A stretch of DNA of 64,000 bases. Source: a virus. Its lineage: Duplodnaviria > Heunggongvirae > Uroviricota > Caudoviricetes. Below, piece after piece: positions 1 through 64,000 of the stretch. Within the stretch, counting starts at the first letter, position 1. Each line of letters begins with the position of its first letter. Both the position numbers and the translations under genes were made by a program. The notes under the pieces are model-generated. The model searched no databases, was not told the origin of the DNA, and was given only the letters and a program-made list of their open reading frames with translations. Location: positions 108,702-172,701 of IMG/VR virus record IMGVR_UViG_2974569193_000001. The stretch is one strand, 5' to 3'.

Positions 1-151
1 TGAGCGAGTGCCAGCCCTTGCCGTTGCCTTCGCCCTGCTGGTCGGCGATGTAGAACTGCATCGCCAGCGTCTCGATCGCGGCCTGCTCTTGGAGGGTGAA
101 TGTCTCGCCCGGCAGGAGGGGGATGCGCGTGGCGTTCTGGAGTGCGGTCAT
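1..151 (-). CDS. hypothetical protein, 5' part only (gene runs off the left edge)
   Basis: Open minus-strand frame from ATG at 151..149 (MTALQNATRIPLLPGETFTLQEQAAIETLAMQFYIADQQGEGNGKGWHSL...) with no stop before the window edge. Its ATG overlaps the TGA of the upstream gene as ATGA. Not in the ORF track because it is truncated. Confidence 0.4.
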   Translation of the reverse strand, partial: MTALQNATRIPLLPGETFTLQEQAAIETLAMQFYIADQQGEGNGKGWHSL

Positions 152-720
152 GCGGCTTCCTTGATTTCCCGAGCGCGCTCGGTCCAGATCATCAGGTCGT
201 AGTCGGCCGGGCTCATCCCGGCGGCGTCGGCAAGGCCCAGGAAGGCCTCCTCCAGGCGGCGATAGACCTTCGGGTTGCCCGGCGTCACCTTGGGCGCTTC
301 CACCCCGTTCTGGGCCAGATGCGCGAGGATGTGGGTGTCCAGGGCCGACAGGCGTTGGTCGGCGCGCGAGTGCAGCAGGAAGAACCGGGCGGTCTTGGGG
401 CCAACCCCGTGGATGGCCTCGAACTTCTCGACCGGGTCGTGACGCAGGTCCAGGCCCCAGGCGCTCTGGGCGAAGCAGGCTTCCAGCCGGGCGTATTGGC
501 CGATGCCGAACATCTCCATGTAGGCGCGCAGCTTGTTCTCGAAGATCGCGCAGCGCAGCTTGTCGAACGGCGTGGTCCCGACCATGGCGTGGAGCATCTG
601 GTCGAGCTTGCGGGCCTGGATGTCGGCGGTCTTGCCCGCGACGATGCAGCAGAACAGCCACCACTCTTCCAGTTCCGCGTCGGTGCGGTCGAACTTGGTC
701 ACGTCACGCGGGTCGATCAT
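148..720 (-). CDS. HhH-GPD superfamily DNA glycosylase-like base-excision repair protein
   Basis: 190 aa. Helix-hairpin-helix motif HGVGPKTARFFLLHS with a downstream Asp, typical of endonuclease III / OGG-type glycosylases. The antisense ORF 100..1017 is a GC artefact. Confidence 0.55.
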   Translation of the reverse strand: MIDPRDVTKFDRTDAELEEWWLFCCIVAGKTADIQARKLDQMLHAMVGTTPFDKLRCAIFENKLRAYMEMFGIGQYARLEACFAQSAWGLDLRHDPVEKFEAIHGVGPKTARFFLLHSRADQRLSALDTHILAHLAQNGVEAPKVTPGNPKVYRRLEEAFLGLADAAGMSPADYDLMIWTERAREIKEAA

Positions 721-723
721 GGG

Positions 724-1179
724 TCACTTCTTGTACTTTTTGGCGTGCTGGCGGCCTTTCCAGGACACCTTATAGCCGCCGATCTTGCGCCAGCCGCCGC
801 AACAGGGCGAGCCGCAGTCGCAACGTTCGTGCGCCTCCTCGACCAAGCCGCGCTGGTGGAGGTTGTGCATGTGCGAGCCCTTGAACGGCGTGGGCGCTGG
901 CCTGACCTTGTCGTCCGCCGCCATCTCGATCAGCAGCCACTTTGGACCGTCGATCTCGCACTGGCGACAGATGTGCTCGTCCTCGGCGGCGAACATCGCT
1001 TCGGTCTCGGCCTGTGAGCGCACGAGAGCGGAGAACTGCTCGTCCGTGTACGCGCCACTGATGTAGCGCTCGACGACGACCTCCCGCTTCAGCGTCCGGC
1101 CGCAGGTCTTGCAGGCGCAGGTGTAGCCCACCTTGGCCGTGAAGCGATCGACGTCGTCGTGGACAGCGTAACCGGCCAT
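724..1179 (-). CDS. Cys/His-rich zinc-ribbon protein
   Basis: Real start is at residue 157 of ORF 724..1647 (MAGYAVHDD...), immediately after the TAG of the upstream gene. CxxC...CxxC clusters and an HMHNLHQRG...HERCDCGSPCCGG stretch. The R/P-rich N-terminal 156 aa of the tracked ORF overlap gene 1182..1631 in another frame and are rejected. Confidence 0.5.
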   Translation of the reverse strand: MAGYAVHDDVDRFTAKVGYTCACKTCGRTLKREVVVERYISGAYTDEQFSALVRSQAETEAMFAAEDEHICRQCEIDGPKWLLIEMAADDKVRPAPTPFKGSHMHNLHQRGLVEEAHERCDCGSPCCGGWRKIGGYKVSWKGRQHAKKYKK

Positions 1180-1181
1180 GG

Positions 1182-1631
1182 CTAGAGGTGGGGCGCCAGT
1201 TCGCGTTCCAGGCGGTCGAGTTCGCCGCGCTTGTGGAGTTCGGAGACGCGATGCAGGGCGATGATCTTCTGCTCGATGTAGGTCATGGTCGCCGGCGCCC
1301 GCGTGGGCAGTTCCGACAGGCCCGTGCCGATCCCGTCGGACGGGTAGACCACGATGCCGCCCTTCTTGACGTGCTCGAACAACGGACGGAAATCCTCGTC
1401 GATCGTCCGGCACTGGGCGTCGGTGGCGATCGGATCGTCGCCGAAGAAGTCGGTGGCGTGCATGCCCGGCGTGCGCTTGGTCGCCACGCCGATGGCGTTT
1501 GGCTCGCCACGCATGTGGCCGGCCTGCCCGCCCATCCCCTGGCGGATCATGTTGTCGCCGAAGACGTAGAGGACGTCGGGGTTGCGGCGCAGGTCTTCGC
1601 GGAAAATGCGGTGCTGGTAGATGACGGGCAT
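1182..1631 (-). CDS. conserved hypothetical Rossmann-like protein (VYVFGDN / GMGGQAG glycine loop)
   Basis: 149 aa, clean ORF tightly coupled to 724..1179. Glycine-rich loop after a hydrophobic strand suggests a nucleotide-binding SLOG/Rossmann-like fold. Family not confidently recognised. Confidence 0.55.
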   Translation of the reverse strand: MPVIYQHRIFREDLRRNPDVLYVFGDNMIRQGMGGQAGHMRGEPNAIGVATKRTPGMHATDFFGDDPIATDAQCRTIDEDFRPLFEHVKKGGIVVYPSDGIGTGLSELPTRAPATMTYIEQKIIALHRVSELHKRGELDRLERELAPHL

Positions 1632-1692
1632 GGAAGCGATCCTTCAAGGTGGAAGAGGGGCCGGCGGGCCGGCCCTCGGGTTGCAGGGTGGA

Positions 1693-3252
1693 CTAGGCGC
1701 CGTGGGTGGCGACGTAGGCCTTGGCGTAGGCTTCGCGGTAGACGTCCTCGTAGGTGACGCCGGCGTCGTTCTCGCCCAGGTCCTCGAACGTCTCGAAGGC
1801 GCCGCCGCGCGAGGGCACGAGATTGAAGCCGTCGGTGTCGCCCTGGGCGTCCTGGCGGCCGTCATAGTCGCCGGCCAGCTTGGCGAAGGTGGTGTGATTG
1901 GCGTTCACCACCGCATCGAAGGCGTCGTCGTAGATCGTCGTGAAGTCGCCCGACGCGTCGATCTCCGATTCGTCGATCACGTCGCGGCGCTCGCCGTCGG
2001 TCGAGTTGTCGATCAGATCGATGATCGCATCGATCTTCTTGTCCTCGTCGCTGTTGGCGAGGATGTCGGCGATGAACTTCTCGGCGTCCTCCGTGCCCCA
2101 GGACTTGGCCATGGTCTCGGCCAGATCACGATCGTTGGCGGCGAAGCCGTTGGCGTCGTAGACCGGGCTCTCGGCGGTCGTGTCGTCCTTGGCGTCGTCT
2201 TCAGCGGCGGCCGAGAAACCCACGCCATAGCCGGACACATAGCCCTCCGAGTACGCCTGCCGGGCCGAGTCGGGGCCGTCGGTGAGTTCGCCCGGCAGAT
2301 CGAAAGACGCGTCGTACTCGTAGCCGTTGTCGAGGTCGGCCGCGCCCGCCTTCAGGCCGGCGTCGTGACCGATCTTGGCCCAGTCGACCACCGCTTCGGG
2401 AGCCTCGGTGGTGATCACGCCGTCCGCCGCCGTGGCGTCGGTCTCGATCTCGGGGTCCTGCTCAGGCGGGGTGTTGGCCTTCTCTTCGGCGTAGCGGCGC
2501 TCGACCGCCGACTGGAAGTAGTTGACCGCGTCGGCCTCGGGGATTTCGCCCAGGACCTTCATCTCGCAGCAGCGCAGCTTGGTGAGGTTGTAGTCGGTCG
2601 GGATCGCCGTGACGTCCTTGGGGTTGATCTCGACGATGATGATCTTGCCCCGGCCGCCGTGGAACGACTGGAGATAGTCGAACGAGCAGGCGTGCAGACC
2701 GCGCGAGCAGGTCTGGTTGCGATTGGGATCGCACTTGTCGCGGTCCATCGAGACCGTGCTGCCGATCTTGTACTCGACGGTGTGCGAGTGCAGGTCGAAG
2801 TAGTCTTCGCCCACGCGCTTGAAGGCGTGGAACATGCCGTCCGGGGTCAGCGGGTTGCGGCCCTTCTCCAGGAAGGCGTAGAGATCGGCGGCGATCGACT
2901 TGTCGGGGTTGAGGTCGACGTTGGCGATGAAGTTGGTCAGCGGCTCCATGTCGAAGCCTTCCGCCAGCACGCGCTTGAAGGTGCCGGCCGCCACGTAGTC
3001 GACGACCTTGCCGTCCAGGCGCAGGCGGTCGCGGTCGTCCAGGATGACGCGGCCGAACGAGTGGGCCGCCACATAGGCCGCCACGTCGGCGATCAGCCGG
3101 ATTTCGTCGATGTCCTGCGGGACCTTCTTGACGGCTTCCTCCAGCTTCTTGCCCTGCGACGAGCCGCGCGGGAAGGAGCGGTAGCGCCCGTCCAGGGTAA
3201 TCGAGATCGCGTCGACGGTGATCGTCACGGCGACCTTCGCTTGGGTAGTCAT
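1693..3252 (-). CDS. rIIB: rIIB-like protein (assigned by position)
   Basis: 519 aa directly downstream of rIIA on the same strand, the canonical rIIA-rIIB arrangement. Acidic D/E-rich C-terminal half. Assignment is positional, not motif-based. Confidence 0.45.
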   Translation of the reverse strand: MTTQAKVAVTITVDAISITLDGRYRSFPRGSSQGKKLEEAVKKVPQDIDEIRLIADVAAYVAAHSFGRVILDDRDRLRLDGKVVDYVAAGTFKRVLAEGFDMEPLTNFIANVDLNPDKSIAADLYAFLEKGRNPLTPDGMFHAFKRVGEDYFDLHSHTVEYKIGSTVSMDRDKCDPNRNQTCSRGLHACSFDYLQSFHGGRGKIIIVEINPKDVTAIPTDYNLTKLRCCEMKVLGEIPEADAVNYFQSAVERRYAEEKANTPPEQDPEIETDATAADGVITTEAPEAVVDWAKIGHDAGLKAGAADLDNGYEYDASFDLPGELTDGPDSARQAYSEGYVSGYGVGFSAAAEDDAKDDTTAESPVYDANGFAANDRDLAETMAKSWGTEDAEKFIADILANSDEDKKIDAIIDLIDNSTDGERRDVIDESEIDASGDFTTIYDDAFDAVVNANHTTFAKLAGDYDGRQDAQGDTDGFNLVPSRGGAFETFEDLGENDAGVTYEDVYREAYAKAYVATHGA

Positions 3253-3273
3253 GGGAGACTCCTTGCTCGCGGC

Positions 3274-5403
3274 TTAGTAGCTGCCGAACTTCAGGTTGAG
3301 AGGGATGGTGCGGATCAGGGCTTCCAGGGCCTTGGTGCAGGCGGTCACCTGCTCGGTCGAGGTCGCATGATTCATGGTGTCGAGGAACTTGCGGATCGGG
3401 TGGTTGGTGTTGGCGTTCAGCTTGGTGTGCCCGTCCTCGAACGTCTTGGTCAGTTCCGAGCGCGGCGGTGCCTTGAACTGGCCCTCCACCTCGTAGAGCG
3501 CCTTGATGAAGGAGCGCTCGCGCTCGGTCCACTCGACGAGACCGGCGTCCAGCAGCGGCTTGAGCGCGCCGAAGTAGGCCGCGACCGGCGACTTCATCCG
3601 CGTCAGGCGGTCGAAGTCGGCCGGGCACTTGCTGATCGCCCGGCTGTAGAAGCTGTAGGACGTCGACGAGGTCGAGAGCTTCTGGACGGCCACGACGCAG
3701 TCATCCAGACCGATGTTGTGCTTGGCCTTGACCGCCGCGTCGATCGCCTCGCGCATGGTCGGGACCTTGGCGTCCTCGACGTGCTTCTGAGCGGTGGGCG
3801 AGGCGATGTAGATGTTCTTGATGCCGTACTTGTTGGCGACGACGAAGACGTCCTCGGCCTTCTTGCGGTACAGGTCCGACGACACCCAGGCCACCGTGCC
3901 GGCAGGGAAGGTGTCGACGCCGGTCACCGCCATCTGCTCGCCCGCGCGCTTGGCCAGGGCCAGACCCCGGATCGGCGGCACGTAGGCGGGCGCGTCCTTG
4001 CTGACCTTGTCGCGGCGCGGGACCTCGCCCTTCAGAGTGGCCACGTCGATGTCCTCGAACTTGGCGGTCGGCAGGGCGCAGTTCCAGAAGGCCTTGTCCT
4101 TGTCGAAGCCCAGCATGAACACGCCGTCTTTCAGGCTCTTGCTCTCCAGGTAGAGGCGCAGGATGCGCGCAAGGCGCCGCGTCTCGCTCTGGGAGAATTC
4201 GCGCTTGGTTGTATCGTCGCGCGACGGGTCAAGCAGGTCGGAGATGTCGCGCAGGACAAGGAAGTGAGTGTCGGTCTTCTGGTTCAGGTCGAGCGTGTTC
4301 TCGATCCGGTAGCCCCAGCGCTCGCGGTGCTGGTCGAACGAGGCCTTGTAGAGGCAGGCCACGCCGGGGAAGGAGATCGTCGTGCCGTCCAGGCCCGTCG
4401 CCGGGTGCTTGGGACGGCTGTTGATGAACGGCGGGCGCAGCTTGTTGTGGGTCGTGAAGAACTCGGTGACCGACTCGATGTCCTTGATCTTGACCCAGAT
4501 CGCCGCCTCGACCTCCTGGCTGATGGACTCGATCGTGTCTTGCAGGACCTTGACCGCCTCGGGCTTGTACTGGATTTCTTCGCGCGACGGAATGGGCTCG
4601 ACCGTGCCCATCGGGACGGTGATCAGCCACTTGCGGCCGTTGTCGTGCGGCAGGTTCAGGCCACCTTTGGCGGCCAGCGGGTAGATGGCGCAGCCCTGGC
4701 GCACGTTCCAGGTCGCCGGCAGTGCCGAGTCCGCATAGGCGGCCCAGACGCCGTTGGCGGCTTCGAACTGCGTCGTGCCCAGCGGGGTCCCCAGGTCGAT
4801 GTTGCTGTCGTACATGGGGATGAAGCCCATGGCGACGTTCTTGACGGCGCGCTCGAAGGCGGCGAAGTCCTTGCTGTCGACCGCGACGGTGACCCGCACG
4901 CCGGCCGGCTCCGAACAGTCCTCGGTGCCCTGAAGCATGACGCGCGGCACACCGCCCTTGCCGATCGCGGCGGTGTAATGGCGCACGACGTCGCCGTCGT
5001 AGCAGGACAGGGCGAATTGGCTGGTGTAGGCGAAGGGGCTCTTGGAGCCCAGGCCGAAGGCGCCGGTGAGATCGTCGGTCTCGTCCTTGTCCGACTCGAA
5101 CAGGGTCGAGTAGAGGTGCATGACCTTGCCGTGGTCCATGCCGGGGCCGTAGTCGCGCACGTAGAATTCGGGGCGCATCTCGTTGGGGACGTGGACGAAG
5201 AAGCTGCCGGGGTAGCCGGCGACGATATGGGCGTCCTGGGCGTTCGAGCAGATTTCGCGGACCAGCGAGCCGATCTTGTCCGAATAGAGCCCGTCGATCA
5301 GCATCTTGAACGCTTTGCCGGAGGCCTTGATCCGGAACTCCTGCTCCTCCTCAACGCCAATGGTTTCGAGGAAGACCGGTTCGGTGGCAAGACGCATAGT
5401 CAA
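3274..5403 (-). CDS. rIIA: rIIA-like protector from prophage-induced early lysis
   Basis: 709 aa. N-terminal GHKL/Bergerat ATPase N-box LVREICSNAQDA as in T4 rIIA; size matches (T4 rIIA about 725 aa). Promoter and SD upstream at 5404..5467. Confidence 0.75.
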   Translation of the reverse strand: MTMRLATEPVFLETIGVEEEQEFRIKASGKAFKMLIDGLYSDKIGSLVREICSNAQDAHIVAGYPGSFFVHVPNEMRPEFYVRDYGPGMDHGKVMHLYSTLFESDKDETDDLTGAFGLGSKSPFAYTSQFALSCYDGDVVRHYTAAIGKGGVPRVMLQGTEDCSEPAGVRVTVAVDSKDFAAFERAVKNVAMGFIPMYDSNIDLGTPLGTTQFEAANGVWAAYADSALPATWNVRQGCAIYPLAAKGGLNLPHDNGRKWLITVPMGTVEPIPSREEIQYKPEAVKVLQDTIESISQEVEAAIWVKIKDIESVTEFFTTHNKLRPPFINSRPKHPATGLDGTTISFPGVACLYKASFDQHRERWGYRIENTLDLNQKTDTHFLVLRDISDLLDPSRDDTTKREFSQSETRRLARILRLYLESKSLKDGVFMLGFDKDKAFWNCALPTAKFEDIDVATLKGEVPRRDKVSKDAPAYVPPIRGLALAKRAGEQMAVTGVDTFPAGTVAWVSSDLYRKKAEDVFVVANKYGIKNIYIASPTAQKHVEDAKVPTMREAIDAAVKAKHNIGLDDCVVAVQKLSTSSTSYSFYSRAISKCPADFDRLTRMKSPVAAYFGALKPLLDAGLVEWTERERSFIKALYEVEGQFKAPPRSELTKTFEDGHTKLNANTNHPIRKFLDTMNHATSTEQVTACTKALEALIRTIPLNLKFGSY

Positions 5404-5467
5404 CTCCAGGGGTTGGGATCAGTGATGTCGCCGATCCTTCTAGCTACCGCCTCCGGTTCTGTCAACA
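5404..5467 (-). promoter_or_regulatory. cassette-type promoter and leader for rIIA
   Basis: Minus strand: GTGTTGACAG, 17 bp, TAGAAG, then a leader ending GGAGTTGACT-ATG. Confidence 0.5.
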
Positions 5468-5719
5468 CACTCGATCCGGCTTTTTGGTCGTGAATCTTGA
5501 CGTTCGCGCGCGGGTCAGGCACAATTTTCGCATGTGGTCAATCCGCAACATCACGTCCGAAGCCTCCCACTCGATTCGCACCTGCACCTCCAAGGACTAC
5601 CCGTGGCCTGAGCGGGGGTCGGAGGGCTGCATTTGCCGCGAACCGGGCGCGCGCCGCGACCGGGACTTCATGTTGCTGGTCGATCGCCATGGCGAGATTC
5701 AATGGTACGCGAGGACGAC

Positions 5720-6127
5720 ATGCCCGATCCACGGCCCGAAGATCACGACGGTGGACGTCGCAACAAAATCCACGACCTGATCGTCGGTGACCCGCGCGAG
5801 GACCCGCGCTACAACCGCAAGCTCAGCAACCGCGACAAGACCGCCTTCCTCTGCGGGGTCCTGCGCCATCCGCCCCAGGCGTTCGACCTGGACCTGCCGT
5901 TCCCGGTCGAGGACTGGGTTGCCTCGGACGACAACTCCCTGATCGTGGCCGGCCTCTACCTGTCGGACCTGCGGCTCCAGTTCTACGACGCCCTGGAAGT
6001 CAAGCCCGAGGACGAGCACGGCTTCGTGCGCCAGGGCGAGGCCGAGTTCTGGCACCATGCCTTCAACGTCATGGTCGAGCGCCGCAGCCACGGCGTGCTG
6101 GTCTCCGACGGGCGCGTGCTCAATTGA
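5720..6127 (+). CDS. hypothetical protein
   Basis: ORF 5633..6127 trimmed to the ATG at 5720 (MPDPRPEDHDGG...). The R/P-rich upstream 29 aa are unlikely to be coding. Start is uncertain (alternatives at 5633 and 5702). Confidence 0.45.
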   Translation: MPDPRPEDHDGGRRNKIHDLIVGDPREDPRYNRKLSNRDKTAFLCGVLRHPPQAFDLDLPFPVEDWVASDDNSLIVAGLYLSDLRLQFYDALEVKPEDEHGFVRQGEAEFWHHAFNVMVERRSHGVLVSDGRVLN

Positions 6128-6495
6128 CCCTGCTCTATGACGGCGCCCTGGAAGGCAACTGCGTCGGCCGCTTCGTGCGCGCCGGCCAGACCTTCGACGT
6201 CATTCGCCCCGGCTACGACGCCCAGGGCGTCAAGCGCCAGACCTGGACCCAGATCATCCATGAGGGTGTGCCGGTCTTCGAGGTCAAGGTCCGCACCGAC
6301 CTCGACAACGTGATCGACCGCTTCGACACGCTCTGGGAGCGCCACATCGGCGATGACGCCGACTTCCTGGCCCGCGCCCTGGCCTCGGTCAAGCGCGAGC
6401 GGACCTCCAAGTTCCGCGACGGCAAGTCCGGCGTCGCCCCGGCCCCGACCCTGGTCCACGACGATCATCCCTACCCGCCGCACTATGTCGCATAA
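6124..6495 (+). CDS. hypothetical protein
   Basis: 123 aa. TTG start overlaps the upstream TGA as TTGA, implying translational coupling. Confidence 0.5.
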   Translation: MTLLYDGALEGNCVGRFVRAGQTFDVIRPGYDAQGVKRQTWTQIIHEGVPVFEVKVRTDLDNVIDRFDTLWERHIGDDADFLARALASVKRERTSKFRDGKSGVAPAPTLVHDDHPYPPHYVA

Positions 6496-6509
6496 TGTTG
6501 GCGCGAGAC

Positions 6510-6569
6510 TGTTGACACCTCTGATTTTGTGACATAGAAGCCTCCTCGACGACAACGAAGGAGGCTTTC
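6510..6569 (+). promoter_or_regulatory. canonical cassette promoter and leader for the recombinase gene
   Basis: CTGTTGACAC (6512-6517), 17 bp, TAGAAG (6535-6540), CCTCCT-CGACGACAAC-GA-AGGAGG, then CTTTC-ATG. Confidence 0.6.
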
Positions 6570-7196
6570 ATGCCCAAGCGGATCAAAGGCAAGCGCATCG
6601 CCCTGCACCAAGCCAAGGTGCTGGACGCCCAAGAGTTCCAGATGGTTCTCGACCGCGCCGAGCAGGGGGACAACCCGCTGCGCGACCGCGTGCTCTTCAA
6701 GCTCTCTTTCTATTGCGGCATGCGTGTCGCCGAGATCGCCGGCATGGAGTGGCGCAAGCACCTCCTCGACGCCAGCGGCCGGCTGCGTCCCGCCCTCCAC
6801 GTCACCCACGACATCGGCAAGAACGCCGTCGCCCGCCACGTCCCGATCGAGGCGTCGCTGGCGGCTGACCTGCGCGCCCTGCGCAAGGAACGCCCCAACG
6901 ACCGCTTCGTTATCTACCCGCTGCGCGCCTCGATGCGCGGTGGTCCCGAGAAGACCGACGCCAACACCCTGGCCCAGTATATGCGCCGCCTCTATCGTGA
7001 GGTCGGCCTGGACGGGGCCTCGTCGCACTCGGGTCGCCGCACCTTCATCACCGATCTGGCGCGCAAGGCGAACATGGCCGATTGCTCGCTCCGGGACATC
7101 CAGGAGATGGTTGGTCACCGGCGGATCGAAACGACCGGGACCTATATCGAGACGAGCCCCCGCCAGGACCGGCTCGTCAACATGGTCCTGCGATAG
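6570..7196 (+). CDS. tyrosine recombinase, phage-integrase family, catalytic domain only
   Basis: 208 aa. [14 protein letters not shown] ... [14 protein letters not shown] carries the R..HxxR..H..Y catalytic signature. There is no N-terminal arm-binding or core-binding domain. Preceded by a canonical cassette promoter, with SD AGGAGG. Confidence 0.8.
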
Positions 7197-7205
7197 GGGG
7201 CGGCG

Positions 7206-7613
7206 ATGACCTTCATCTGCACCGAACTGGACAACGCCACCCCCGTCGATCTGGACGCGGCCGAAGCCCTGCTCGCGCCGCGCGCCCGGCCCAACTTCGC
7301 CAAGGCCAAGGGCATCTGCCGTGAGTGCGGCGCGCCCAAGAACGAGCGCCGCCTGGGCGCAGACTTCTGCTCGGCCCGCTGCCGCTCGGACTTCCACAAC
7401 CGGGCCAAGATGGAGGGCGCCTCGATCGTCCACATCATCAAGCGCTGGCGCCGTTACCGCCGGCCCGGCGACTTCGCCCTGATGACCAAGATGGCCGACG
7501 ACCTGATCCGCATGGACAAGGCGCTCAACCGCAATTTCTACCCCGATCCGCCGACCACCGCCCACGCCAAGGTCGTCGCCACCAACATCGCCGGCCGCCG
7601 CCGGCGCGCCTGA
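7206..7613 (+). CDS. hypothetical protein (CxxC motif)
   Basis: 135 aa; SD AGGGGG upstream; CRECGAP...CSARCRSDFH Cys cluster. Confidence 0.5.
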   Translation: MTFICTELDNATPVDLDAAEALLAPRARPNFAKAKGICRECGAPKNERRLGADFCSARCRSDFHNRAKMEGASIVHIIKRWRRYRRPGDFALMTKMADDLIRMDKALNRNFYPDPPTTAHAKVVATNIAGRRRRA

Positions 7614-7627
7614 AGAAGGAGTACAGC

Positions 7628-7882
7628 TTGAACCCACCCACCGAAAAGCCCGTCTACGCCATCGAGAGCGGGGGCTATCTGTTCGAGGTCCATCGGGCGC
7701 CGGACGATCACCCCCGCGCCTATCTGGGCTACTGCGACGGCGAACTGAGCGCCAGCGGCGACAGCGTCGGCGTGCTGCTGCGCGTCCTGGCCCGCAAGCA
7801 CGCGGCGCCCAAGCGCACGGCTCAGGTCATCGATTTCACCGCCGAAAAGCTCAAGCGCCTGCGCGCGGTGGTGGCGGCCTGA
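7628..7882 (+). CDS. hypothetical protein
   Basis: C-terminal 84 aa of ORF 7325..7882, which look protein-like, read from a TTG start preceded by GAAGGAG. The P/R/L-rich upstream part is rejected. Confidence 0.4.
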   Translation: MNPPTEKPVYAIESGGYLFEVHRAPDDHPRAYLGYCDGELSASGDSVGVLLRVLARKHAAPKRTAQVIDFTAEKLKRLRAVVAA

Positions 7883-8238
7883 TGGCGTCCGAAATAGAAG
7901 AGCGCCTGGACCCGAAACTGCTGGCTCCGCTGATCTACCGCTACTTCTACAATGGCCCCGTCGGCGGTGCGGCCCAACGGCTGGCGCGGATCATCCGCAA
8001 CCATGCCATGGGCTTGCCGATCATGACCTTCGACGAGGTGTTCGCCGAGTATCTCGCCGACCGCTTTGGCCTCGACGAGGACGCCATCGCCGCCGAGCGC
8101 GCCGTCTTCTGGAAGGCGATGAACGGCATGGGCGAGCCGGACCCGATCGACCGCTTTTACCGCTACGCCCAGGCCAAGGAACTCCTCGACTGCGTCAAGG
8201 TGACCCTCGAAAAACGTCGTCCGCAACAACTGTCATGA
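7882..8238 (+). CDS. hypothetical protein
   Basis: 118 aa; ATG overlaps the upstream TGA as ATGA. Confidence 0.55.
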   Translation: MASEIEERLDPKLLAPLIYRYFYNGPVGGAAQRLARIIRNHAMGLPIMTFDEVFAEYLADRFGLDEDAIAAERAVFWKAMNGMGEPDPIDRFYRYAQAKELLDCVKVTLEKRRPQQLS

Positions 8239-8239
8239 A

Positions 8240-8305
8240 TCTTGACACCTGTCGGGAAAGGAGGCTAGATGACCCCCGCCTTTCACCCCCGTCCCGACAG
8301 GCTTC
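8240..8305 (+). promoter_or_regulatory. promoter region for the replicase gene, with a 10-bp inverted repeat and an SD-led mini-ORF
   Basis: TTGACA at about 8242, 17 bp, CTAGAT. Perfect inverted repeat CCTGTCGGGA (8248-8257) / TCCCGACAGG (8292-8301). AAAGGAGG-CTAG-ATG (8269) opens a 17-codon ORF overlapping the replicase ATG at 8306. Confidence 0.45.
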
Positions 8306-11300
8306 ATGTCCGACCCCTTTGATTTCCTCGCCGCGCTGTTCGCGGCGCATGAAGGCCCGATCGCCTTCGAACACGACAACAAGACCGTCAAGACCCGCGA
8401 GCCTGAGTTCGTCGAGGATCATGCCGGCGCTCTGTATGTCTCGCCGTCCACGCCGGACGGCCGCGTCGCCTTCGTGTTCGGCTCTGACCAGGATGTCGAC
8501 CGCGACGCCTGGGAGTCGTTCCGTCTCAAGCCGACCGTGGTCCTCTACAAGGAGAAGACCGGCGACATGATCGTCGCCTGGGCCTTCGACGAGACCCAGG
8601 AACCCGACGATGTCCGCCGGCTGGCCGATGCCCTGGGCATGGCTGACCTGGAGGAGCCGATCCCGCTGCCGGGGACCAACGGCTGGGCCTTGGTCCACGC
8701 CGAGGAGAGCGACTACTACACGCTCGACGAGGTCGAACGCGTGTACGCGCCGGCCAAGAAGGTCGGCTACGACGATCCGCCCAAGAATCGGCAAAAAGAT
8801 CGGCAATTTTCTGACGCGCCTGCCGAGCAAGCCTCGGAAAAGTCTAAGAAAAAGGCTGCTTCTGACACCGGCAAGAAAACCGGCGCGGACGACCCGCCCT
8901 GGGACGAGGACCTGGGGACCTATGCCGACGCTCAGGTCAAGACGCCCTATGACGAGCGCGACCCGGCCCTGAGCCGTGAGATCATCGTCTCGGTCGGCGG
9001 CAACAGCAAGTCGATGAACTGGCAACCCAAGGCCATGCCGCTGGGCGCGTTCGTCGCCCAGTTCTGCCAGCACCGCGAGGGCGCCAAGGATGGCGTCTCC
9101 TTCGTCATGGGCGACATGGTCCCCGGCCAGCGCAAGAAGACGGCGGTCAAGGCCCTCTACGCGGTGGGCCTGGACGTCGACGTCGGCATGTCCTCGGCGG
9201 CGATCGACGCGGCGTTGAAGAAGTTCGGGCGCATGGCCGTGCGCTACACCACCCACTCGCACCTGAAGTCGGTCACGGACGTCAAGAAGGACGTCTTGAT
9301 CAAGTGGTGCGAGCAGGAAGCCGACGGCGCTGACTACGAGGAGGACGAGGTCCTCCAGCGCTACTTCCTGGCCAAGGACCTGATGACGCCGGAGATCGCC
9401 AAGACGGTCGAGTTCAACGGCACCGAGCACAAGGACGGCGGCATCATGGTGAGCGTCAAGCACGCTCCCATCGCCAAGCACCGGATCATCGTGCCGCTCG
9501 CCGAGGCGTTCGACATCTCCAAGGTCGCCCCGACCCAGAAGGAGGCGATGGAAAAGTGGGCCAAGGTTCCGACCGCGCTGGCGGCGGAACTGGGCGTGCC
9601 GCTCGACAAGTCGTGCCTGGACCCCTCGCGCCTCTTCTATCTGCCGCGTCACGCCAAGGGCAAGCCGTTCGAGGTCAGCCTGTTTGGTGGCGACCTCTTC
9701 GACTGGAAGAGCCTGACGCTCGACGACCCGTTCGAGGCCGAGATCGCCAAGCTCTCCAAGGGCACCAGCAAGTCCAAGACCGCCGCTGGCCGCGACCTCG
9801 GCCGCTGGTCGATGAAGGCCGCCCACGGCTTCCAGGTCGTGCAGGTGATGGAGGAGCACTGCCCCGACAAGCTGCGCCATCAAGTCTCGACCGGCTACGA
9901 GATCGAGTGCCCGTTTGACGACCTGCACTCCAATGCCGGCGACACCGAAGACCGCGCCTGTCTGGCGGTCAACGCCGGCGATGGCCCCAGCGAGTGGTTC
10001 ACCGTCCGCTGCCAACACGAGTCCTGCCGCGAGTTCACCAACCTCGACATGCTGGGCAAGATGGTCGAGGACGGCTGGTTCGACCGCGCCTGCCTGGACG
10101 ACGAGGACTACAACATCGTCGAGGCCGAGAACGCGCCCAACCCGGTCGCGGCCAAGCGCATCGAGACCGAGGACAAGGCCAAGGAAGCCTACATGCAGGC
10201 GATCTTCGACCTGCCTCAGATCGACTTCACCGACGACGACGTCGACAAGGTGGTGCGCATCTGTTGCGAGGCCGCCCTGGGGACCCTGGCCGAGAACAAG
10301 GCCAAGGACGCCCTCAAGGCGCGCCTGGGCGTCAACGGCACGGTCATCAACAAGATGTTCAAGGACATGAAGGCGAGCCTCGCCCGTGAACAGAACGTCG
10401 AGGGCACGGTCAAGGACCCCCTGGGCCGCAGCATCTTCTCCTATGCCGGCGAGTTCAACTTCGACGAGGCGTTCTCCTGCTGCTTCCGGGCGCTGCTGAA
10501 CACCAACCGCGAGAAGGACCAGCCGATCTTCTCCTGCTTGCAGGACAAGCCGGTCCGGATGGCGACGGATGTCGATGGGCGCCTGAAGTTCACCGAGATC
10601 GGGGCCTCGGCCGCGATGAACGCCGAACTGAACGAGCTTGTCACCTTCGTGCGCAAGAACGATCAGGGCACGGGCGCTCGCGGCCGGGTGCCCGACGACG
10701 TCGCCCGCCACGTCTACGAGAAGTGCTATACCCGCCTGCCTCGGACGCCCGAGATCATGTACACCCCGATCTACACGGCCGACGGTGACCTGATCCGCAA
10801 GCCGGGCTGGTATCAGAACCTGGACATCATGATGGCCGACATCGGCTTCCAGGTGCCCAAGGTCTATAGCGACCCGACGCCCGAGGAGGTCCAAGAGGCC
10901 GTGCGCCTGCTGACCGACGACGTGCTGATCGACTTCCCGTTCCTGGACTACGACACCCAGGGCAACGAGCGTCGTGAGCCGTCGCTGGCCAACGCCCTGG
11001 CGATGCTGATCACCCCGTTCATGCGCCGCATGATCGATAGCTGCACGCCGGTGTTCTTCGTCTCCAAGCCCACGCCCGGCACGGGTGGGACATTCCTGGG
11101 CATGGTGCCGATCATCCTCTTCGACGGGGAAGAGCCGGCCCCGATCCGCTATACTCAGAACGAAGAAGAGATGCAGAAAGCTCTTCTGGCTTCGCTGATG
11201 AATTCGAAGGCCTACTTGTTCTTCGATGACGTCAAGGAGTTTAACAATCGGGTGCTCCTGATGGCGATTACTTCCCGCTATATTGGCGGGCGGGTGCTGG

Positions 11301-11962
11301 GTTCCTCGAAGAACATCGAGATGCCTAACAACTCGATCTGGATCGCCACCGGCAACAACCCCTTGATCTCCTCGGAAATGGCGCGGCGGGTGGTCGACAT
11401 CCGCCTGAACGCCAAGACCTCGGACATCCAGAAGCGGACCTACCGCCACCCCGACTACGTCCAGTGGCTCAAGGCCAACCGGGGCGAGATCGTCCATGCG
11501 ATCCTGACCCTGATCGCCCACTGGATCAACTGCGGGATGCCCAAGTTCACGGCGCGCAAGCGCGCCTCGTTCGAGGACTGGTCCGAGAAGGTCGGCGGCG
11601 TGCTGATGTGCGCCAACATCGACGGCTTCCTGGACAACCGCCGCTCGGTGGCCGCCGACATGGATGAGGCCGCCATCAAGCAGTTCGTCCGCGACTGGCT
11701 GCTGAAGTGGGGCGAGAAGGCTCCGGTCAAGATTTCCGACCTGTGGAGCTACGCGTTCGACATGGAACTCGACATCGTGTCGGGCGCCAACGACGACCAG
11801 AAGAAGGCCCGCTTCATGCGCATCCTTCCGACCCTGGACGGCCGGACGTTCAAGATGCCGCGCGGCGACTGCATGGTCCGCGCCGGCTCCGACATCGACG
11901 GCAACGTCACCTATCATCTGGAGCGCTTGAGCGCGCCGGAGGAGGTCCTGGAGACTGCCTGA
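8306..11962 (+). CDS. large replication-associated multidomain protein, putative primase-helicase-like
   Basis: 1218 aa. Cys/His cluster CPFDDLHSN...CLAVN...RCQHESCREF, and a C-terminal NTPase-like region (SKPTPGTGGTFLGMV ... YLFFDDV) resembling D5/P4-type replicative proteins but with an atypical lysine-less loop. No polymerase motifs were seen. The antisense 1240-aa ORF 8195..11917 is a GC artefact. Confidence 0.6.
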   Translation: MSDPFDFLAALFAAHEGPIAFEHDNKTVKTREPEFVEDHAGALYVSPSTPDGRVAFVFGSDQDVDRDAWESFRLKPTVVLYKEKTGDMIVAWAFDETQEPDDVRRLADALGMADLEEPIPLPGTNGWALVHAEESDYYTLDEVERVYAPAKKVGYDDPPKNRQKDRQFSDAPAEQASEKSKKKAASDTGKKTGADDPPWDEDLGTYADAQVKTPYDERDPALSREIIVSVGGNSKSMNWQPKAMPLGAFVAQFCQHREGAKDGVSFVMGDMVPGQRKKTAVKALYAVGLDVDVGMSSAAIDAALKKFGRMAVRYTTHSHLKSVTDVKKDVLIKWCEQEADGADYEEDEVLQRYFLAKDLMTPEIAKTVEFNGTEHKDGGIMVSVKHAPIAKHRIIVPLAEAFDISKVAPTQKEAMEKWAKVPTALAAELGVPLDKSCLDPSRLFYLPRHAKGKPFEVSLFGGDLFDWKSLTLDDPFEAEIAKLSKGTSKSKTAAGRDLGRWSMKAAHGFQVVQVMEEHCPDKLRHQVSTGYEIECPFDDLHSNAGDTEDRACLAVNAGDGPSEWFTVRCQHESCREFTNLDMLGKMVEDGWFDRACLDDEDYNIVEAENAPNPVAAKRIETEDKAKEAYMQAIFDLPQIDFTDDDVDKVVRICCEAALGTLAENKAKDALKARLGVNGTVINKMFKDMKASLAREQNVEGTVKDPLGRSIFSYAGEFNFDEAFSCCFRALLNTNREKDQPIFSCLQDKPVRMATDVDGRLKFTEIGASAAMNAELNELVTFVRKNDQGTGARGRVPDDVARHVYEKCYTRLPRTPEIMYTPIYTADGDLIRKPGWYQNLDIMMADIGFQVPKVYSDPTPEEVQEAVRLLTDDVLIDFPFLDYDTQGNERREPSLANALAMLITPFMRRMIDSCTPVFFVSKPTPGTGGTFLGMVPIILFDGEEPAPIRYTQNEEEMQKALLASLMNSKAYLFFDDVKEFNNRVLLMAITSRYIGGRVLGSSKNIEMPNNSIWIATGNNPLISSEMARRVVDIRLNAKTSDIQKRTYRHPDYVQWLKANRGEIVHAILTLIAHWINCGMPKFTARKRASFEDWSEKVGGVLMCANIDGFLDNRRSVAADMDEAAIKQFVRDWLLKWGEKAPVKISDLWSYAFDMELDIVSGANDDQKKARFMRILPTLDGRTFKMPRGDCMVRAGSDIDGNVTYHLERLSAPEEVLETA

Positions 11963-11985
11963 CGGGGGTGAGTGCTCCAGGACTA

Positions 11986-12021
11986 CGAAAAAGGCCCCAG
12001 GAGCGATCCTGGGGCCTTTTG
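11986..12021. terminator. bidirectional rho-independent terminator
   Basis: AAAAA-GGCCCCAGG-agcgat-CCTGGGGCC-TTTT between the convergent genes 8306..11962 and 12032..12421. Perfect 9-bp GC stem flanked by A and T runs. Confidence 0.7.
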
Positions 12022-12031
12022 AGTAGGCGGC

Positions 12032-12421
12032 TTAGAGCCAGACCACCCGAGGCGGCTTGCCGCGCTCCCGGACGATCCTGACATCGCCGGAGGCGACGAG
12101 CTTGGCGAACATCTTGTCGAGCGACGAGGTCTTGGTCTTGCCCTTCTGGGCGGCCTGGGCGCGCCGGCGCTGGCGGCGGTTCATCTGCCCTTCATCCGCG
12201 AAGGCGTTATTGGTGCTGTCGGCCTCGGTCCCCCGACCGTAGCTCATCTCGAACGCGCCCGATTGGAGGTCCTGGCGGCTCAGACTGCCGCTGGAGATCG
12301 CTTGGTCCAGGACGGCGATCGCGTCGGGCGGGTACTTGTCGCGGACGGCCTCCAGATAGGCCGCCTTCTCCTCAGGAGAGATGGCCTCGGCCGGATCAAG
12401 GGTGGAGGGGTGGGGCGTCAT
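12032..12421 (-). CDS. hypothetical protein
   Basis: 129 aa; basic K/R-rich C-terminus; SD GGAG upstream; convergent with the replicase gene at a bidirectional terminator. Confidence 0.5.
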   Translation of the reverse strand: MTPHPSTLDPAEAISPEEKAAYLEAVRDKYPPDAIAVLDQAISSGSLSRQDLQSGAFEMSYGRGTEADSTNNAFADEGQMNRRQRRRAQAAQKGKTKTSSLDKMFAKLVASGDVRIVRERGKPPRVVWL

Positions 12422-12479
12422 GAAAATCTCCAGAGGCGGGAATGTCGCCCTTCATGACACGCCCCGCAGTAGACGTAAA

Positions 12480-12536
12480 GTGTTGACAGACGACACTCGA
12501 TCCCGGTATGTGATCCTTGTACGGTAAGGGAAACCG
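12480..12536 (+). promoter_or_regulatory. cassette-type promoter
   Basis: GTGTTGACAG (12480-12489), 17 bp, GTATGT, then a leader ending GGTAAGGGAAACCG-ATG. Confidence 0.5.
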
Positions 12537-13136
12537 ATGAACGACGACGATTTGGACTGGCAGGATGGCGAGCTTTCGCCGCCCCGCGCTCCGGTCACGA
12601 CCAAGGACATCGCCGATGTCGCCCAGGCTCCGGCTGGCGGGCGGATGGCGGCGATGCGCGAGGCGGGGGATGCGCATCGGCGCGACTTCCTGCTTCTGCG
12701 TGGTCCGCTGGGCGTTGTCCGTCTGTCGCTCGCGCACATCCCAGCGCTGCACGCTCTTTGGCGGGTCTGGACGCGCAAGCGCACGGCCCAGGCCGCCGAC
12801 CCTGGCGCCAGTCTTGCAGAGATCGGCGAGGAGATGAATTTGCCGGCGGCCTCGGTGCGTCCGATGGTCGTCAGCCTGCTCAAGAACCGACTCATCCGGA
12901 CGCGGCGCAGCCACCACGGATGGCAAGGGGTGCGGGCGACCTACTACCCGTCGGCGATCGCCGTCCAGGCCCTGGCCTTGGCGGAGGTCCTCGGTCCGGG
13001 GCATGCGGTTCAGGTGGGGCGTAACGCCTCGGCCTGGGCCAACCGCAGCCTGACCGAACCCGGCAATTTGTTCCAACACGCCGCCTTGTTGCGCGGCGGG
13101 GCTCCCCTCGGGGCCTCCGAGACGGAGTATTCATGA
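12537..13136 (+). CDS. hypothetical protein, possible winged-helix regulator
   Basis: 199 aa. ASLAEIGEEMNLPAASVRPMVVSLLKNRLIRTRRS resembles a MarR/wHTH recognition helix. Cassette-type promoter upstream. Confidence 0.5.
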   Translation: MNDDDLDWQDGELSPPRAPVTTKDIADVAQAPAGGRMAAMREAGDAHRRDFLLLRGPLGVVRLSLAHIPALHALWRVWTRKRTAQAADPGASLAEIGEEMNLPAASVRPMVVSLLKNRLIRTRRSHHGWQGVRATYYPSAIAVQALALAEVLGPGHAVQVGRNASAWANRSLTEPGNLFQHAALLRGGAPLGASETEYS

Positions 13137-13137
13137 G

Positions 13138-13554
13138 ATGCCGCAACGCCAAAAAGACGACCAAGCCCAAGCCGCCAAGCCCCCTGGGGTTAAGGGAGGC
13201 TCGCAGCCTGGAAGTCCTCAAGGCGAGGCCACCCAGGGCGCGGTGCTTCTGAGCCCCGAGGCGATCGGTCAGATCGGCGAGGCGCTCGGTGGTCGGACCC
13301 ACTGGCAGGCCTCGATCGCGCGCCGCGTCGGCGTCTCCAAGTCGCAGATCACCCGCTACCTCAACGGGGATCGCACGCCCAACACCGCGCTGGGCGACAG
13401 CTATCTCGAACTGATGGTCGACAACATCGAGGAGCTTTCGGAGCTTCTGGCGACGCCGGGCTTGCCCCAGGCCGATAGTCCTGAGGTCAGCGAGGCCCGC
13501 CGCCACATCGAGCAAGCCGTGCGCCTCCTGCGCGAAAAAGTTCTCTACATCTGA
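13138..13554 (+). CDS. XRE-family HTH transcriptional regulator
   Basis: 138 aa. QASIARRVGVSKSQITRYLNGDRTP is a Cro/C1-type helix-turn-helix. Confidence 0.6.
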   Translation: MPQRQKDDQAQAAKPPGVKGGSQPGSPQGEATQGAVLLSPEAIGQIGEALGGRTHWQASIARRVGVSKSQITRYLNGDRTPNTALGDSYLELMVDNIEELSELLATPGLPQADSPEVSEARRHIEQAVRLLREKVLYI

Positions 13555-13562
13555 AGGACCCC

Positions 13563-14024
13563 ATGACCACCCTGATCGAACAACTCCGCAACGACGCCCT
13601 GGCCGCGCGCAAGGCCGCCGTCAAGAAGGAAGCCGGCGGCGAGCACGCCGCGCTCCTGGCCTCGGTCGCGTCCGACGCCACCATGATCGGCAAGAACGAC
13701 CGGGCCGCGCCCGGCCGCGAGCCGACCGATGACGAAACCGCCAAGGTCGTGAAGAAGTACATCGCCGGCCTGGAGACCTCGATCGAGGCGGCCCGCAGCG
13801 AGGAGGAGCGTTCGCGCTTCATCGTCGAGAAGCGGCGCCTGGAGGGCTTCCTGCCGCAGATGCTCGATGGCGGTCATCTGACCGATGCGATCCACGTCAC
13901 CCTGGCCAAGCTGGGCGTCGAGCGCGACGTCAAGAGCACCAAGGCGGTGGTCGCCGATCTGCAAGAGACCTATCCCGGTCAGATTGACCCGGCGGCCGTC
14001 TCGCGCTACCTTCGCAACGTCTGA
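13563..14024 (+). CDS. GatB/YqeY domain-containing protein
   Basis: 153 aa. Pattern DEETAKVVKKYIAGLETSIEAAR...EKRRLEGFLPQMLDG...KSTKAVVADLQETYPGQIDPAAVSRYLRN matches the YqeY fold. Confidence 0.6.
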   Translation: MTTLIEQLRNDALAARKAAVKKEAGGEHAALLASVASDATMIGKNDRAAPGREPTDDETAKVVKKYIAGLETSIEAARSEEERSRFIVEKRRLEGFLPQMLDGGHLTDAIHVTLAKLGVERDVKSTKAVVADLQETYPGQIDPAAVSRYLRNV

Positions 14025-14043
14025 TCCCAGACGAAATCCCAAC

Positions 14044-14076
14044 CAGAACTCAAAAGGCCCCGGAGCGATCCGAGGC
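14044..14076. terminator. bidirectional rho-independent terminator
   Basis: CAAAA-GGCCCCGGA-gcga-TCCGAGGCC-TTTTC (8 of 9 bp paired) between the convergent genes 13563..14024 and 14094..14402. Confidence 0.65.
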
Positions 14077-14093
14077 CTTTTCTTCGTCCAGGT

Positions 14094-14402
14094 CTATGCT
14101 GGCGGATCGCCGTAGATGACGGGGTAGCGTGCCCGGACGTCCGGCGCGGTGAAGTCGCCGCCATCCTTGAGGCACTCCCGCGCCCGCATGACGGTGTGGT
14201 CGTAGAGTGTCAGAAGCTCCTCGCGCGTCAGCGCCATCAGGGCGTTGGTGAACCAGACCCGCTGGGAGCCGTGGACCTCGGTCCGATCAAACTCCAGCGG
14301 CGCGGTCAAGAAGACCTGATGGGCGCGATCGTCGCGCCAGTTGGCGGTCTTGAGCGCCCGCTGGAGCAGGTCCATGGGGTTGACGGGATCAAGCGGCGTC
14401 AT
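14094..14402 (-). CDS. hypothetical protein
   Basis: ORF 14094..14543 trimmed to the ATG at 14402 (MTPLDPVNPMDLL...), which has SD GAGGCGG and overlaps the ligase stop by 14 nt. The upstream part of the ORF lies inside the ligase gene. Confidence 0.45.
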   Translation of the reverse strand: MTPLDPVNPMDLLQRALKTANWRDDRAHQVFLTAPLEFDRTEVHGSQRVWFTNALMALTREELLTLYDHTVMRARECLKDGGDFTAPDVRARYPVIYGDPPA

Positions 14403-15462
14403 CGTCGGCCGCCTCCTGCTGGGCCAGCCAATCGGCGTAGAGCGCTTGAAGGACCTTGACGCGGGCGCCGTCCATGTCGGACGGATCACGCAGGCCCTCG
14501 AACACCCCGTGGCGCGGCAGGTCGTAGTCGCCGGCCAGGGCATAGCTCATCTTGACGAACTGGCCCAGCGGTGGATTGGCGTAGAACTCGGCCTTGTTCT
14601 TGTCGTTCAGCCCCGAAGCGACGCGCGCGACCTCGCCCGGCCATTCGGGGAAGATCACCAGGAGCTTGCCGGCGCGACCCTTGGCGGCCTTGTTCGCCTT
14701 GTGGGTCGAGCGCTTGGTGTAGCCGCGCTCATCGAGCGTCGCCTCGTTGTTGTTGGCGAACTCCTCCTCGACGCCGACGCAGACGCCCTCCAGGTCGGCC
14801 TTGTCCTTGGCCTTGACGTTGTAGCCCTCCAGGACCGTCGAGCGGCCCGGCTTGTAGGGGCCGTCGAGCGCGCAGAAGATCAGGCCCTCGTCGTCGTTCT
14901 CCAGCGCCTCGCGGTACATCGCCAGCGCCTCCTCGGCGTTGCGAAGCAGGCGCTGCTCCAGGACCACCACCCACGACGGCAGGGAGAGTTCCAGGGCCTT
15001 GAGAGCGTTCAGACGCTCGGTCTTGCCGCCCGGCGTCAGGAAGTGCTCGAAGACGTAATAGCGGATGTCCGGCTCGCCAGCCTGGGTCATCACCGCCGAG
15101 GTCGACCCCCGGAAGTTCAGCTTGCCGTCGACCAGGATGCCGATCTCGCCGTCCAGGCCGTGCGGCAGCGTCGACAGCAGCTTGCGCACATGCAGGTTGG
15201 GGATGTATTTCAGTGAGCGGGTGATGCCATGGCCGATCACGTCGCGCTCGCTGGTCACCCAGCCGGTCTCGGTATGGGTGATCACGTCCGCGATCTTGTC
15301 GGGATGCACCGGCGAGACGCTGGCGCGAACCCCATCCTTCTTGAAGGACCCGTAGCACGGGAACTGGATGCGTGTTTCGAATTCGCTCGGCTTGACCGAG
15401 TCGGTGTCGGCCAGGGCGATCCGGAAGCGCCCGTAGAGCTTGGGCTTCTTGGTCTTGCTCAT
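14389..15462 (-). CDS. lig: ATP-dependent DNA ligase (T7-like)
   Basis: Start moved to MSKTKKPK (SD GAGGGGA). Motif I KKDGVRA (adenylated Lys), III DGEIGIL, IV EGLIFCALDGPYKPGRS, V NVKAKD. About 357 aa, similar to T7 ligase. Confidence 0.8.
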   Translation of the reverse strand: MSKTKKPKLYGRFRIALADTDSVKPSEFETRIQFPCYGSFKKDGVRASVSPVHPDKIADVITHTETGWVTSERDVIGHGITRSLKYIPNLHVRKLLSTLPHGLDGEIGILVDGKLNFRGSTSAVMTQAGEPDIRYYVFEHFLTPGGKTERLNALKALELSLPSWVVVLEQRLLRNAEEALAMYREALENDDEGLIFCALDGPYKPGRSTVLEGYNVKAKDKADLEGVCVGVEEEFANNNEATLDERGYTKRSTHKANKAAKGRAGKLLVIFPEWPGEVARVASGLNDKNKAEFYANPPLGQFVKMSYALAGDYDLPRHGVFEGLRDPSDMDGARVKVLQALYADWLAQQEAADDDAA

Positions 15463-15920
15463 CTCAATTTCCCCTCGATCAACTTGAGGCCGGGTTGGTC
15501 CCGGTCCATCTGGTAGACGGTGTAGCGATCGCCGTCGAACTCGACGCTGTAGACCCGGATGCCGGCGTTGAGGCACTGCATCCACATGTCCCGCGTGCCC
15601 GGCCCGCCGGGGAACGCCACGCAGACGTCGGGCTGGCTGGTCTCACGCATGCGGGTGTTGCGGCGCTTGGGCGCATCGTCGCCCTCGCCGTCCAGCGCGG
15701 GGTCGACCTTGTAGACCTCGGTGGCGAACCCCCACTTCTTGGCCCAGGCCCGGCAGAGCCGGTCATAGCCCACTGCATCACCGTCGACCCAGATCATGTC
15801 GCGCGGCCAGCGCAGCGCCGAGACCAGGGCCGACAGCACCAGGGTGGGCGCGACCTCGACGACGCCGACCCGGCCGCCGCAGACCACCGCCACGAACGGG
15901 CGTTCAGCTTCAGGCGTCAT
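15459..15920 (-). CDS. SLOG/DUF2493-like Rossmann-fold protein
   Basis: Start at MTPEAERPFVAVVCGGR. The loop VAFPGGPGTRDMW matches the LOG/SLOG PGGxGT motif. ATGA overlap with the ligase gene. Confidence 0.55.
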   Translation of the reverse strand: MTPEAERPFVAVVCGGRVGVVEVAPTLVLSALVSALRWPRDMIWVDGDAVGYDRLCRAWAKKWGFATEVYKVDPALDGEGDDAPKRRNTRMRETSQPDVCVAFPGGPGTRDMWMQCLNAGIRVYSVEFDGDRYTVYQMDRDQPGLKLIEGKLR

Positions 15921-17817
15921 CGAAGATATCCGGGTTGAGGATTTCGGGTTCCATGTCGATGAACGAGCCGTCGAGCTTGCCGGCGCGGCCAATGCCCGGC
16001 ACCTGCGCGTGGTACGACATCAGGTCCATCTCGACACGGTGGCGTTGATAGTCAGCGTTCGCGTTGTAGCTGTATTTGTTGTGATACACCTTGACAGCAT
16101 GCTCAATGGTGTCCGAAGGCGGCGCGTAGCTGACCCCCCGCCCACCGCTGCCGAGATAGTCGTAGCGCGGGCTATGGCGGTGCCGCCCGAACTCGCGCTC
16201 GGACATCACTGCTTGTTGCTGCATCTGGTCGCGGAACTTGGTGTAGCGCGTCGACAGGGCGACGTGATAGGCGCTGACATCGGCCAGGAGCTTGATCAGG
16301 GGCTTGAACGATTTCTGCCCGTCCGAAAACTCGGTCACCGCGTCGACGAAGGCCTCCGCCGCCGCGACCGAACGTGGCGCGCCGCCCAGCCAGGACAGAA
16401 GCTGCCCAGGCTTGACGTCGTAGCAGGAGCCGTCGATCGCCCATCCCCGTTCCTGTTCGTCCCAGGTCCACTGGGCATTGTTCATCAGCGCCAGGACCCC
16501 GAACGGGTCGTAGCGATCCTTGCCGTCGCGCAGCACACCGAACCCGAACTTGGTCTTGGCCATCAGCGCCGTCCACTCGGCCATGATGCCCGCGTCGGCG
16601 TTCATCTGGCTGAGAAGCTGCTGGAGCCGCCGCACGTTCGCCGGGACGTCGGTGCTGACGCTGTCGCGCACGACCGACCCTTGGAACGTCGTCCAGGATT
16701 CGAGGGTGCAGAACCGCTGGTGCAGGGGCTGACGGTCGTATTCCATGCGCACGTCGTCCAGGGCCGCGAACTGACCGGCGGAGCCGGGGAAGCCATAGCG
16801 ATCCCGGCGGCGATAGTACATCCCGCCGCCGACCTTCATGATCGGCATGTCGTGGTAGGCTTCGAAGATGCTGCCCAGGTCGTGGTAGCCGTCGTAGTCC
16901 CGGCTCTTCTCCAGTTCGGCATCGGGGATCGCCCACAGACCCGTCCATTCGCCGTCCGGACCCCAGAGGAAGAGGTTGGCCATCGGCCCCATCTCATTCA
17001 CCGACGGCGTGCGATCCGGCAGGTAGGGCGCGAAGTGGTGAGCGTTCTTGTGGATGAAGTCGCGCACGTGAACTTCATAGCGATCGCGGGCGCGCCTTTC
17101 GCTGCGGTCGTACATCGAGTGATGAATGGAAGACATCTTGGTGTCCATGTACTTGAGGGGCGAGGCGGTCAGCCACCGCATCATGTCGCGTTGGTAGGGG
17201 CGGAGCGAAAGGCTCTGGTCCATGATCAGGTGGTCGCGCATGACCTGATCGGCGGTGCGCCCCTGGGCCTTGTGCGCGGTGATCACGAGGGTCCTCGCCA
17301 TCTCCTGAAGCCGGGACTTGCCGTGCTGGCGCGGCGCGATGTGAACCGTTCGGCAGAGGTTGTCGAGCTTGCCGCCCAGAGGGTCGGGCCACGGAGCATC
17401 GAACTCGGTGACGTCCTGCATCATGGTCGCCTCATCGATGAGCCACGTGTTGTTCTGGGTGTCATGCCCGAAGAACTGGTGGACCGTGCCGCCGGACTTG
17501 CCGGCCGGGTCGATGCCGTAGTGGACCTTGAACGGCCCCAGGACGGCGTCGTCGACCTTGCGCTGCATCTCCTTGATGCGCTCCTCGATAGAGGGCAGGG
17601 TCGAAGCCTGCTCCAGGACCTCCATCGACAGCGGGAAGACGCTCGTCTTCCAGTCGGCCTTGACCTGGGAGGCCTTCATCACCGCGATCTGATCAGACAG
17701 CTTCTGGATCGACTTGGCCGCCTTGCCGGTCGGCGCCGGCATGACGAAGCTGGGGGCCGCAGCCGGCTCCTTGAACAGGCTGAAGACGTCGGCCGGCGGA
17801 GCGCTGACCTGCTTCAT
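15910..17817 (-). CDS. large hypothetical protein with a Walker-A-like APRQHGKS motif
   Basis: Start at MKQVSAPP, 11 nt after the upstream stop. The A/S/P-rich N-terminal 80 aa of the tracked ORF are rejected. LIDEAT (Walker-B-like) and HIAPRQHGKS (Walker-A-like) are present in unusual order. Confidence 0.55.
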   Translation of the reverse strand: MKQVSAPPADVFSLFKEPAAAPSFVMPAPTGKAAKSIQKLSDQIAVMKASQVKADWKTSVFPLSMEVLEQASTLPSIEERIKEMQRKVDDAVLGPFKVHYGIDPAGKSGGTVHQFFGHDTQNNTWLIDEATMMQDVTEFDAPWPDPLGGKLDNLCRTVHIAPRQHGKSRLQEMARTLVITAHKAQGRTADQVMRDHLIMDQSLSLRPYQRDMMRWLTASPLKYMDTKMSSIHHSMYDRSERRARDRYEVHVRDFIHKNAHHFAPYLPDRTPSVNEMGPMANLFLWGPDGEWTGLWAIPDAELEKSRDYDGYHDLGSIFEAYHDMPIMKVGGGMYYRRRDRYGFPGSAGQFAALDDVRMEYDRQPLHQRFCTLESWTTFQGSVVRDSVSTDVPANVRRLQQLLSQMNADAGIMAEWTALMAKTKFGFGVLRDGKDRYDPFGVLALMNNAQWTWDEQERGWAIDGSCYDVKPGQLLSWLGGAPRSVAAAEAFVDAVTEFSDGQKSFKPLIKLLADVSAYHVALSTRYTKFRDQMQQQAVMSEREFGRHRHSPRYDYLGSGGRGVSYAPPSDTIEHAVKVYHNKYSYNANADYQRHRVEMDLMSYHAQVPGIGRAGKLDGSFIDMEPEILNPDIFDDA

Positions 17818-17827
17818 CAGGGCCGCG

Positions 17828-18469
17828 CTAGGCGCTCCTAAGAGGCTCGAAAGGCTGGTCGCCGGCGATGTAGAGGGGGTGGCGGGGATGGCCGTCTTTG
17901 GACTTGCCAAGGCACTTGACTTCGACCCCGGTGATTTCGGCTTGCTGGACCGCGCCATAGTCTTGATCCTTGAACTCCCCATGGACACCCCAGCCGGCGA
18001 TGACATCGGCCTTGGCGGTGACAGCGTACTCGAAAGCGTGTTGCAGGAACCGGGCATTGAGCGGCCCGATCGGATCAGGCGCCGCCTTCATGATCGCCGG
18101 CGATTTGGACCGGAAGGCGAAGAGGTTGACGACGATGATCCCACCATAGTCGTCGCGGCGCGCAAAGCCCATGCACCGGCGGATGGTGTTGTCGTCCAGG
18201 CGCGCGGTGGCGGTGGACGGGTTGAGCATCATGAAGATCAGGAGCGGCTTGCTCGGGTCCCAGACCCGCATGAGCATGTAGCGAAAGGTCTCGCACTGCG
18301 AGAGGATCGCGGCCTTGATCACGTCGTTCTCGATCACCACGTCGCCATAGACGCCGGTGATCTCCGGATCGTCGATCGACAGTTCAGCGGTCCCGTCCTC
18401 CAGGACCCGCAGGAAGTCGCCCCAGGAGGGCGCGTTCAGTTGTGCGGTGATCGTCGTCATTCCTGACAT
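17828..18469 (-). CDS. DUF1643 family protein
   Basis: LIFMMLNPSTA signature of DUF1643. Start placed at MSGMTTITAQL, directly downstream of an AAGCGTTGACAAAGCC promoter, possibly leaderless. Confidence 0.65.
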   Translation of the reverse strand: MSGMTTITAQLNAPSWGDFLRVLEDGTAELSIDDPEITGVYGDVVIENDVIKAAILSQCETFRYMLMRVWDPSKPLLIFMMLNPSTATARLDDNTIRRCMGFARRDDYGGIIVVNLFAFRSKSPAIMKAAPDPIGPLNARFLQHAFEYAVTAKADVIAGWGVHGEFKDQDYGAVQQAEITGVEVKCLGKSKDGHPRHPLYIAGDQPFEPLRSA

Positions 18470-18500
18470 TTGCCCCGAGAAGGTTGGCTTTGTCAACGCT
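18470..18500 (-). promoter_or_regulatory. second-class promoter AAGCGTTGACAAAGCC, possibly leaderless, for the DUF1643 gene
   Basis: Minus strand: AAGCGTTGACAAAGCC, 17 bp, then GCAAAT followed directly by ATG-TCA-GGA-ATG. Confidence 0.45.
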
Positions 18501-18508
18501 TGGAATCA

Positions 18509-18540
18509 AAAGGGCCGCCCCGCAGGACGGCCCTTTCTCG
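18509..18540 (-). terminator. rho-independent terminator (minus strand)
   Basis: Plus strand reads AAAAGGGCCG-ccccgcagga-CGGCCCTTTCTCG. On the minus strand the 8-bp stem is followed by TTTTGATT. Lies after gene 18756..19013. Confidence 0.55.
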
Positions 18541-18755
18541 ACCTTACCAGACTTCGCCGAACTTGCACGTCCTAGGACGTCGACCGCCTCGGAGTCTGGT
18601 CTTGTAGCGCCTCAAACGCTTGCCCCGCGCGCCGCTCTAAGGAGACTAGGAGATCGTTGCGCTGGTCTAATGGGCGGCAGGTGATCGCTGGCGGTCTTTC
18701 CGTGTAGGGCCTCCTACCTCTTGCGGTTCTGTTCTAGGATCGCCGGCCTAGGCCG

Positions 18756-19013
18756 TCAATCCTCAAGCAGGGCCTTTTGAGCCAGGGCGCGATTGTACTC
18801 CAGGAGCTTGCGAAGAGCCTTGCGGTCGCCGTCAGCCATGGCGTAGAGCCGCACCACGTCATCGTAGTCGAATTCGTTGACGAGGTCGCGCAGGTCCTGG
18901 TCCATCTTGTCGATGGTCCGAAACAGGCGCTCGCGATATTGGCGCTGCTCCTGCCGGCGGCGACGGCCGGCGAGAACACCGATCCGCTGCCGCACGCGGC
19001 GATGACGCAGCAT
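18756..19013 (-). CDS. hypothetical small protein
   Basis: C-terminal 85 aa of ORF 18756..19232 (MLRHRRVRQRIGVL...EYNRALAQKALLED). Start overlaps the upstream TGA as TGATG. The R/G-rich upstream part is rejected. Confidence 0.35.
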   Translation of the reverse strand: MLRHRRVRQRIGVLAGRRRRQEQRQYRERLFRTIDKMDQDLRDLVNEFDYDDVVRLYAMADGDRKALRKLLEYNRALAQKALLED

Positions 19014-19525
19014 CAGAGCGTCTTGGGCGCGTGCCAGTCCTCGCGGTCGTCGGCATAGAGCACCGACGCCAGCGGACCGGTCCCGATGTCGCACTTGGCG
19101 GCGATCTCCACCGCCTGGGCGGCCGTGGCGCCCATGTGCAGCGCCCCCAGAGCCGACCACGTGCCCGAGCCGAAGGCGTAGAAGGGCGCACGCATCACAT
19201 AGGCCGGCGCGCCGCTCTCGAACCGCAGGCATGTGCCATCCGGGAGGATGACATAGCCGTTGGTCTCCTTGTCGGGCTTCTCAGGGCGGCCCATGTCGCA
19301 GTACGCGCCCTTGCCGCCGTCCGCCAGCCACTCGTCGAATTGCTCGGACTTGACCCAGTCGAGGAAGATTTGGACGTAGGACGACTCGCCCGCCGCGCCG
19401 AAGAGCAGCGTGCCGCCCGGTCCGGTGCGCTTGCCGATCTTGGGGACGTCCCCGCAGGGGGTCCACAGGTCCAGAACCCGCGCGTCGGCGGCCAGGGCGC
19501 CGTCTCGATAGACGATACACGTCAT
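19013..19525 (-). CDS. HslV / 20S proteasome beta-subunit-like Ntn-hydrolase peptidase
   Basis: 170 aa. Thr at position 2 (MTCIVYRDGALAAD) would become an N-terminal nucleophile after Met removal. FGSGTWSALGA...AVEIAAKCDIGTG resembles the HslV GSGG..A.GAA..AL and D..G segments. SD AGGAG. Confidence 0.6.
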   Translation of the reverse strand: MTCIVYRDGALAADARVLDLWTPCGDVPKIGKRTGPGGTLLFGAAGESSYVQIFLDWVKSEQFDEWLADGGKGAYCDMGRPEKPDKETNGYVILPDGTCLRFESGAPAYVMRAPFYAFGSGTWSALGALHMGATAAQAVEIAAKCDIGTGPLASVLYADDREDWHAPKTL

Positions 19526-19556
19526 ACGTCCAAACTCCTACTGATATCTTCTAGGT

Positions 19557-20246
19557 TTAGCGCGGAGCGCGGGGCAGACGCGCGGCGGCCGGGTTCTTCA
19601 GCGAGCCGGTAGTCGGCCCGGCTTGGCGTGCGCCGGCCTCCGGCTTGAAGCCCTCGGGGAGCAGCGGCGTGCGGGACTTGCCCGAGGCGGCCGACCGTTC
19701 CTTGACGAGATCGTCGCCGCCTTCGCTTTGGACCTTGGCGTCCGAGATCAACTTGTCCTTGCGCTTGGAGGGCGCGACGTTGTTGGACTGGAGGGTGCCG
19801 TCCGACCCGGCCGCGATCTGCCGCGTCGTCAGATCAACGACAGCGTTGACCAGCGCGGACAGCATCGCCTTCTCGGCGCTGACGGAGGCGGTGGTCGAGG
19901 CACCCGTGAAGCCGGTCCCGTCGCCTTTGGCCTTGCCGCTGACGCGCACGGTGATCAGCTTGCTCTTCTTGTTCTTCAGGAAGCCCGAGGCCTCTTCGCG
20001 CGACGAGACGTCGACCCGTGCGCCCGGCGCGATTTGCTCCAGCAGCCCCAGGGCCGCGTGGTAGCTGCTGGTGAAGTTGAGCGCGCCCTTGTAGCCGCTC
20101 GGGGCGGAGATTGTCTTATCGATCGTCTGATCGATGACCGTGGTGGCCAGATAGGTGGGCTCAGGGTCGCGCAGGTAGACGTCGACCTGCTCCTTGACGG
20201 CCCGCAGGCGGTTGATGTCGAGAGTGAGGGCGCGCGTGGCGACCAT
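19557..20246 (-). CDS. hypothetical protein
   Basis: 229 aa; S/T/G-rich central region. The antisense ORF 19623..20852 is an artefact. Confidence 0.5.
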   Translation of the reverse strand: MVATRALTLDINRLRAVKEQVDVYLRDPEPTYLATTVIDQTIDKTISAPSGYKGALNFTSSYHAALGLLEQIAPGARVDVSSREEASGFLKNKKSKLITVRVSGKAKGDGTGFTGASTTASVSAEKAMLSALVNAVVDLTTRQIAAGSDGTLQSNNVAPSKRKDKLISDAKVQSEGGDDLVKERSAASGKSRTPLLPEGFKPEAGARQAGPTTGSLKNPAAARLPRAPR

Positions 20247-20255
20247 GGTGTGCTC

Positions 20256-20807
20256 CTATTGCTGCTCGTCGATCGCCTGGGCGACCTGGGTGTTGCCGTA
20301 GCGGTAGTTGTTCCAATGGTCGCTCGTGGCGTAGCGACCCTTGCGCTTGAGGCTGACCTCGACTTCCGGCGAGACCAAGCCCATCTTCTCTCCGGCCGCG
20401 ATGAGGTCGAAGAACGCCTGCTGCCAGGGCGGCGGCATTTCCTGGATGGACATGCGAGGCAGGGTAAACCACGCCGCACGCCCCAGCCCGAAGAAACTAT
20501 CGACCGGCGCGTAGGGCATGGTCATCTCCCCGGCATAGTGGACGACCCGCCCGTCGCTCTCCTTGACCGAGTGCGTGTACGCGGCAATCCTGGCGCGCTC
20601 GTAGGCCTCGTCGTCCGCCTGCCGGATAAGCAGGGCGCGGATGTCCTCGGGACAGCCGTGGAAGAACGCCTCGTCCTTGGGCGTCAGGCAGTCGGCCAGG
20701 GCCGCCTTGAGCGCGCTGCGCATCTCGTCGAGCGCCTGGGCCGCGTCCTCATCCCGGTCGGGATGGAAGTCGTCGGCGATCTCAGCGATGCGGTCACGCA
20801 GGTTCAT
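20256..20807 (-). CDS. hypothetical protein
   Basis: 183 aa, clean ORF. Confidence 0.5.
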   Translation of the reverse strand: MNLRDRIAEIADDFHPDRDEDAAQALDEMRSALKAALADCLTPKDEAFFHGCPEDIRALLIRQADDEAYERARIAAYTHSVKESDGRVVHYAGEMTMPYAPVDSFFGLGRAAWFTLPRMSIQEMPPPWQQAFFDLIAAGEKMGLVSPEVEVSLKRKGRYATSDHWNNYRYGNTQVAQAIDEQQ

Positions 20808-21265
20808 TGGCAGACCTTCACGGGGTCGACGGCCGCGACCGGCGACATGTAGGTGTCGGGGTCCCAGGCGCCAGGAACGTTACCGCCCGAGATGTACTGG
20901 TAGTCCGGCGAGGGCGGGGTCATCGAGCCGCCATTGCTGGCGACCTTGCCCGGATTGGGGTAGAGCGACAGCCACAGGCGCCCGTCGGCCCCACGCAGGA
21001 CATATTGCCCGCTCTGGCGGCAGACCTTGGCGATCTGCATCCGCCACGCGTAGTTGAGCTTCTTCTTGCGCGCGGCCTCGTCGCGCAGCCACTGCTCATG
21101 ACCCATCCGCGCCCAGCGGGCCTTCTTGGCGACGAGTTCCTTGTGCTCCGGCGACCAGCGGAGGTGATCCTCCTCGTCGAGCGACACCACGGCCGCCGTC
21201 ATCCCAAGGATGACGACGACCGCTATGGTCGTGAGCCAGAACAGCGGATCGGTCAGGCGCTTCAT
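20804..21265 (-). CDS. membrane-anchored hypothetical protein
   Basis: Start at MKRLTDPLFWLTTIAVVVILGMTAAVV (N-terminal transmembrane segment). ATGA overlap with the upstream gene. Confidence 0.5.
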   Translation of the reverse strand: MKRLTDPLFWLTTIAVVVILGMTAAVVSLDEEDHLRWSPEHKELVAKKARWARMGHEQWLRDEAARKKKLNYAWRMQIAKVCRQSGQYVLRGADGRLWLSLYPNPGKVASNGGSMTPPSPDYQYISGGNVPGAWDPDTYMSPVAAVDPVKVCQ

Positions 21266-21507
21266 CAGGCGACGATGTCCTTGAAGGTGTCGCGGGCGTG
21301 GTCGGTGACCAACCAGACGCCCTCCTGGGTGTGGATCGGCATCAGCCAACCGGCGCGTTCGGCGAAGTCCAGGTTGCCGCAGAGTTGCCAGCCGCCGCCA
21401 GTATGGGCGTAGGTCGTCTGACCCTCGCCCACAAGGCCCTTGACGAGTTCGAAAGCGTGGGCGGCGTCATCGGCCACCAGGGCGGTGGCGGGGCGTTGAT
21501 AGCTCAT
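21265..21507 (-). CDS. hypothetical protein
   Basis: 80 aa; strong SD GAAGGAG. Confidence 0.5.
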   Translation of the reverse strand: MSYQRPATALVADDAAHAFELVKGLVGEGQTTYAHTGGGWQLCGNLDFAERAGWLMPIHTQEGVWLVTDHARDTFKDIVA

Positions 21508-21518
21508 GATCTTCTCCT

Positions 21519-22949
21519 TCAGGCGATCTCATAGCCAGCGGCGACGCGCTCGCGGATTTGGTCCAGCGTCGTCGGCTCCAGCACCTTGCCGGTGTTGAAG
21601 ACCTCGTCCAGCAGATCGTGCTCGACGACGTCGCCCTCGTGGACCGTGATGGTCTCGAAGCCGCCGGCCTCGTTGGTCACCAGGGCCAGCTTGCCCTTCT
21701 TGGAGACCTTGCCCGGATCGGTGATGGGGTCCTTGAAGATGTCGACCCACTCGCCGTTGATCTCTTGGGCCGACGACTTCATCGCCCACTTGTTGGTGTC
21801 GCGGTCCAGGTCGCCCGTCGCCAGACCACCGCCGGCCGCCGTCATGATGCTGTCGGGCGCGATGCCCAGGTCGCGACCCAGATAGAACGGGTCCATGTGG
21901 GTGTGCTCGTTCATGCCGTCGCCCTGGAGGACCTTGGCGTTCAGGTTGAGCACGTCCAGACCCTTGCTGTTGCGTTGGGTCCCGAAGCCGTCGGCCATGA
22001 TCTTGAGCACCGGCGGGATGACCTCGCCCAGCTTGCCGCTATCGGGACGGCAGACGATCGTGATGTTCTTGTTGGCGATCAGGTCCTTGAACTTCACCAG
22101 CTTGCGGGTGAACTCGAAGATGTTCCAGGTGTCGCCGACCAGCGAGACGATCGAACCAGCCGGCGCCCGGTTCAGGCAGTGCTCGATGTATTCGTCGTCG
22201 TTGTCGCGCCCGAACGAGCAGGAGATCGAGTGCTCGGTGGCCAGCACCGAGTAGGCCGACATCTCGCTGAAGTAGTTGATGTTCGCCGCGCGCACGGCCG
22301 GGACGTTGTCCGAGCCCTGGAAGTGGTAGAGGTGCGCGATGCCGGCCAGGACCGAGTGATCATAGCCCATGGTGCCGCGCGAGGAGAAGTCCAGGAAAGC
22401 GAACGGCGACATCGGCGTGTCGCTGGTGAGGTCCCAGAAGCTCTTGATCCGCGACGCGATGTTGTTGACGCGCGCGGCGATCGTCGAGGCCGTCCAGACG
22501 TCGCGCAGGATCATGGTCTCGAAGTACGAGGTCAGCCAGGGCAGGCGCGGGTCGAGGTTCTCGACGCTGATCAGGGCGTTCTTGACCGGGATCATCATGC
22601 CCTCGGGCACGGCCTTGATGCGCAGCGGCAGGTAGCCGCCGTACTCGTTCAGGATGATCTCCCAGCCGTCGCGGTTGAACGGCAGGCCGTGGGCCGGCAC
22701 GAACACGGCCATCTCGTCGATGTCGGCGCGGGTGATCGGCTTGCAGAGCTTCTGGAAGAGCAGGCGCTGGAACGCGGCCAGCATCACCTTGGGGTAACGC
22801 CCGCCCCGGCTCTCGATGTAGCTGTAGACGGTGGTGCAGCCGTCGCGATAGAGCACCCAGTGCCCCAGCTTGTAGCTGTCGGTGTCGGCGATCAGGTTGT
22901 AGGTCTCGACGGGAGCGACCCCGTCCCATTTGGCGATGTCGAAGGCCAT
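21519..22949 (-). CDS. nadV: nicotinamide phosphoribosyltransferase (NAMPT/NadV)
   Basis: 476 aa. N-terminal DTDSYKLGHW (NAPRTase-family DSYK..H signature) and overall NAMPT-like length. Antisense ORFs 21558..22970 are artefacts. Confidence 0.85.
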   Translation of the reverse strand: MAFDIAKWDGVAPVETYNLIADTDSYKLGHWVLYRDGCTTVYSYIESRGGRYPKVMLAAFQRLLFQKLCKPITRADIDEMAVFVPAHGLPFNRDGWEIILNEYGGYLPLRIKAVPEGMMIPVKNALISVENLDPRLPWLTSYFETMILRDVWTASTIAARVNNIASRIKSFWDLTSDTPMSPFAFLDFSSRGTMGYDHSVLAGIAHLYHFQGSDNVPAVRAANINYFSEMSAYSVLATEHSISCSFGRDNDDEYIEHCLNRAPAGSIVSLVGDTWNIFEFTRKLVKFKDLIANKNITIVCRPDSGKLGEVIPPVLKIMADGFGTQRNSKGLDVLNLNAKVLQGDGMNEHTHMDPFYLGRDLGIAPDSIMTAAGGGLATGDLDRDTNKWAMKSSAQEINGEWVDIFKDPITDPGKVSKKGKLALVTNEAGGFETITVHEGDVVEHDLLDEVFNTGKVLEPTTLDQIRERVAAGYEIA

Positions 22950-22959
22950 GATGTCCCCT

Positions 22960-24183
22960 TTATGCGTTGAGGCTGAGCATGCGGTCCACGATGAAGGCGT
23001 GGTCCTCGAAGGTGTTGGACGGGTCGATCTCGGAGATCGGGTCCCAGTCGGCGGCGGCGGCGTCGTCGTGCCCCTTGACCACCGGCAGGCTCAGGCCCAG
23101 CGCCGGCGGCGGGATGAGGAAGTGGAAAGCGGTCGAGATGATGTGGGCGCGCCGCGAGCGGTGCGGATCGTCAAAGACCTGGGGCTCGCCGACCAGGAAG
23201 CGGCGAAGCTCCTCCATGGCCTTGACCACGTAGCCCGGCGCGGCCGGCGGGCGCAGGCCCAGCTTCTCGGCCTGCTTGCAGGCGGCGAGCCAGTGGACGA
23301 AGTTGGGATAGTCCCGCTCGGAAATGAACAGCGCGGTCTCTTCGATGATCTCGCGCAGGCAGTTGGCCAGCAGCGAGGAGCCGGCGTTGACGAAGCCGCC
23401 GGGCAGGGCCTTCATGCCCAGCCCCTCGGCGCCGCCGCGCTCGATCCGCAGAACGTGACCGGCGCACTCGACCACGCCGTCGACGGCCAGGAACGGACCC
23501 GGCCCCCAGCGTTCGCGGTAGGCGTCCTCGGCCTTCTTCTGGTCGAGCAGGTAGGCGTAGACCTTCTTGTCGCGGAACCGCTCCAGGAAGTCGATGGTGC
23601 TCGGATAGAGCAGATCGGTCCAGGCATGGCCCCGGTCGCTCCAGGCGGTGTCGCGGAAGTTGACCCCGCCGGCGAAGTAGGCTTGACGCAGAGCCGTGGC
23701 GTTGACGCCGTTGTCCTCGACCGGGGTATAGGGCCATTGCGGGAACCAAGTCAGGTATTCGCTGGTGGCGTCGCGGACGTTGCCGATCAGGGTGACGCGC
23801 GGGCGCAGCACCTTGGTGGCGTTCTTGACGTGCTGCTGGACCTGGGCGATCCACTCGTTCTTGCCATAGGGGCCGGTGTCGTTGAGCGCGATCACCTCGG
23901 TGTTCGACAGGTGATGCAGGATGCGCTCGCCGGTGATCTCGACATCGCTATCTTCGACCTCCTCGCGGGCCAGATCGCTGAGCCCGTTGAGGATCATCTC
24001 CTTGCGTTCCTCGAACACGAAGGGATTGCGCGTGTCGCGGGCGAGGTTGGCCGAGCCGATGAACCAGAGGACCTTGCGGGCCTTCTTGCGCGCCGCCTGA
24101 TACAGGCGGAAGTGGCCGAGCTTGGTCGGCATTTGCGCCCGCGTGATCAGCACCGCGATGTCGTACTCGAAATCCACCATCAC
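22960..24183 (-). CDS. natV: bifunctional NMN adenylyltransferase / Nudix ADP-ribose pyrophosphatase (NatV/NadM-like)
   Basis: 407 aa. N-terminal nucleotidyltransferase region (VLITRAQMPTKLGHFRLYQ). C-terminal Nudix box GGFVNAGSSLLANCLREIIEETAL. Confidence 0.8.
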   Translation of the reverse strand: MMVDFEYDIAVLITRAQMPTKLGHFRLYQAARKKARKVLWFIGSANLARDTRNPFVFEERKEMILNGLSDLAREEVEDSDVEITGERILHHLSNTEVIALNDTGPYGKNEWIAQVQQHVKNATKVLRPRVTLIGNVRDATSEYLTWFPQWPYTPVEDNGVNATALRQAYFAGGVNFRDTAWSDRGHAWTDLLYPSTIDFLERFRDKKVYAYLLDQKKAEDAYRERWGPGPFLAVDGVVECAGHVLRIERGGAEGLGMKALPGGFVNAGSSLLANCLREIIEETALFISERDYPNFVHWLAACKQAEKLGLRPPAAPGYVVKAMEELRRFLVGEPQVFDDPHRSRRAHIISTAFHFLIPPPALGLSLPVVKGHDDAAAADWDPISEIDPSNTFEDHAFIVDRMLSLNA

Positions 24184-24635
24184 CTCCTAAAGGCCGGGCG
24201 GATGCGCCGGGCCGGCTTGTTCTCGGTCAATTCCCGCCCGCTGAAGGGCGGGAAGGAAAGCTCGCTGATGCCGTTCTGCCGGATGGCGAACTGGCGCTTC
24301 TTGGTGTCGATCCCGTCGAGGTGCGTGCTGCGCCGCCGCTCGATGAGTTCGAGGTCGACGACGTCACCAAACACCTTGCCGTGGAAAATCTGCCGCCGCG
24401 CCCAGGTGATGGCCGAACCCAGGTGCTCGAAGGTCCTGGTCTTCTCGGCCTCCAGGAGGCTGGCGCCGTCATGGAAGGACGGGTCCACCCACGACAGCTT
24501 GATTTCCCGCGCCGGGAGAGACTTGACCAGGACGTTGATGGGCTCGTAGCCGAAACGCTGGGCAAAGTCGCCCACGTCGTAGCTCTCGATGTCCAGCACC
24601 ACCATGGTGATCGGCTTGGTCGTTACGGACGACAC
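24180..24635 (-). CDS. hypothetical protein
   Basis: 151 aa; GTG start directly after an AAGCGTTGACAAAGCC promoter, possibly leaderless. Confidence 0.5.
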   Translation of the reverse strand: MSSVTTKPITMVVLDIESYDVGDFAQRFGYEPINVLVKSLPAREIKLSWVDPSFHDGASLLEAEKTRTFEHLGSAITWARRQIFHGKVFGDVVDLELIERRRSTHLDGIDTKKRQFAIRQNGISELSFPPFSGRELTENKPARRIRPAFRR

Positions 24636-24665
24636 TATCGATTTCCCTCCGGCTTTGTCAACGCT
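24636..24665 (-). promoter_or_regulatory. second-class promoter AAGCGTTGACAAAGCC, possibly leaderless
   Basis: An identical 16-mer AAGCGTTGACAAAGCC, 17 bp, then ATAGTG, where the GTG is the start codon of gene 24180..24635. Confidence 0.45.
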
Positions 24666-25142
24666 TTAACGCAGGAGCTTGAGCGAGGCCGGCGCGTGGT
24701 ACTTGAACGACGACTCGGTGATCGGTCCAATTCCGACGAAGGTCACGGTGGGCTTGTCGAAAACGGTCCGGCCGGCGTCCACGACCAGGGTCGCGCCAGA
24801 GTAATCGCGGAACCGCTCGTAGAGGGCTTCCAGTTCTTCGTTGGTGCCGGTGTGGAGCGCGATCTTCGCCGCCGACTGCGAGTAGCGGTACTGGCGCGCG
24901 GTCTTCGGAAATCGCTCCATGGCGTCCCACCACGCATGCAGATAGGCGTGTCCAGCCTGGGCGGAGAGCTTGCCGATGTTAAGGGACTTGTCCTCCGGCT
25001 TGCGGCTGCGCTTGGCCACGGTCATCGCGTCGAGCGCTTCCTGGCTGACGATGGCGTAGAGTCGCAGTTCCGCCTTGGGCTTGCCGGCGAAGCAGGCCAT
25101 CAGAAGGTCCCAGGCGTGCAGCCAGTTGTCGATGAATTTCAT
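24666..25142 (-). CDS. pth2: peptidyl-tRNA hydrolase, PTH2 family
   Basis: 158 aa. GKLSAQAGHA (Pth2 GKxAAQxxHA) and C-terminal TLVVDAGRTVF...TFVGIGP...LKLL match Pth2. Confidence 0.7.
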   Translation of the reverse strand: MKFIDNWLHAWDLLMACFAGKPKAELRLYAIVSQEALDAMTVAKRSRKPEDKSLNIGKLSAQAGHAYLHAWWDAMERFPKTARQYRYSQSAAKIALHTGTNEELEALYERFRDYSGATLVVDAGRTVFDKPTVTFVGIGPITESSFKYHAPASLKLLR

Positions 25143-25582
25143 GCCCGCAAGGCCCTTTCATAGTGATCCTCCAGCGCGATGGCCGCGTCGAAGGCGATGT
25201 CGATGAGGTCCTCGTTGATGATGACCTCGCAGGAGCGATGGAGGCTGACCATCGCCAGGGATTCGTAGGCCTTGTTGAGGGCGCTCAGCGTCTTGAGGTT
25301 CAGGGCCAGACGATCCAGCAGCTTGACGCCATAGACCTCAGGGCCGAATGGTCCCTTGTGGGTGTAGAGCCGTTTCTTGACCTTCGGGAAGGTCTCCCAG
25401 TCCTTGACGTGCAGGTCGGCCATCAGGTCGGCGGTCTGCTCGATCAGCACCACATAGCGCATCAGCTTGCGCAAGCGCGCCTGGATGTCGTCGGACTTGG
25501 CCGTCGGCGGAGGATCGCGACAATCCTCCGCCTCATAGGCCGCCAGCATCCGCGCTCGATACAGAACGTCGGCGATCGCCAC
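25139..25582 (-). CDS. hypothetical protein
   Basis: 147 aa; ATGA overlap with pth2. Confidence 0.5.
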   Translation of the reverse strand: MAIADVLYRARMLAAYEAEDCRDPPPTAKSDDIQARLRKLMRYVVLIEQTADLMADLHVKDWETFPKVKKRLYTHKGPFGPEVYGVKLLDRLALNLKTLSALNKAYESLAMVSLHRSCEVIINEDLIDIAFDAAIALEDHYERALRA

Positions 25583-25585
25583 CGA

Positions 25586-26017
25586 TTAGGCCTCGGGGGT
25601 CGGGGCTTCGGTTTCCGGCTCGGCGGTGGTCTTGGCCTTACCCTTGGCGCCCGTCGTCGGCGAAGCCTGCGGCTCGTCAACCATCGGCGCGGCCGGCGTC
25701 TCGACCTGCACCGGCTCGACGTCGGCCGGGACGTCGACCGCCGCGTAGTCGGCCTCGAACGCGGCCGGCTTCAGGATCAGCATCTCGTAGTCGTTCTCGC
25801 CGCGCGGGATGCGCACGATGTAGTCGTCCTGGGTCGCCGAGGCGATCTGGCCGTTGATCGGCACCAGCAGCTTGCCGACCGCATCCTTGCCGACGCTCAT
25901 GGTGCCCATGGCGGTGTAGGCGGAGTGCTTGGTCAGCCATTCCGGCAGGTCTTCCAGGCGCTGGAAGGTGTATTGGACCGCGTCGACGGTCACGGGCAGG
26001 CGGGTGTACTTGCTCAA
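25586..26017 (-). CDS. hypothetical protein
   Basis: 143 aa; TTG start with SD AGGAG; acidic P/E/T-rich tail. Confidence 0.5.
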   Translation of the reverse strand: MSKYTRLPVTVDAVQYTFQRLEDLPEWLTKHSAYTAMGTMSVGKDAVGKLLVPINGQIASATQDDYIVRIPRGENDYEMLILKPAAFEADYAAVDVPADVEPVQVETPAAPMVDEPQASPTTGAKGKAKTTAEPETEAPTPEA

Positions 26018-26026
26018 GGATAGCTC

Positions 26027-26611
26027 CTACTGGGGTTGGGCCGGCGCCGGGATGGCGAAGGCAAGGGATTGTTCGACCAGGGCCAAGAGGTCGGTTACCA
26101 GCTTGGGATTGAGGTCGTCCTCGGTCAGGGCGGCGGCGACGGCGTTGATCCGCGACCACGTGAAGTCCTCGGTCAGGCCAAGGTTGTGGAGGCGCAGCAG
26201 GGTCTCGCCGTGGATCGCCACGACGCCGGAAAGGTCACGCAGGTTGCGCAAGGTCAGCAGCCGCTCGGAAAGCATCTTGATCGCGCTGCCCGAGGGCGCC
26301 AGGAGCAGGCGCATCCAGTCGCCGCCGGGGTCGTCGCCCCGGCGCAGGTCCGGATGGTCCAGGGTCGCGCCCCAGATCACCGCGTGGGCTTTGGCGGCCA
26401 GCGACTGCCGGCGCTTGGCGATGGCCTCGGCTTCCTTGGCTTCGCGCTGGGCGGTCAGGAAGGTGGCGATGATCGCCGAGGGAAAGATCGCCACGAGGAA
26501 GAAGGCGAGGCGGTCGGTCCAGACCGCGTGCGGCGTGATCACGTTCATGGCCGTGCCGATCAGCACCGTGGGATAGATCAGGCCGCCGTGGCGGTGGATG
26601 AACTTGATCAT
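26027..26611 (-). CDS. membrane protein
   Basis: 194 aa with two N-terminal transmembrane segments. Preceded by a cassette promoter; a GGCCTCCG/CGGAGGCC hairpin in the leader contains the SD. Confidence 0.55.
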   Translation of the reverse strand: MIKFIHRHGGLIYPTVLIGTAMNVITPHAVWTDRLAFFLVAIFPSAIIATFLTAQREAKEAEAIAKRRQSLAAKAHAVIWGATLDHPDLRRGDDPGGDWMRLLLAPSGSAIKMLSERLLTLRNLRDLSGVVAIHGETLLRLHNLGLTEDFTWSRINAVAAALTEDDLNPKLVTDLLALVEQSLAFAIPAPAQPQ

Positions 26612-26674
26612 GAAAAGGGCCTCCGGCGTTGTCGTCGGAGGCCCTTCTAGCGAGTCGGTGTCAGGCTGTCAACA
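26612..26674 (-). promoter_or_regulatory. cassette promoter with a hairpin leader
   Basis: GTGTTGACAG, 17 bp, TAGAAG, then GGCCTCCG-ACGACAACG-CCGGAGGCC (an 8-bp stem that sequesters the SD), then CTTTTC-ATG. Confidence 0.55.
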
Positions 26675-26678
26675 CATG

Positions 26679-27293
26679 TCAGCCAGCCGCAGCCACCAAC
26701 TTCTCGATGCGGTTGAAGCCCAGTTCGAGCCGGCCCCAGAAGGCGCTCGGCACGTGCGGCTTGACGACCTCGGTGAAGCGCGCGCGCTCCTTGAGGTACA
26801 TCTTGGCCATGCCCAGGTGAGGCGCCTGGGTCGCCGGGTCCTTGATCGACGCCTCGACGTTGGCGATCCGGTCGGCCAGCTTCAGGATGCAGGCCTCGGG
26901 GTTCTCGCCGAGCTTGCGATAGATGTCCTCGTTGCGGGACTTGCGGTTGGGACCGATGCCCGAGACCGCCCAGACCAGCGCCGCGACGCGGTCGCCGAAC
27001 TTGTCCTCGATCATCTGACGGCGGGCCTCGGGCGTCATGTCGAGGTGGGTGTCCTCGATCACGTCGTGCAGCTTGGCCGCCGCCGTCCAGGTGAAGCCGG
27101 CATAGCCGAAATCGTCCAGGATGCGCTCGACCTTCTGGAGGTGGTAGAGGTAGGGCTGGCCGGCGTACTGCTGATCGCCGTGCGCGGCGATGGCGAACTT
27201 CGTCGGGTCCTCCTGGTGGAAGCCGCCGGGCGCGCCGACGTCCGCCATCAGGTTGGCCAGTTGGTCGGGATCGGACAGGGGCGTGTCGGTCAT
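26679..27293 (-). CDS. HD-domain small alarmone hydrolase ((p)ppGpp hydrolase, SpoT/Mesh1-like)
   Basis: 204 aa. AAHGDQQYAGQPYLYHLQKV ... LHDVIEDT matches the RelA/SpoT hydrolase HD motif (H..GQ.R..G.PY..H ... LHD..EDT). Confidence 0.75.
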   Translation of the reverse strand: MTDTPLSDPDQLANLMADVGAPGGFHQEDPTKFAIAAHGDQQYAGQPYLYHLQKVERILDDFGYAGFTWTAAAKLHDVIEDTHLDMTPEARRQMIEDKFGDRVAALVWAVSGIGPNRKSRNEDIYRKLGENPEACILKLADRIANVEASIKDPATQAPHLGMAKMYLKERARFTEVVKPHVPSAFWGRLELGFNRIEKLVAAAG

Positions 27294-27697
27294 GACGTTT
27301 TCTCGGGGATCAGGGTGAAGACTTCCACGCCCTCGTCGATGCGCATGTGGTGCGTCGGCGGGTGGGCGGGGTTGTAGCGGATGTAGCCGGCGAGGCCGCC
27401 GTCGATCATCGCGCCGCCGCGCTCCTGGTAGTCGTGGCGGAAGCGCGAGACCAGGAACGAGCCATCGGCGAGCTTGATGGCCGAGAACACCGCCTCGCGG
27501 ATCGAGGCCGCCGAGGTAATGTAGACGCCCTCTTTGAGGGGATGGACGAACAACCCGAAGTAGTTGTCGTGGCCCTGCGACCGATCCGGCGTCTCGGTGT
27601 AGAAGACGTAGAACGGACCCTCCCGATCGGGGAGGTCATAGTAGCCCACGTACTTGGCGTTGTAGCGCTCTTCGGCGACTTTGACGTTGATGCCCAT
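27290..27697 (-). CDS. hypothetical protein
   Basis: 135 aa; ATGA overlap with the SAH gene. Confidence 0.5.
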   Translation of the reverse strand: MGINVKVAEERYNAKYVGYYDLPDREGPFYVFYTETPDRSQGHDNYFGLFVHPLKEGVYITSAASIREAVFSAIKLADGSFLVSRFRHDYQERGGAMIDGGLAGYIRYNPAHPPTHHMRIDEGVEVFTLIPEKTS

Positions 27698-28197
27698 CAG
27701 GCGACCCTCAGGAATTCACCCCACGCGGGGGCGGCGTATTTCAGATAGGCCTCGTGCGCGGCCTCCGGCGTACTATAGCGTCCCAGGAAGCGATAGACAC
27801 CATGAATGGTGATCTGGGCCTGGAACGGCTTGCTCTTGCATCGGCACTTGGTCACGCCCTTGGGCAGGGCGCCGATCGGGCGGCGGTTGACGAGGTTCTG
27901 CGACCGCGTGGCCTTCCGGAGGTTCTTGATCCGGTTGTTGCGGCGGTTGCAGTCCTCGTGGTCGACGTCATGGTCGGGGACGACCCCGTGGTGGAGCGCC
28001 CAGGCCAGCTTGTGGGCGGCGATCTGGATGCGGCGGCCCTCGTAGGGGACCTTGATCACCCGGTAGCCGTCCTGGTTGACCGTGCCCAGGCGCTTGCGGG
28101 TCTTGGAACCCCGCAGATAGATGGCGCCGGACGAGGCCTCATAGCGGTAGCGCGCCTTGAGGTACTCGACCGGGATGACGTACTCTGCCCCCGACAT
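27697..28197 (-). CDS. HNH homing endonuclease with C-terminal AP2 DNA-binding domain
   Basis: Start at MSGAEYVIPVEY (SD AAGGA). HNH motif AHKLAWALHHG...HEDCNRRNNRIKNL; AP2-like KCRCKSKPFQAQITIHGVYRFLGRYSTPEAAHEAYLKYA. Confidence 0.75.
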   Translation of the reverse strand: MSGAEYVIPVEYLKARYRYEASSGAIYLRGSKTRKRLGTVNQDGYRVIKVPYEGRRIQIAAHKLAWALHHGVVPDHDVDHEDCNRRNNRIKNLRKATRSQNLVNRRPIGALPKGVTKCRCKSKPFQAQITIHGVYRFLGRYSTPEAAHEAYLKYAAPAWGEFLRVA

Positions 28198-28201
28198 GGG
28201 A

Positions 28202-28441
28202 TCAATCCTTCTTGGCGTACCGCTTGAAGAGGAGATAGAAGCCATAGGCGACCAGCGCCCCGAGCCAGCAGAACCACAGGATCGCCGCCTGCCCCAGGGT
28301 CATGAAGAAGAACCCGATCTTCCAGTCGTCGTTGAACCGGTTCTCCCGGTTCTCCCGGACCTGGGGGTAGTCGATGGCGTAGCGGTAGCCGATCCTGGCC
28401 AAAGCGATCAGGCCGCCCAGGATGAAATAGATGTCCTGCAT
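28202..28441 (-). CDS. small membrane protein
   Basis: 79 aa, two predicted transmembrane helices. Confidence 0.5.
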   Translation of the reverse strand: MQDIYFILGGLIALARIGYRYAIDYPQVRENRENRFNDDWKIGFFFMTLGQAAILWFCWLGALVAYGFYLLFKRYAKKD

Positions 28442-28448
28442 GGCGGAC

Positions 28449-28724
28449 CTACTTCGTCGAGGCGTTGTCGAGGGCGTCGACGCCCTTTTCAGCCAGGGCG
28501 CCCAGCTTCTTGCGCACGAAGAAGAACACGCCGGCCCAGAAGCCCAGGAACAGCGCCAGCGGCCAGATCAGGCCGATGATGATCCCGGCGATGCCGAAGA
28601 AGAAGCAGTAGACGCCGATGCCTTCGTAGTCGGTGATCCCCAGCTTGCGGAACACCGCCGGGAAGACGGTCGCGGCGGCGGCCCAGACGCCGGCGCAGAT
28701 GAAGAGCGCGGTGAGGAAATACAT
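28449..28724 (-). CDS. small membrane protein
   Basis: 91 aa, two or three transmembrane helices, FFF/GIAG-rich. Confidence 0.5.
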   Translation of the reverse strand: MYFLTALFICAGVWAAAATVFPAVFRKLGITDYEGIGVYCFFFGIAGIIIGLIWPLALFLGFWAGVFFFVRKKLGALAEKGVDALDNASTK

Positions 28725-29026
28725 CAGGTCGGTTCCTTTTCGAGCCCGTGATCGGGGTCGTACTTGACGAGGATGCCGTCTTCGTTCCGGTGCTCCATCA
28801 GGGGCAGGCCGGAGACGAACTGCGGCACGAAGAGGTCGCGGCGCGGCTGCTGGAGCCAGATGAGGCCGGTCTCGGCCACCTGCGCGCGCTCGGCCGGCGA
28901 AAGCTCCCAGCAGGAGATCACACCCTCGGGGCCGGTGTAGGTGTGCAGCGGGATGACCGAGTCCTCGTTGCCCGGCGCCGGGTTCCAGACCTTGTTGGAG
29001 CCGGCGAAGTTACGCGGCGTGGCCAT
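28724..29026 (-). CDS. hypothetical protein
   Basis: 100 aa soluble protein in the membrane-gene cluster. Confidence 0.5.
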   Translation of the reverse strand: MATPRNFAGSNKVWNPAPGNEDSVIPLHTYTGPEGVISCWELSPAERAQVAETGLIWLQQPRRDLFVPQFVSGLPLMEHRNEDGILVKYDPDHGLEKEPT

Positions 29027-29258
29027 GTTTGGACCCCTTGTTGACGAAGAACCAGATCGCCAGCGCGATCAGGAAGCCGGGCACGGCCAGGGGCCACGCG
29101 AAGGTGACTCCCAGGAAGACGAAGACGCCCAAGAAGACCGCACCGACCGCGTCGGAGAGCTTGAGCACCCCGTCCTTGGTCTCGTGCTTGATCGCCCAAA
29201 AGAGCGCGCCCAGGCCGGCAATCACGCCGACGACGAGAGAGAAGAGGATGTACTTCAA
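29010..29258 (-). CDS. small membrane protein
   Basis: 82 aa, two or three transmembrane helices. Confidence 0.5.
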   Translation of the reverse strand: MKYILFSLVVGVIAGLGALFWAIKHETKDGVLKLSDAVGAVFLGVFVFLGVTFAWPLAVPGFLIALAIWFFVNKGSKHGHAA

Positions 29259-29638
29259 AGCAGCCCCGCCGCCTGCTTGGCGGCCTCCTTAGCTTGAACC
29301 TTCTCGTGGGAGAGGGTCTTGACGCGGTTGATCTCGTCGGCTTCGCAGCCGTCGGCGCTGATCCCGAGGTTCTCGCAAAGCGTGTAGAGTGACAGCAGCA
29401 GCCCGCCGACCTCCTCCTTGACCTCGCCGACCGGGCGGCTGAAGGTCCATTCGGCTTGGCGGATCACATCTTCCTTCGTCAGGCCCTGGGTCTGGACGAG
29501 TTCCATGCACTCCTCCAGCGTCCGGAAAGCCTGGATGCGGCGGTTGAAGACGCGGCCCGTCAGGACCTCCTCAACCCACTTCCAGCACCACGTCTGACGC
29601 TTGGCCCGGTGCTCGTGGCACGCGTCCACCTCGGTCAT
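29255..29638 (-). CDS. mazG: MazG-like nucleoside triphosphate pyrophosphohydrolase
   Basis: Genuine C-terminal 127 aa of the chimeric 601-aa ORF 29255..31060. EEVGGLLLSLYTLCENLGISADGCEADEINRV matches the all-alpha NTP-PPase EE.GDLL ... D.E motif. Start at MTEVDACHEH overlaps the TGA of a small upstream ORF as TGATG. Confidence 0.6.
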   Translation of the reverse strand: MTEVDACHEHRAKRQTWCWKWVEEVLTGRVFNRRIQAFRTLEECMELVQTQGLTKEDVIRQAEWTFSRPVGEVKEEVGGLLLSLYTLCENLGISADGCEADEINRVKTLSHEKVQAKEAAKQAAGLL

Positions 29639-29781
29639 CACTTGCCCCATCCGAAAGCCTTCCACAGAGATTGGCCGGTGTCGCGCGAGCAGCGCCACGG
29701 GCGGATGACGAGGACCGAGGCGATGACGGCGACGATCATGTAGATCGCCGCCGCCCGCCCGAGGATGTCGAGCAACGCCAT
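29638..29781 (-). CDS. small hydrophobic peptide (47 aa), not in the ORF track
   Basis: MALLDILGRAAAIYMIVAVIASVLVIRPWRCSRDTGQSLWKAFGWGK. ATG lies 3 nt after the rtcB stop and its stop overlaps the mazG start. One transmembrane helix. Confidence 0.35.
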   Translation of the reverse strand: MALLDILGRAAAIYMIVAVIASVLVIRPWRCSRDTGQSLWKAFGWGK

Positions 29782-29784
29782 CGA

Positions 29785-31017
29785 CTAGCCCTTCACGCAG
29801 AGGACTTGCTTCAGGGTGTGGACGATGTCCACGAGGTCCTTCTGCGCCTCCATGACCGCGTCGATGTCCTTGTAGGCCATCGGGATTTCGTCGATCACGC
29901 CGATGTCCTTGCGGCACTCGACGCCTTCGGTCGCCTTGATCTGGTCTTCCAGCGTGAAGGCCGCCTTGGCGGCGGTGCGCGACATGGTCCGGCCCGCGCC
30001 GTGCGAGCACGAGCAGAACGAGTCGGCGTTGCCCTTGCCGCGCACGATGTAGGACTTGGCCCCCATCGAGCCGGGGATGATGCCGAACTGGTCCTTCTGA
30101 GCCGACACCGCGCCCTTGCGGGTCACGAAGACCCACTCGTCGAAGTGGAACTCCTTCTGGACGTAGTTGTGGTGGCAGTTCACCGCTTCCTTGTCCGTCT
30201 TGAAGGGCGGCAGGCCCGAGGCGCGCATGGCGTCCAGGACCCGGATCATCATCATCTCGCGGTTGATCCGCGCGAAGTCCTGGCCCCAGGCGACGGCTTC
30301 CACGTAGTCGTAGAATTCCGGCTCGCCTTCCGACAGCCACGCGAGGTCCTTGTCGAGCGGCTTCTGGCCGTCCCGACGCAGCATCATCTCCTTGGCCTTC
30401 TCGATGAAGATACGACCGATGGTGTTGCCGACGCCGCGCGAGCCCGAGTGGAGCATCACCCAGACGCGCTGGTCCTCGTCGAGGCAGACCTCGATGAAGT
30501 GGTTGCCGCCGCCCAGCGTGCCCAGTTGGACGACGCTGTTGGCGTTCTTGAGGGCCTTGTACTTGTCGCAGAGCTTCTCGAACCGAGCCTCCAGGCCCGA
30601 GTCGACCCACTTGCGCATGATCGAGTTCGGGATGCCGCTGCGCCCGTTCCAGCCGCCCGACGGACCCGGCCCGCCGTGCGGGACGGCGTGCTCGATCAGC
30701 GAGCGCAGCTTGGCGAGGCTGTCGGGCAGGTCCGAGGCCGTCAGCGAGGTGCGCACGGCCATCATGCCGCAGCCGATGTCCACGCCCACGGCCGCCGGGA
30801 TGATGGCGCCCTTGGTCGGGATCACCGAGCCCACGGTCGAGCCGATGCCCATGTGGACGTCCGGCATCAGGGCCACGTGCGAATGGATGAACGGCAGGGC
30901 GGCGAGGTTGTGCGCCTGCACCTGGGCGGGTTGTTCGAAGGTCACGCCCCGGACCCAGGCCTTGATCACCCCGCCGTTCCAGCCGGTGATCTCTTCGTAT
31001 TGGGTCTCGGCGGTCAT
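29785..31017 (-). CDS. rtcB: RNA-splicing ligase RtcB
   Basis: 410 aa. RtcB hallmarks: HSHVALMPDVHMGIGSTVGSVIP, GGGNHFIE, HSGSRG, NCHHNYV, SCSHGAGR. Cassette promoter upstream. Confidence 0.9.
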   Translation of the reverse strand: MTAETQYEEITGWNGGVIKAWVRGVTFEQPAQVQAHNLAALPFIHSHVALMPDVHMGIGSTVGSVIPTKGAIIPAAVGVDIGCGMMAVRTSLTASDLPDSLAKLRSLIEHAVPHGGPGPSGGWNGRSGIPNSIMRKWVDSGLEARFEKLCDKYKALKNANSVVQLGTLGGGNHFIEVCLDEDQRVWVMLHSGSRGVGNTIGRIFIEKAKEMMLRRDGQKPLDKDLAWLSEGEPEFYDYVEAVAWGQDFARINREMMMIRVLDAMRASGLPPFKTDKEAVNCHHNYVQKEFHFDEWVFVTRKGAVSAQKDQFGIIPGSMGAKSYIVRGKGNADSFCSCSHGAGRTMSRTAAKAAFTLEDQIKATEGVECRKDIGVIDEIPMAYKDIDAVMEAQKDLVDIVHTLKQVLCVKG

Positions 31018-31081
31018 GTGCTCCTCGCTGCCGTTGTCGTGATTTACGACTTTTGACCACGCCCTTCGTCGTCTGTCAACA
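31018..31081 (-). promoter_or_regulatory. cassette-type promoter for rtcB
   Basis: Minus strand GTGTTGACAG with TTGACA at about 31074-31079. Confidence 0.45.
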
Positions 31082-31364
31082 CACCTTCGACCGCTTCGAT
31101 CTGGATTTGCAGCGTCGTCCTGGCGATGCTCAGCGGCGGGAGTTGCTCACCGACAAGCTTCATGTCCCCCAGGGCGTAGAGCAGGGTGTCGTAGAACTCG
31201 GCCTCCGAGCCCCCGACGTTGAGCCGCTCCTGGATATGGGTGATCCGGGCCTGGAGGACGCGGGCGCGATCATCGTTGGGCAGGAGCGAGGCCTCGACCT
31301 GGGCGATCGCCTCGACGGTGTCTCGCAGCATGCTGCGGTAGGTGTTCTGACGCGGGGTACTCAT
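31044..31364 (-). CDS. hypothetical protein
   Basis: Trimmed to MSTPRQNTYRS... (107 aa). The R/G/P-rich N-terminus of ORF 31044..31613 is rejected. Start overlaps the TGA of the small ORF upstream as ATGA. Confidence 0.5.
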   Translation of the reverse strand: MSTPRQNTYRSMLRDTVEAIAQVEASLLPNDDRARVLQARITHIQERLNVGGSEAEFYDTLLYALGDMKLVGEQLPPLSIARTTLQIQIEAVEGVLTDDEGRGQKS

Positions 31365-31465
31365 GGGATCGCCTTCAGCAGTTGGAGAATGGCCGCCCAG
31401 AGCGCCAGATCGGCGAGCACGGCCAGGAAGAGTTCGTAGTTCAGACGGTAGCCCTTGTGGGTCAT
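31361..31465 (-). CDS. small hydrophobic peptide (34 aa), not in the ORF track
   Basis: MTHKGYRLNYELFLAVLADLALWAAILQLLKAIP. Lies just downstream of a minus-strand terminator and is coupled (ATGA) to the next gene. Confidence 0.3.
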   Translation of the reverse strand: MTHKGYRLNYELFLAVLADLALWAAILQLLKAIP

Positions 31466-31485
31466 CGTTGCCTCCCTGAAACGAA

Positions 31486-31522
31486 AAACGCCGGCGAGAG
31501 GGTCCCGCCGGCGTTTCCTTAG
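31486..31522 (-). terminator. rho-independent terminator (minus strand)
   Basis: Minus strand ACGCCGGCG-ggaccctct-CGCCGGCGT followed by TTTTTCGTTTC; lies after the SPFH gene. Confidence 0.6.
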
Positions 31523-31552
31523 TCCACAGTCGTGCGGCTGGGCCGCGCCGAC

Positions 31553-32383
31553 TTACTTCACGTTGACGAAGGGAACCGCGCCGCCGGTCGTGGTCGGCAG
31601 ACGACCGTCCCACTTCTCGATCGCCTTCAGTTCGACGATCTGCGGGCTGGCCGCGATCGACGCCGCCAGCAGACGGTTCGATTCGGCTTGACCACGGGCT
31701 TCTTCGATCGCCGCGTTGGCGCGCGCCTTGGCGACTTCGACCTGGGCCGTGGCGGACACGGTGTCGGCGTCAGCCTTGGTCTTGGCCTGGATCGAGTCGA
31801 GGATCACCTGCGGGTAGCGGATGTTGCCGATCCAGTCGAGTTGGCTGATCGTCACGCCTTCCTTCGCCCACTTGTGCTGGACGCTGGCGAGGGCCTTCTG
31901 GATCACCTGCTGCCGGCCGCCCTTGTACAGGAACTCGACCGACACCAGTTCGGTCTCGCGGGCGATGGCCGAGCGCACGTCGTTGCGGATCGGACCTTCG
32001 AACAGTTGGTCGAACGACAGCCGGTACTTCTTGTAGAGCGCCGGCGCCGCCGCCGAGTCGACGCGCATGACGAGTTGGACGTCGGCGGTCATCGGCAGAG
32101 CGTTGTTGTCCGAGAACGTGACTTCTTCGTTCTCGGCGCCGCGCTCGTCGGAGTCCTTGGTGTAGGTGTAGGTGCGTTGGATCGCCGGGTAGTCGACGAT
32201 CTTCTCGCCGAAGCTGTTGAAGTGCATGCCCGAGGACAGCGGCGCCGGATCGACGCCTTGGCCGCCGACGGTGCGGATTTTCACGCCGACATTGCCGGGC
32301 TCGACCGTATGCCAGCCGCAGGCCGAGAGGGAAGCGCCTAGGCCCATCAGGGCCACGGCGGTCAGAATTGCCTTAATTTTCAA
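31553..32383 (-). CDS. SPFH/band-7 (prohibitin/HflKC-like) lipoprotein
   Basis: 276 aa. Signal peptide with lipobox LSAC; SPFH-like core. TTG start with SD AAGGAG. Followed by a hairpin terminator. Confidence 0.7.
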   Translation of the reverse strand: MKIKAILTAVALMGLGASLSACGWHTVEPGNVGVKIRTVGGQGVDPAPLSSGMHFNSFGEKIVDYPAIQRTYTYTKDSDERGAENEEVTFSDNNALPMTADVQLVMRVDSAAAPALYKKYRLSFDQLFEGPIRNDVRSAIARETELVSVEFLYKGGRQQVIQKALASVQHKWAKEGVTISQLDWIGNIRYPQVILDSIQAKTKADADTVSATAQVEVAKARANAAIEEARGQAESNRLLAASIAASPQIVELKAIEKWDGRLPTTTGGAVPFVNVK

Positions 32384-32723
32384 CGGATTGCTCCTTAGGT
32401 TGTTTCGGGGACTTGTGGAACGCTTTGGCGATGTCGCCCAGAAGCTTCATCGCGAACAACAGGACGGTCGGCATGCCGAGGACCAGGACGAGAAACGCCA
32501 CGATGGTCGAGCCGACGAAGTGGGCCTCGGTGAGGGTCCAGGCGAAGCCCATGTAGACCAGGACGCCGGCGATGATCACCAGAGTCGGGTAGAGGCTCAG
32601 CCGGTAGAAGAGGCCGGGCAGACGCTTGTCCCGCAGCGCCGCGCTGGGGCCGCCCAGGGCCGAGACCAGGAAGGCGACCATCAGGATCAGGTAGAGCGGG
32701 AAGAGGGGAAGGAAGAGCCTCAC
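32373..32723 (-). CDS. membrane protein
   Basis: C-terminal 116 aa of ORF 32373..33182 from a GTG start overlapping the upstream TGA as GTGA (VRLFLPLFPLYLILMVAFLV...). Three predicted transmembrane helices. Confidence 0.45.
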   Translation of the reverse strand: MRLFLPLFPLYLILMVAFLVSALGGPSAALRDKRLPGLFYRLSLYPTLVIIAGVLVYMGFAWTLTEAHFVGSTIVAFLVLVLGMPTVLLFAMKLLGDIAKAFHKSPKQPKEQSVEN

Positions 32724-33421
32724 GGGGTGGGACCTTTCAGAATGGTGTCGATCCGTGCGAGGAGGTCCCCGCAATCGACGCCGCCAACTTTGAAAGCCGA
32801 GGCCACCTCCGCCAGCAGGGCCGTCTTCTTGGCCGTGGCGATGGCAACCTGTTCCTCGATCGCCTCGACGATCGCAGCCACGAGGACCTCCTGGCGCACG
32901 CGCCAGCAGCCATCGGAGCCGGCATAGAACCACGTCGAGATGATGTTGTCGGCGCGGCCATTGTCGGCGATCTTGCGCGCGGCGTGGTAGGGACCTTCGT
33001 CGCGCCCGATGACGGAGCCGGCGGACAACGCCGCCTCGATGTCCTTGAACCGGCCGGCGACCATCGGGAACCACGACTCGCGGTCCTTGAAGTCGTCGCG
33101 GGCGTTCTGGATGATCTGGAGGATCAGGGTCACGCGCTTGTCGGAGATCGGGCGGTCCTCGACCAGCCGGCGGGCGGCCCACTTGACGCGCTCGATCGGC
33201 ATGACCGCGACCGGCGCGCCGGCGTCGACCAGCAGTTTAGCGACCTCGTTCTCGTAGGCCTCGTCCTGACGGACGCGCGCTTCCAGGCGGCGGATCGTCT
33301 CCAGGTCAGTCTTCTTCTCCTGGGCGTAGGCGTCCAGGGCCTCGTGGGCTTCCTTCAGCCGAAGCTCCAAGGCCGCAATCTGCTCGGCGTCCGCGAAGGA
33401 GGCGATCATATGCTCCGCCAT
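32720..33421 (-). CDS. hypothetical protein (coiled-coil N-terminus)
   Basis: 233 aa, clean ORF. Confidence 0.5.
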   Translation of the reverse strand: MAEHMIASFADAEQIAALELRLKEAHEALDAYAQEKKTDLETIRRLEARVRQDEAYENEVAKLLVDAGAPVAVMPIERVKWAARRLVEDRPISDKRVTLILQIIQNARDDFKDRESWFPMVAGRFKDIEAALSAGSVIGRDEGPYHAARKIADNGRADNIISTWFYAGSDGCWRVRQEVLVAAIVEAIEEQVAIATAKKTALLAEVASAFKVGGVDCGDLLARIDTILKGPTP

Positions 33422-33705
33422 CAGGAAGCGAGCCCGCGCTGCTTCAAGGCGACGATCTGCTCGATCTCCTTGAGGATGTGCTCAGACAGGCGGTCGGTGC
33501 GCTCCTTGATGCCGGCGGGGACGCCGATCTTGCATTGGCCGATCTCGTGCAGGCGATCGGAGACCGCCTTCAGATCGATCAGGGTGTCGCGGATCAGCAC
33601 GTCGGCGAGGCTCAGGGCCTCGGACTGGAGCGCGGCGATGCGCTGGGCGGTGGTGATCTCGTCGCCCGTCGTCACAACGGCGAGCTTGGTCTGGGCAGCG
33701 GTCAA
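33421..33705 (-). CDS. hypothetical protein
   Basis: 94 aa; TTG start after a cassette promoter and leader. Confidence 0.5.
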   Translation of the reverse strand: MTAAQTKLAVVTTGDEITTAQRIAALQSEALSLADVLIRDTLIDLKAVSDRLHEIGQCKIGVPAGIKERTDRLSEHILKEIEQIVALKQRGLAS

Positions 33706-33766
33706 ATCGGGTCTCCTTGTTGTCGTCGGGCGTGACTTCTAGCCGGCGTCCGTGGGGCTGTCAACA
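33706..33766 (-). promoter_or_regulatory. cassette promoter and leader
   Basis: GTGTTGACAG, 17 bp, CTAGAAG, then CGCC-CGACGACAAC-AAGGAGACC, then CGAT-TTG start. Confidence 0.55.
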
Positions 33767-34296
33767 CTTTCGCTCACGGGCACGGCACCATAGTGCGCGA
33801 CCAGCACGAGCCGCGCGCCGCAGGCCACGAGCGAGCCCTGGGCGTTGTAGATGAGCCGCCCGGCTTCCTGGCCGTTGGCGTCGAGGATCGCGGCGGCATG
33901 CGCGTAGGTCGGCTTGCCGCCCTTGCCCTTCTGGATGCGGATCGGCGGAGCGTTGGTCTGGTGCTTGGTGTTGCGGTCGATGACCTGCCGGTTGACGTTG
34001 AGCACGATCATGCCGCGCTCGATCTTCGGCAGCGGCGCGGGCTCCTCGGGTGGAAGCGGCATCCAGCCAATGACGTCGTCAATGGTGTAGGCGTCGCGCC
34101 CAGCCATTTTCCAGCAGATGTAAGGATCGTCGTCCTCGTCGATCTGCCAGTCGACCAGTTGTGCCGTGTACATGCGTCCGTGCTGGGTCTTCACCAGCAC
34201 CCAGTCGGAGGCCTTGGCTCCCCAGGGGTCCTCTTGCTTGATCTCGGGCGGATCAGCATGCGGGTGACGCCACAGGGGCCAGGACGGATTGTTCAT
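33739..34296 (-). CDS. hypothetical protein
   Basis: Start at MNNPSWPLW with SD AGGAGG. The upstream R/G-rich part of ORF 33739..34383 is rejected. Confidence 0.55.
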   Translation of the reverse strand: MNNPSWPLWRHPHADPPEIKQEDPWGAKASDWVLVKTQHGRMYTAQLVDWQIDEDDDPYICWKMAGRDAYTIDDVIGWMPLPPEEPAPLPKIERGMIVLNVNRQVIDRNTKHQTNAPPIRIQKGKGGKPTYAHAAAILDANGQEAGRLIYNAQGSLVACGARLVLVAHYGAVPVSESVDSPTDAG

Positions 34297-34304
34297 GAGA
34301 CCTC

Positions 34305-35204
34305 CTACCAGCCAAACTTGGTGGCGCAGACCGGGCCGATGCCGGCATCGATCGAAGCGTGATTGGTCAGTTCCCGGCCGCAACAGGCGCAGGAGCCGGT
34401 GCGCTGACCGTAAGCGATGGCGGCGGCGTGGGGATCGGCCGCCAGGGCGAGGATTTCGGCTTCCTGCTCGGTGGTGCAGTCGCGCACCTTGAGGAACTTG
34501 CCGTTCATTACCTTGCCCATGTACACGCCCTCCACGGTGCGCACGTAGATGGCGCCGGCGTTGGTGCTGTCCATGGCGGCGGGCTTGAACTTGTAGCCGG
34601 CCAGTCGCAGGGTGATGTTCTTCAGGCCCGAACCCTTGGCGTGGAAGAAGGCTTCTTCCAGCTTGGCGAGCGAGATCACCGGCGCGGCGGCTTCGCGGGC
34701 GACCCGCTCGGCTTCGCGCTGGATCGCGCGCTTCTTGTCCTCGGCCGCGAGCCGTTCGACGGTCGCCAGTTGCTTCTCGGTCAGGTGACCGAACCGTTCC
34801 ACGGCCTGAAGCATCTGATTGGCGAAGTCGAAACGCGGCGCGCGCTCGACCATCCAGGCCGTCGCCTCGGGGTGCGCCAGCTTCCAGGCGGCGCGTTGCT
34901 GCTGGAGATCGAACTGGACCTGGGCCTTTTTCTTGTCGGCGTTGGCGCGGCGGCGGGCGCGTTCCTCGGGCGAGGTCTTGCGCACGAACTTGCCCTTGCC
35001 CTTACAGACGAAGCACTGGCGGCCGTACTGCGACATGCCGCGATAGGTGCCCGTGCCCCGGCATTTGGGGCAAAGCTCGATCCACTCGGCCGGCGGCGGG
35101 GTCTCGTCGACGAAATCGACGCCCGCCTCCATGGGCTCACCCGGTTGGGTTTCCCGGACCACCGGCTCGGTGATCAGTTCATCCATGTCAGCGAAAAGGT
35201 CCAC
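34305..35204 (-). CDS. zinc-ribbon protein with DUF6011-like C-terminus
   Basis: 299 aa. N-terminal CPKCRGTG...CFVCKGKG; C-terminal CACCGRELTNHASIDAGIGPVCATKFGW. GTG start with SD GGAG. Confidence 0.55.
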   Translation of the reverse strand: MDLFADMDELITEPVVRETQPGEPMEAGVDFVDETPPPAEWIELCPKCRGTGTYRGMSQYGRQCFVCKGKGKFVRKTSPEERARRRANADKKKAQVQFDLQQQRAAWKLAHPEATAWMVERAPRFDFANQMLQAVERFGHLTEKQLATVERLAAEDKKRAIQREAERVAREAAAPVISLAKLEEAFFHAKGSGLKNITLRLAGYKFKPAAMDSTNAGAIYVRTVEGVYMGKVMNGKFLKVRDCTTEQEAEILALAADPHAAAIAYGQRTGSCACCGRELTNHASIDAGIGPVCATKFGW

Positions 35205-35265
35205 GGCGGGTCTCCATCAGCAGGTGATGGAGCCCTTCTAGGCCTCTCGACCTAGCGTGTCAACA
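35205..35265 (-). promoter_or_regulatory. cassette-type promoter
   Basis: GTGTTGACAC, 17 bp, TAGAAG, then a leader ending GGAGACCCGCC-GTG. Confidence 0.5.
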
Positions 35266-35288
35266 CTCTCGCGCCAACAAAATGTCGG

Positions 35289-35612
35289 CTAATAGGTTTC
35301 GAGTTTCGGAGCCTCTTCCAGGACCAGGGTGTACATGTCGCGGGGATCACCGCACGGGATGATGTCCACGATCACGCAGGTCCGGATGCGCTCGCTTTGG
35401 GTCAGGTAGATGACGAAGTCACCCAGGCGCGGTCCTTGGCAGTGGACCATCACGCTGATGCGCTCGATCTTCAGCGGCTTCCTGAACCAGCCGCGCTTGA
35501 CCAAGCGCGGCTGCTCGATCTTGAACGTGCTGGAGTGCATGGCGTGACCCCAGCCTTGCTTGCCGGGGCGGAAGTCGAAGGTCCGAGGACCGTTGTTAAG
35601 ACGCAGGAGCAT
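35289..35612 (-). CDS. hypothetical protein
   Basis: 107 aa. Confidence 0.5.
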   Translation of the reverse strand: MLLRLNNGPRTFDFRPGKQGWGHAMHSSTFKIEQPRLVKRGWFRKPLKIERISVMVHCQGPRLGDFVIYLTQSERIRTCVIVDIIPCGDPRDMYTLVLEEAPKLETY

Positions 35613-35826
35613 GGCGATCCTTTTCGGCTAGGACGCGGCGCTCCAGACGGCCGTGTCCGATAAAGGTGATGATGTCCTTGCCCCGGACGCGTTTGGGCAT
35701 GTAGCCGCCAAAGCGCCGCTGGAGCGGGATGCGCCGGTACTTGGGATCGAACAGCCCGACCCAGCGGCGCGCCCTGGGGTTCTCGCGCGGCAGGATCACC
35801 GACAGGACATAGGGTGAGAAGTTCAT
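35596..35826 (-). CDS. hypothetical small protein
   Basis: C-terminal 76 aa of ORF 35596..36219 (MNFSPYVLSV...), with ATGA overlap to the upstream gene. Confidence 0.4.
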   Translation of the reverse strand: MNFSPYVLSVILPRENPRARRWVGLFDPKYRRIPLQRRFGGYMPKRVRGKDIITFIGHGRLERRVLAEKDRHAPAS

Positions 35827-36065
35827 GTCGTGAACGTCGAGAGGACGTAGGTCGCCTCGGCCCGGCCGTAGTCGTCGGGGCCGATCAGCGCCAGTTGCGA
35901 CGGCTGGTCGAGATCGACATCGCGCCAGACCACCTTGCCCTTGCGGCCGGTGATCGACGGGTCGTGCGGCAGGTCGGCGATCAGCCGCAGGGCGCCGGTG
36001 GCAATCTGGTGGGCCTCGTAGGAGCCCGGCTCGATATGGTCGGCGAGGGTGAGCTTGACGAGCAT
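35823..36065 (-). CDS. hypothetical protein
   Basis: 80 aa. Confidence 0.45.
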   Translation of the reverse strand: MLVKLTLADHIEPGSYEAHQIATGALRLIADLPHDPSITGRKGKVVWRDVDLDQPSQLALIGPDDYGRAEATYVLSTFTT

Positions 36066-36097
36066 CTGGGCTCCTTTCTATCCGTGAAGAGAGGTCT

Positions 36098-36589
36098 TCA
36101 GGTGGGCGCGGCCCTGGTGATACATCCGCACCGCTTGCTTCTCGGTCTTGCAGGGACCAAACCAGAGCAGGTCCCCGGCCGCCGGGCGGCGAACCCGTAT
36201 TGGCGCATGGGCTCTTCAACGTAGTCGACCCCGGCCAAAATGCTGATCACCTCGTAGGGGCTTTCGCCCGCTTCGATCTGCGCGTCGTCCACGCCGACGT
36301 AAAACGAGACATCCTTGCCGAACATCCCGCCGGTGACCCTGGCGTGCCGCCAGGACGACCAGAACCATCCGCGTCGTAGTTCCAAGCCGCCACGCCGTCC
36401 CAGGAACGCTTCCATCGGCTCACCGTCGGGCCAGGACCCGAGCACCGACGCCTGGAAGACCGAGTCAGCAGGAGACTCCGCCTTGACGAGACCGGTGGCG
36501 ATCCGCTTGGCGTCGTCCTCGTCGACCGCCGTGACCTCGACCTCGGTGACGAGGGCCTGGGTGACCTTGATCAGGAAGGTTTCAGTCAC
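36098..36589 (-). CDS. hypothetical protein, possibly frameshifted at its 3' end
   Basis: N-terminal 130 aa look native. The last 35 aa are R/P-rich, while the -1 frame gives a better C-terminus (...PIRVRRPAAGDLLWFGPCKTEKQAVRMYHQGRAHLKTSLHG) ending near 36076. Confidence 0.45.
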   Translation of the reverse strand: MTETFLIKVTQALVTEVEVTAVDEDDAKRIATGLVKAESPADSVFQASVLGSWPDGEPMEAFLGRRGGLELRRGWFWSSWRHARVTGGMFGKDVSFYVGVDDAQIEAGESPYEVISILAGVDYVEEPMRQYGFAARRPGTCSGLVPARPRSKRCGCITRAAPT

Positions 36590-37268
36590 GCAGGTGCGCC
36601 AATTGAAAGGCCGTGGCGCCGACCGCCGCCGCCAGTTCCGACTTGATCTGGTCGACGTCGGCCTTCAACTCCTTGAAGTAGGGCGTGTCGGCGAGCAGGT
36701 CCTGCATCTTCCACAGGCCCATATAGGCGCGCAGCACGTAGCCGGTCGGGTCATCCTCGACCAGCGGCACGACCTCGGTGGTCTTGACCTCGAACGTGCC
36801 CATCGGCCCGACCAGGAACACCACGTCGTGGGGCTCGATGATCCGCACGCCGCCCGAGGCGAGGTTCTTGACCACGCGCTCGCGGTGCTCGCAGTGGCTG
36901 ACCAGGGCGATAGACGCGCTTTCGGCATGCGGCGGATTGTTGGTCACCACCACCACGCGGTCGCCCGGCTGGAGCGCCCAGCGGACCTCGGGATCGTTCA
37001 GGTGGTCATCAACCATCTTGCGGATCGTCGCCAGCGAGCGATGACCATAGCAGTCGCCGTTGACGACGTACTGGATGATCTTCCACTCCTTGTCGGTCGG
37101 CGAGGGGATTTCCTTGCCATCGCCGTCGCGGCCGTGGAAGTAGGCCACCGACTCCAGGCGCTGGATGGCCTCAATGTCGTTGTCGGTGTCGGTCTCGATC
37201 GTGTCGAGCAGGTTGATCATCCGCACGAGACTGTAGGTGATCGGACGGGTGTAGGGGCGCTTGATCAC
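36582..37268 (-). CDS. hypothetical protein
   Basis: 228 aa. Confidence 0.55.
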   Translation of the reverse strand: MIKRPYTRPITYSLVRMINLLDTIETDTDNDIEAIQRLESVAYFHGRDGDGKEIPSPTDKEWKIIQYVVNGDCYGHRSLATIRKMVDDHLNDPEVRWALQPGDRVVVVTNNPPHAESASIALVSHCEHRERVVKNLASGGVRIIEPHDVVFLVGPMGTFEVKTTEVVPLVEDDPTGYVLRAYMGLWKMQDLLADTPYFKELKADVDQIKSELAAAVGATAFQLAHLRD

Positions 37269-38161
37269 AGGTGCTTCTCCAGGCCCAGGTCGTCGATCAC
37301 CGCCTGGGCGATGGCTTCGAGGTTGAAGTGGCCGTCGAGGATCGCATCACGCATGTCGTCGGCGTCGACCCAGTTGGAGGCGCCCTGATAGGCGGTGTTC
37401 TCGGCGGCCTCGATCGCGCGCTTGAGCGCGTCGGCCAGGATCACCGCCGGGGTGCGCTTGACCTTGGCCTTCTTGACCTTCCAGTGGAGGTCCTGGATGC
37501 GCACGACGCGGCGGGCGCCGTCGTCGATGTCCTTGAACGCGCCGGCCTCGACCAGCCGCTCGACGGTGGCGTCGCTGAAATGCGGATTGGCGTCGTCGAC
37601 CGGGAAGGTCGTCCAGCAGTCGGTGCCCAGTTGAGTCAGGGTGCCCGACGGCGTGGCGCGCGCGGCGTGGATGGCGTGGTATTCGTCGGCGAGCATGAAC
37701 TGCTCGTAGCCGGGGCCGCTCTCCTCGCCCTTGTCGTCGATGACGCGGACGTAGCAGTTCTCGCCGTTCCACGAGTCGGAGACGTAGCACTCGACCAGGA
37801 TATAGGTCTTGCCGACGGTGAAGCGTTCGCTGCTGCCCACGTAGACCGCCTTGGCGTTCTGAGGGAAGGGCCAGCGATAGTGCTCATGGTCCGGATCGAA
37901 CTTCGCCAAGACGGCGAGGATCGAGTCCAGGCTGACATCCTCAGGCGAGAAGCGCTTGTACTTGCCGGTCTCGTCGCGGCCATGGAAGAGGTCCTGACAC
38001 TCGCGCACGATGTCGTACTCGTCGGGCCAGATCGCGCCGCCGCGATACTCGGACAGCACCTTGTCGAACTCGGCGACCGAAGCGGTGTCGTGCGCCAGAC
38101 GGAGTAGGGTCTGGAGAATCTCGGCCGGCTGGCGGGCATAGGCGTGGGGTTGGCGGACCAT
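37265..38161 (-). CDS. hypothetical protein
   Basis: 298 aa; ATGA overlap with the downstream gene. Confidence 0.55.
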   Translation of the reverse strand: MVRQPHAYARQPAEILQTLLRLAHDTASVAEFDKVLSEYRGGAIWPDEYDIVRECQDLFHGRDETGKYKRFSPEDVSLDSILAVLAKFDPDHEHYRWPFPQNAKAVYVGSSERFTVGKTYILVECYVSDSWNGENCYVRVIDDKGEESGPGYEQFMLADEYHAIHAARATPSGTLTQLGTDCWTTFPVDDANPHFSDATVERLVEAGAFKDIDDGARRVVRIQDLHWKVKKAKVKRTPAVILADALKRAIEAAENTAYQGASNWVDADDMRDAILDGHFNLEAIAQAVIDDLGLEKHL

Positions 38162-38526
38162 CAGGCCGACACCTTGCCCAGTTGCTTTTCCAGTTCGGCG
38201 CGCAGTTCGGCGTCGGTCAGGCCCAGGCGTTCCTTCATGAACGTCAGGGCGTCGGCCGCGTTATCGAAGGAGCGGGTCTCCCGATCGGTACTGTCGCGCA
38301 GGCCCCGGATTTCGGTCACGCCCCAGAAGGTCGCCCAGAGGGCCACGACCAGGGCCGCCAGCGCCGCGAAGAACGAGCCACCGAACTGGTGCGCATCGAC
38401 GCGCTCGACGAGATCGGCTGCGGCCCAGGTCGCGGCGAGCACCGCCACGGTGCCCAGATGCAGCAGGGCGGTCTTGCGGGTGTAGGTCGGGGTCACCGCC
38501 AGGGTGAACTTGTCGCTGGTCTCCAA
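38161..38526 (-). CDS. membrane protein
   Basis: 121 aa, two transmembrane helices; TTG start after a cassette promoter and leader. Confidence 0.5.
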   Translation of the reverse strand: METSDKFTLAVTPTYTRKTALLHLGTVAVLAATWAAADLVERVDAHQFGGSFFAALAALVVALWATFWGVTEIRGLRDSTDRETRSFDNAADALTFMKERLGLTDAELRAELEKQLGKVSA

Positions 38527-38590
38527 GAGAGGTCTCCTCTGTCGTTGTCGTCGAGGTGCTTATAGGCGGTGGTCAACCGGCTGTCAACAC
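38527..38590 (-). promoter_or_regulatory. cassette promoter and leader
   Basis: GTGTTGACAG, 17 bp, TATAAG, then CACCT-CGACGACAAC-GACAGAGGAGACC, then TCTC-TTG. Confidence 0.55.
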
Positions 38591-38592
38591 TC

Positions 38593-40011
38593 TCACGCCA
38601 GCTTTACGCCGACCGTGCCCGCGACCTTGGCTAGGGCCTCGCGCTGCGCCTTGATGCGCTTGTCGAAGGCGTCGAGCGAGGCCATCATGTCGCTCTCCAG
38701 CTTGTCCAGCGCCGCCCATTGCTCGACGACCGCCTTGGCGGCCTTGTCCTGGGCTTCGTTGCGCTCGGGACCATAGACCCGCTCACGCAGTTCAGCGACC
38801 CAGGCGCGGGGCAAGCCCAGTTCCTTGGAGACCTTCTCGTCGGTCATGTCGCCGCCATAGCACTGGCGGTTGGTGTCGTAGTGGATATCCAGAGCTTCGA
38901 GGATGCGGCGGTTTTCGGCTGGCGTCGCCGCGCGCGGCGGCTCGGCGGTCTGGACCGGGGGCGAGGTCTTGGTGGCGGTTGCGGGCATGGCGATCTCCGG
39001 AATAGGGGTTTCGATATGGGCTTCGATGGTGGTCGGATTGTTCTTCTTGGCCAGCCGCGTCTTGGCGGCGGCCTTTTGGCGCTCGGAGCGCTCTTCCTTG
39101 GTCATGGCGGCCCAGTAGGCGCGCGGACCCGCACCGCGCTTCTCGCGCTGCTCAGCGATCTTGGCCTGCTTCTTGGCCTTGCGGGTGGCGTGGCCCTTCT
39201 TGGCGAGTTCCGACTTCTGCTCGGGCGTCAGCGACTCGTGATGGGCGCGCAGATGGGCGCCGTCGAAAAGCTTGCGCAGGTCGACCTTGCCGTCGGCTTC
39301 CTGTTCCTTGCGCACGATGGCGTTGGCCTCCTCGATAATGGCGTTGAGGAACTTGTCGGACACGTAGTGCTCGATCTCCTCGGCCAGCACGTCGGGCTCG
39401 GTCTTCAACTGCTTGAGCATCCGGCGCACGGACTCCAGGAGGGGAGCCGGCGGGGCGTCGACACCGCACTCGCGGAAGAACTTGCCCGCGTACACCGTCA
39501 GGATGCCCTTGATCCGGTTCTCGCGGGGATAGCCCCCGGTGGTTTTGCGGATGGCGCCGCGCACGATCTTGTCGGCCGTGTCGGGATCGATCTCCGCCAC
39601 ATTGGCCAGCATCTTGCCCACGGCCTCATCTTCGAGGACGAAATCGCCAGCCTTGCCCGGCTCGACGAGTTCCAGAGGCTTGATCGCGTTGGCCACCATC
39701 TGGATCGCCGTGTCGATGGCGATGTCGTCGCGTTCGGCGGCGGGGGCGGAGTGTACCTTGGCGTTGCCGTGGCAGGAGGGGCAGACGTCCTTGTTGCGAT
39801 TGGCACCGATCGCCCAGCCGCGCTTGCGGAATATCTTGGAGGCCAGTTCCGCCGGGATGTGCGGGCTGCGCGTCGTCACCGGGACGGCGTCATCGCGCTC
39901 GCATTTGCGGCAGACGGCCACGACATGGTTCTGGCGTTTGTTGGGGTCGGACACCAAGGGTCGCATCTCGACCCGGAACGACTCCCGCGTGGCGAGTTTG
40001 GTCGTGCTCAT
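38593..40011 (-). CDS. hypothetical protein with N-terminal zinc-ribbon (CRKCERDD...CPSCHGN)
   Basis: 472 aa; K/E/R-rich central region. The antisense ORF 38719..40095 is an artefact. Confidence 0.55.
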   Translation of the reverse strand: MSTTKLATRESFRVEMRPLVSDPNKRQNHVVAVCRKCERDDAVPVTTRSPHIPAELASKIFRKRGWAIGANRNKDVCPSCHGNAKVHSAPAAERDDIAIDTAIQMVANAIKPLELVEPGKAGDFVLEDEAVGKMLANVAEIDPDTADKIVRGAIRKTTGGYPRENRIKGILTVYAGKFFRECGVDAPPAPLLESVRRMLKQLKTEPDVLAEEIEHYVSDKFLNAIIEEANAIVRKEQEADGKVDLRKLFDGAHLRAHHESLTPEQKSELAKKGHATRKAKKQAKIAEQREKRGAGPRAYWAAMTKEERSERQKAAAKTRLAKKNNPTTIEAHIETPIPEIAMPATATKTSPPVQTAEPPRAATPAENRRILEALDIHYDTNRQCYGGDMTDEKVSKELGLPRAWVAELRERVYGPERNEAQDKAAKAVVEQWAALDKLESDMMASLDAFDKRIKAQREALAKVAGTVGVKLA

Positions 40012-40340
40012 TTCTTGCCTCTCGGACGGTTGGCCTCAAACCACGCATGCCACTCGGCCTTGGTCATCCAAGGCTGGGTGCGGCGGGCGTTGTAGAGGGC
40101 GAGGCCCTCCTCGGTCACGGTGTAGAATTTCGAGCCGCGCTCCATGTGCGGCATGCGCTGCTCGGACTTGGCGAGCCCGCGCTTTTCGAGCTTGGCCAGG
40201 GTCGCCGAATGGTGCGAGCCATTCGAGCCGCCGACATCCATGGTGCGGTGCCGGCGGATCGGTTCATCTCGGAAGGATGGGATCAGGCACCCCAGGACCT
40301 CCCAGTCGCGGTCGGTCAGCGGGGACAGGCGTCGGGTCAT
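40008..40340 (-). CDS. winged-helix DNA-binding protein
   Basis: Start at MTRRLSPLTDRDWEVLG. HSATLAKLEKRGLAKSEQ...SKFYTVTEEGLALY is PadR/MarR-like. Cassette promoter upstream. Confidence 0.5.
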   Translation of the reverse strand: MTRRLSPLTDRDWEVLGCLIPSFRDEPIRRHRTMDVGGSNGSHHSATLAKLEKRGLAKSEQRMPHMERGSKFYTVTEEGLALYNARRTQPWMTKAEWHAWFEANRPRGKK

Positions 40341-40400
40341 CGCGGTCTCCAGGTTGTCGTCAATCCGACATCTAGGAGGCTTTTCCGAACCTGTCAACAC
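40341..40400 (-). promoter_or_regulatory. cassette-type promoter for the winged-helix regulator gene
   Basis: Minus strand GTGTTGACAG with TTGACA at about 40393-40398. Confidence 0.45.
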
Positions 40401-40402
40401 AA

Positions 40403-40618
40403 TCACGCCAGCGAGGAGGTAAACACCACGGCGCCGACGATCAGGCAGTAGAGGCCGCCGACGATCGAGGCGCCGCGCAGCCAGCCACGCGCCTGGGTAT
40501 AGAAGGTCCGATCATTTCCGGACGCGCGGGCGATCACCTGGGGCAGGATGTCGTCTGCCAGATAGAGGCCCAGGGCGCTGACCAGCATCACCGTGATCAT
40601 GATACCCGAGAGGTTCAT
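40403..40618 (-). CDS. small membrane protein
   Basis: C-terminal 71 aa of ORF 40403..40807 (MNLSGIMITVMLVSALGLYL...), with ATGA overlap. Confidence 0.45.
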   Translation of the reverse strand: MNLSGIMITVMLVSALGLYLADDILPQVIARASGNDRTFYTQARGWLRGASIVGGLYCLIVGAVVFTSSLA

Positions 40619-40959
40619 CGGTCTTCTCCTTGTTCGGCCTCGGCGAGGCGTTGGATGTAGTCGCGCATGCCTGCGCTCGACGCATAGCGCCACGTCCAGG
40701 GGACTTGTTCGGGCCGGGCGCCGTTGAAGCGGCAGAGCCAGAGGAAGGCCTCCTCGGTGTGCGGGTAGTTCTCGGCGTCGGCCGAGAAGCCCGTCATGCG
40801 AAAGCATGCCGCGACCTGGGCCGGCGTGAGGTTCGGATCGCGCACGGCCTTGAGCTTGACCTTCACCTCCTCGGGAGGTGGCGGTGGTGGAGGCTCGACC
40901 TCGTAGCCGGCCGCGCGTAGGAGCTTGATCGCCGCAACGATCTCAGGAGACGGCTTCAT
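40615..40959 (-). CDS. hypothetical protein (poly-Pro linker)
   Basis: Start at MKPSPEIV; contains EPPPPPPPE; ATGA overlap with the upstream gene. Confidence 0.5.
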   Translation of the reverse strand: MKPSPEIVAAIKLLRAAGYEVEPPPPPPPEEVKVKLKAVRDPNLTPAQVAACFRMTGFSADAENYPHTEEAFLWLCRFNGARPEQVPWTWRYASSAGMRDYIQRLAEAEQGEDR

Positions 40960-41195
40960 GGGCGCGCCTTCCATTCCCCGCACCACGCGTTCACGTGGGT
41001 CTGGGGGAACTTTGCCCAGCCGATCTGATCAGGCGCGCGGTCGCCTTGGAAGCTTCCGCCCGAGCGCGCAGCATGATAGCGCGACGGATCGGTCGGGATC
41101 GAGGGTGGAAAACGCCGGCATTGCCCGTGCATCCGAACTTCCTGGGTGTCCCGGAAGAACTTGCAGTTGGCGCAGCTTTCCTCGGCCTCGCTCAT
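40956..41195 (-). CDS. hypothetical Cys-rich small protein
   Basis: C-terminal 79 aa of ORF 40956..41474 (MSEAEESCANCKFF...HGQCRRFPP...), with ATGA overlap. Confidence 0.45.
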   Translation of the reverse strand: MSEAEESCANCKFFRDTQEVRMHGQCRRFPPSIPTDPSRYHAARSGGSFQGDRAPDQIGWAKFPQTHVNAWCGEWKARP

Positions 41196-41719
41196 AGGAC
41201 GTAAGTCCCACCGTCGGCGCTCTCGCAGCGCTGGTCGTGGAACGCATCCATGCCAATGCGGTAGACCTCGCAGATCGTGGGGCGTGAGTGCGGCTCGTCC
41301 CAGGGACGCATCAGGCCGTTCAGGGCTAGTTCGAAGCCCTGGACCTGACCGTAGTGGGTGAAGACCGCGCCGAAGGGTACGTTCAGCGGGCGCACCAGGA
41401 TCGCCTTGACCCGCTCGTAGGTTTGGATGTCCTCGGGCATGTAGCCGTCCTGGCAAAGCACCGCCAGTTCGCAAGCGACGCGCGTGCGCCGGCCGTAGAC
41501 GTTGTCGATCTCCTCACCGGTCAGGAACCGATCGTCGAAGATCGGCGTCGTTCGGTCTGTCTTCTCCAGGAAGGCCAGTTGCTTTTCCGCCCACTGCCCC
41601 GCGCTCATGTAGGGCTGGTATAGGCAGGTCGCGACGATGCCGTCCTTGACGCTCTTGTCGTAGAGCGTGTAGCGGCGGCCGGCGTGGTCGCGCTCGATCC
41701 AGATGGCCGGGCGCTTCAT
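41192..41719 (-). CDS. hypothetical protein
   Basis: 175 aa. Confidence 0.55.
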   Translation of the reverse strand: MKRPAIWIERDHAGRRYTLYDKSVKDGIVATCLYQPYMSAGQWAEKQLAFLEKTDRTTPIFDDRFLTGEEIDNVYGRRTRVACELAVLCQDGYMPEDIQTYERVKAILVRPLNVPFGAVFTHYGQVQGFELALNGLMRPWDEPHSRPTICEVYRIGMDAFHDQRCESADGGTYVL

Positions 41720-42024
41720 TGACGGATCACCTCGATGGTTTGGATCGAGAATTCGACGTGGCCGTGATCGCAGTCACCCGCACCCAGCAAGATGGCCTCC
41801 AGCGCCTCACGGGTCCCTCGCTCCCAGGCGTCGCGCGCGGCGCGGGCTTCCGAGGGGGTGGCGGTGGGGTTTCGATCGGGCATCTTGAAGCGGCGGGAGA
41901 TCACGCTGTTCAGCTTGGCGGAGGTCTCCTCGGCGTGGGCCGAGTCGGCGAACGCGGCGAGGTTGGTGATGCTCCCGGCATCGTAGTCGCGGTCATCCAT
42001 GACCAGGATGTAGACGGTGTCCAC
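41716..42024 (-). CDS. hypothetical protein
   Basis: 102 aa; GTG start after a cassette promoter and leader. Confidence 0.5.
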   Translation of the reverse strand: MDTVYILVMDDRDYDAGSITNLAAFADSAHAEETSAKLNSVISRRFKMPDRNPTATPSEARAARDAWERGTREALEAILLGAGDCDHGHVEFSIQTIEVIRQ

Positions 42025-42084
42025 GGTGGGCCTCCTTCGTTGTCGTCGGAGCCTACCTAGACTGGCGCGAGTGTGTTGTCAAGC
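42025..42084 (-). promoter_or_regulatory. cassette promoter and leader
   Basis: GCTTGACAAC, 17 bp, TAGGTA, then GGCTC-CGACGACAAC-GA-AGGAGG, then CCCACC-GTG. Confidence 0.55.
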
Positions 42085-42222
42085 GGGCGTGCAGCGCATG
42101 AGGAGCACGGCCACGAGGAGCAACACGGCGCTCACGCCAAACAGGCGAAAGCTCGGCACGGCGATCGAGAACAACAGCCCTAGGAGGCCCAGAAGCAGTA
42201 GGATGAGAATCAGGACGGCCAT
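42076..42222 (-). CDS. small membrane peptide (48 aa), not in the ORF track
   Basis: MAVLILILLLLGLLGLLFSIAVPSFRLFGVSAVLLLVAVLLMRCTPA. ATG lies 2 nt after the upstream stop; its 3' end overlaps the promoter of the next gene. Confidence 0.3.
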
Positions 42223-42224
42223 GA

Positions 42225-42485
42225 TCAAGCCGCCGCGACCGCTGCCATGATGACCAGGATCACCAGCCCCACCGTCACTACCGCGACCGCCGGGCAGAGG
42301 AGCAGCGACAGAAGGAAGGTCAGGGTCGGATGGTCGAGGAAGAAGTAGTCGAGATAGGCCGGCGGATGCGGCTGGTCATAGAGATAGCCGGCGACGAAGC
42401 CCAGGATCACGACGCCGCAGGCGTAGGCTGCGATGTACCAGAGCGTGTATTTGACCGCGTTGGGCATCAGAGCCTCCGCTTGCAC
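42225..42485 (-). CDS. membrane protein
   Basis: 86 aa, three transmembrane helices. Confidence 0.5.
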   Translation of the reverse strand: MQAEALMPNAVKYTLWYIAAYACGVVILGFVAGYLYDQPHPPAYLDYFFLDHPTLTFLLSLLLCPAVAVVTVGLVILVIMAAVAAA

Positions 42486-42664
42486 GAGAACTCGCCGGTC
42501 AGGGCGCCCCAGGTTGCGCGCACGCCCACGCCAATGTAGTAGCAGGCGAGGATGCCGACCTGCCCCGGCGGAGCGATGTTTGCTGACGTCATGATCACGA
42601 GAGCAAGGATAGGGGCCAGCAGGAGCAGGAGCGCCAACAGGCTGATCGAGAGCAGGAATTTCAT
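42467..42664 (-). CDS. small membrane protein
   Basis: 65 aa, with a signal-peptide-like poly-Leu N-terminus. Confidence 0.4.
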   Translation of the reverse strand: MKFLLSISLLALLLLLAPILALVIMTSANIAPPGQVGILACYYIGVGVRATWGALTGEFSCKRRL

Positions 42665-42987
42665 CAGTTCCCCCTTTGGCTTTCCAGATAGCTGATGCGT
42701 CCGCGCAGCGACGAGATCGTGTCCTTCAGGCCCTCGATCTCCTTGGCGTGGCGCTTGTCGGTTTCTTCGCTCTCTCGGCGGTGGCGATCGCGCGTCTGAC
42801 GCAACTCGGTGTCCAGCGGGTTGGGGATCACGTCGTGACCCATCGCCTGACCGTAGTTCTCGGCCGAGGTCTCGATCCCCTGGGCGATGCCGTTGCGTTG
42901 CTCTTCGGTCAGACTGCTCCAGACAGCCCAGAGGTCCAGGCCGTCGAACGCGTAATCCAGGCTGTCGCGCCAGTAGCTATTCGACAT
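42664..42987 (-). CDS. hypothetical protein
   Basis: Start at MSNSYWRDSL; coiled-coil C-terminus. Confidence 0.5.
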   Translation of the reverse strand: MSNSYWRDSLDYAFDGLDLWAVWSSLTEEQRNGIAQGIETSAENYGQAMGHDVIPNPLDTELRQTRDRHRRESEETDKRHAKEIEGLKDTISSLRGRISYLESQRGN

Positions 42988-43357
42988 CGACGTCGATATC
43001 CCGCTTGATCGCCCTGGCGAAACCCACGGGCTTGTCGGCGGACCCATCGTGATGAAGGTCGCCCGATTGGATCAGCATGTTGACCGTGGCCTCGCCGATC
43101 CGCACGGTGCGGTGACCGATCGGGTACCAGTCGCCGTCGTGGTCCTTGAGGAGACCATGGTCGCGCACCGCCCAGGACAGCGCCTGGGCCGCGCGCTGGG
43201 CGGCGGCCGTGGCGCCCTCGGCCATCTGCCGCAGGTCCTCGGGCGAGAAGCAGTTCAACAGCTTCTCGCGCATCCCTTCACGATCTTCGGCCGGCGGCTT
43301 GATGAAGAATTCCAGCAGCAGGTCGACGTGGTGCTCAGGCGAGTTGGTCTCGGTCAT
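42977..43357 (-). CDS. hypothetical protein
   Basis: 126 aa. Confidence 0.5.
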   Translation of the reverse strand: MTETNSPEHHVDLLLEFFIKPPAEDREGMREKLLNCFSPEDLRQMAEGATAAAQRAAQALSWAVRDHGLLKDHDGDWYPIGHRTVRIGEATVNMLIQSGDLHHDGSADKPVGFARAIKRDIDVDVE

Positions 43358-43626
43358 CTCTGCTTTTCCAGCGCGGCCCAGGTGACGTCGATCGTCACGC
43401 CCAGCGTGGTGTGCTCATCGGGGAAGCCCTCGGGCAGGTCGATCCCAAACTCCTCCTCCAGCGACATCGCCAGATCGACGAGGTCAAGGCTGTCGAAGCG
43501 CAGGTCTTCCATGAGACGAAGCCCCTTGTGGTAGTCATCCAACGCAATATGCGACTCGCTCATCATGTGCGCGAACTCGTAGACCGCGATCTGGACTTCA
43601 GACCATGTGGTGCTCGTATCGACCAA
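43354..43626 (-). CDS. acpP: acyl carrier protein
   Basis: 90 aa. DSLDLVDLAMSLEEEFGIDLPE holds the phosphopantetheine-attachment Ser in a DSL motif. TTG start with SD AAGGGG after a cassette promoter. Confidence 0.65.
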   Translation of the reverse strand: MVDTSTTWSEVQIAVYEFAHMMSESHIALDDYHKGLRLMEDLRFDSLDLVDLAMSLEEEFGIDLPEGFPDEHTTLGVTIDVTWAALEKQR

Positions 43627-43685
43627 GGACTTCCCCTTCTGCTGCTGCCGGGCGGTTCTAGCTAAGCTTCACTATGGTGTCAACG
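43627..43685 (-). promoter_or_regulatory. cassette promoter with a variant leader, for the acyl carrier protein gene
   Basis: GTTGACAC, 17 bp, TAGAAC, then CGCC-CGGCAGCAGC-AG-AAGGGG, then AAGTCC-TTG. Confidence 0.5.
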
Positions 43686-43687
43686 TA

Positions 43688-44353
43688 CTAACGCCAGACC
43701 CAACTCAAGCTGAGCACGATGTCGTGGTCCTCGTAGGCGGCGCTGCGGCCGGTGATCAGCTTGATTCCGCGCAGAGGACCCAGGCGCCACAGTTGCACCT
43801 CGCGCCGCTCATGGCGACCAGGGACGTGCTCCAGCAGTTCGCGGCGCTTGATCGCCACGTGCTTTTGCTCCCGGTGGACGACCAGGGCGATCTTGTGGGT
43901 CGGGCTTGCGCCGAACCACCGCCGCCAGTAGCCCGGCGTATCGATGTCGTCGAACAGGCGCTCGACGCGCTTGCTGACCGGACGCAGCCCCGACATGCTT
44001 CGCCGCACGCTCAGCGGCGGGAAGGTGCAGGACGGCCAGACATCGAGCAGGCCCTGACGCAGCCGGCGAAATTCCTCCGCCGGCATGGCGTTGTCCTTGG
44101 TGTTGTTGCACGCCACGCAGGCCGCCGCGACATTGCTGTCGTGGTTGGAGCCGCCCTCGGCCTTGGCTTCCAGGTGTTCGATCGTGACCTCGTCCGGTTC
44201 CAGATTGCCGGCCTTCTTGCCGACGCGCTGGCGGTATTTCATCTGCCCCGTGCAGTAGGTGCAGAGCCCACCCGATTCCAGGAAGAGCCGGCGCCGGCGG
44301 TTTGGAGCCGCCGGCGGGAGAGGATCGTAGACGATGACGTCAGAGGACGACAT
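43688..44353 (-). CDS. HNH endonuclease
   Basis: Start at MSSSDVIVYD. CTYCTGQM...TIEHLEAKAEGGSNHDSNVAAACVACNNTK is an HNH motif. The upstream R/S-rich 52 aa are rejected. Confidence 0.7.
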   Translation of the reverse strand: MSSSDVIVYDPLPPAAPNRRRRLFLESGGLCTYCTGQMKYRQRVGKKAGNLEPDEVTIEHLEAKAEGGSNHDSNVAAACVACNNTKDNAMPAEEFRRLRQGLLDVWPSCTFPPLSVRRSMSGLRPVSKRVERLFDDIDTPGYWRRWFGASPTHKIALVVHREQKHVAIKRRELLEHVPGRHERREVQLWRLGPLRGIKLITGRSAAYEDHDIVLSLSWVWR

Positions 44354-44780
44354 AGCTGTCCTCGCCGGTCTCGAACGCGAGATCAGCGAAACGCAGGTTT
44401 TCCAGGGCGGTGTTGAACGCCTCCTCCGAGCCGCCGACCTTGGCCCAGATCGACCGGCGGGGGACCACCGTGGCGAAGAGGTTGGGCGAACGCCCCTGGC
44501 GGACTTCATCGGCGGCGAGATCGACGAGCACGCGATAGGCCGCGCCCGACACCGTCTGGCGGCTGCGGACGTCGACGAGGCTCAGACCCCGCAGGGTGTC
44601 CAGATAGGCGCTCAGGTCCTTGATCTCGACGCCGGCCGTCATGGCGAAGGTCGTCGGATTGGTGTCGAGCACCTTCAGCGACTCGGCGCGCCGCAGGACG
44701 ACCTCCTCGCGGGCCTCGATCTCCAGTTGCTCGTCCGACTTCTTCTCGGCTTGCTTGATCTTGCGCAGGGGCTTCAGCAT
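44340..44780 (-). CDS. hypothetical protein
   Basis: Start at MLKPLRKIKQ with SD AGGAG, 9 nt after the upstream TAG. Confidence 0.5.
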   Translation of the reverse strand: MLKPLRKIKQAEKKSDEQLEIEAREEVVLRRAESLKVLDTNPTTFAMTAGVEIKDLSAYLDTLRGLSLVDVRSRQTVSGAAYRVLVDLAADEVRQGRSPNLFATVVPRRSIWAKVGGSEEAFNTALENLRFADLAFETGEDSYVVL

Positions 44781-44788
44781 GGGGTCTC

Positions 44789-45181
44789 CTAGTAGAGGAC
44801 GCTCCAAGACTTCTGGGTCTTGGCGTAAGCGGATGGGACGATGTAGCCGCGATCGTTCAGATCGGCGAGCAGGGTTTCGGTGGTCGGCAGGAACGCCTCT
44901 TCGCTCGCGGGCTCCTGGCCCGGCTCGCAGTGGTTCCGAGCCCACCAGTAGAGGCGGTGGTTCAGGCGCAGCGTCGTGCGCTCGAACGCCCGGCGCGGAT
45001 TGATCTCGTTGGCCAGGATGTGCATGAGCCAGCCCGCCAGCGTGTAGCGCGAGGAGTTGCCGACCGGGTCCCGGTAGAACCCGGCCTGCTTCAGGCGCTC
45101 GAACTCGGCCTGGAACTCTGGCAGGAAGCGCACGAGGCGTCCGAACGGCTCATGGAAGACGACGATCTGCCGATCATTCAT
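44789..45181 (-). CDS. hypothetical protein
   Basis: 130 aa. Confidence 0.5.
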   Translation of the reverse strand: MNDRQIVVFHEPFGRLVRFLPEFQAEFERLKQAGFYRDPVGNSSRYTLAGWLMHILANEINPRRAFERTTLRLNHRLYWWARNHCEPGQEPASEEAFLPTTETLLADLNDRGYIVPSAYAKTQKSWSVLY

Positions 45182-45539
45182 CGGCTTGATAGCCCAGATG
45201 CGGCCTCAAGTTGACGAGATCGTCTTCTTCCAGACGGATCGCGGTCAGCTTCGAGCACCGGGCGCTGTCGGCCATCTTGGTGTAGCGCTTGGCGAGTTTC
45301 CAGTAGGTTTGGGCGTGATCCCACCAGCGGTAGCTCGCGCTCTGGATTTCCTCGGCCTCCTCGCGGGTCACCGGCCGGCGCTGGAAGAGCCACCACGGCG
45401 AGACCGTCACCCGCTCCTGGCGCATGATCTTGGCGATCGTCTCCTCGCGGATGGCGTCGCCCTGGGCCTCGAAGTCCTCGGCGCCTTTGGTGGCGGCCTC
45501 GATCAGGACGAGACGGTCGATTTCGGCGCTCATGGTCAC
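45174..45539 (-). CDS. hypothetical protein
   Basis: 121 aa. Confidence 0.5.
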   Translation of the reverse strand: MTMSAEIDRLVLIEAATKGAEDFEAQGDAIREETIAKIMRQERVTVSPWWLFQRRPVTREEAEEIQSASYRWWDHAQTYWKLAKRYTKMADSARCSKLTAIRLEEDDLVNLRPHLGYQADE

Positions 45540-45805
45540 TTCAGCTTCTCCCCGACATAGACCTCCAGGAAACGCGCCTGCGTGTCCGGGTCCTGGAACA
45601 TCCAGATGGCGTACTTGGTGCGCGGGAACGGCTGACGGAAGAACTCGGCACCGCCCAGCGTCTGCTTGGCGATGGGCGGGGTCGGCGCGGTCAACGGCGT
45701 CTTGACCACGAACGGGTAGGCCGTCAGGTGCTTGATCACCGCCAGCGAGCAGTCGCGCTCACGCGAGGTCTTCTCCGGCAGGTCGCGGGTCCAGGTCGTC
45801 GTCAA
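45536..45805 (-). CDS. hypothetical protein
   Basis: 89 aa; TTG start overlapping the upstream TGA as TTGA. Confidence 0.45.
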   Translation of the reverse strand: MTTTWTRDLPEKTSRERDCSLAVIKHLTAYPFVVKTPLTAPTPPIAKQTLGGAEFFRQPFPRTKYAIWMFQDPDTQARFLEVYVGEKLK

Positions 45806-45957
45806 AAGGGCTTCTCCGAAGCGCGGGCGATGATCGCCACCAAGAGGATGGAAAAGAGAGCGGCCGTGATCATCGGCGGCTGGCGGTGGTAGCCGTCGAC
45901 GAAGCCTTGGATCACACCGACCAGCATGGCGGCGCCGTAAGCGGACCAGAACTTCAA
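45802..45957 (-). CDS. small membrane peptide (51 aa), not in the ORF track
   Basis: (M)KFWSAYGAAMLVGVIQGFVDGYHRQPPMITAALFSILLVAIIARASEKPF. TTG start and TGA stop both form TTGA overlaps with the neighbouring genes; SD GAGGAG upstream. Confidence 0.3.
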   Translation of the reverse strand: MKFWSAYGAAMLVGVIQGFVDGYHRQPPMITAALFSILLVAIIARASEKPF

Positions 45958-46526
45958 GCCTTGATCTCCTCGAAGCGGCCGTCCATGAACTCGGCCTCGC
46001 GCCGGCCCCAGACCTGTCCGCTGCCGTCGATATAGGTCAGCAGGATTTCGTCATCCTGGATCGGGGTCTCGCATTGGATGCGGACGATCCCCACCAGGGC
46101 ATAGTCGGTCCCGCGCTTCTTGTGCCGGAACCGCCGCATGCCGCGCGGAAGTTCGGCCAGGAACGCTTTCATGGCGTCGGCTATCTTGGTGAAGCCGTGC
46201 GGGAAGTGCGAGCCGGGGTTGCGCATCCAGGCATAGACCGTGGCCAGGGCGAACCGCCCGGCCGCGATCTCGCCGGTGGGGTCCTTGCGCAGGACGTCCG
46301 GGGCGTGCTCTTCCAGATAGTTGGTGCCGACGAGCGCCAGCATCCGGGCCTCGTCGACGCTCGTCGGCAGGTTGATGTGTCCCACCGGGGTCGACGTTTC
46401 CAGGCGCTTGATCATGTCGTCGATCAGCTTGGCGCTGTCCTGGTGAAAGCGCTTGAGGTCGCCGCCATAAATGGAGGCGCTGCTGAGATGCCAGTCCCGG
46501 AGAAGGATGAGAGGGTCTTGAGTCAT
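45954..46526 (-). CDS. hypothetical protein
   Basis: Start at MTQDPLILLRDW, set by the promoter and leader (ATG 8 nt after AAAGG). Confidence 0.55.
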   Translation of the reverse strand: MTQDPLILLRDWHLSSASIYGGDLKRFHQDSAKLIDDMIKRLETSTPVGHINLPTSVDEARMLALVGTNYLEEHAPDVLRKDPTGEIAAGRFALATVYAWMRNPGSHFPHGFTKIADAMKAFLAELPRGMRRFRHKKRGTDYALVGIVRIQCETPIQDDEILLTYIDGSGQVWGRREAEFMDGRFEEIKA

Positions 46527-46584
46527 TGGAGCCTTTCGTGTCGTCACCCGCGACACTAGCTGGTCGCGGGTGAAGCTGTCAACA
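46527..46584 (-). promoter_or_regulatory. cassette promoter with a 10-bp inverted repeat straddling the -10
   Basis: GTGTTGACAG, then CTT-CACCCGCGAC-CAG-CTAGTG-TC-GTCGCGGGTG-ACGACACGAAAGG, then CTCCA-ATG. Confidence 0.55.
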
Positions 46585-46586
46585 CA

Positions 46587-47111
46587 TCACGCCAGGGCGT
46601 CGAGGCCGCGATGATAGAAGAGGCGGCGGCCGTTGAAGAACAGCCGAACGCGGAACTTCTCGCCCAGCACGCCCATATCGAGAGAGAACCCCAGCAGGCC
46701 CAGGCTCACATAGGCATGCTTTCCGCGCATGCCGCCGGCCATGGGGAGGTCGTTCATCCCGCCGATCACGATCCGCGCCAGCCAGAGCCAGCCCAGGTCG
46801 AAGCGCTTGAAGCCCTGCCAGGAGATCGAGCGCCAGGAGAAGCCGCCATCCAGGATGCGCAGGTCCGCGTCGAGGTTCCAGCCGCCGGCCAGGGGGTCGC
46901 CCCGGCGATGGTAGCGCAGGCGGCAGAGCACGGTCTGGTAATCGAACTGCGGCAGGCGTCCGAGAAGGGCGAACCAGAGCCGCGCGACGACGTAGAAGAA
47001 GGGATGGATCAGGACCGCGTACAGCAACACGGCCAGGAAGACCCAGGCGTGGTAGTAATTGATCCAGAAGAGGCCCAGGAAAAGCCCGAGCTTGGGTTGG
47101 TCGTTGGTCAA
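46587..47111 (-). CDS. membrane protein
   Basis: 174 aa, several transmembrane helices; TTG start overlapping the upstream TGA. Confidence 0.55.
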   Translation of the reverse strand: MTNDQPKLGLFLGLFWINYYHAWVFLAVLLYAVLIHPFFYVVARLWFALLGRLPQFDYQTVLCRLRYHRRGDPLAGGWNLDADLRILDGGFSWRSISWQGFKRFDLGWLWLARIVIGGMNDLPMAGGMRGKHAYVSLGLLGFSLDMGVLGEKFRVRLFFNGRRLFYHRGLDALA

Positions 47112-47740
47112 GGCAGGTCCCCCTTGGCGAAGTCACCGGCGCGGCCGATGATCGGATAGAACGCGTACACGTCGCCCGGACGGTTCCAGGCGTCGCGGCT
47201 GATCACCGGCAGGTCCGGGGCGTAGCGGGAAAACCACGCGGCCTTACGCGCCGCCCAGGCTTGCGGGTCCTCGTCATGGTCCCAGCCGAACACCCCGCGC
47301 CCGTTGTCCTTGCCCTTGCGGATCGAGGACAGCATCTGGTTGGTGCCGATGTAGCGGCAGTAGGACTCCGGCGCCGAGCCTTGCTGCGTCGGACGCGGGC
47401 CATCGAAGGCCAGATCGTTCTTGGAGAGGTCCTGCTCGATCCAGCCGCGCCCGTCCTTGACGAACGGGTCGACGAGCTTGGTGATCTCGCGGTAGACGTC
47501 CCAGCCGACGAAGGCGCTGTAGCCCTTGGACAGGTCCAGGTTTTGATCCGTCCCGTCACGAATGGCGATCAGGGCGGCGCAGCCCTCGGCGATGGTCTTG
47601 CCTTCAAGGCGCTCGGCGAACTTCATGCAGGTGTCGCCCCAGGCCTTGGCGGACATCACGTCCCAGGCGGTGCGCTGCAAGACGTCGCGGCGGTAGTAGA
47701 CCTGGGCGGCTTCGCGCAGGTGATCGGAGAAGGTCTGCAT
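47108..47740 (-). CDS. hypothetical protein
   Basis: 210 aa. Confidence 0.55.
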   Translation of the reverse strand: MQTFSDHLREAAQVYYRRDVLQRTAWDVMSAKAWGDTCMKFAERLEGKTIAEGCAALIAIRDGTDQNLDLSKGYSAFVGWDVYREITKLVDPFVKDGRGWIEQDLSKNDLAFDGPRPTQQGSAPESYCRYIGTNQMLSSIRKGKDNGRGVFGWDHDEDPQAWAARKAAWFSRYAPDLPVISRDAWNRPGDVYAFYPIIGRAGDFAKGDLP

Positions 47741-48033
47741 CAGGCGTCCTTCGTCGAGCGCTTGAAGCGGCCGTTCTCGTCGTAGTGGTCGATGCTGGCG
47801 CCGGGCGCGTGGAAGCCGGCGATCGAGCCGAACTCCATGGCGGCGCGCTGCTGCTTGGTCACGCCCATGCGCTCGTTCAGAGAGTCGACGACGTCCTGGC
47901 CCTGGACGCCATAGCCCGTCGGGTAGTAGCCGGTCTCGTCCTTCTTCAGGACGACCGTCGTACCGTCCGCCGGGCTGACCGCATAGCAGAGGTCGGGAAG
48001 GGCGGCGAGATTGATCTGGCGAAGCGTCATCAT
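47740..48033 (-). CDS. hypothetical protein
   Basis: 97 aa; cassette promoter and leader with SD AAGGAGG. Confidence 0.5.
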   Translation of the reverse strand: MMTLRQINLAALPDLCYAVSPADGTTVVLKKDETGYYPTGYGVQGQDVVDSLNERMGVTKQQRAAMEFGSIAGFHAPGASIDHYDENGRFKRSTKDA

Positions 48034-48094
48034 GGGGGCCTCCTTGGTTGTCGTCGACGATCCCTATAGACCTGCCTTGTCAGGCTGTCAACAC
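48034..48094 (-). promoter_or_regulatory. cassette promoter and leader
   Basis: GTGTTGACAG, 17 bp, TATAGG, then GAT-CGTCGACGACAAC-CA-AGGAGG, then CCCCC-ATG. Confidence 0.55.
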
Positions 48095-48405
48095 TCGACA
48101 GCCAAGTAACGATTCCGCCTGGGTTCATAGGGGAGATCGTTGGCGACCGCCATCAGCCAGCCGGCGTGACAGCGCTTTGGGGCGCAATGGCAGACGAGGT
48201 GGAAGCCCTTGAGATTGGCCTTGACCCAGGCGATGAACTCCGGATCGAGTTCGCGCACGGCGATGTAGTGGTCGATCACCTGATCGCGGGTCCCGTCCAC
48301 GCCGATGAGAAAAGGGTTGCCCGCCGGCGTCCCCCGGCCGACGTACTTGGACATCGGCGGGAGGTGGCCTGGGAAATCGCTTCGGCTCAGGACTTGGAGG
48401 ATCAC
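48088..48405 (-). CDS. DUF4326 domain protein
   Basis: 105 aa. KYVGRGTPAGNPF ... HLVCHCAPKRCH is the DUF4326 signature. GTG start overlapping the upstream TGA. Confidence 0.7.
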   Translation of the reverse strand: MILQVLSRSDFPGHLPPMSKYVGRGTPAGNPFLIGVDGTRDQVIDHYIAVRELDPEFIAWVKANLKGFHLVCHCAPKRCHAGWLMAVANDLPYEPRRNRYLAVEC

Positions 48406-49097
48406 GCCGCCTTGCTCTCCACGTATTCGGCCAGCCGCGCGATCGTGTCCTCCGCCGAGGTGTGGTAGATCGCGAAACCCCCGGCGTCGATCCAGGCGTT
48501 GCAGTTGGCCGTGCGGTCGTCGATCAGGACTTGGTGGTCCGAGTGCTTGCGGTGCATGAAGGTCTGCTTCAGCGCCGACGTCGTGCAGATGAACCGATGG
48601 TCCGGCAGGCGGACGCGGCGGCTGAACGGCGGGTCCTTCTCGAACACGATCTCGGTGATCCGGGCGACGGCCTCTTCCTCGCTGATCTCGCTGGGAATGG
48701 CGCGCGCAAGGTCGCCGTAGAGGTTGGCGGCGGGGATGAAGCGCTCTTCGACCCAGCGCCGCTTGCTATAGGCCGCGCCCAGCCAATAGGGATGGGTCAG
48801 ATAGGTGTCATCCGTGGCGCCGAACTTCGGAGCCGCCGTCAGGATGATGGGCTCAGCCGGGGCCAGGGTGTGGAGCAGCTTCAGGGCGCCCGGCATGAAC
48901 GGCAGGGTCTCGAAGAAGTCCGTGCCTTGGATCGACCGGTACATCCCCTGCTTCCAGAGGTTGGCCTCGTCATCCATGGTGTGGCTCGACTGGTTGTAGG
49001 TCGGGTCGGGGTTGAAGCCCAGCCGGCGGATGCCTTCGTCGAAGTCGGCGCCGACCCCGTCGAGGTCGAGATAGATGGCGTAGTTCTTCAGGTCCAT
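48402..49097 (-). CDS. HAD-superfamily 5'(3')-deoxyribonucleotidase-like hydrolase
   Basis: Start at MDLKNYAIYLDLDGVGADF (HAD motif I DxDGV with ADF, as in NT5C-type nucleotidases). The R/P-rich N-terminus of ORF 48402..49178 is rejected. Confidence 0.6.
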   Translation of the reverse strand: MDLKNYAIYLDLDGVGADFDEGIRRLGFNPDPTYNQSSHTMDDEANLWKQGMYRSIQGTDFFETLPFMPGALKLLHTLAPAEPIILTAAPKFGATDDTYLTHPYWLGAAYSKRRWVEERFIPAANLYGDLARAIPSEISEEEAVARITEIVFEKDPPFSRRVRLPDHRFICTTSALKQTFMHRKHSDHQVLIDDRTANCNAWIDAGGFAIYHTSAEDTIARLAEYVESKAA

Positions 49098-49099
49098 GA

Positions 49100-49465
49100 T
49101 CAATTGCACTCCCGCAGGTCGCCCAGGCCGCCGATCTGGACGTCGCACTCGGCCAGGGCCTGCTCGCGCCGCTCGCACATCCCGATCAGGTCCTCGATGC
49201 AGTCGACCAGCATGCCGACCCCGTCGTAGAGGTCGATCTCCTGGTCCTCGGTCAGCGTGCCGCCCACCTCGGCGATGTCGGCGATCTGACGGAACTTGGC
49301 CAGCTTGCCGCCCGGCTCCAGGAGTTTCTTGAACGCTGCGAGGTTGGGGCTGGGCACCTGGGCGCCCGCCGTGACGAAGCCCGACAGGCGCGGCGCGACG
49401 CGCGCCATGGACTCTTCCCGAAGGTCCCCGACCGGACCCTTCAGGCTCATATTGACGACTTCCAT
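49100..49465 (-). CDS. hypothetical protein
   Basis: Start at MEVVNMSLKGPVG, 2 nt after the upstream TAG. Confidence 0.5.
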   Translation of the reverse strand: MEVVNMSLKGPVGDLREESMARVAPRLSGFVTAGAQVPSPNLAAFKKLLEPGGKLAKFRQIADIAEVGGTLTEDQEIDLYDGVGMLVDCIEDLIGMCERREQALAECDVQIGGLGDLRECN

Positions 49466-49467
49466 GT

Positions 49468-49665
49468 CTACTCCGGAAATTTGTTGTGCAGGTCGATCGC
49501 GATGCGGGCCAACTCGTAGTTGGTCTTGACGGTCAACTTCGCCGTCGGGACCCGCTCGATTTTCAGTTGGTCGCACATCATATGGATGGCGTGGATGATG
49601 TCGCTCTTGCGCTTCTTCTCATAATAGCGGTGCGACACCGTGGCGCGGATTTCGACGATCGCCAT
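49468..49665 (-). CDS. hypothetical protein
   Basis: 65 aa, basic. Confidence 0.45.
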   Translation of the reverse strand: MAIVEIRATVSHRYYEKKRKSDIIHAIHMMCDQLKIERVPTAKLTVKTNYELARIAIDLHNKFPE

Positions 49666-50003
49666 CAGAGGGCGCCCGCGCAGGCCAGGGCCATTATCCA
49701 GCCCCGCTCGGTGGGCTCGAAGCGCGCCACCGGCGAGATCACCTTGCGATCGTCGGTGAAGTGGGGGTCGAGCCAGCCCTTGTTGGCTTTGACGATCTGG
49801 TCGATCCCGCTGGCCTGGAACACCAGGACCTTGCGGCCCTCATAGTTGAGGCAATCAGGGTAGCAAATTTCCGCCACAAAGCCGCGACCGACCTTCTCGC
49901 CCCGGATCAGAGTCCACTTAGCGGGGTTGGGATCGCCGGGCGCCAGGGTGAGAGGCGATTGCCCCTCAACCTTGACGGCGACACCTGATGAGAATGGGCG
50001 CAT
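49665..50003 (-). CDS. hypothetical protein
   Basis: Trimmed to MRPFSSGVAVKVEG; start uncertain (the tracked ORF extends to 50105 with an R/S/P-rich N-terminus). Confidence 0.4.
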   Translation of the reverse strand: MRPFSSGVAVKVEGQSPLTLAPGDPNPAKWTLIRGEKVGRGFVAEICYPDCLNYEGRKVLVFQASGIDQIVKANKGWLDPHFTDDRKVISPVARFEPTERGWIMALACAGAL

Positions 50004-50105
50004 GCCGACGTCCTCGCGTTCGAGGGTTCGGCTGGTCGACAGCGGACGGATTCCGCTAGGCTGGCGCGGCGAGCGCCCGGCCGAGAAATGACGCATGACC
50101 CCCAT

Positions 50106-50492
50106 CTAGTCCCCCAGGCCTTGCATGGCGTTGTCGCGGCTGTCCTCGGCGTCGGGCCGGACCGCCAGTTCCGCCAGGAGGTCGACGTCCAGGTGGCGGT
50201 TGTAGATCGCCGCGCCCCTGTACTTGAAGAGTTCGCTGGCCTCGTGCAGCAGCGCCCGCTCCACCGCCGCCCAGGCCGTCTGCACGATCTCGGTGTCGGT
50301 GGCGTAGTAGGAGAGCTTCCACTTGCGGCCCTTCCAGGCCTCGGGCTCGCCCGTGACGGTGTTGACGCCGTCCTTGCAGGACACCTGGAGCCAGACTTCC
50401 GCATGGCTCGTGCTGAGCAGGAACTCAAAGCCCGGATAGCTGACTCGATCGACGACGTCGCGGATGGACTGGGGCGTGCGCATCTCTGCCAT
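50106..50492 (-). CDS. hypothetical protein
   Basis: 128 aa. Confidence 0.5.
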   Translation of the reverse strand: MAEMRTPQSIRDVVDRVSYPGFEFLLSTSHAEVWLQVSCKDGVNTVTGEPEAWKGRKWKLSYYATDTEIVQTAWAAVERALLHEASELFKYRGAAIYNRHLDVDLLAELAVRPDAEDSRDNAMQGLGD

Positions 50493-50493
50493 G

Positions 50494-50958
50494 TCAGGGC
50501 CTCGACTTGATCAGCCGGCGCGGCTTGCGCCGGGGCGACTTGAAGGACATCAGCGGGTAGCCGCTACCCGCGTACACGGGTTCCGGCGGCGGATCGGGGA
50601 GGTCGGCCGGGCGCTCCAGGCTGAAGCCACCCATGTCGAGGTCGTAGATCGACAGGCGCTCGCTGTAGCCGTAGCGGTTGTTGGCGAAGGTGATCCCGAC
50701 ATCGCCCATCGACGAGACCATGATCACCCGGCAGGCCTTCCCGCCCTTGCGCCCGTAGAGCGCCGGCATGAAGCCCGCCTCCTCGATCGCCAGGGTCTCG
50801 GTGGCGTTGCCGGCGTTGAGCGCCAGGAAGCCCCGGACGATGGCCGGCAGCTTGTAGTCGCAGATCGCCCGGCTGTTGCTGGCCTCGTAGGGCATGCCGA
50901 TCTTGCCCTCGATCACCGCGCCCAGGATTTCGGCGTCCGACATCGTCTCAGCGGTCAT
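50494..50958 (-). CDS. hypothetical protein
   Basis: 154 aa. Confidence 0.5.
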   Translation of the reverse strand: MTAETMSDAEILGAVIEGKIGMPYEASNSRAICDYKLPAIVRGFLALNAGNATETLAIEEAGFMPALYGRKGGKACRVIMVSSMGDVGITFANNRYGYSERLSIYDLDMGGFSLERPADLPDPPPEPVYAGSGYPLMSFKSPRRKPRRLIKSRP

Positions 50959-51205
50959 AGGTGATCCTGTAGGGCAGACCGCCGACGCAAATCTTGCCCC
51001 GACGCCCGCTGGCGGTGGTGAAGGAAAAGCCCTGGCGGCCTTTGGTCCCGGCGCAAGCGAACCAGCGCCGGTGGAAGCTCACGATCGTCGAGCCCGTGTC
51101 GCGCTCGACGAGCCGCCGGGCATGGTTGCCCTCCCAGCCCAGGGCATAGAGCCCGATCGCCGTGAAGATCAGGCCCAGGGCGAAAGTCGCGGCGATCGAC
51201 CTCAC
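50948..51205 (-). CDS. hypothetical protein (N-terminal transmembrane helix)
   Basis: 85 aa. Confidence 0.45.
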   Translation of the reverse strand: MRSIAATFALGLIFTAIGLYALGWEGNHARRLVERDTGSTIVSFHRRWFACAGTKGRQGFSFTTASGRRGKICVGGLPYRITYDR

Positions 51206-51582
51206 GCGGCGGCCAGCCCGCCGATGACGTCGGTGACGATCCGGCGCTTTTCAGCCGACATGCCGGCCAGGGCCAGGATCGTGCCCGCGCCGATCTCGGC
51301 GACGGCGTTGTCCACGGCGGCGCGGCCGTCGGTCATGTAGGCGGGATCATCGACCGGCGGGTAGAAGCTCTCGATCGGCTGCTTCAGGAAGCGCGCGGCC
51401 TCGTAGAGCTTCGAGGACGAGATGCGGTTGGAGCCGCGCTCGTACTTCTGCACCTGCTGGAAGGTCAGGCCCAGAGCAGCGGCGAGGTCGCCCTGGGAGG
51501 CACCTTGCTCCTTGCGGGCTTGACGCAGGCGCTGGCCGACGAACAGGTCGACGGGGTGAGGGGTCTTGTCTTCGTCAGCCAT
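51202..51582 (-). CDS. XRE-family HTH transcriptional regulator
   Basis: Start at MADEDKTPHPVDLFVGQRLRQARKEQGASQGDLAAALGLTFQQVQKYERGSNRISSSKLYEAARFL, a Cro/CI-type helix-turn-helix. Confidence 0.65.
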   Translation of the reverse strand: MADEDKTPHPVDLFVGQRLRQARKEQGASQGDLAAALGLTFQQVQKYERGSNRISSSKLYEAARFLKQPIESFYPPVDDPAYMTDGRAAVDNAVAEIGAGTILALAGMSAEKRRIVTDVIGGLAAA

Positions 51583-52558
51583 TGACGGCTTCCTCCTTCT
51601 TTTGTTGGCGGGCCTTGCGGCGGTGCGTGTACGCCGCGCGCAGGGCCTGGGTGGTGTCGTCGTGCGTGCCCAGGTCAATCCCATCGGGCGCGACGACGCT
51701 GTTCTTCAGGCCGAACCGGTAGCCCTCGGCCTCCAGTTCGTAGATCGCCTGCTCCTCGTGCATCTGGGCGAGGTGGCGGTAGTATTCCGCCAGGGCCAGT
51801 TCGTAGTCGCCCAGGAAGACGCGCGCGCTGCGCTCGGTCCCGGCGACCTCGGCGTGGAAGGTCAGCAGGAACCGGCCAGGGCCGACATGCGTCAGCTTGT
51901 AGCCGGTCTCGGCCAGGACCTCCTCGACGGTCTTGACGACCTCGTAGATGTGGAAGGTCCACACCGACTCGATGTGGGTGTCGTGGTAGAGGTACTCGTG
52001 CTCGGGCTTCTGCTCGCCGATGTAGGGACCCCACTTGTGATAGCGCCAGCCGCCGCTTTCGGGCTGATGCTCGCGGCGCACCTCGACCATCGAGATGAAG
52101 TAGTTGGTGTCCGGATCGTCGATCAGGTCCGGGATCAGCGCCAGCAGTTGCTCGGGGCCGTCGCAGACGCCGTAGCTGTCGATGGGTTCGGCGATGCGCT
52201 TGTAGCCGTCGGCCACCGGCGGCAGGTCCTCGTTGTCCAGGTCGCCCACGACCTCGATCTTGTACTTGTCGTAGAGGAGCTTGATGCGCGCCTCGCGGCG
52301 CTCGCCATCGGCCTTGATCCAGGCGCGGAACGCAGCGGTGCGCTCATCCTCGGTCTGGCCGGCCTTGTACTCAGGCCCCCAGCGGCCCCACTTGTCCTCG
52401 ATCTTCTCGACGATCTCGTACTCGGGGTTCCAGGAGCCCAGCGCGAAGACGCCCTGGGCCAGCCGCTTGGGAAAGCCCGAGCGCTTGCTGCTCTCGGCGA
52501 TCATGCGAGCGATGGGATCGACGGCCGAGGCCGGGCGCGGGGTGATGTCGTAGAGCAT
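51575..52558 (-). CDS. hypothetical protein
   Basis: 327 aa. Confidence 0.55.
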   Translation of the reverse strand: MLYDITPRPASAVDPIARMIAESSKRSGFPKRLAQGVFALGSWNPEYEIVEKIEDKWGRWGPEYKAGQTEDERTAAFRAWIKADGERREARIKLLYDKYKIEVVGDLDNEDLPPVADGYKRIAEPIDSYGVCDGPEQLLALIPDLIDDPDTNYFISMVEVRREHQPESGGWRYHKWGPYIGEQKPEHEYLYHDTHIESVWTFHIYEVVKTVEEVLAETGYKLTHVGPGRFLLTFHAEVAGTERSARVFLGDYELALAEYYRHLAQMHEEQAIYELEAEGYRFGLKNSVVAPDGIDLGTHDDTTQALRAAYTHRRKARQQKKEEAVNG

Positions 52559-52857
52559 CAGGCGGCGCCCTGGGCGATTTCGTAGACGATCTTGGAGATG
52601 CCGCCGAGGTCCACGGTGAAGCGGTCCTCCGAGCCATCGAAGATGTACTGCCCGACGCAGCCGATCGGCAGCATCTTGCCGTTATCCAGGTAGATGGCGT
52701 GCGGGGTGGCCTCGACCACGCCCCGGATCGCGCCTTGCTCTTCAGTCGGCGCCATGTCCACGAAGGTGTCCTTGGCGCTCTTGATCCGAACCACCGCCAC
52801 GCGAAGACGCGCGCCCGGCTGGTTGAGTTTGGCAATCAGGTCGGCGGTGGTTTGCAC
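52558..52857 (-). CDS. hypothetical protein
   Basis: 99 aa; GTG start after a cassette promoter and leader. Confidence 0.5.
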   Translation of the reverse strand: MQTTADLIAKLNQPGARLRVAVVRIKSAKDTFVDMAPTEEQGAIRGVVEATPHAIYLDNGKMLPIGCVGQYIFDGSEDRFTVDLGGISKIVYEIAQGAA

Positions 52858-52918
52858 GCGGGTCTCCTCTATGTCGTCGTCCCGACCCTCTTAGGTGGAG
52901 TTTCCACTTCTGTCAACA
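52858..52918 (-). promoter_or_regulatory. cassette promoter and leader
   Basis: GTGTGTTGACAG, 17 bp, TAAGAG, then GGTCGGGACGACGACATAGAGGAGACC, then CGC-GTG. Confidence 0.55.
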
Positions 52919-52935
52919 CACAACCGCCAGCAGGC

Positions 52936-52972
52936 AAAAAGAAACCGCCGACCCGAGGGCCGGCGGTTTTGG
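52936..52972. terminator. bidirectional rho-independent terminator
   Basis: CAAAAAGA-AACCGCCG-acccgagggc-CGGCGGTT-TTGGG, with T-rich tracts on both strands; lies after gene 52990..54852. Confidence 0.6.
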
Positions 52973-52989
52973 GAGGTGTGGGCTCGCGA

Positions 52990-54852
52990 CTAGACGTCGA
53001 GGATGAAGTAGCGCTCGCTGGACGGGCCGTCGACTTCAACGACAAAGCCCGCCGCCTTCAGGGCCTCGATTGCCTTGGCGGTGTGGTAGAGCGACAGCGA
53101 GGACGCTTCGCTGATCCGGGACAGCGAGAAGCCATGCTCGGCGATCTTGAGGTCTTGCAGCGACAGTTCGTTCAGGGTGGTGATCACCACGCCGGCCGGG
53201 GCCAGTTCGTAGGCGCCCTCGAAATCGCGATCCTCCGAGAGGCGCACAAGGCCCTCCTGCTCGATGTTGTCCATCAGCGCGGCCAGGAACTCCGGATCGA
53301 CGTACCCGACGTGGCTGCGGATTTCGCTCAGATAGGCCGGGCCGTCGATGTCGACGGCATTGAGCACCGCCAGCAGGGCGATGCCCGGCATGACCGCGAC
53401 GACTTGCTCGGCCTTCTCCTCCTCGGACAGTTCGACCGGGATGCCGGCGCCGCGCGACAGCGGGATCACGGCCTCGTCCGGGTGCGTCTCGATATAGGCC
53501 TTGATCGCCCGCAGCGCGGACAGGAAGTGCGCCTGGGGGATTTCGTCCAGCTTGAACGTGATGCAGTCATCGTCGGTCAGGGGGTAGTGGGCGCGCAGGT
53601 TGGCGACGATGTCTTCGGGCCAAGCCTCCAGCACCGCGTCCCACAAAGCCTTGGGCATGTGGAAGGCGCCGAAGGACAGGGACTGCTCGGGCGTGGCGCT
53701 TTCGACGGCGGCGATGGACTCGTCGATGCTGGCGGCGCTGTAGCCGCCGACATAGCCGTTTTGCGACGCGTGGAGGACCTCGGCGGCCTCCTCGGCGCTC
53801 AGCCCCGTGATGGTCTTCTCCACGGCGTCCTCGGGCTCCTGGAGCGGCTCCAGGGTCTTCAGCCGATCGCTCAGGCCCTGGATGGACTCGTAGGCTTCGG
53901 CCGCGTCAACGTCGAGCTTCAGCGTCAAGCGCTCCGGCCGGGCGCTGAACTCCTCGCCCGTGATGGTGTAGGCGCCGTCGCGCTCCAGGATTTCCAGGTT
54001 CAGGAAACGCCCAGTGTCGTTGAGGGCGCGGAAGCGCGCATAGAGCGCGTCCTGCTCGATCAGATCGGTGAAGATGCCCTTGTCGAGCGCGAACAGCAGG
54101 TCACCGTAGGACCGCAACGCCTCGCCTTCGACGAAGGGCGCGCTCTCCTCGGGCTGCTCCCGCGTGAAGCGTAGGCCCGGCCCGGTGGTTTCGGTCTCTT
54201 GCGGCTTGATGAGGGGTTCTTCGATCACGGGGGCTTTCTCCTTGAAGATGATGGAGGTCAGTTCGTTCAGCGAAACCGACCAGTTGGTGTCGACCTGGGC
54301 GGCATAGCGGCCGGAAAGGTCGTTCCATTCGACCTTGCCGATCTCACCGCTGAGCATCTTGCTGTCCCAGGCCGAAGGGAACGTGACGTCGGCGCCGCCG
54401 AAGAAGTCGGTCAGGTGCCCCGCGAAGGCCTCGATGTCCTCGCGGGTCGCCGGGCGCACTTCACGCAGCGGGTAGGAGTGATGGACGCCGGGCCGCGCGT
54501 CTTCGATCTCGACGAAGATCGGCCCGTGCTCGGTGTGGAAGCGCTGGGTGTAGCCGATCATCTCGCCTTGGGGGGTCATGACCATCACCGGTAGGGCCGA
54601 GAACTTGTGGTTCAGCCGATCCACATAGTCGCTCGGATAGGCGGTGGTCGTGTAGATCAGGTTGTCGCCGCGCCGCACGCCGCTGTAGTCGATCACGCAG
54701 AGGGGCACGGCGGTGCCCGGCGGCAGGCGCGGGCGGTCGACGAAGACCTGACCATCGGCCACCGGCGGGGACGATCCATGGATATAGGGGAGCACCTCGC
54801 TGAAGGTGGCGGTCCAGGCGGGCTTGACCCGGTCGAGGAAAGTTTCGGTCAA
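52990..54852 (-). CDS. large hypothetical protein
   Basis: 620 aa, clean ORF; ends at a hairpin terminator. Confidence 0.6.
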   Translation of the reverse strand: MTETFLDRVKPAWTATFSEVLPYIHGSSPPVADGQVFVDRPRLPPGTAVPLCVIDYSGVRRGDNLIYTTTAYPSDYVDRLNHKFSALPVMVMTPQGEMIGYTQRFHTEHGPIFVEIEDARPGVHHSYPLREVRPATREDIEAFAGHLTDFFGGADVTFPSAWDSKMLSGEIGKVEWNDLSGRYAAQVDTNWSVSLNELTSIIFKEKAPVIEEPLIKPQETETTGPGLRFTREQPEESAPFVEGEALRSYGDLLFALDKGIFTDLIEQDALYARFRALNDTGRFLNLEILERDGAYTITGEEFSARPERLTLKLDVDAAEAYESIQGLSDRLKTLEPLQEPEDAVEKTITGLSAEEAAEVLHASQNGYVGGYSAASIDESIAAVESATPEQSLSFGAFHMPKALWDAVLEAWPEDIVANLRAHYPLTDDDCITFKLDEIPQAHFLSALRAIKAYIETHPDEAVIPLSRGAGIPVELSEEEKAEQVVAVMPGIALLAVLNAVDIDGPAYLSEIRSHVGYVDPEFLAALMDNIEQEGLVRLSEDRDFEGAYELAPAGVVITTLNELSLQDLKIAEHGFSLSRISEASSLSLYHTAKAIEALKAAGFVVEVDGPSSERYFILDV

Positions 54853-54861
54853 GGTGGTCCC

Positions 54862-55326
54862 CTATTCGCTCGGAATGACGGACGCCGGGGCGTCCAGGTC
54901 GAAGGTCTCGCCCTCATCGGTGAGGGCGAAGGTGGCGTAGCCGTCAGGGCTCTTGACCATGGACAGCATCTTGATCAGGCCGTGCTTCTCCAGCGCCTGG
55001 GCGGCGGGATAGTCGGCGTGCTGGTAGAAGACGTTGAGCCGCCCGCCGTTACCCAGGATGCGCACGCTGCGCAGCAACATGGCCTCTTGCTCGCTCAAGC
55101 CCAGCGTACCCTTGATCCGCACGCGGGCCAGATGCACGTCGATCACATGCGTTTGGCCCTCATGCTCGAACTCGATGATCGCCAGCGGCCCGAACGAGCC
55201 GTTGGTCACCGCCAGGATCACGCCCTCGAACTCGGTCGTCTTGCGGGCGGTGATCGGGACGTAGTAGTCGAAGAACACGGTCTTGCCCTTCATCACGTGG
55301 TGGGCCTGGGGCGCGACAGTGCTCAT
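54862..55326 (-). CDS. hypothetical protein
   Basis: 154 aa. Confidence 0.5.
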   Translation of the reverse strand: MSTVAPQAHHVMKGKTVFFDYYVPITARKTTEFEGVILAVTNGSFGPLAIIEFEHEGQTHVIDVHLARVRIKGTLGLSEQEAMLLRSVRILGNGGRLNVFYQHADYPAAQALEKHGLIKMLSMVKSPDGYATFALTDEGETFDLDAPASVIPSE

Positions 55327-55574
55327 GTTGTGGAGTCCTTCTTGCGGGCGGTGTAGTGGAACTCGTCGTGCATGCGCCCGTCCAAGGTGATCTCGTAGCC
55401 GGGACCCAGTTCAGCCAGGATGCGCGCCTCGATCTCGGCGAAGTCGATGTTGGCCATCGCACGCTCGGCCGCCGCCGCCTGCTCCAGAAAGCTGCTCCTG
55501 ATCTTGGCGCCGGCCTCGGTACGGATCGGGATGTTCTGGATGGGTGGCTCGGACTTGGACAGGCGCTCGGTCAT
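55323..55574 (-). CDS. hypothetical protein
   Basis: C-terminal 83 aa of ORF 55323..55739 (MTERLSKSEPPIQN...), start overlapping the gcrA stop as TGATG. Confidence 0.45.
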   Translation of the reverse strand: MTERLSKSEPPIQNIPIRTEAGAKIRSSFLEQAAAAERAMANIDFAEIEARILAELGPGYEITLDGRMHDEFHYTARKKDSTT

Positions 55575-56119
55575 CAAGCCCTCTTTTTCTTGCCGACGTG
55601 CGAGGGGCGCGTGGCGGCCTTGTAGACGAATGGGCGATAGGCCATGCGGTGGTGGTCGATGCAGTAGACGCCCTGCGCGGTGCGGCACCCGCAATGGCCG
55701 AAGTTCTGGTCGGTCGGGTCGCCGTAGGGCCAGCGGCACATCCCGCGCCCCAGGCTCAGGGTGGGGACGACAGTCTCGGGACGCACCGGGATCGGCGCCT
55801 GCCCCTCGGGGACCAGTTCGATCTTGGGCTTCGAAGGCGTTTCGGCCTTGGGCTTGGCGGCTTTCTTGGGCTTGGCGACCTTGACCTTCTTGATCTGGAT
55901 GCCGTAGCCGCGCGTTTTCTTGCGGCGCTCCTGGAGCGGCAAGACCTTGTCGCCCAGTTCGCCCTTCTGGCGCAGGCGATCGCCCATGCCGCAGACGGCG
56001 CTCTTGCTGCGCGGCTCGCGTAGCATTTCCCCGATCTGCTTGGTCCCGACAGGCTCGGCCCAGAGCTTCTTGAGCAGGGCGATGTCCTCGGCCAGCCAGT
56101 CCGACTTACGCTTCTTCAC
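55574..56119 (-). CDS. gcrA: GcrA-family cell-cycle regulator homologue
   Basis: 181 aa. N-terminal W..E....LKKLWAEPVGTKQIGEMLR and C-terminal CRWPYGDP...FGHCGC...GVYCIDHHRMAY follow the GcrA pattern (N-terminal DNA-binding helix, C-terminal Cys/His cluster). Confidence 0.8.
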   Translation of the reverse strand: MKKRKSDWLAEDIALLKKLWAEPVGTKQIGEMLREPRSKSAVCGMGDRLRQKGELGDKVLPLQERRKKTRGYGIQIKKVKVAKPKKAAKPKAETPSKPKIELVPEGQAPIPVRPETVVPTLSLGRGMCRWPYGDPTDQNFGHCGCRTAQGVYCIDHHRMAYRPFVYKAATRPSHVGKKKRA

Positions 56120-56127
56120 CTTGAACG

Positions 56128-56316
56128 CTACTCCTGTTTTGCCTTGGCGGGGCGCCGGCGGCTCGTGGGATGGGGGACGAACACCAGGGCGACGGTCGAG
56201 CCGCCGGTGTAAAAGGTCCGGCGGCTATAGAGCCAACCGCCCTCGACTTCCAGGCGATCGGTGACTTGCCCGTCCGCTTCGTCGACTTTTTCCCATTTCG
56301 TCTTCTTGGCCATGTG
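56128..56316 (-). CDS. hypothetical small protein
   Basis: Start at MAKKTKWEKV with SD GAGGGG. Confidence 0.4.
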   Translation of the reverse strand, partial: HMAKKTKWEKVDEADGQVTDRLEVEGGWLYSRRTFYTGGSTVALVFVPHPTSRRRPAKAKQE

Positions 56317-56449
56317 CCCCTCGAAATTCGCCGGCACCCTAGAGACGCGCCGATGTGTTGACAAGCGCAAAATAGCTCTGGCTGGCGAGTGTTGACAAGG
56401 AGGCGGTGGTCCCTTAGAAGGGCGGCGACGACAACGAAAGGAGGCGCCG
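56317..56449. promoter_or_regulatory. divergent control region with tandem GTGTTGACAAG boxes
   Basis: Plus strand: GTGTTGACAAG at 56356-56366 and again at 56390-56400; the second is followed after 17 bp by TAGAAG and GG-CGGCGACGACAAC-GA-AAGGAGG, then CGCCG-ATG (56450). The same boxes read TTGTCAACAC on the minus strand upstream of the 56316 gene and gcrA. Confidence 0.55.
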
Positions 56450-56749
56450 ATGCGCTACGTTCTGGAGTACATGGACTGCGACGACCAGATCGTCCAGGTC
56501 GACTTCGAGGCCGCCACCCGCGCCTCGGCGATCGCCAAGGCCAAGCGCCTCTTCGTGAAGGCGGTCGAGGCCAGCGGTCGGTCGATCTTCACCGGCTATA
56601 TGTTCGAGGACCACTCGATCACCATGAAGGTGAAGCTGGTCCCGTTCGGCACCCTGAGCCGCTACCTGGGTCTGGGCAAGGTCACCGTCGCCAACATCGC
56701 GTTCGACGACCGCGACGCCAAGATCGCCCGCCAGGACATGGCCGCATGA
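56450..56749 (+). CDS. hypothetical protein
   Basis: 99 aa; first gene after the tandem cassette promoters. Confidence 0.5.
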   Translation: MRYVLEYMDCDDQIVQVDFEAATRASAIAKAKRLFVKAVEASGRSIFTGYMFEDHSITMKVKLVPFGTLSRYLGLGKVTVANIAFDDRDAKIARQDMAA

Positions 56750-56958
56750 TCAGGGTCGAGGACGTCAAGCCCGGCTTCATCTATCGCGGCGGCAAGGGCG
56801 GCGCCCTGCGCCAAGTGGTCAGCTACGGCGCCCACGAGGGCTTTGTCTGCTGGGCCAACCCGCACGATCGCCTGCCCTATGGCGGGTTCCTCACCACCAC
56901 CTGCACCAGCCGGGCGTCGTTCGCCCGCTGGGCCGACAAGATCGAGGAAGAGGTTTGA
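56746..56958 (+). CDS. hypothetical protein
   Basis: MIRVEDVKPGF... (70 aa), the in-frame C-terminal part of ORF 56389..56958, with ATGA overlap to the upstream gene. Confidence 0.45.
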   Translation: MIRVEDVKPGFIYRGGKGGALRQVVSYGAHEGFVCWANPHDRLPYGGFLTTTCTSRASFARWADKIEEEV

Positions 56959-57245
56959 TCACCACCTTCCTACGCTGCACCCACCGCGACGCCGAGGGGC
57001 GTCGGTACCTGGAGTTCCGCGAGCCAGACCTCGTCCAGCGTCTCTATGTGCGCAAGCCGGCCGACGATTGGACCCAGGGCTACCCTATCGTCCTGGAGGA
57101 CTTCTACAGTGGCTCGCCCGGCGGCAAGACCCTCTTCCAGGCCGGCAAGCGCCGGGGCTGCGGCATCGGAGCGTTCTTTCGCGCCTACCCCGAGGTCTAC
57201 AGCCTCATCGTTTTGCGCCAGGAGGCACTCGATGCCCAGGTCTAA
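56955..57245 (+). CDS. hypothetical protein
   Basis: 96 aa; TTG start overlapping the upstream TGA. Confidence 0.5.
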   Translation: MITTFLRCTHRDAEGRRYLEFREPDLVQRLYVRKPADDWTQGYPIVLEDFYSGSPGGKTLFQAGKRRGCGIGAFFRAYPEVYSLIVLRQEALDAQV

Positions 57246-57495
57246 GCGCCCCAACCTGCCGATCACCGTCGCCGACCTCAAGGCGTTCCTGGAGAAGTTC
57301 CCGGACGACATGAAGGTCGGCATCCGCGCCGGCGGCGGACGCTTCACTGGCTTCACCGAGGTCGAGGTCAAGAACCTCACCTCCTACGGCGCCGAGAAGG
57401 ATCGCCTGACCATGGAGACCTCTCGCGGGGCCAACATCTTCAAAGGCTACAAGGGCAAGATTTCCGAGCCCTTCGACGCCCTGATCTTCGACTAG
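57232..57495 (+). CDS. hypothetical protein
   Basis: MPRSKRPNLPITVADLKAF... (87 aa), the in-frame part of ORF 57046..57495, with SD GGAGG. Confidence 0.45.
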   Translation: MPRSKRPNLPITVADLKAFLEKFPDDMKVGIRAGGGRFTGFTEVEVKNLTSYGAEKDRLTMETSRGANIFKGYKGKISEPFDALIFD

Positions 57496-57503
57496 GAGGG
57501 ACC

Positions 57504-57758
57504 ATGAGCAATCGCGTTTGGATCGAACTCGAAAAGCCAAAGACGGCCGAGGAAGGCAAGGCGCGCGCCGCGCTTCTCTGCAAGATGCTCGGCCGGCTGG
57601 GCGTCGAGTTCGGCCGCTATCCCGCCGTGTTCTGGAGTGAGCGCGACGGCAACTACGCCTTCACCCTCGATGGCGGTGGCAGCTACGCCGTCTGCGAGGG
57701 CGCTGATCCTGGCCACTGGTACAACCTGGACTACATAGTGGAGGGGCTCGAAGCGTGA
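57504..57758 (+). CDS. hypothetical protein
   Basis: 84 aa; SD AGGAGGG. Confidence 0.5.
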   Translation: MSNRVWIELEKPKTAEEGKARAALLCKMLGRLGVEFGRYPAVFWSERDGNYAFTLDGGGSYAVCEGADPGHWYNLDYIVEGLEA

Positions 57759-58153
57759 CCCAGGACACCTTCCCGCCGATCCGTTCCCGCGAAGCCAGGG
57801 ACGAGGAAATCCATGGCTTCGTCGTCCGCTACGGCTGGTTCTGGAACGTGGTGATGCTGAACGGCGACATCCTGGCGTTCGACCCCGACGACGTCGATCC
57901 GTGCCGCTACGGCGTGACCGACAAGGACGCCTTCCGCAACCTCGCCGGCCCGGTCGAGACGATCGTCTCCTACGAGTGCGTCCAGGGCTGGCACGCCAAG
58001 GCCAAGCACCTGTCGGGCTGGACCGAGCGCCACGACGACCGCCTCGAAGCCCTGCGCACGGCCTATCGCCGGCTGGAGGCGCAGCGCGAGCGCAACTCCA
58101 AGGCTCTGGAGGAGCACGGCGGCATCTTCAAATTCCTGGAGAAGCAGGACTGA
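57755..58153 (+). CDS. hypothetical protein
   Basis: 132 aa; GTG start overlapping the upstream TGA. Confidence 0.5.
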   Translation: MTQDTFPPIRSREARDEEIHGFVVRYGWFWNVVMLNGDILAFDPDDVDPCRYGVTDKDAFRNLAGPVETIVSYECVQGWHAKAKHLSGWTERHDDRLEALRTAYRRLEAQRERNSKALEEHGGIFKFLEKQD

Positions 58154-58154
58154 C

Positions 58155-58346
58155 GTGCTGACCAACGAGGAGATCACCTTCGCGGGCCTGATCCGGGCCA
58201 TGGAGGACGCCCGCCGCGAAGCCCGCGCGGTGGGCGATCTCCTCAAGTCCGCCGAGATCGACGGCTGGTTCAAGGAGCACGCGCCGATCATCCGGGCGAT
58301 CCGCGACAAGGCCGAAGCCGACGAATTCGACAATCCGTTGGCGTGA
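58155..58346 (+). CDS. hypothetical protein
   Basis: 63 aa; GTG start. Confidence 0.4.
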   Translation: MLTNEEITFAGLIRAMEDARREARAVGDLLKSAEIDGWFKEHAPIIRAIRDKAEADEFDNPLA

Positions 58347-58349
58347 GAG

Positions 58350-58410
58350 TGTTGACAGCCTCGCCGCGCCCGGTTAAAAGCCTCCTCGACGACAACGCAA
58401 GGAGCCTGTC
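58350..58410 (+). promoter_or_regulatory. canonical cassette promoter and leader
   Basis: GTGTTGACAG (58350-58359), 16-17 bp, TTAAAAG, then CCTCCT-CGACGACAAC-GC-AAGGAGC, then CTGTC-TTG. Confidence 0.6.
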
Positions 58411-59574
58411 TTGACCGATTTCCCGATCATCCGCGCCGCCATCGAAGGCCGCCGCGCCGCCGCGTTCGACACGATGCTGGCCAATGCCGACGCCTTCGCC
58501 GCCGAGGGCGTGCTGATCAAGGCCGAGTTCGAGGACATCAAGGGCGTCTTCACCCGCTGCATCGACGCGGCCTGGGAGGTCGTGCGCAAACGCTACTTCT
58601 TCATCGACCACGCCCTGCGCACCAAGGAAGTCGAGGACCTCTTCTGGAGCTTCTCGATCCCCTACCCGCACGTCCTGCCGGGCTACCTGAAGAAGACCCT
58701 GGCGGCCAAGAACATCCCGTCCAACGTCCGCGAGGACCTCGTGGCCCTGTTCAACGAGGGCATCGCCCTCAACGACAAGCTGGTGGCGCTCAAGCCCCTG
58801 ATCGGCAAGCGCGCGCCCAAGAAGACCAAGGTCGAGATCGAGCGCGAGGGCAAGGAGCGCACCTGCCAAATCTGCGGTCGCGGCATCCTGGCCGAGGGCG
58901 GCACCATCGCCCACCACGGCTATACCCGTCCCGGCTACGGCTGGCAGACCGCCTCCTGCTCAGGCGCCCGCGAGGTCCCGTTCGAGATCAGCCGCGACGA
59001 ACTGCGCAAGGAGATCGAGGCCCTCAAGGCGTGGCGCGTGCGCAAACTCGCCGAGCGCGCCCGGATCGAGGCCGAGGAAGTCAAGCTGGTGCTGAAGTAT
59101 CAGGTCTCCGAGCAGGACCCGCGCCGCGCGCAGGGCTTCAAGCTGACCGTCGATCGCCAGATCGAAGTCACCCGCGACACCTTCGAGGCCCTGAAGGTCT
59201 CCACGCCCGAGGCCTTCTCGGGCAAGTACAACCCCCGCAAGGAGGGCAAGTACACCTACGAGGCCCTGACCTTCGATGGTCTCAAGACCCAAGCCATCGG
59301 CATGGTCGACATCGAGATCGGCCGCCTGGACACTGACATCCTCCGCCAGCAGGCCCGCTATGACGGCTGGACCCAGAAGGCGATCTTTGGCGCCGGCCGC
59401 TATTGGTTCATCGGCGAGACGGTCCGCGTCCCCGGCGGCGACACCGGCAAGATCAAGGGCTTCTACCAGCACGTCCCGCCGCAGCCCGGCGACATCGCCG
59501 GCGGCCTCTACCTGGAGCAGGAAGCCGGCGGCCACAAGTCCTGGAACGTGGCCGAACTGGAAGCGGTGGGCTGA
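58411..59574 (+). CDS. hypothetical protein (CxxC zinc-ribbon centre)
   Basis: 387 aa; TTG start after a cassette promoter and leader; CQICGRG...HHGYTRPGYGWQTASC. Confidence 0.55.
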   Translation: MTDFPIIRAAIEGRRAAAFDTMLANADAFAAEGVLIKAEFEDIKGVFTRCIDAAWEVVRKRYFFIDHALRTKEVEDLFWSFSIPYPHVLPGYLKKTLAAKNIPSNVREDLVALFNEGIALNDKLVALKPLIGKRAPKKTKVEIEREGKERTCQICGRGILAEGGTIAHHGYTRPGYGWQTASCSGAREVPFEISRDELRKEIEALKAWRVRKLAERARIEAEEVKLVLKYQVSEQDPRRAQGFKLTVDRQIEVTRDTFEALKVSTPEAFSGKYNPRKEGKYTYEALTFDGLKTQAIGMVDIEIGRLDTDILRQQARYDGWTQKAIFGAGRYWFIGETVRVPGGDTGKIKGFYQHVPPQPGDIAGGLYLEQEAGGHKSWNVAELEAVG

Positions 59575-59975
59575 TGCGCTTCGTCTCCCAGACCCAACCC
59601 TATTGCCGCTGCTGTGGCAAGCCGATCAAGAAGTTCACGACCCGCCTGACGTTCGGCAAGCGCGAGTACAAGGACCACGGCTGGTCGATCGACCGCACTG
59701 AAAAGCCGATGTCGAAGGAGGAACTCCAGCGCGCCGTCAACGGGAAGATCATCTCGTTCTCGTGGGATCACGATACGACCTATGGCGCCGACTATCAGCC
59801 CATCCGCACGAAGACCCACATTGGCGAGGCCAATGTCTGGGACGGCGAGACCTACGAGGCGGAGTTCTTCTGCACCCTGCGGTGCGCCGCCGCTTTCGGC
59901 GAGATGGCCGCCCGTGAATATCCGGGCCTCCACACCCAGACCTACGCTGACGCCATGAGAAAGAGGGAGGGCTAA
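59574..59975 (+). CDS. hypothetical Cys-rich protein
   Basis: MRFVSQTQPYCRCCGKPIKK... (133 aa); ATG overlaps the upstream TGA; C-terminal CTLRC. Confidence 0.5.
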   Translation: MRFVSQTQPYCRCCGKPIKKFTTRLTFGKREYKDHGWSIDRTEKPMSKEELQRAVNGKIISFSWDHDTTYGADYQPIRTKTHIGEANVWDGETYEAEFFCTLRCAAAFGEMAAREYPGLHTQTYADAMRKREG

Positions 59976-60697
59976 TGTCCGACGAGATCAGGAAGACCCA
60001 CGAAGCCTTCGGCGTGATCGGCTACAGCCACACCCAGGGCGACACCGATCTGGTCGGCGTCGACTACGCCCAAGGGCACTACGTGTCCCTGACGATCAAG
60101 ACGGCGATCGCCTACGAGGGCGAGACGCATGATCGCTTCCACGGCGACAAGTACATCTGCAAGGTGTCGATGAGCGAGGTCCAGTGGGCCTCCTTCATCG
60201 CCAACCCCAATCGGGGCGACGGCGTGCCCTGCACCTTGCAGTTCTACCGTGACCCGCTGACCGGCGAGGCCAAGCAGCCCAAGTACATGCGCGAGCGCCT
60301 GACCCGCATCGACCGCACCCGCGAGGCCGTCACCGCCCGCGCCAAGGCCCTGTCGACCAAGGTCAAGGAAGCGCAGGCCGAACTCCAGCGGCTGATGGAC
60401 GGCGGACCGATCAAGAAGGGCGACCTCAAAGCGCTCAAGGACCTGCTCTACTTCGCCAACCAGGACATGGACATGAACCTGGGCTACTTCGTCGAGCGGG
60501 TCGAGGAGACCATCGACAAGGCGGTGGTCGACGCCAAGGCCCAGGTCGACGCTCACGTCGATTTCGTGGTCCGGGAACTGGGCGTGCGCGCCCTGGGCTC
60601 GCGGCTGCAAGCAGCGATCGACGCAGGCCATGAGCCGGGCGCGGTCGGCCAAGCCCTGCTTGACGCGATAGCCCCGCCCCAGGAGCCGCCGACGTGA
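59975..60697 (+). CDS. hypothetical protein
   Basis: 240 aa. The antisense ORF 59972..60703 is an artefact. Confidence 0.55.
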   Translation: MSDEIRKTHEAFGVIGYSHTQGDTDLVGVDYAQGHYVSLTIKTAIAYEGETHDRFHGDKYICKVSMSEVQWASFIANPNRGDGVPCTLQFYRDPLTGEAKQPKYMRERLTRIDRTREAVTARAKALSTKVKEAQAELQRLMDGGPIKKGDLKALKDLLYFANQDMDMNLGYFVERVEETIDKAVVDAKAQVDAHVDFVVRELGVRALGSRLQAAIDAGHEPGAVGQALLDAIAPPQEPPT

Positions 60698-60936
60698 GGA
60701 CACCCCGCTTCCTGAACCGCTGGCGCGACGGCGACATCGCCGAGGAAAAGGCCTTCCAGACCAAGGGGCTGGCCTTCGCCCATGCCGCGCGCATCGCCAG
60801 CCGCCTGGGCGAGATCGTTCGTGTCGAGCACCAGGAACCCATCAGCCAAGCCTCCCCGAACTGGGCGGTGGTCGAGAAGTGGTCCTTCCACCCCGACGGC
60901 CGCATGACCCGTGACCTCAAGAAGGAAGTCCTATGA
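60694..60936 (+). CDS. hypothetical protein
   Basis: 80 aa; GTG start with GTGA overlap. Confidence 0.45.
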   Translation: MRTPRFLNRWRDGDIAEEKAFQTKGLAFAHAARIASRLGEIVRVEHQEPISQASPNWAVVEKWSFHPDGRMTRDLKKEVL

Positions 60937-61427
60937 CCCGCAGCACCGCCGAAATCATCGCCCGCATCGAGGCCCTGGAGAACGACCTCTCGGACTTCTT
61001 CGGCTTCCAGAAGGGCGATCTGATCTGCTACCTGCCGTTCGACGACGCCAAGCGCTGGCTCAACGACAAGGCCTCGGCCGACGCCTGGGAGCCGAACGTC
61101 AACACGCCCGAGGCGATCAAGTCGTCGATCTACGACTACATGTCGTTCGCCTGGGACAAGGCCAACAACTGCCGGGGGCTGTCGGCCGGTCGCTCCATCG
61201 ACCACATGAAGGCGTGGCTCTGGCTGCTGGGCGAAGACGAGGCGTGGGTCGAGGCCCTGCGGCTCGACAACTACAACATGTACGGCAAGCCCCAGCTTCG
61301 TGCGATCTGCGAGCGCTTCGGTTGGGACTGGACCAAATGGGATGACGGGTCCTGGACCAACAGCGAAGGCGAGGCCGGATACGGCCCTGATCAAGTCCCG
61401 CGCGTCGGCGTCGTCGAGCCGGCCTAA
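60933..61427 (+). CDS. hypothetical protein
   Basis: 164 aa; ATGA overlap with the upstream gene. Confidence 0.5.
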   Translation: MTRSTAEIIARIEALENDLSDFFGFQKGDLICYLPFDDAKRWLNDKASADAWEPNVNTPEAIKSSIYDYMSFAWDKANNCRGLSAGRSIDHMKAWLWLLGEDEAWVEALRLDNYNMYGKPQLRAICERFGWDWTKWDDGSWTNSEGEAGYGPDQVPRVGVVEPA

Positions 61428-61447
61428 ACACTCCGCTGGCGTTAGAG

Positions 61448-61506
61448 TGTTGACAGTCGTCGGGGCCTCCTCTATAGACACGCTCGACGACAACGAGGAG
61501 GCCCCG
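61448..61506 (+). promoter_or_regulatory. canonical cassette promoter with an 11-bp inverted repeat around the -10 and +1
   Basis: GTGTTGACAG, then TCGTC-GGGGCCTCCTC-TATAGA-CACGCT-CGACGACAAC-GAGGAGGCCCC-G-ATG. GGGGCCTCCTC (61461-61471) and GAGGAGGCCCC (61495-61505) are perfect reverse complements. Confidence 0.6.
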
Positions 61507-63288
61507 ATGACCACCGAGACCATGACCCTGAGCTTCCGGATCGAAGGCGCTGCGCTCGTTGAGCGCGCCCGCGATCGCGTCATCGAAGGCAACTGGGAGC
61601 ACGGCCTGCGCATCCTCGTCGAGGGTCTGCACGGCATGACCTATGACTACGCCATCGACATCCTCAGGGGCAAATACACGCTGGGCGGCTGGTCCTCGGA
61701 CCCCGAGGGCGTCTATCTCGCCGACCAGGACCCCGAGGACGAGACCTTCAGGCGCTACAAGGAGACCTTCGACTACCAGTTCGGCGCCGTCCTGAAGATG
61801 GACGATGGTCGCATCATGCGGCCCTACGCGGTGGTCGACAGCTACTCCAAACTCGATTTCGATTCGCGCGTGCGCCACCTGCGCCTAGCCCCCGGCTCGG
61901 ACCCGGTCCACGTCCGTCCCAAGCGGTTCCGTGACGTGCGCGCCGAACTCGATGGCGAGCAGATCGACTGGGCCTATCGCTCGCTCCACTACGCCGACAA
62001 CCCGACCCAGGACATCGCCAAGCTGGTGACGCTGGACGGATATCACCCGACCCACCGGATGGTCGTGCTGTTCGAAGAGGTCCGGGACTACCCCAAGCTC
62101 CTGAAGCCGTCGGTCGAGACCGACGCCCAGAAGGTGGTCGATCTGGCCCTAAAGTGCGGGCGCGGGCTCAACAAGCGCGGGCACATCTACGATCACGGCG
62201 AGCCGGGCGTGACGGACGAGTACATGTACGGCACGACCAAGACGGTCGACAACGTCCCCGGCGCCTGGACCCTGCGGAACCCGAACTACATCGCCCCCGC
62301 CACCGCGAGCCTGACCGAGGCTGTCGCCGGCGCCAACAAGGTCTCGGCCGTCAAGGCGATCGAAGCCGTCGGCGGCCCTATGGACGAGGTCGGAGCCATG
62401 AACCGGCTGATCAAGGATCAGGTCGACGAGGGCATGACCATCAGCGCGGCCATCGACATCGCCCGCGCCCGCATGGCTCTCATGGGCGGCATGGCCGAGG
62501 ACCCAGAGCAGCGCCTGCGGGCGATCAACGACGCCTACGCCGCCAAGTATGAGCGGGCCGAGGGCCGCAGCGTCGAGGAGTACCGCAAGGCCATCCTCGC
62601 CCAGGCCGGCGACGACTTCTTCGATCTCGCGTACACGGATGTCGACGGCAAGGACGTCGTCCTGAAGGTCCCGACCGCGCCGTTCGAGCAATGGGCTCTG
62701 TGGCGCACGGCCGGCTCCCACCTCGCCAAGCCTTGGAAGCGGGTGACCTACACCGGCTTCAAGATGTTCGGCGATGATCCCTACCACACCGACTGGGTGC
62801 TGGGCGCGGGGCTCAATCCCGAGGACTGGCCGATCGTGGAGAGCGACAACCCGCCGCTCCACAAGGCCGCCTGGGACAAGCGCTTCCAGCTTGCCGAGGA
62901 AAAGCTGGGCGGCAACATGCGCGTCCTGCTTGGCAAGGGCTTCGTGACCGGCAAGATCGTGATGCTCAAGCCGGGCGAGACCCTATCGCCGGGCGAGATC
63001 GGCGTGATCCGCAACGCCGGCCCCGACTTCGTCCAGGCCGCCCAGAGCGCGATCGAGCACAACACCGCCCTGATCTGCGAGAATGGCGGCAGCGTCGCCC
63101 ACCTCGTGGTCGAGTACCTGGACAAGCCGCTGCGCCTGACCCGGATCGAGAACGCCCGCAAGATTTTCAAGGACGGCATGACCGTCTACCTCGACTTCGA
63201 CAAGTCGACGCGCACGATCGCCAAAGGCGGCCTGGGGCCGAGCCCCGCCGACCTGGGCCTGGACTCCGAATGGGAGATTGAAGAGTGA
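61507..63288 (+). CDS. protein with C-terminal PEP-utilising-enzyme mobile (phosphohistidine) domain
   Basis: 594 aa from the ATG after a cassette promoter. GKGFVTGKIVMLKPGETLSPGEIGVIRNAGPDFVQAAQSAIEHNTALICENGGSVAHLVVEYLDKPL matches the swivelling His domain of pyruvate-phosphate dikinase / PEP synthase / rifampin phosphotransferase (GG..H). The N-terminal 450 aa are unrecognised. Confidence 0.6.
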   Translation: MTTETMTLSFRIEGAALVERARDRVIEGNWEHGLRILVEGLHGMTYDYAIDILRGKYTLGGWSSDPEGVYLADQDPEDETFRRYKETFDYQFGAVLKMDDGRIMRPYAVVDSYSKLDFDSRVRHLRLAPGSDPVHVRPKRFRDVRAELDGEQIDWAYRSLHYADNPTQDIAKLVTLDGYHPTHRMVVLFEEVRDYPKLLKPSVETDAQKVVDLALKCGRGLNKRGHIYDHGEPGVTDEYMYGTTKTVDNVPGAWTLRNPNYIAPATASLTEAVAGANKVSAVKAIEAVGGPMDEVGAMNRLIKDQVDEGMTISAAIDIARARMALMGGMAEDPEQRLRAINDAYAAKYERAEGRSVEEYRKAILAQAGDDFFDLAYTDVDGKDVVLKVPTAPFEQWALWRTAGSHLAKPWKRVTYTGFKMFGDDPYHTDWVLGAGLNPEDWPIVESDNPPLHKAAWDKRFQLAEEKLGGNMRVLLGKGFVTGKIVMLKPGETLSPGEIGVIRNAGPDFVQAAQSAIEHNTALICENGGSVAHLVVEYLDKPLRLTRIENARKIFKDGMTVYLDFDKSTRTIAKGGLGPSPADLGLDSEWEIEE

Positions 63289-63578
63289 ACGACCTGACCC
63301 TGACCCTGGTGGGCTCCGACGCCCAGGACCGTTTCGCCGTCGAGACCCGCGTGGCTGACGTGCCGGGCGGCAAGCTCTACATCACCACGGCGCATGCCGG
63401 CGAGAACTCCGAGGCCATCTCGGTCGCCCAGGCCTTCGTGCCGAACCCGCCGCCGCAATTCACCGTGCAGGTCACCGACGAGGACCTGCGCGCGCTCGCC
63501 GAGTGCAGGGACGTCGCCAGGGCGCGCAGCCTGTTCCGGGGCATCCTCAAGGCGCACGGCCTGGATATCGTGGCCTGA
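63285..63578 (+). CDS. hypothetical protein
   Basis: 97 aa; GTG start overlapping the upstream TGA. Confidence 0.45.
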   Translation: MNDLTLTLVGSDAQDRFAVETRVADVPGGKLYITTAHAGENSEAISVAQAFVPNPPPQFTVQVTDEDLRALAECRDVARARSLFRGILKAHGLDIVA

Positions 63579-63757
63579 TGCCGCTCTACAGCTTCAAGGC
63601 CACGGTCACCTATCACGACGAGGTCGTCATCGACGCCGAGGACGAAGACCACGCGCGCGAACTGGTGGCGGAGACGGGCTTCACCGGAAGCCACATCGTC
63701 AGCCACGACGCCGACCTCGACCCCGAGATCAAACTCCACCTGGACGAGGAGGACTGA
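63578..63757 (+). CDS. hypothetical small acidic protein
   Basis: MPLYSFKATVTYHDEVVIDAEDEDHARELVAETGFTGSHIVSHDADLDPEIKLHLDEED; ATG overlaps the upstream TGA. Confidence 0.4.
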   Translation: MPLYSFKATVTYHDEVVIDAEDEDHARELVAETGFTGSHIVSHDADLDPEIKLHLDEED

Positions 63758-63758
63758 C

Positions 63759-64000
63759 ATGGCCGACTTCAGCAAAGCCCGCCGCACCATGGAGGCGTCC
63801 GACATCGTCGATCGCCTGAAAGCTCTCCACGACCTGGAAGATGCGCGCGACCACCCAGACGAGGAGACCAAGACCGTCCTCAAGGAGGCGGCGATCCACA
63901 TCGGCCTGTGGCATGATCAGGCCCGGCTCAATGACGACCTCGCAAAAGCTGCGTTGGCGCACGCCAACGTCTACAAGACCATCGCCCTTACGGCTTCCCA
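63759..64000 (+). CDS. hypothetical protein, 5' part only (gene runs off the right edge)
   Basis: ATG at 63759, 2 nt after the upstream stop. MADFSKARRTMEASDIVDRLKALHDLEDARDHPDEETKTVLKEAAIHIGLWHDQ... with no stop before the window end. Confidence 0.4.
   Translation, partial: MADFSKARRTMEASDIVDRLKALHDLEDARDHPDEETKTVLKEAAIHIGLWHDQARLNDDLAKAALAHANVYKTIALTAS

Follow-up and report, generated by a model that had tools for sequence, protein, structure and literature searches.

Within a 64,000-nucleotide region of the genome of Caulobacter phage CcrBL10 (MH588544 / NC_048045; record positions 108,702–172,701, hereafter the window), a recurring promoter cassette was found to carry inverted repeats that are real and not due to chance. 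These repeats lie at a fixed place relative to the promoter consensus, exceed the number expected by chance, are associated with promoters and show compensatory evolution of their two arms in related phages. The reading favoured here, to which slightly better than even chances are given, is that RNA hairpins would form only on transcripts reading through from upstream, with the ribosome-binding site (RBS) of the downstream gene shut on such transcripts and open on RNA initiated at the promoter itself. We infer from the sequence both that read-through RNA exists and that its translation is affected.

CcrBL10 is a phiCbK-like jumbo siphovirus (Dolichocephalovirinae, genus Poindextervirus) with relatives at 77–87% nucleotide identity, among others CcrRogue (Rogue), phiCbK, Swift, Magneto, Karma, Ccr5 and BL57. 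phiCbK is the standard phage of Caulobacter, although next to nothing has been described of its promoters and post-transcriptional control. No match to any Rfam family (leader, riboswitch or attenuator) was obtained at the gathering score across the entire window. Downstream of the hairpin-bearing cassettes lie ordinary phage genes; for most of them the function is unknown, and their products include a short tyrosine recombinase and a primase-like protein.

The promoter cassette and its inverted repeats

The cassette consensus was derived from 20 aligned cassettes out of 22 TTGACA sites, the two intragenic sites at 16091 and 56358 being set aside. It consists of cTGGCG..AGaGTG, which adjoins the −35 on its upstream side, followed by TTGACA, 16–17 nucleotides, CTAGAAG, a few bases, CGACGACAAC, a few bases, AGGAGG, four to seven nucleotides and the start codon. 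The spacing from TTGACA to the −10 is 16 nt in 16 of the 20 cassettes. The leader motif CGACGACAAC is present in 11 exact copies, each 35–37 nt from the first T of TTGACA, and with at most one mismatch allowed there are 34 matches where 7 are expected. Judging by these elements, the cassette is a standard promoter of the host sigma-70 type, with a −10 that fits GCTANAWC, the Caulobacter-type −10 consensus. As sigma-70 polymerases initiate 6–8 nt beyond the −10, the predicted transcription start (+1) is the G or A opening GACGACAAC; this assignment draws both on the usual distance from the −10 and on the fixed position of CGACGACAAC, 7–8 nt after it. A sigma-54 reading of the upstream TGGCG element was considered and rejected, since the spacing, judged by eye, does not fit.

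By BLAST, the cassette was detected solely in phiCbK-like phages of Caulobacter, where 30 records show 7–11 visible copies each. A generic promoter scan of the window missed the cassette promoters because their −10 lacks the final T, and a pattern scan of IMG/VR for TTGACA-N27-33-GACGACAAC gave mostly chance matches and no usable extra relatives. No description of the cassette was found in Gill et al. 2012, the CtrA paper, the TgrL paper (infection RNA-seq; PMC10688885) or the Lacusarx paper, and the hairpins are likewise unmentioned in this searchable phiCbK-phage literature.

Five perfect repeats at cassette promoters had been listed in an earlier note on this DNA. All five are present, with small corrections to lengths and coordinates: three are longer than first given, with perfect arms of 13 bp (61460), 11 bp (26615) and 11 bp (46544); the 8-bp repeat that starts at 6539 ends at 6566, two bases beyond the 6564 first reported; and the 10-bp repeat at 8248–8301 is as described. 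Chance expectations were obtained from second-order Markov simulations of the window with loops of 3–45 nt. Perfect repeats of at least 8 bp are at chance level (85 observed versus 80 ± 8 expected), but 13 were observed versus 6.4 ± 2.3 expected at 10 bp or more, 8 versus 1.7 ± 1.2 at 11 bp or more, a four- to fivefold enrichment, and 2 versus 0.18 at 13 bp or more. Promoter cassettes take up about 2% of the window and contain four of the 13 repeats of at least 10 bp. The chance rate at 8 bp, and the fact that two of the five repeats were first described as 8 bp long, would suit the view that the hairpins are a by-product of G+C-rich sequence with SD-like and anti-SD-like words near promoters. 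This view is largely refuted and is regarded as extremely improbable: the longer repeats are both enriched and concentrated in that small part of the sequence, shuffle and swap controls do not reproduce the effect, the arms covary, and the association with promoters is strong (p=3e-5).

Folded in isolation, the five hairpins gave −35.2 (z −6.5), −25.8 (z −6.3; 26615–26646), −24.6 (z −2.8), −21.6 (z −4.6; 46544–46573) and −17.2 kcal/mol (z −4.6; 6539–6566), the z-scores being relative to dinucleotide shuffles. The comparison of stem free energies proposed in the earlier note therefore places all five far below shuffled sequence (z −2.8 to −6.5). Their loops measure 8, 10, 12, 22 and 34 nt. The antisense folds are about as stable as the sense folds, so that fold energies do not tell the strands apart; the assignment to RNA, and to its sense strand, is weakly suggested by the logic of the SD pairing and by a few G·U pairs.

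With three further cassettes included, eight cassette hairpins can be compared, each cassette being named here by the first base of its −35. The left arm follows directly after the −35 and fills the spacer at cassettes 61450, 8242 and 46582, and lies between the −10 and +1, with an anti-SD word (CCTCC or CTCC), at cassettes 6512, 26672, 35263, 42082 and 58352; the corresponding offsets from the −35 are 6–22 or 27–35. The earlier statement that the arms flank the −10 thus applies to the repeats at 61456, 8248 and 46544 and has to be dropped for those at 6539 and 26615. In all eight hairpins the left arm precedes the predicted +1 and would therefore be absent from promoter-initiated RNA, in agreement with the earlier proposal that such mRNA contains the right arm only. 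The right arm coincides with the SD in seven of the eight (at 61450 with the ATG as well), 46582 being the exception, so that four of the five repeats first listed and the three further cassettes have the right arm on the SD or start codon. A left arm upstream of the predicted +1 combined with a right arm on the SD or start codon is found in 7 of about 19 cassettes. The sequence of the arms differs at every promoter, as had been pointed out in arguing that a single operator is unlikely. A mobile element with terminal inverted repeats was also considered as a source of the repeats and rejected, the arms being different in every copy.

At the gp179 promoter (plus strand), the upstream conserved element CTGGCGTTAGAGTG (61436–61449; consensus over the 20 cassettes) and the −35 TTGACA (61450–61455) are followed by the left arm GTCGTCGGGGCCTCCTC (61456–61472), which fills the −35/−10 spacer and holds the anti-SD CCTCCTC. 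The −10 CTATAGA (61472–61478) and the leader motif CGACGACAAC at the predicted transcription start (61485–61494) are located within the hairpin loop, and the right arm GAGGAGGCCCCGATGAC (61495–61511) comprises the SD, the spacer and the ATG (61507–61509) of gp179. The perfect 13 bp (TCGGGGCCTCCTC, 61460–61472, with GAGGAGGCCCCGA, 61495–61507) extend to 17 nt, of which 16 are paired (94%; 61456–61472 with 61495–61511). The gp275 promoter (plus strand; −35 at 8242–8247, −10 at 8265–8270) has the hairpin CCTGTCGGGA...TCCCGACAGG (8248–8301), with perfect 10-bp arms (8248–8257 and 8292–8301) of which the left abuts the −35 and the right ends 4 nt before the ATG at 8306. The gp211 promoter (minus strand; −35 at 46582–46577) has the hairpin TCACCCGCGAC-CAGCTAGT-GTCGCGGGTGA (46544–46573), with perfect 11-bp arms (46544–46554 and 46563–46573) and the −10 in the 8-nt loop; here both arms precede the predicted +1, and 17 nt separate the end of the helix from the ATG.

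In the hairpins of gp253 and gp280 the loop is formed by the conserved CGACGACAAC leader. The gp253 hairpin AAGGGCCTCCG-ACGACAACGC-CGGAGGCCCTT (26615–26646, minus strand; −35 at 26672–26667) has perfect 11-bp arms (26615–26625 and 26636–26646), the left between the −10 and +1 and the right being the SD, which is followed by TTTTCATG. The gp280 hairpin AGCCTCCT-CGACGACAACGA-AGGAGGCT (6539–6566, plus strand; −35 at 6512–6517) has 8-bp arms (6539–6546 and 6559–6566) through which an anti-SD in the discriminator pairs with the SD. Three additional pairings were found. That of gp236, GGGCTCCATCA-CCTGC-TGATGGAGACCC (35208–35235, minus strand; −35 at 35263–35258; −17.6 kcal/mol, z −3.8), is predicted to sequester the SD GGAG. 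That of gp224, AGGCTCC-GACGACAACGAA-GGAGGCC (42029–42054, minus strand; −35 at 42082–42077), is bulged and weak as an isolated fold in CcrBL10 (z −1.2) and a perfect 7 bp in Rogue. The weaker anti-SD/SD pairing of gp184, CCTCCT...AGGAG (58381–58404, plus strand; −35 at 58352–58357), is not conserved in the group of phiCbK, Swift and BL57.

The anatomy of a promoter inside a hairpin would fit equally well with terminators or insulators of the upstream gene that overlap the next promoter, to which polymerases started inside would be immune because they lack the 5′ arm. The hairpin at 26615–26646 is G+C-rich and is followed by TTTTC, its orthologue in Swift is annotated as a predicted rho-independent terminator (TransTermHP), and the hairpin at 6539–6566 is followed by TTTC. 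Four of the five hairpins, however, have no usable T-run (61495–61511 is followed by CACC, 8292–8301 by CTTCATG and 46544 by CGACACG), their loops of 22, 34 and 10–12 nt compare with the usual 3–8 nt, and a consensus terminator scan flags none of them. Canonical T-run terminators are present in CcrBL10 at 11983–12026 and 31486–31516, so the standard form is used when needed. Termination is consequently seen as a rather unlikely explanation of the hairpins, and the terminator or attenuator option of the earlier note falls short in that one stem of the five (26615–26646) has a T-run and loops as long as 22 and 34 nt do not resemble those of terminators. The hairpin at 26615–26646 is the sole one that resembles an intrinsic terminator and may both terminate transcription and occlude the RBS.

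Predicted occlusion of the ribosome-binding site

In the mechanism proposed, the 5′ arm would be encoded by core promoter DNA, either the −35/−10 spacer or the stretch from the −10 to +1, and would usually contain an anti-SD (CCTCC), with the SD of the downstream gene, sometimes together with its start codon, as the 3′ arm. A polymerase arriving from upstream would copy both arms, and the RBS would be shut away in a helix with a free energy of −17 to −35 kcal/mol; a polymerase starting at the embedded promoter would begin 3′ of the left arm and produce an open leader. The gene would then be translated only from the transcript of its own promoter.

As the cost of opening the RBS, we calculated how much free energy it takes to unpair positions −14 to +3 around the start codon, both in read-through RNA extended to 60 nt upstream of the −35 and in promoter-initiated RNA from offset 35 onwards. 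The predicted costs for read-through versus promoter-initiated RNA were 21.3 versus 5.5 kcal/mol at cassette 61450, 23.5 versus 9.1 at 26672 (ΔΔG +14.4), 17.9 versus 6.1 at 6512 (+11.9), 17.8 versus 6.7 at 35263 (+11.1), 15.8 versus 5.0 at 42082 (+10.8), 12.6 versus 6.7 at 8242 (+5.8) and 12.2 versus 6.4 at 58352 (+5.8), while the remaining cassettes, 46582 included, show about no difference. The effect is lost when the 29 nt between the −35 and +1 are shuffled or replaced with the same stretch of another cassette. At six cassettes the observed occlusion was matched by at most 2 of 150 shuffles (0 for 6539–6566, 1 for 35208–35235, and 2 each for 8248–8301 and 42029–42054), and for the pairing at 58381–58404 by 6 of 150. 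Promoter-initiated leaders were found to fold no better than shuffles (z +1.0, +1.3).

Upstream-dependent occlusion of at least 8 kcal/mol is predicted for 8 of 20 cassette genes versus 3 of 91 others among the 111 annotated gene starts (Fisher p=3.4e-5, Mann-Whitney p=0.0012), a comparison confounded by the noncoding sequence upstream of cassette genes and the coding sequence upstream of most others. The co-directional upstream gene ends 4–26 nt before the −35, with no terminator-like site discernible between the two. None of the five cassettes that lack co-directional read-through, being divergent or behind a canonical terminator, has a hairpin, a difference that is not significant (p ~0.11).

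It could also be envisaged that, on polycistronic RNA, the hairpin is melted by a ribosome completing translation of the upstream gene, which would make the downstream RBS accessible. At cassette 8242 the upstream stop codon (8236–8238) is just 10 nt from the left arm, as such coupling would have it. At the others the distance from stop codon to left arm is 25–44 nt (61427 to 61456, 26679 to 26646, 6495 to 6539 and 42079 to 42054), out of reach of a terminating ribosome, and unmasking by ribosomes is therefore generally unlikely outside 8242. Translational coupling also does not account for the promoter always being embedded, and it is held to be very improbable. Under the occlusion mechanism, the silent read-through RNA would possibly be exposed to Rho or decay; if untranslated read-through RNA is indeed a Rho substrate, the element would be a translational insulator.

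The hairpin at 46544–46573 has no effect on RBS opening between read-through and promoter-initiated RNA, and its RBS is if anything more open than in shuffles. This hairpin covaries and yet leaves the RBS free, and therefore at least one element needs another function, for which pausing, processing, 3′-end protection or an effect at the DNA level are candidates. It also suits a role of the hairpins in RNA processing or stability, as RNase III or RNase E sites between cistrons or as 3′ hairpins protecting the upstream message. All of the hairpins lie exactly between cistrons, and the 17-bp helix at 61456–61511 nears the length of an RNase III substrate. Most stems, however, are only 7–11 bp, and RNase III needs longer ones. 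Processing further leaves unexplained the frequent coincidence of the right arm with the SD and the association of the hairpins with promoters rather than with all intergenic junctions, and is considered unlikely. The earlier suggestion of gene-specific RNA structures on read-through RNA holds in outline, refined to a masking of the SD or start codon that applies to four of the five hairpins and does not account for 46544.

Covariation of the arms in related phages

Orthologous cassettes were aligned from Rogue, phiCbK, Swift, Karma, Ccr5, Magneto and BL57. A check for covariation of the arms in related phages had been proposed, its absence to count as refutation; the observation passes this check, as compensatory substitutions were found to maintain the pairing at both 61456–61511 and 46544–46573. 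The helix of cassette 61450 is GGGGCCTCCTC/GAGGAGGCCCC in CcrBL10 and GGGAACTCCTC/GAGGAGTTCCC in Swift and Magneto, in which it is perfect with two pairs switched on both sides (GGGGCC/GGCCCC in CcrBL10, GGGAAC/GTTCCC in Swift). BL57 is intermediate with one C·U mismatch, and phiCbK, Karma and Ccr5 have a 1-nt deletion yet keep 10 contiguous pairs including one G·U. In an arms-only alignment (A3), which was hand-anchored on the invariant CTCCTC/GAGGAG and is thereby biased towards structure, four of the 13 pairs are changed on both sides and 90.8% of the cells are paired versus at most 55% with the partner slid by 1–3 columns, and 2 of 500 column shuffles reach the score. The whole-cassette MAFFT alignment (A1) had put the right arm of this cassette out of register.

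The helix of cassette 46582 is CAGCCGTGAC/GTCACGGCCG in Rogue versus CACCCGCGAC/GTCGCGGGTG in the others, with two pairs switched in Rogue (CG to GC and CG to UA). Here 90.9% of the cells are paired, compared with at most 49% after sliding; the score is reached by 23 of 500 shuffles. In total, the covariation amounts to about five double substitutions among five lineages. The arms of the 8248 hairpin are invariant in five lineages and eight positions of its loop vary. The 26672 cassette is near-identical across phages in which the flanking protein is just 58–68% identical, and its single changes give a U·G pair in Rogue and open loop-proximal pairs in Swift. Read on the sense strand, the one-sided arm changes result in G·U in five cases, A·C in two and other mismatches in three. 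The helix is kept solely through G·U in phiCbK at 61450, in Rogue at 26672, in Swift at 6512 and in Rogue at combined L003+L004 coordinate 70063.

These changes bear on whether the repeats act as DNA, as cruciforms or palindromic operators over the −10 that would modulate promoter opening or bind a regulator. The repeats at 61456, 8248 and 46544 do hold the −10 between their arms, and the stability of the antisense folds, equal to that of the sense folds, is also in line with an action of this kind, which the earlier note had listed as an option. However, the arm sequence is different at every promoter, so one protein cannot read them all; the compensatory changes keep the pairing and not the sequence; and several variants hold the helix through G·U only, which does not pair in DNA. 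Loops of 22–34 nt disfavour extrusion, and the anti-SD/SD identity of the arms would be meaningless in DNA. Action at the DNA level is thus judged quite unlikely.

The discriminator of cassette 48091 is GGATCGTC in CcrBL10, without pairing, versus GCCTCCTC in BL57, with full pairing, and 4–6 of the 14–16 cassettes in the syntenic region are predicted to be occluding in each phage. As judged from these alignments, the hairpin state is gained and lost among orthologous promoters. In a third genus, Colossus and CcrPW have TTGACG-N17-TACAAG followed directly by GCCTCCTCG-ACGAAA-CGAGGAGGC-ACCC-ATG, which is the same design. A search of IMG/VR with gp179 returned Karma alone, and in the Brevundimonas phage Bajun the gp179 orthologue overlaps the upstream gene, with no cassette to compare. 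It is tentatively suggested, as a possibility given clearly less than even chances, that the cassette with its fixed leader GACGACAAC doubles as a terminator-free translational insulator at about one third of its copies, with read-through RNA removed by Rho or decay and with fast turnover, and that the 46544 hairpin represents a second class with a distinct role.

Comparison with known systems

Like intrinsic terminators, the CcrBL10 hairpins are G+C-rich stem-loops between genes, and the one at 26615–26646 has a T-run. Intrinsic terminators have a loop of about 3–8 nt and a U-run directly after the stem; most CcrBL10 hairpins have no T-run, their loops measure 10–34 nt, they enclose a promoter, and their right arm coincides with the SD or start codon of the next gene. 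A dimeric-repressor operator would have a shared half-site conserved as sequence, and here the arms differ between promoters and relatives change both of them compensatorily. The early promoters of phage N4 have a conserved stem of 5–7 bp with a 3-nt loop at a fixed position, which is read as DNA by the virion RNA polymerase. They share with CcrBL10 an inverted repeat inside a phage promoter, but the CcrBL10 arms differ per promoter, the loops are 5–34 nt and the −35 and −10 are ordinary.

RBS hairpins are known from mobE of phage Aeh1 and from other homing-endonuclease genes (Gibb and Edgell, cited in PMC3014915). In these, as proposed for CcrBL10, read-through RNA has its RBS masked by a hairpin specific to the gene; they differ in belonging to single mobile genes, whereas ordinary phage genes are concerned in CcrBL10. 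In phage T4, the genes e (lysozyme), soc, 49 and I-TevI have an RBS-sequestering hairpin in which a late promoter is embedded (McPheeters et al. 1986, reviewed in PMC3014915). Long early T4 transcripts bury the SD or AUG, and the promoter in the DNA of the 5′ strand gives translated transcripts that lack this strand (PMC3014915).

The likeness to the T4 gene e type extends to a predicted helix on the SD/AUG of a long transcript, a promoter in the DNA of the 5′ arm and a design conserved among relatives. In CcrBL10, a helix on the SD or start codon of the long RNA is predicted at 61456–61511, 26615–26646, 6539–6566, 8248–8301, 35208–35235 and 42029–42054 and not at 46544–46573, and the promoter consensus over the 5′-arm DNA is TTGACA, N16–17 and CTAGAAG at fixed offsets. 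RBS gating by a promoter within a hairpin, known from T4, is apparently undescribed for phiCbK-like phages. If the model holds, it would provide a concrete map of about 20 promoters in a 64-kb region and predict for which genes translation depends on a transcript from the gene's own promoter. A siphovirus lineage unrelated to T4, with promoters of the host sigma-70 type, would then have arrived independently at the promoter-inside-hairpin trick. Annotation is concerned as well: a terminator label is attached to at least one such hairpin, the Swift orthologue of 26615–26646.

The T4 embedded promoter is late and gp55-dependent and the long transcripts are early or middle, which makes the arrangement a temporal gate. 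In CcrBL10 the upstream and embedded promoters are both of the host sigma-70 type, as judged by their motifs, and the design is found at about one third of the cassettes. The upstream promoter at 58352 and the embedded one at 61450 have the same cassette consensus, the embedded one not being of a later class, and since both share one class, the early-versus-late logic of T4 does not obviously appear to apply here. The purpose in CcrBL10 is possibly dosage insulation or Rho-mediated polarity and, should the model hold, the role of the T4-like design in this lineage may be dosage insulation rather than timing.

Promoter cassettes and their conservation

A conserved promoter cassette recurs approximately 20 times across the window, for example at 61436–61494, 6498–6556 and, on the minus strand, 26628–26686. 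The −35 region of these cassettes is directly adjoined by an upstream element (cTGGCG..AGaGTG), and an invariant CGACGACAAC is located at the predicted +1. These features suggest a common 5′ leader, or a site bound by a factor of phage or host origin. No description of the cassette was found in the literature searched.

CcrBL10 and phiCbK share the whole promoter, hairpin and leader of gp253 (26609–26690, minus strand) at almost 100% identity, whereas the gp253 protein is only 58–68% identical and the flanking DNA approximately 79%. For an intergenic region, this is unusually strong purifying selection. A tandem pair of −35 units set 34 bp apart, TGTGTTGACAAG and AGTGTTGACAAG, occupies 56358–56397 (plus strand) in the divergent region that precedes gp191; Rogue, phiCbK and Swift have kept this arrangement. 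It should also be noted that the annotated GTG start of gp257 is only 26 nt past a TTGACA (24635–24661, minus strand), inside the promoter, so that translation probably begins at a start codon located further downstream.

Open reading frames and predicted occlusion of ribosome binding sites

The loop of the gp275 promoter hairpin (8248–8301) contains AAGGAGG-CTAG-ATG (region 8258–8322, plus strand), with the ATG at 8268 overlapping the −10 of this promoter. The resulting 17-codon ORF ends at 8320–8322, beyond the gp275 start at 8306, and only read-through RNA could give its translation. This ORF, whose SD is lost in BL57, may serve as a coupling uORF or may have arisen by mere chance. On the opposite strand, the same promoter and hairpin are spanned by gp276 (8195–8350, minus strand), a 51-aa ORF which is probably a spurious annotation.

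Strong upstream-dependent RBS occlusion (ddG of 8.6–11.8 kcal/mol) was also predicted for three genes lacking a cassette, starting at 57232 and 7882 on the plus strand and 51205 on the minus strand. Such genes could be subject to translational coupling or to some other form of control.

Other inverted repeats and the Colossusvirus leader

Two hairpins, AAAAGGCCCCAGGA...TCCTGGGGCCTTTT (11983–12026) and AAACGCCGGCG...CGCCGGCGTTT (31486–31516), resemble canonical bidirectional terminators, with A-runs and T-runs flanking them on either side. They show that terminators of the standard form are in use at other sites of this phage. Further repeats comprise a near-perfect palindrome of 26 bp, CAGCCGCGCTTGACCAAGCGCGGCTG, within the coding sequence of gp235 (35488–35513) and perfect repeats of 10–12 bp at 46325–46369, inside a gene, and at 56155–56207.

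In the Colossusvirus phages, the leader GACGAAAC replaces GACGACAAC. It is enclosed by a perfect 9-bp anti-SD/SD hairpin immediately 3′ of a TACAAG −10 in both CcrColossus (226504–226545; 85–126 of its DNA stretch L132) and CcrPW (236062–236103; 83–124 of its stretch L133). Thus, the motif of the leader varies from genus to genus, while the hairpin design is retained.
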